Shown here: positions 1 to 10,214 of the stretch, in pieces | Layout of the letters: the number at the start of each line of letters is the position of its first letter | How positions within the stretch are numbered: the first letter of the stretch is position 1 | Origin: Candidatus Micrarchaeia archaeon | GTDB lineage: Archaea > Micrarchaeota > Micrarchaeia > Micrarchaeales > CABMGC01 | Reading direction: 5' to 3' | DNA: 10,214 nt | Assembly (NCBI GenBank): GCA_049976845.1 | Contig: JBMFHL010000027.1 | Coordinates: forward strand, 1 to 10,214 | Program-made: the position numbers and the translations under genes | Notes under the pieces: generated by a model | Databases searched by the model: none | Seen by the model: only the letters and a program-made list of their open reading frames with translations | What the model was told of the DNA's origin: nothing

Positions 1-557
1 CTTTTTTTGTACATGTGGTATTCGAAAAAGAGGCTAAAGCGATATGCATAGTTTATTGCCAATATGCCTCTGTCTGCAAGCGCAAGATATGAATTTGCTA
101 TAAAATTCTCTTCCAGAAACTGCTTTGGTATCCTGTCGTTTATGTATGCATCGAGTATTATTATATCATAGCTATTTTTCTTCCTCATCACGAATTCTGC
201 GCCATCTTCTATATATATGCTGAATTGACTCATATCCAGCTTCAGGAATTCGCTTGCTATATCTATCATCTTTTTGTTTACCTCCACTATATCTATTGAT
301 ATTTTTCCGTCAAAAACTGTCTTCATCTGATATGGGATTGTGCCTCCGCCGAGGCCAATGAGGAGCATCCTTGGATTGTCAAAAATAAGTGGTAATGGCA
401 AGAAGAAGTCCCAATACATATGTGTATATATTGAATTGTCGTCCAGCATCGAGTAGGTTATGTTGTTGTATTTCACTACCTGCTTGCTTCCTTGCCTCTC
501 GATTAAGGTATTTGGATCAGCAGCCTGCGAGTTTTTATTCTCGTTCCCTGTGTGCAT
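1..557 (-). CDS. Spermidine-synthase-like class I SAM-binding protein (probable methyltransferase or aminopropyltransferase), 3' end runs off the window
   Basis: Absent from the ORF track. Manual translation from ATG at 557 stays open to base 1 (185 codons): MHTGNENKNSQAADPNTLIERQGSKQVVKYNNITYSMLDDNSIYTHVYWDFFLPLPLIFDNPRMLLIGLGGGTIPYQ...IDIVEVNKKMIDIA...EDGAEFV...YDIIILDAY...GILAIN. It has the Gly-rich SAM motif, the acidic residue after beta2, and the DG and YDIIILD motifs. It overlaps the 3' end of the MGMT gene by 23 nt. Confidence 0.85.
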   Translation of the reverse strand, partial: MHTGNENKNSQAADPNTLIERQGSKQVVKYNNITYSMLDDNSIYTHMYWDFFLPLPLIFDNPRMLLIGLGGGTIPYQMKTVFDGKISIDIVEVNKKMIDIASEFLKLDMSQFSIYIEDGAEFVMRKKNSYDIIILDAYINDRIPKQFLEENFIANSYLALADRGILAINYAYRFSLFFEYHMYKK

Positions 558-849
558 AACTCTCACTTATCAGAAGCTTCATCTTTTTCTTTACGCCACC
601 ATATGAGTATTTTCCCAAAGAGCCGTTGCTCATTATTACCCTGTGGCAAGGTATTTTTATTGGCATGGGATTCTTTGCTAAAGCGTTTCCAACAGCCCTG
701 TAAGCATTAGGCCTCTTTATTTCCTGCGCTATCTGCTTGTATGACTTTACCTCGCCTTTTTTTATACTTGAGACTGCAAGCAATACTTCTACTTCAAAAT
801 CAGTAAGGGCAAAAGTCTCTAGCTTCCTTCTAAGTGTTTCCACAGGCAT
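535..849 (-). CDS. ogt: Methylated-DNA--protein-cysteine methyltransferase (MGMT/Ogt family), single C-terminal domain
   Basis: 104 aa with the PCHRV active-site motif, the helix-turn-helix region SYKQIA...AYRAVGNAL, and a C-terminal LGKYSYGG...KMKLLISE. Confidence 0.93.
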   Translation of the reverse strand: MPVETLRRKLETFALTDFEVEVLLAVSSIKKGEVKSYKQIAQEIKRPNAYRAVGNALAKNPMPIKIPCHRVIMSNGSLGKYSYGGVKKKMKLLISESYAHRERE

Positions 850-901
850 ATACTTTTATTCCTCTGGTTAAATTCTTATCTCTATCTTATATTGCCTTAT
901 T

Positions 902-3556
902 TCATGCTGTGCTTTTGGCATTTGCACCGTTGACTGCGGCCCTTGCAGCTGCAAGCTTTGCGACAGGTATCCTGCTCTGCGACATGCTTACATAATCTAT
1001 GCCTGCAGTATTGAAGAATTCTATCGAATCTGGATCGCCGCCGTGCTCACCGCATACTCCAACCTCAAGATTCTTGTTTGCATTCTTGCCTTCTTGTGCG
1101 CAGATTTTTATAAGGCGTCCAACGCCGTTGACGTCTACCTGCGCAAACGGATCCTGCGGCAAAACTTTGTTTTCTAGATAGAAGGGCATGAACTTTGCCT
1201 CGACATCGTCCCTGCTGAATGCAAATGTCGCCTGTGTGAGGTCATTTGTGCCAAACGAAAAGAACTCGGCATATTTTGCCAACTCGGGGGCAATTAGCGA
1301 TGCCCTTGGAGTTTCTATCATTGTGCCGAACTTGAACCTAAGCCTTTTGCCCATCCTTTTGAATGTCTCTTCTGCTGTATTCATCACTATATCCTTTGCC
1401 ATTGCAAGCTCCCCTGCTATTGCCACCTGCGAGATCATTATCTCTGGCATTACCTTTTTGCCTTTCTTTGCCAATTCTATTGCCGCTTCTAATATAGCTT
1501 CCACTTGCATCTGGTAAATTTCCTTGTAGACTATTCCCAACCTGACGCCGCGCTGGCCCATCATTGGATTTGCCTCTTTCAATTCCATGACTTTGCCCAT
1601 AAGCATTTCAAGCTCTTCGAGCTTCTTGCTATTCCTTGCATTGCCCTTGCTGCACTTTAACTTCTCAACCTCTTTTACAATTTCCTCGAGCTTTGGAAGG
1701 AATTCGTGCAATGGCATGTCGATAAGCCTTATTGTGATGGGTTTTCCTTTTGCTATTTCAAACATCTCCCTGAAATCTTCTTTTTGTAGAGGTTTTATCA
1801 TGCTAAGGTATTTTTTTCTCTCTTCGGTGCTACCAGCAAGGATCATCCTTCTCACAAGCTCAAGCCTGTCCTGCGAGTTGAACATTCGCTCTGTCCTTGC
1901 AAGGCCTATGCCTTCAGCGCCGTTCTCTATTGCTTTCTTCACCATCTCCGGCGTGTCTGCGTTAGCTCTTATGCCCAGTTTTTTATACTTGTCTGCAATG
2001 CCGAGCACTTTTGATATGCTATAAGTTAGCTTTGGCTCTATTAGAGGTGCTGCGCCCTTGTATACCTTGCCTTCTGTGCCGTCTATTGTTATGATGTCGC
2101 CTTCTAGTACTGCAATGCCATTAGAAACGAATGAGTTGTTTTTGATTTCGATGCCGCTGCCTACTATGCACGGCTTGCCCATGCCCCTTGTTACTACAGC
2201 CGCATGGCTCGTCATGCCTCCCCTGCTTGTGAGTATTCCGTCGCTAATTGCTATGCCTTTTATGTCCTCTGGCGTAGTTTCATTCCTCACAAGTATTACG
2301 CTCTCGCCTTTTGCCTTCATTTCTACGGCCTTGCTTATTTCGAATACTGCCTTGCCAAGCGCCGCGCCCGGAGATGCGGGCATTCCGCTTGCAATTGCTT
2401 TACCAGTATACTTCTTGTCTATCTGCTTGTGCAGAAGCCTCTCCAATTGCTCTGGCTCAACCCTTAGCAGAACATCTTTTTCTGAGATTAGATTTTCTTT
2501 GAGCATGTCTATTGCTATCTTTACTGCCGCCTGAGGGGTCCTTTTGCCGTTTCTTGTTTGCAGCATGTAGAACTTGCTATTTTCTATTGTGAACTCGAAA
2601 TCCTGCATGTCCTTGAAATATTTCTCGAGCTTTGATGCGGTGCTTTCGAGCTCTTTGTACACATTGGGTATTCTTTCTCTTAGCTCCTCAGCAGGCATCG
2701 GCGTCCTTATGCCCGATACTACGTCTTCGCCCTGTGCATTCATGAGGACCTCTGCATAGAGCTTTTTCTCTCCTGTTGATGGGTTTCTTGTAAATGCAAC
2801 GCCTGTGCCAGAATTGCTGTTGTAATTCCCGTATACCATAGATACTATGTTTACGGCAGTGCCCATTGAATCAGATATATTGTATATTCTTCTATATTCT
2901 GCAGCGCGCTTGTTCCACCATGACTCGAATATTGCTCCTACTGACATAAGCAATTGCTTTTTGGGCTCCTGCTCAAGCTCCATTCCAGTTTCTTTTTTTA
3001 TTATTGCCTTGAATGCTTCTGCTACTTCTTTCATCGCATCTCCATCAAGCTCGCTGTCGCTTTTGGCACCTTTCTTTGCCTTTATTCTTTCAAAAGCCGA
3101 GTCAAAATTAGATTTGTCTATTTTCAAAACTATGCTGCCGAAAAGTTGCATGAATCGTCTGTATGTATCGTATGCAAACCTGTCGCCATTGCGAAGGGAC
3201 ATTGCCTCTGCTATTTCGTCATTTATGCCGAGGTTGAGTATTGTGTCCATCATGCCTGGCATTGACATTGGAGCGCCAGAGCGCACTGACACAAGCAAGG
3301 GATTTTTCTTGTCGCCGAATTTCTTACCTGTCAATTTTTCGAGGCCATGCATCTTCGCATAGATTTTGGCTTCTATGCTAGGCCAGAGGCCATGTTCTTC
3401 AAAGTATTTGTTGCACATCCTTGTTGTTATAACTATGCCTGGAGGCACAGGCAGATTTATCCTTGTCATCTCTACTAAACCATATCCCTTGCCACCTAGC
3501 TCAGCTTTTGTAAGGCCAAGCTTCGCAGCTTCTTTGAATAAATAAACTTCGTCCAT
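902..3556 (-). CDS. ppdK: Pyruvate, phosphate dikinase
   Basis: Motifs LGGKG, PLLVSVRSGA.SMPGMMDT, SGTGVAFTRNPSTG, AQGEDVVSG, phospho-His GGMTSHAAVV, FFSFGTNDLTQ and GVCGEHGGDP. I prefer the ATG at 3556, 5 nt after a GGTG, over the track's GTG at 3562. Confidence 0.97.
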   Translation of the reverse strand: MDEVYLFKEAAKLGLTKAELGGKGYGLVEMTRINLPVPPGIVITTRMCNKYFEEHGLWPSIEAKIYAKMHGLEKLTGKKFGDKKNPLLVSVRSGAPMSMPGMMDTILNLGINDEIAEAMSLRNGDRFAYDTYRRFMQLFGSIVLKIDKSNFDSAFERIKAKKGAKSDSELDGDAMKEVAEAFKAIIKKETGMELEQEPKKQLLMSVGAIFESWWNKRAAEYRRIYNISDSMGTAVNIVSMVYGNYNSNSGTGVAFTRNPSTGEKKLYAEVLMNAQGEDVVSGIRTPMPAEELRERIPNVYKELESTASKLEKYFKDMQDFEFTIENSKFYMLQTRNGKRTPQAAVKIAIDMLKENLISEKDVLLRVEPEQLERLLHKQIDKKYTGKAIASGMPASPGAALGKAVFEISKAVEMKAKGESVILVRNETTPEDIKGIAISDGILTSRGGMTSHAAVVTRGMGKPCIVGSGIEIKNNSFVSNGIAVLEGDIITIDGTEGKVYKGAAPLIEPKLTYSISKVLGIADKYKKLGIRANADTPEMVKKAIENGAEGIGLARTERMFNSQDRLELVRRMILAGSTEERKKYLSMIKPLQKEDFREMFEIAKGKPITIRLIDMPLHEFLPKLEEIVKEVEKLKCSKGNARNSKKLEELEMLMGKVMELKEANPMMGQRGVRLGIVYKEIYQMQVEAILEAAIELAKKGKKVMPEIMISQVAIAGELAMAKDIVMNTAEETFKRMGKRLRFKFGTMIETPRASLIAPELAKYAEFFSFGTNDLTQATFAFSRDDVEAKFMPFYLENKVLPQDPFAQVDVNGVGRLIKICAQEGKNANKNLEVGVCGEHGGDPDSIEFFNTAGIDYVSMSQSRIPVAKLAAARAAVNGANAKSTA

Positions 3557-3565
3557 GCACACACC

Positions 3566-3589
3566 AAACGCATTATTAAACGCATTATT
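3566..3589. repeat. Perfect 12-bp tandem duplication (AAACGCATTATT x2), followed by degenerate ATTATT-rich units to about 3645
   Basis: Read directly: 3566-3577 and 3578-3589 are identical. Confidence 0.85.
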
Positions 3590-3724
3590 AGAATCATTAT
3601 ATTAGAGTTATTACTATGTATATTATTAGAATTATTGAATTATTATGTAAAATTTCAAATAGTGGTATGATAATGACAATATTATAGTATTATAGGACAT
3701 TAGTATGGCAGTAGAATAAAATAA

Positions 3725-3752
3725 ACGATATAATTATAAAATTCAAGCTTGA
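3725..3752 (+). promoter_or_regulatory. Putative archaeal promoter (TATA box TTATAAAA at 3734-3741) with adjacent palindrome TCAAGCTTGA (3743-3752)
   Basis: The TATA-like box lies about 30 nt upstream of ATG 3769 and there is no obvious Shine-Dalgarno, which fits a short-leader transcript. The region is very AT-rich, so the exact placement is uncertain. Confidence 0.55.
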
Positions 3753-3768
3753 TGTATTATTGAGCTAG

Positions 3769-4599
3769 ATGGGAGACAAAGAGCTTTACAAAATTGTTAA
3801 TGACATAAAAGAGTTAAGGATACAGGGCGCAGAGAGGATTGCAAGGGCAGCCGCAGACGCCTGGGAGAGCGCGAAAGACAAGAAGCTCGCTAGCAGGCTT
3901 CTTGCTGGAACTAGGCCTACCGAGCCTATGCTAAAGAATGTAATAAAGTATCTCAACCTCTTTGGAGATACAGAAACTATAGACACTTACATAGATACTA
4001 CTCTTGACAAGATAGTAAAATTTGGATCCGCACTGATTAGGAATAATTCGATTGTGTACACGCACTGCCATTCATCGACTGTAGAGAAGGTGCTTGAATT
4101 TGCACATGAAGAAGGAAAGAGATTCCAGGTGAATGTAACTGAAACGAGGCCAAACTACCAAGGGCGCATAACCGCGACTAACCTTGCGAAGAAAGGGATA
4201 AAAGTGAATTTCTTTGTAGATTCTGCAGCACTGAGCGCGCTGAGGAATGCAGATATTATGCTCATAGGCGCTGATGCAATAACCTCATCTGGCGAGGTTG
4301 TAAACAAAATAGGCAGCGGGCTTTTTGCAAAGGTCGCGAGCGATCTTGAGATACCTGTGTATGTAGCGGCGCATTCGCTTAAAGTAGATCCAAAGACAAG
4401 CTATGGCGTGCTTGAAAAGATAGAGAAGAGGAGCCAGGGAGAGGTTTGGAGCAAGAGACCAAGAGGTGTAAAGATTGTGGATCCTGTATTTGAAGTTATA
4501 CAGAAGGAGCATATCAATGCTGTAATAAGCGAGTTTGGACTAGTGAGCCCCGATTTGCTTGTTGAAAAAGTGAAGAATACTTATCAATGGATGTGGTAG
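3769..4599 (+). CDS. Ribose-1,5-bisphosphate isomerase (eIF-2B alpha/MtnA-like family)
   Basis: Motifs IQGA, TRPTEP, THCHS (catalytic Cys), TETRP, GADAI (catalytic Asp) and NKIG. Its position next to RuBisCO and AMP phosphorylase supports this substrate. Confidence 0.9.
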   Translation: MGDKELYKIVNDIKELRIQGAERIARAAADAWESAKDKKLASRLLAGTRPTEPMLKNVIKYLNLFGDTETIDTYIDTTLDKIVKFGSALIRNNSIVYTHCHSSTVEKVLEFAHEEGKRFQVNVTETRPNYQGRITATNLAKKGIKVNFFVDSAALSALRNADIMLIGADAITSSGEVVNKIGSGLFAKVASDLEIPVYVAAHSLKVDPKTSYGVLEKIEKRSQGEVWSKRPRGVKIVDPVFEVIQKEHINAVISEFGLVSPDLLVEKVKNTYQWMW

Positions 4600-4600
4600 C

Positions 4601-5893
4601 ATGAATGACCCATATACAGATTTTGTGGATTTGAAATATAAGCCAAGTGATAGTGATATTATCTGCCTTTTTAGGGTGGAGCCGGCAAAGGGCATAAGTA
4701 TAAAGGAAGCGATAGGCAGGGTTGCAAGCGAGAGCAGCAACGGCACATGGGCAGAGCTGACAACGCTAAAAGAGCATATAAGGGACATAAGGGCAAGGGC
4801 GTTTTCAATAAGGGGCAATTACGTCAAAGTGGCATATCCGATAGAGCTCTTCGAATTCGGAAGCGTGCCACAGCTCATGAGCTCGGTTGCAGGCAACATC
4901 TTCGGCATGAAAGCGCTAAAGAACCTGAGGCTAGAGGATATAACATTTCCAGAAATTTATTTGAAGCACTTCAAAGGCCCACAGTTCGGTATAGACGGCG
5001 TCTTTGGGAAGATATTCAAGATGAAAAACAGAAGGCCATTGCTTGCACATGTGCCAAAGCCAAAGGTTGGAATGTACACAAGCGAGCATGCAAATGTGGC
5101 GAAGAATGCTTGGCTCGGTGGCGTTGATTTGCTGAAAGACGACGAGAACCTCACAAGCCAGGGCTTCAATACATTCGACAACAGGATGAAGCTGATGTTC
5201 AAGTATAGGGATTTTGCAGAGAAGGAAACTGGGGAGAAGAAGAGTTATCTAGCAAATATAACAGCAGAAACTAACGAGATGATAAGGAGGGCGAAGCTTG
5301 TAAAGGACCTTGGAGGTGAGTATGTTATGGTAGATATACTTACTGCTGGCTGGTCCGGGTTGCAGACGGTTAGAGACGCGTGTGAGGACCTAGGCCTTGC
5401 GATACACGCACACAGGGCATTCCATGCAGCATTTACAAGGAACCCGAAGCACGGGATGAGCATGCTTGTAGTTGCAAAGCTAGCCAGGCTTATAGGCGTA
5501 GACCAAATACACATAGGGACAGTTGTTGGCAAGCTCAAGGGCTCTAGAAGGGAAGTTGTTGATTTGGATATTGAAGAGACAATGCAACATATACAGGAGC
5601 ACAAGGATGTGCTCACTGAAGACTGGCACAGCATAAAACCTGTTGTTCCTGTATCTAGCGGTGGTCTTCATCCTGGGCTTGTGCCATATGTTATGAAACT
5701 GCTTGGCAACAGCATTGTAATACAAGCCGGCGGAGGCATAGACGGCCATCCGAAAGGAGTAAAACAAGGTGCAATGGCAATGAGGCAGGCAATAGAAGCA
5801 ACAATGCAGGGAGAAGAGCTTAATGAATATGCAAAGAATCATGCGGCACTGAAGAGCGCCCTGGATTACTGGGGATTCGAAAAACCTGTGTAA
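4601..5893 (+). CDS. rbcL: Form III (archaeal, III-b-like) ribulose-1,5-bisphosphate carboxylase large subunit
   Basis: Motifs ESSNGTW, GNIFGMK, VPKPKVG (K175/K177), GVDLLKDDE (K201/D203/E204), HAHRAFH (H294/R295), IHIGTVVGKL (H327/K334), SSGG and GGG..GHP (spinach numbering). No small subunit gene is present in the window. Confidence 0.96.
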   Translation: MNDPYTDFVDLKYKPSDSDIICLFRVEPAKGISIKEAIGRVASESSNGTWAELTTLKEHIRDIRARAFSIRGNYVKVAYPIELFEFGSVPQLMSSVAGNIFGMKALKNLRLEDITFPEIYLKHFKGPQFGIDGVFGKIFKMKNRRPLLAHVPKPKVGMYTSEHANVAKNAWLGGVDLLKDDENLTSQGFNTFDNRMKLMFKYRDFAEKETGEKKSYLANITAETNEMIRRAKLVKDLGGEYVMVDILTAGWSGLQTVRDACEDLGLAIHAHRAFHAAFTRNPKHGMSMLVVAKLARLIGVDQIHIGTVVGKLKGSRREVVDLDIEETMQHIQEHKDVLTEDWHSIKPVVPVSSGGLHPGLVPYVMKLLGNSIVIQAGGGIDGHPKGVKQGAMAMRQAIEATMQGEELNEYAKNHAALKSALDYWGFEKPV

Positions 5894-5903
5894 GCATAGT
5901 ATT

Positions 5904-5908
5904 GGTGA
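5904..5908 (+). promoter_or_regulatory. Archaeal-type Shine-Dalgarno GGTGA for AMP phosphorylase
   Basis: GGTGA lies 7 nt before ATG 5916. Confidence 0.7.
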
Positions 5909-5915
5909 GTTCGAA

Positions 5916-7454
5916 ATGATCTTCAAGGTTAGGAACTTGGATATAGAAACTGGGGCTTCTGTAGCAATGCTTAATGAATATGATGCAAATGGCATGGGCT
6001 TGCATGCGAGCGACAGGATAGAAATAAAAATTAGAAGGAATAGGGCGATAGCGATAGTCAACATAGCAAATTTCATGAAAAGCAAGAGCATAGGGCTTAC
6101 TGCCGAGCTTCGCAACGAACTTGAGGCCAAGGACAATGACGATGCAGAAGTTAATATAGCAGTGCAGCCGAAGTCACTCGTGGCAATAAAGGAAAAGCTC
6201 AACGGCAGGAGGCTTGACTACCAGGGGGCTTACGAGATAATAAGAGACACTGTAAATGGCAAGCTCGACAGGGAGGAGCTCACCGCATTTGTAGTTGCTT
6301 TGCATGCACACGGCATAGACATTGAGGAAGCGACTTATATATCAAACGCGATGGTAAATACTGGCGAAGAATTGAAGCTCAAGAAAAAAAGGATCTATGA
6401 CAAGCATTCTATAGGAGGCGTACCAGGGGACAAGACAACGCTACTTGTAGTACCGATAGTTGCTGCTGCCGGGCTCACTATACCGAAGACTTCTTCAAGG
6501 GCCATAACTTCAGCAGCCGGAACCGCAGACAGAGCAGAAGTGCTCATGCCCGTAAACTTAGGCATAAGCGAGATGAAGAGCACTATTGAAAAGACAAACG
6601 GCTGCATTGTTTGGGGAGGAGCAGTGCATCTTGCTCCTGCCGACGATATGCTCATAAAGATAGAGTATCCTTTTTCAATAGACCCACTGCTGCTTCCAAG
6701 CATAATGTCGAAGAAGAAGGCCGTTGGGTCTACTGATTTGATATTGGATATACCTATAGGAGAAACTGTAAAGGTAAAGAATAAGACAGAGGCCGAGATG
6801 CTTGTTAGAGATTTTTCTTCGCTCGGCGAGAGGCTGAATATTAATGTGAACGGTGCTATAACTTATGGCGAACAGCCGGTTGGCTATGCAATAGGAGCCG
6901 CTGCCGAGGCAAGGGAGGCGCTTGCCACCATAACAAGAAAGAAAATTGCAGAAGATTTGGTTGACAAGGCAACGAGCATAGCAGGTATCCTGCTTGAAAT
7001 GAGCGGCAATGCAAATGGAAAGAAATTGGCAAGGGACATATTGCTCAACGGATCAGCTGAAAAAAAGCTCAGGGAGATTATAGCCGAGCAGGGCGGAGAC
7101 GAGAATATAAAAACAGACGATATAGAAATTGGAAGCAACAGCATCACTATTCATTCCGAATTCGATGGCAAGGTTATGCAGTTCGACAACATTGCGCTCG
7201 CCTATGCGGCAAGGCTTGCCGGTGCGCCTGGGAACAAGAAGGCTGCAGTAATATTGCACAAGAAGCTCGGCGATGCTGTGGCTAAGGGCGAGGCCTTGAT
7301 GACAATATATTCTGATAGCGTTGCAAAGGCGAAGGATGCAGAAAGCTATGCAAAAAGCAATGGAGCAATTATTGTAGGGAAGGGCAACATGATGCTGATA
7401 AAGAGAGTAATAGAGAAAAAGCTAACTCCGCTACGCTTCACATTAGAGAGATAG
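5916..7454 (+). CDS. deoA: AMP (nucleoside-5'-monophosphate) phosphorylase, thymidine phosphorylase family
   Basis: 512 aa with the N-terminal extension typical of AMP phosphorylases, plus DKHSIGGVPGDK, IPKTSSRAITSAAGTAD, LAPADD, SIMSKK and ARLAGAP motifs. Confidence 0.95.
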   Translation: MIFKVRNLDIETGASVAMLNEYDANGMGLHASDRIEIKIRRNRAIAIVNIANFMKSKSIGLTAELRNELEAKDNDDAEVNIAVQPKSLVAIKEKLNGRRLDYQGAYEIIRDTVNGKLDREELTAFVVALHAHGIDIEEATYISNAMVNTGEELKLKKKRIYDKHSIGGVPGDKTTLLVVPIVAAAGLTIPKTSSRAITSAAGTADRAEVLMPVNLGISEMKSTIEKTNGCIVWGGAVHLAPADDMLIKIEYPFSIDPLLLPSIMSKKKAVGSTDLILDIPIGETVKVKNKTEAEMLVRDFSSLGERLNINVNGAITYGEQPVGYAIGAAAEAREALATITRKKIAEDLVDKATSIAGILLEMSGNANGKKLARDILLNGSAEKKLREIIAEQGGDENIKTDDIEIGSNSITIHSEFDGKVMQFDNIALAYAARLAGAPGNKKAAVILHKKLGDAVAKGEALMTIYSDSVAKAKDAESYAKSNGAIIVGKGNMMLIKRVIEKKLTPLRFTLER

Positions 7455-7478
7455 TATTATAGTTAATATTATAGTTAA
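7455..7478. repeat. Perfect 12-bp tandem duplication (TATTATAGTTAA x2); possible internal promoter or operator
   Basis: Read directly: 7455-7466 and 7467-7478 are identical and begin immediately after the AMP phosphorylase stop codon. Confidence 0.8.
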
Positions 7479-7529
7479 CTTTGGCGCATGCTGAAGCGCG
7501 TGAGCTTGTTGCTCAGAATAGGTGATGTA

Positions 7530-8765
7530 ATAAAATATATGCTTGTTGTCCTCGATGGCGCGGCAGATAGGAAAAATGCAGTGCTTCGGGGCATGACTCC
7601 GCTGCAAGACGCACACATGAATAATCTTAACAATATTGCAAGGAGATCTGCTGCTGGCATGATGTATCCAATAGCAAAAGGCATAGCACCAGAATCCGAT
7701 TCTGCTGTTTTCTCGCTGCTTAGCTATGATATAAAGAGGTATACAGGGAGAGGGGCTATAGAGGCTTATGGCAGTGGAATCAATGTAAGGGATAGTGACC
7801 TTGCGCTGCGCACCAACTTCGCGACTGTTGACAATGAGCTCAATATAATTGACAGGCGCGCTGGCAGGAGCATAACAAGAATCGAAGCGCGCGGCTTAGA
7901 GTACATAATAAACAAGATAAAGCTCAGCAGCGGCGTTCAATTCAGGTTCAAGGCGACTATTGGGCACAGGGGCGTAGTTGTTTTTTACGGCAACAACGCA
8001 AAGCTTTCTCAGAATATATCGAATGCTGACATAGGGTATGCAAGGAAAGGAAGCATTTCAATAGCGCAGAAAAAAAGCGCTGGGAAGCTCTTGAAGGTTG
8101 TTCCACTTACAAAGGACAAAAGCGCGGCTTATACTGCCAATATCGTGAATGAATTTATAGAGAGGGCGCACGCGGCGCTCTCAGCTGCGGAGATAAACAA
8201 TAGAAGAAAAGCCAGAGGCTTTCCGGAAGCGAATGCGCTGCTGCTCAGGGATGCTGGCCTCGGCTTGCCGAAGGTTGAATTTATAGGTAAGAAATTCGGC
8301 ATGCGCTTTTCTTTTATAACGGAGATGCCCGTTGAGAATGGCATAGCCAAATTGTTAGGCATGCGCGAGATTCGTTTTAGAAGTGCACTCAAAGGTGAAA
8401 GCAGGTATAGCAAAATTGCAGCACTTGCAAAAATGCATGCTAGTGAATGCGATTTCATGTACATACACATAAAAGGGCCCGATGAGCCGGGGCATGACGG
8501 CAATGCAATTGCTAAAGCAGAAGTGCTCAAAGAAATTGACTCGGGATTCTTCTCGCATTTCAATGGGGAAAAAAAGGTTAGAATCTGCGTGACCTGCGAC
8601 CATTCGACGCCATGTGAGCTAAAGGCCCATTCTTCAGATCCCGTACCAGTGATAATAAGTGGCATTGCATCAGACAATATGAATTTTGACGAGTCAATAG
8701 ATTCGAAGGGCTCGCTCGGCATTTTTAGGGGCGTTAACCTAATAAAGAAGATAATAAGTGGTTGA
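7530..8765 (+). CDS. apgM: 2,3-bisphosphoglycerate-independent phosphoglycerate mutase, archaeal ApgM type (start uncertain: 7488, 7530 or 7539)
   Basis: Motifs LDGAAD, PESD (phospho-acceptor Ser), YTGRG..EA.G, RTNFAT, DRRAGR, HIKGPDEPGHDG, DHSTP and HSSDPVP. A strong SD (AGGTGAT, 7520-7526) lies downstream of the track's ATG at 7488. Confidence 0.92.
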   Translation: MKYMLVVLDGAADRKNAVLRGMTPLQDAHMNNLNNIARRSAAGMMYPIAKGIAPESDSAVFSLLSYDIKRYTGRGAIEAYGSGINVRDSDLALRTNFATVDNELNIIDRRAGRSITRIEARGLEYIINKIKLSSGVQFRFKATIGHRGVVVFYGNNAKLSQNISNADIGYARKGSISIAQKKSAGKLLKVVPLTKDKSAAYTANIVNEFIERAHAALSAAEINNRRKARGFPEANALLLRDAGLGLPKVEFIGKKFGMRFSFITEMPVENGIAKLLGMREIRFRSALKGESRYSKIAALAKMHASECDFMYIHIKGPDEPGHDGNAIAKAEVLKEIDSGFFSHFNGEKKVRICVTCDHSTPCELKAHSSDPVPVIISGIASDNMNFDESIDSKGSLGIFRGVNLIKKIISG

Positions 8766-9974
8766 ATGCAGATAAAAAAAATAACGTTGAGAAAGATCCT
8801 TGACTCGCGCGGCTTGGACACTGTTGAAGCTAGCGTATTTGACAATAAGGGCAACTTTGCTACCGCTTCTTCGCCGAGCGGCACGAGCAGGAGCGTGTAT
8901 GAAGCAGCGCCTTTTCCAAAAGGCAATGTTGAATTAGGCATAGCGAATTTCAAAAAAAACGAAAACAAGATCATTGGCGCAGACCCTGGTGACCAGGGCG
9001 CGGTTGATGCGCTGCTTCACGAGATAGATGCAACAGATAATTTTGCATTCATAGGCGGCAACACCGCTACAGCAATATCAATAGCAAATGCGAAACTCGC
9101 TGCTGCTGAATGCGGCTGCGAGCTCTATCAATATGTTTACGATATTGTAAAAAGATTTGGAATAAAAAAAAGGATGCCTAGACTCTTGGGCAATGTGATA
9201 GGAGGCGGAGTACACTCTAACAATGGAATGAGTATACAAGAGGTACTTGTGGCAAGCGATACTGGCTCTGTGTATGGAAATGCAGTTTCAAACATTTCAA
9301 TATATAGGGAGATTGGGGAGTACCTTAAGAAAAGGGGGCTTGCAATTGGCACAAACATAGAAAATGCTTGGAGTTCAAGGCTTGGGGACGAGGAGAGCAT
9401 AGCACTTGTCAAGAGAATCGCAAGCAATAAAAGGAAAAGGGTGCTTGTTGGAATAGATGTGGCAGCCAGCGAGCTTTATGATGGCAAGTACCGCTTTGAA
9501 AATAGGCGCATGGGCAGAGAAGCGTTTATAAGAAAAATGGAATCAATTTTTAACAAGTATAAATTAGGATATATTGAGGACCCGCTAGAATCGGCTGACT
9601 TTTTAGGTTTTGCATTAATAACAAAGAATTTCAGTAGGAGTGCGCTAGTGGTGGGCGATGATCTCTATGCTACGAATTCACGCAGATTGATGAAAGGCAT
9701 AAGGCTAAAATCTACAAATGCCTTACTCATAAAAGTAAACCAGGCAGGCACGCTCACAGATACAATAGAAACTGTCAGGGAAGCACATAGGAATAATATT
9801 AAGATAGTAGTTTCGCACAGGAGTGGCGAGACAAATGATATATTTATATCGCATTTGTCTGTAGCATTCGGTGCCGAGCTGATGAAGTGCGGAGTTACAG
9901 GAGGGGAGAGGATTGCGAAGATAAACGAACTCGCAAGGATTGAAGCGATTGAGCTTTCAAACAGAAATAAATAA
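8766..9974 (+). CDS. eno: Enolase (short archaeal type)
   Basis: Motifs ILDSRG, PSG.S, NVIGGGVH, IQE, GIDVAASE, YIEDP, VGDDL, LIKVNQ, SHRSGET and ERIAKINEL. The ATG directly follows the apgM TGA. Confidence 0.95.
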   Translation: MQIKKITLRKILDSRGLDTVEASVFDNKGNFATASSPSGTSRSVYEAAPFPKGNVELGIANFKKNENKIIGADPGDQGAVDALLHEIDATDNFAFIGGNTATAISIANAKLAAAECGCELYQYVYDIVKRFGIKKRMPRLLGNVIGGGVHSNNGMSIQEVLVASDTGSVYGNAVSNISIYREIGEYLKKRGLAIGTNIENAWSSRLGDEESIALVKRIASNKRKRVLVGIDVAASELYDGKYRFENRRMGREAFIRKMESIFNKYKLGYIEDPLESADFLGFALITKNFSRSALVVGDDLYATNSRRLMKGIRLKSTNALLIKVNQAGTLTDTIETVREAHRNNIKIVVSHRSGETNDIFISHLSVAFGAELMKCGVTGGERIAKINELARIEAIELSNRNK

Positions 9975-9998
9975 AAGGGGCGCATATAAATGTATGAC

Positions 9999-10017
9999 AT
10001 AAGGGCTTCGCCCTTAT
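9999..10017. terminator. Perfect hairpin ATAAGGGC-TTC-GCCCTTAT between convergent units; possible terminator or RNA-end element
   Basis: 8-bp inverted repeat with a 3-nt loop, 24 nt after the enolase stop. There is no clear U-tract on the + strand, so the function is inferred. Confidence 0.4.
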
Positions 10018-10214
10018 AAACTTATCGCGTGCGCCCTCTCCGCCGACGAGGTCGGCGGTATCCCCGCACTTGATAAGCCTTTCTGCGAGTTGCTGTGCAT
10101 TTCCACAAACCTCCTACATCCTTCTTCGTTCAGGAGGTCTGGGTTAACTTGCAGCCCTGTCTGTCGCAGATTGCTTGCGAATGCAAGCAGCCCCGTCACT
10201 AGGGCATTCAGCGA
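10014..10214 (-). CDS. C-terminal fragment of a probable TnpB/Cas12f-like protein (5' part outside the window)
   Basis: The track's 61-aa ORF extends in frame to the window edge: SLNALVTGLLAFASNLRQTGLQVNPD...AGIPPTSSAERAHAISL*. SLNALVTGL fits the tail of the TnpB RuvC-III motif (DRD.NA[AS].NI...GL). No catalytic residue is visible in the window. Confidence 0.5.
   Translation of the reverse strand, partial: SLNALVTGLLAFASNLRQTGLQVNPDLLNEEGCRRFVEMHSNSQKGLSSAGIPPTSSAERAHAISL
10018..10200 (-). ncRNA. Structured RNA, candidate TnpB omega/reRNA scaffold overlapping the ORF's 3' end
   Basis: Stems at 10172-10178/10183-10189, 10082-10088/10164-10170, 10106-10115/10132-10141, 10040-10047/10051-10058, 10029-10033/10065-10069 and 10018-10026/10072-10080. 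Mismatches that are A-C on the + strand become G-U on the - strand, which favours a minus-strand RNA. Confidence 0.55.
10029..10073 (-). mobile_element. Candidate IS200/IS605-family right end
   Basis: The minus strand reads GGGATA-CCGCCGAC-CTC-GTCGGCGG-AGAGGGCGCAC. This follows the typical right-end layout of GGAAT-like motif, hairpin, GAGG spacer and terminal TCAC/TCAA, but ends in GCAC here. Confidence 0.45.

Follow-up and report, generated by a model that had tools for sequence, protein, structure and literature searches.

A conserved Micrarchaeia gene cluster that probably carries nucleotide breakdown through form III RuBisCO to pyruvate

Introduction

Can one archaeal locus encode a route from nucleotides to pyruvate that yields energy and not only building blocks? 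So far, the view that DPANN organisms live on scavenged nucleic acids rests on genes scattered among MAGs. The question is raised here by the genome of a Micrarchaeia archaeon (a MAG of 731 kb, ~90% complete), in which the genes of such a route are found side by side. The window, i.e. the whole stretch of DNA analysed, is 10,214 nucleotides long and corresponds to one entire contig. Six genes at positions 902-9974 make up the locus: a minus-strand ppdK faces a five-gene plus-strand operon encoding, in order, a ribose-1,5-bisphosphate (R15P) isomerase-like protein, a form III RuBisCO, an AMP phosphorylase (AMPase), a phosphoglycerate mutase (ApgM) and an enolase. The plus-strand genes are separated by 1, 22, 33 and 0 bp, in that order, and are probably co-transcribed.

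We regard this locus, with a probability of roughly 0.65, as a catabolic cluster conserved in one Micrarchaeia family, which would convert scavenged nucleoside monophosphates (NMPs), AMP foremost, and CO2 to pyruvate, with energy conserved at the last step. The substrates, the direction of the flux and the source of pyrophosphate (PPi) of this route are predictions.

Gene content of the locus

The features of the locus are as follows.

902-3556, minus strand: ppdK, pyruvate phosphate dikinase (PPDK), 884 aa; TIGR01828, 1200.5 bits (cut-off 843.45)
3557-3768, no strand: AT-rich divergent spacer of ~210 bp between ppdK and e2b2
3769-4599, plus strand: e2b2, R15P isomerase-like protein, short form, 276 aa; TIGR00511, 189.7 bits (cut-off 314.1)
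4601-5893, plus strand: rbcL, form III RuBisCO, 430 aa; TIGR03326, 604.4 bits (cut-off 497.45)
5916-7454, plus strand: deoA, AMP phosphorylase, 512 aa; TIGR03327, 560.5 bits (cut-off 535)
7488-8765, plus strand: apgM, archaeal cofactor-independent phosphoglycerate mutase, 425 aa; TIGR00306, 352.9 bits (cut-off 320)
8766-9974, plus strand: eno, divergent enolase, 402 aa; TIGR01060, 301.2 bits (cut-off 300, barely reached)

All six genes are present at these positions, and the identities that a preliminary description had given them are borne out by profile scores, comparison with solved structures and conserved catalytic motifs. Indeed, the ppdK product comprises the three Pfam domains PPDK_N, PEP-utilizers and PEP-utilizers_C, matches the PPDK of Clostridium symbiosum (1kbl) with 888 bits and retains, in the alignment to 1kbl, the phospho-histidine motif GGMTSHAAV and the motif CGEHGGDP with the C-terminal Cys, while models of PEP synthase score far under their cut-offs on it. 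No other protein of the genome carries a PPDK_N domain. The start codon is more likely ATG at 3556 than GTG at 3562, the start in the list of open reading frames.

The e2b2 protein has TIGR00511 as its best family, yet it scores under the cut-off of this model. Among solved structures, R15P isomerases come closest to it (5yfj, E 8e-45; 3a11, E 2e-42), well ahead of the MTR-1-P isomerase 1t9k (E 4e-25). Both the Cys in the THCHS motif and the Asp in GADAIT are retained; we take them to be the catalytic residues of R15P isomerase. It is at this Asp that two deposited 5yf* sequences differ (GAD vs GAN).

The rbcL product shares 468 bits with the archaeal RuBisCO 6hun and has an intact active site (aligned motifs PKPK, KDDE, HAHRAFH, SSGG and GGG). 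The AMPase-specific N-terminal domain is present in the deoA product, since the alignment to the 4ga5 chain begins at residue 3, and close homologs in Micrarchaeia MAGs are annotated as AMP phosphorylase. The ApgM protein (Pfam domains PhosphMutase and Metalloenzyme) reaches the cut-off of TIGR00306, a subfamily model, and obtains 331.5 bits with the equivalog model NF003104 (cut-off 489); its best solved matches are the ApgM structures 3kd8 and 2zkt (190 bits). The ApgM proteins of relatives align only from residues 11-16 on, and translation probably begins at Met18 (7539). Finally, the eno product (Enolase_N, Enolase_C) shares 211 bits with the enolase of M. jannaschii (2pa6) and retains SHRSGET, KVNQ, EDP and GDD, the GDEGGF loop being replaced by the divergent NIENAW.

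The divergent spacer was aligned with its counterparts, four genomes of a single genus being compared. A promoter-like block, AAACGATA.AA.TATAAAATTCAA, at 3723-3746, i.e. 23-46 nt upstream of the e2b2 ATG, is nearly invariant across these four congeneric spacers; it is a putative archaeal TATA/BRE element, which would give a near-leaderless e2b2 transcript. A 68-bp stretch beside the ppdK start, which contains a 12-bp direct repeat, is missing in three aligned congeners. A scan of the spacer with bacterial promoter models, applied here to an archaeal host, returned chance-level matches only.

Proposed route and metabolic inventory

The predicted route would comprise five steps: (i) AMP phosphorylase would convert AMP and Pi to adenine and ribose-1,5-bisphosphate, (ii) the e2b2 protein would isomerize ribose-1,5-bisphosphate to ribulose-1,5-bisphosphate (RuBP), (iii) form III RuBisCO would form two 3-phosphoglycerate (3-PGA) from RuBP and CO2, (iv) ApgM and enolase would convert these to two PEP, and (v) PPDK would convert PEP, AMP and PPi to pyruvate, ATP and Pi. 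The summed reaction put forward earlier was re-derived as 3 AMP + CO2 + 2 PPi -> adenine + 2 pyruvate + 2 ATP + Pi + H2O. The route thus demands two PPi per AMP degraded.

The preliminary description had called for a search of the genome for alternative enzymes. Pyruvate kinase (PK), PEP synthase or a second PPDK_N gene, phosphoglycerate kinase (PGK) and GAPDH, a soluble pyrophosphatase (PPase) of family I or II, and a PfkB kinase were all not found in the source genome, these absences being provisional because the MAG is ~90% complete. PPDK is consequently the only PEP-to-pyruvate enzyme found, and 3-PGA can flow only downward since no PGK or GAPDH was found. The search for PEP exits covered PK and PEP synthase.

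Furthermore, the genome encodes a membrane H+-PPase, the A and B subunits of an A-type ATPase, two 2-oxoacid:ferredoxin oxidoreductases (OFORs) and an ADP-forming acetyl-CoA synthetase (ACD; adjacent alpha and beta genes). Only two PPi sinks, PPDK and the membrane H+-PPase, were found. Beyond the locus, pyruvate would probably be converted to acetate, with formation of more ATP, by an OFOR and then by the ACD. The module had been called self-contained; this qualifier has to be dropped, as these enzymes can carry pyruvate on to acetate and ATP.

Conservation among relatives

AMPase is encoded in 13 of 60 relatives. All 13 also encode eno (5/47 of the others) and apgM (2/47 of the others), ten encode ppdK, and PGK was not found in 12; these counts are inflated by the kinship of the relatives and by the joint loss of clustered genes from a MAG when one contig is missed. 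PK, which had been named as an alternative ATP-forming step, is present in a single AMPase-bearing relative (G018), which is devoid of ppdK, as against 14/47 of the others. The distributions of ppdK and PK are thus complementary among module-bearing relatives.

The order e2b2-rbcL-deoA-apgM, with apgM immediately after deoA, is kept in 11 of the 13 loci at a protein identity of only 50-85%, so this arrangement is more than chance. The eno gene lies within the locus in 8/13, and a divergent ppdK adjoins the operon in 7/13; three further loci end at most ~250 bp from e2b2, at contig ends, where adjacency of ppdK is not visible. The linkage expected by the preliminary description is conserved for the operon and in part for ppdK, which is unlinked in two lineages, namely genus g11 (G016, G094, G103) and G037. 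The adjacency of ppdK holds across four genera, despite the insertion of apt or a regulator between ppdK and e2b2; apt, found there in two genera, codes for adenine phosphoribosyltransferase, the enzyme that acts on the by-product adenine. The locus is flanked by speE and ogt on one side and by uppS and DUF2070 on the other, and these flanks are conserved.

Three of the 60 relatives encode ppdK without AMPase: G025 and G039, with neither apgM nor enolase, and G060, with enolase. Some function of PPDK thus lies outside the module. In these module-less relatives, the neighbours of ppdK are unrelated to the module and not conserved.

A gene pair coding for a double-HTH regulator and an EamA transporter was also observed; in one genus it adjoins the PPase gene, and in two further genera it lies within the AMP cluster.

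These distributions bear on the possibility that the five-gene operon is a genuine AMP-to-PEP pathway, next to which ppdK is a mere neighbour kept by descent, neither co-regulated nor dedicated. The opposite strand and separate spacer of ppdK, the lineages in which it is unlinked, its occurrence in module-less relatives and the conserved flanks on both sides, which indicate a stable, vertically inherited position, are all compatible with this explanation. It nevertheless seems unlikely, because the module needs ppdK or PK for PEP disposal (ppdK in 10/13, the single PK bearer being without it), because the adjacency has persisted in four genera in spite of insertions, and because the source genome offers no other PEP-to-pyruvate enzyme among those found.

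A second alternative is that the cluster serves carbon supply or salvage: nucleotides would be turned into the building blocks 3-PGA, PEP and pyruvate, ATP would come from the ACD and the ATPase, and PPDK would work mainly toward PEP or as a near-equilibrium buffer of PEP, pyruvate and PPi. Indeed, PPDK is freely reversible, and it is present in relatives without enolase; OFOR with ACD and the A-type ATPase offer other routes to ATP, and a PPi supply for the ATP-forming direction is only presumed. On the other hand, PGK and GAPDH were not found in the source genome, and PGK was found in only 1/13 module-bearing relatives, so that neither PEP nor 3-PGA can be used for gluconeogenesis; with neither PK nor PEP synthase found, PPDK is the only exit, among those searched for, for the PEP that enolase produces. 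We thus consider the carbon-supply explanation improbable and favour energy-yielding catabolism.

A more far-reaching version of the catabolic reading, which we hold to be doubtful, is that nucleotide catabolism in this family is hard-wired to PPi. With PPDK as the sole PEP exit, the flux from AMP to pyruvate would be tied one-to-one to the PPi supply. PPDK, the membrane H+-PPase and the A-type ATPase would form a single economy of PPi, ATP and ion gradient, in which the AMP and PPi that aminoacyl-tRNA synthetases and polymerases release would be recharged directly by PPDK. The regulator-transporter pair could be a shared element of control and transport, and a TACK-like donor may have passed the operon to the family by lateral transfer.

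AMP-pathway loci in other archaea

In loci of Bathyarchaeia, Aenigmatarchaeota, Nitrososphaerota, Methanothrix and other archaea, e2b2, rbcL and deoA are often adjacent, as in the present locus, whereas among 77 AMPase loci from other phyla enolase is rarely nearby (3/77) and ppdK is never beside AMPase (0/77). ApgM adjoins deoA in 13 of these 77 loci, which hints independently at a coupling of 3-PGA consumption with the AMP pathway. Within the same class, 20 loci of other families show deoA paired with e2b2 only, without rbcL, eno or ppdK next to it.

In some archaea, form III RuBisCO can work in reductive hexulose-phosphate or phosphoribulokinase-linked routes, and the RuBisCO genes could accordingly serve CO2 fixation, or use RuBP from another source (phosphoribulokinase- or PRPP-derived), rather than NMP breakdown. 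This is very improbable here: rbcL is the middle gene of the classical AMP-pathway trio, 1 bp from e2b2 and 22 bp from deoA, and a search for PGK and GAPDH, by which sugars could be regenerated, found neither.

Significance

To scattered gene presence, the cluster adds (i) the physical joining of the RuBisCO AMP pathway to ApgM and enolase, paired with ppdK, (ii) the gain or loss of the whole set together among relatives, in counts inflated by kinship and missed contigs, and (iii) genomes that, when they bear the cluster, are mostly without PGK (12/13) and PK (12/13), GAPDH being not found in the source genome. Judged from genome sequences, this linkage, co-loss and set of absences argue more strongly than any earlier genomic evidence for energy-yielding catabolism over mere salvage in these organisms, and they point to PPi as a controlling currency. 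Furthermore, the locus is a compact six-gene set for reconstitution, with the prediction that ATP and 13C-pyruvate would be formed from AMP, PPi, Pi and 13C-bicarbonate.

Comparison with known systems

The AMP/pentose-bisphosphate pathway of Thermococcus kodakarensis reportedly consists of AMP phosphorylase, R15P isomerase and form III RuBisCO (Sato 2007 and Aono 2012/2015, as cited in PMC6389311 and PMC9563170). The same three enzyme families are encoded here, AMPase and RuBisCO scoring above their cut-offs with conserved motifs. In contrast to T. kodakarensis, the trio shares an operon with the genes for ApgM and enolase and is paired with ppdK, the R15P isomerase-like protein is short (276 aa) and under the family cut-off, and no upper glycolysis or gluconeogenesis was found to take up 3-PGA.

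Clostridium thermocellum, the best-studied organism with a PPDK-based glycolysis, has no PK and runs PPDK glycolytically, and its biosynthetic PPi is reported to be insufficient for the demand (PMC7380578). The Micrarchaeia genome resembles it in that no PK was found and in encoding PPDK and a membrane H+-PPase, with a soluble PPase also not found here. It differs in lacking the context of sugar glycolysis, PPi-PFK or malate shunt; the feedstock would be a nucleotide, and AMP, the co-substrate of PPDK, would double as the carbon source.

Nucleotide fermentation has been proposed for the Nanohaloarchaeota 'Nucleotidisoterales' (PMC9563170) and for lake DPANN MAGs (PMC9723730), in both cases with the AMP pathway leading to lower glycolysis, upper glycolysis absent and pyruvate converted to acetate. 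The metabolic logic is the same as here, and genes for all parts were found in the source genome. The published reconstructions rely on gpmI and PEP synthase (pps), whereas ApgM and PPDK are encoded here, and the ATP-forming step needs PPi because PPDK stands in place of pps. Moreover, a conserved single locus is present here, whereas gene clustering is not mentioned in the accessible text of these two studies. No published description of an operon-level linkage of the AMP pathway with ppdK was found. The preliminary description thus holds in part: gene identities and reaction are right, and the absences and the linkage among relatives are in its favour, whereas self-containment has to be dropped and a sufficient supply of waste PPi is conjectural. 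Its underlying concept, nucleotide fermentation, was already in print (PMC9563170, PMC9723730). In summary, that the AMP pathway leads into lower glycolysis in DPANN has been described before in these sources, and the tight, conserved gene arrangement with ppdK is new evidence for a known pathway idea.

Gene content of the cluster

The window is an entire contig (C27) of a 731-kb assembly (G000) comprising 52 contigs, with an estimated completeness of about 90% and a contamination of 1%. Genes on the ORF list were assigned with two libraries of protein families, and the six identities proposed in the preliminary description were all borne out:

902-3556, minus strand: ppdK, encoding PPDK (TIGR01828, score 1200.5, cut-off 843)
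3769-4599, plus strand: e2b2, R15P isomerase-like protein of 276 aa (TIGR00511, score 189.7, below the cut-off of 314)
4601-5893, plus strand: rbcL, form III RuBisCO (TIGR03326, score 604.4, cut-off 497)
5916-7454, plus strand: deoA, AMP phosphorylase (AMPase) (TIGR03327, score 560.5, cut-off 535)
7488-8765, plus strand: apgM (TIGR00306, score 352.9, cut-off 320)
8766-9974, plus strand: eno, enolase (TIGR01060, score 301.2, cut-off 300)

The plus-strand genes are separated by gaps of 1, 22, 33 and 0 bp, and an AT-rich spacer of 212 bp lies between e2b2 and the divergent ppdK. Catalytic motifs were judged by alignment to solved structures. RuBisCO retains PKPK, KDDE, HAHRAFH, SSGG and GGG, and PPDK, which matches its C. 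symbiosum counterpart with 888 bits, retains the phospho-histidine loop GGMTSHAAV and CGEHGGDP. The alignment of the AMPase to the 4ga5 chain starts at residue 3 and thus includes the N-terminal domain. The solved-structure matches of ApgM are ApgM proteins, and the enolase retains SHRSGET, KVNQ, EDP and GDD, with a divergent GDEGGF loop. The product of e2b2 is probably, not certainly, an R15P isomerase: its best matches are the R15P isomerases of P. horikoshii (E 8e-45) and T. kodakarensis (E 2e-42), MTR-1-P isomerase (E 4e-25) and aIF2B being both distant seconds, and it retains the Cys of THCHS and the Asp of GAD, which we take to be the catalytic residues.

Alignment of the spacer with those of congeners revealed a conserved block immediately upstream of e2b2 (3723-3746), which resembles an archaeal TATA/BRE element and would imply a near-leaderless operon transcript. 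A promoter and terminator scan, based on bacterial models that are not applicable to archaea, returned chance-level counts. Beside the ppdK start, a stretch of about 68 bp (3566-3633) is absent from the three aligned congeners; within it, AACGCATTATTA occurs twice as a direct repeat (3569-3580 and 3582-3593). Upstream of ppdK and outside the cluster, positions 3-849 carry ogt (methylguanine methyltransferase) and a fragment of a speE-like aminopropyltransferase gene; this speE/ogt flank is found again in congeners and marks a stable chromosomal position.

Conservation of the gene arrangement

Synteny was surveyed in the 13 fetched loci of AMPase-bearing relatives, and the linkage described from the window proved to be conserved in the family. 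Indeed, e2b2-rbcL-deoA is present in 13/13 loci, apgM lies directly 3' of deoA in 11/13, and enolase is within the locus in eight (displaced by about 2.6 kb in two of them). A divergent ppdK stands beside e2b2 in 7/13 loci, distributed over four genera (g1, g2, g14 and g15), with spacers ranging from about 120 bp to 2.6 kb. Three more loci stop within about 250 bp of e2b2 and are unable to show ppdK; in two relatives (G016 and G037) the gene is on a different contig, despite several kb of e2b2-side flank.

In a phylum-level sample of 300 genomes, the AMPase is encoded in 162 of the 172 genomes of other families of the class, at about 40% identity, and is rare in the order of the window (10/53 in its own family, 0/75 in the sister family). 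The other-family genomes include 24 with ppdK, which was on the AMPase contig in 0/15 of those for which both coordinates were listed. Of twenty other-family AMPase loci, 14 contain e2b2, as e2b2-deoA pairs, and in none is the AMPase adjoined by rbcL, enolase or a true ppdK.

A prokaryote-wide survey covered 80 AMPase loci from species genomes, three of which are Micrarchaeota already counted. Many of the 77 others are cut by contig ends and their neighbour counts are lower bounds: within 10 kb of the AMPase, ppdK was found in 0/77, enolase in at least three and ApgM in at least 13. The latter are five Bathyarchaeia (L023, L024, L026, L039, L086), in which ApgM is divergent from and directly adjoins the AMPase, five Aenigmatarchaeota (L064, L073, L077, L095, L096) and three further archaea (L078, L094, L098). 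Nine of these 13 ApgM neighbours were scanned, and ApgM models were the best family for all nine. In these surveys, the full six-gene arrangement is thus specific to one Micrarchaeia family. A less strict association, of deoA with apgM, is also seen in other phyla; literature searches found no report of this link between the AMP pathway and the first 3-PGA-consuming step.

Co-occurrence in relatives

Gene occurrence was compared in 60 relatives of the same order; these counts overstate independence, since the relatives are kin and genes on the same contig can be lost from a MAG together.

Occurrence of genes in 60 relatives (13 with and 47 without AMPase)
AMPase: 13/60
Enolase: 18/60; 13/13 with AMPase, 5/47 without
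ApgM: 15/60; 13/13 with AMPase, 2/47 without
Full-length ppdK: 13/60; 10/13 with AMPase, 3/47 without
Pyruvate kinase (PK): 15/60; 1/13 with AMPase, 14/47 without
PGK: 3/60; 1/13 with AMPase, 2/47 without
H+-PPase: 31/60; 10/13 with AMPase, 21/47 without

The AMPase-bearing relatives without ppdK are G001 (79% complete), G027 (73% complete) and G018, the last being the only one of the 13 that has pyruvate kinase. H+-PPase is encoded in 12/13 ppdK-bearing relatives, versus 3/15 PK-bearing ones. Two relatives (G025 and G039; loci L127 and L128) have a full-length ppdK, and enolase, ApgM and AMPase were not found there; no conserved or metabolic partner genes were seen in the ppdK neighbourhoods of relatives lacking the module. 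Another relative, G017, is one of only three with PGK among the 60; its contig C10 (L133:7584-12083) carries a cluster of pyruvate kinase, apt, apgM and eno, AMPase not having been found in this genome, and resembles a conventional lower-glycolysis version of the window cluster. Furthermore, single in-frame stops were reported in ppdK (TAA in G005:C22:6374-8998, TGA in G085:C37:507-3119) and in apgM (TAG in G019:C5:31150-32382, TGA in G033:C65:1019-2257), and these genes may be pseudogenes, assembly errors or cases of recoding.

Metabolic context and direction of PPDK

The genome was analysed by targeted family searches, and absences are provisional at about 90% completeness. In the genome check called for by the preliminary description, neither pyruvate kinase, PEP synthase, soluble PPase nor PGK/GAPDH was found. 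Pyruvate kinase, family I PPase, the DHHA2 domain of family II PPase, PGK and GAPDH yielded no match, and the only PPDK_N domain found is that of the window ppdK, which leaves no PEP synthase. PfkB kinase was not found either, hence no ribose-1-phosphate kinase route. The searches did detect a membrane H+-PPase (gene interrupted by a contig break, with one part at the C5 end and the other at the C6 start), the A and B subunits of an A-type ATPase, two 2-oxoacid:ferredoxin oxidoreductases and an ADP-forming acetyl-CoA synthetase with adjacent alpha and beta genes. A 189-aa archaeal adenylate-kinase-like ORF scores below cut-off (NF003122, 120.6 versus 155), and the Pfam ADK search returned weak P-loop matches only. 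At face value, and with these absences provisional, 3-PGA would have no upward route, PPDK would be the only exit of PEP among the enzymes searched, and PPDK and the membrane PPase would be the only PPi sinks among them.

The cluster probably converts NMP and CO2 to pyruvate catabolically, PPDK catalysing the final, obligatory reaction. The summed reaction of the preliminary description (3 AMP + CO2 + 2 PPi -> adenine + 2 pyruvate + 2 ATP + Pi) is arithmetically correct. Its qualification of the module as self-contained is not borne out: pyruvate can continue to acetate with a further ATP via enzymes encoded outside the window, which therefore does not hold the whole energy pathway. Operation of PPDK in the ATP-forming direction is favoured by the failure to find pyruvate kinase and PEP synthase, by the complementary distribution of ppdK and PK in module-bearing relatives and by the lack of PGK.

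The weak point of this mechanism is the supply of PPi, two of which are required per AMP degraded. Clostridium thermocellum likewise has no PK and uses PPDK, and its biosynthetic PPi is reported to be below glycolytic demand, a membrane PPase being proposed as a possible source (PMC7380578). The reading that fits the data best is a modest one, in which PPDK would recharge the AMP and PPi left by aminoacyl-tRNA synthetases and polymerases, so that catabolic flux would be capped by PPi release; ADP would be recharged by the acetyl-CoA synthetase.

Associated genes in relatives

Genera g2 and g15 have, in the interval from ppdK to e2b2, an adenine phosphoribosyltransferase gene (apt; TIGR01090, 219-232 bits, cut-off 185.85) (L014:7243-7794; L015:1281-1889; L010:12924-13724), and apt abuts pyruvate kinase in G017 (L133:9000-9548) and G030 (G030:C14:10645-11136). 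It is therefore adjacent to whichever PEP-to-pyruvate enzyme is present, ppdK or PK. The gene is present in 37/60 relatives and was not found in the genome of the window (about 90% complete).

In g2 and g15, apgM and eno are separated by a gene pair encoding a transporter of the EamA family and a regulator of 334-351 aa that carries two HTH domains of the Lrp/AsnC type; in g14, the regulator without the transporter is encoded between ppdK and e2b2 (AMP clusters L015:6848-9250; L010:5537-7937; L011:5453-6484). Four genomes of the genus to which the window belongs have a divergent regulator/EamA pair, 33-37% identical to that of g2 and g15, directly upstream of the H+-PPase gene (G000:C5:33943-37516, locus L144; L137; L139; L140).

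Origin of the operon

Close homologs of the AMPase, like the related contigs, come from MAGs that carry the names Candidatus Micrarchaeia, Micrarchaeaceae or Micrarchaeota. In a FastTree phylogeny of 110 rows (the window and 109 of 110 loci, one split-match locus being left out), the AMPases of the family (support 99) are sister to a group of Bathyarchaeia, Nitrososphaerota and Methanothrix (97), the other Micrarchaeia families forming a separate clade (100). Family AMPases (5916-7454 in the window; L006-L018) share about 54% identity with Bathyarchaeia and about 40-44% with the other families of their own class (L107-L126). A single Micrarchaeia clade, tested on 48 rows, gave a borderline AU p of 0.0503 (lnL difference 45) for a group named after the tree was seen; lateral acquisition of the operon by the family therefore stays a suggestion. 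The conserved family flanks (speE/ogt at one end, uppS/DUF2070 at the other) point to vertical descent within the family after such an acquisition. In the present genome, uppS and DUF2070 are on a 2-kb contig (C42), which is probably the continuation of C27. Two bacteria-binned contigs with e2b2-rbcL-deoA, from a Krumholzibacteriaceae MAG (L061) and a Desulfaltia MAG (L068), have AMPases nested in a Bathyarchaeia clade at very short distances, which points to mis-binning or recent transfer.

Comparison with known systems

For DPANN and CPR, published work already links the RuBisCO AMP pathway to lower glycolysis (PMC9563170, PMC9723730, PMC6389311), and a case without upper glycolysis is explicitly termed nucleotide fermentation (PMC9563170). 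No paper describing an operon that joins e2b2, rbcL and deoA to apgM, eno and ppdK was found in searches of the open literature. The metabolic coupling is thus already known, and the operon-level cluster with apgM, eno and ppdK is apparently new. In the available parts of these papers, the reconstructions name pps and gpmI and are silent on gene clustering, whereas the window has ppdK and apgM, and its genes are clustered.
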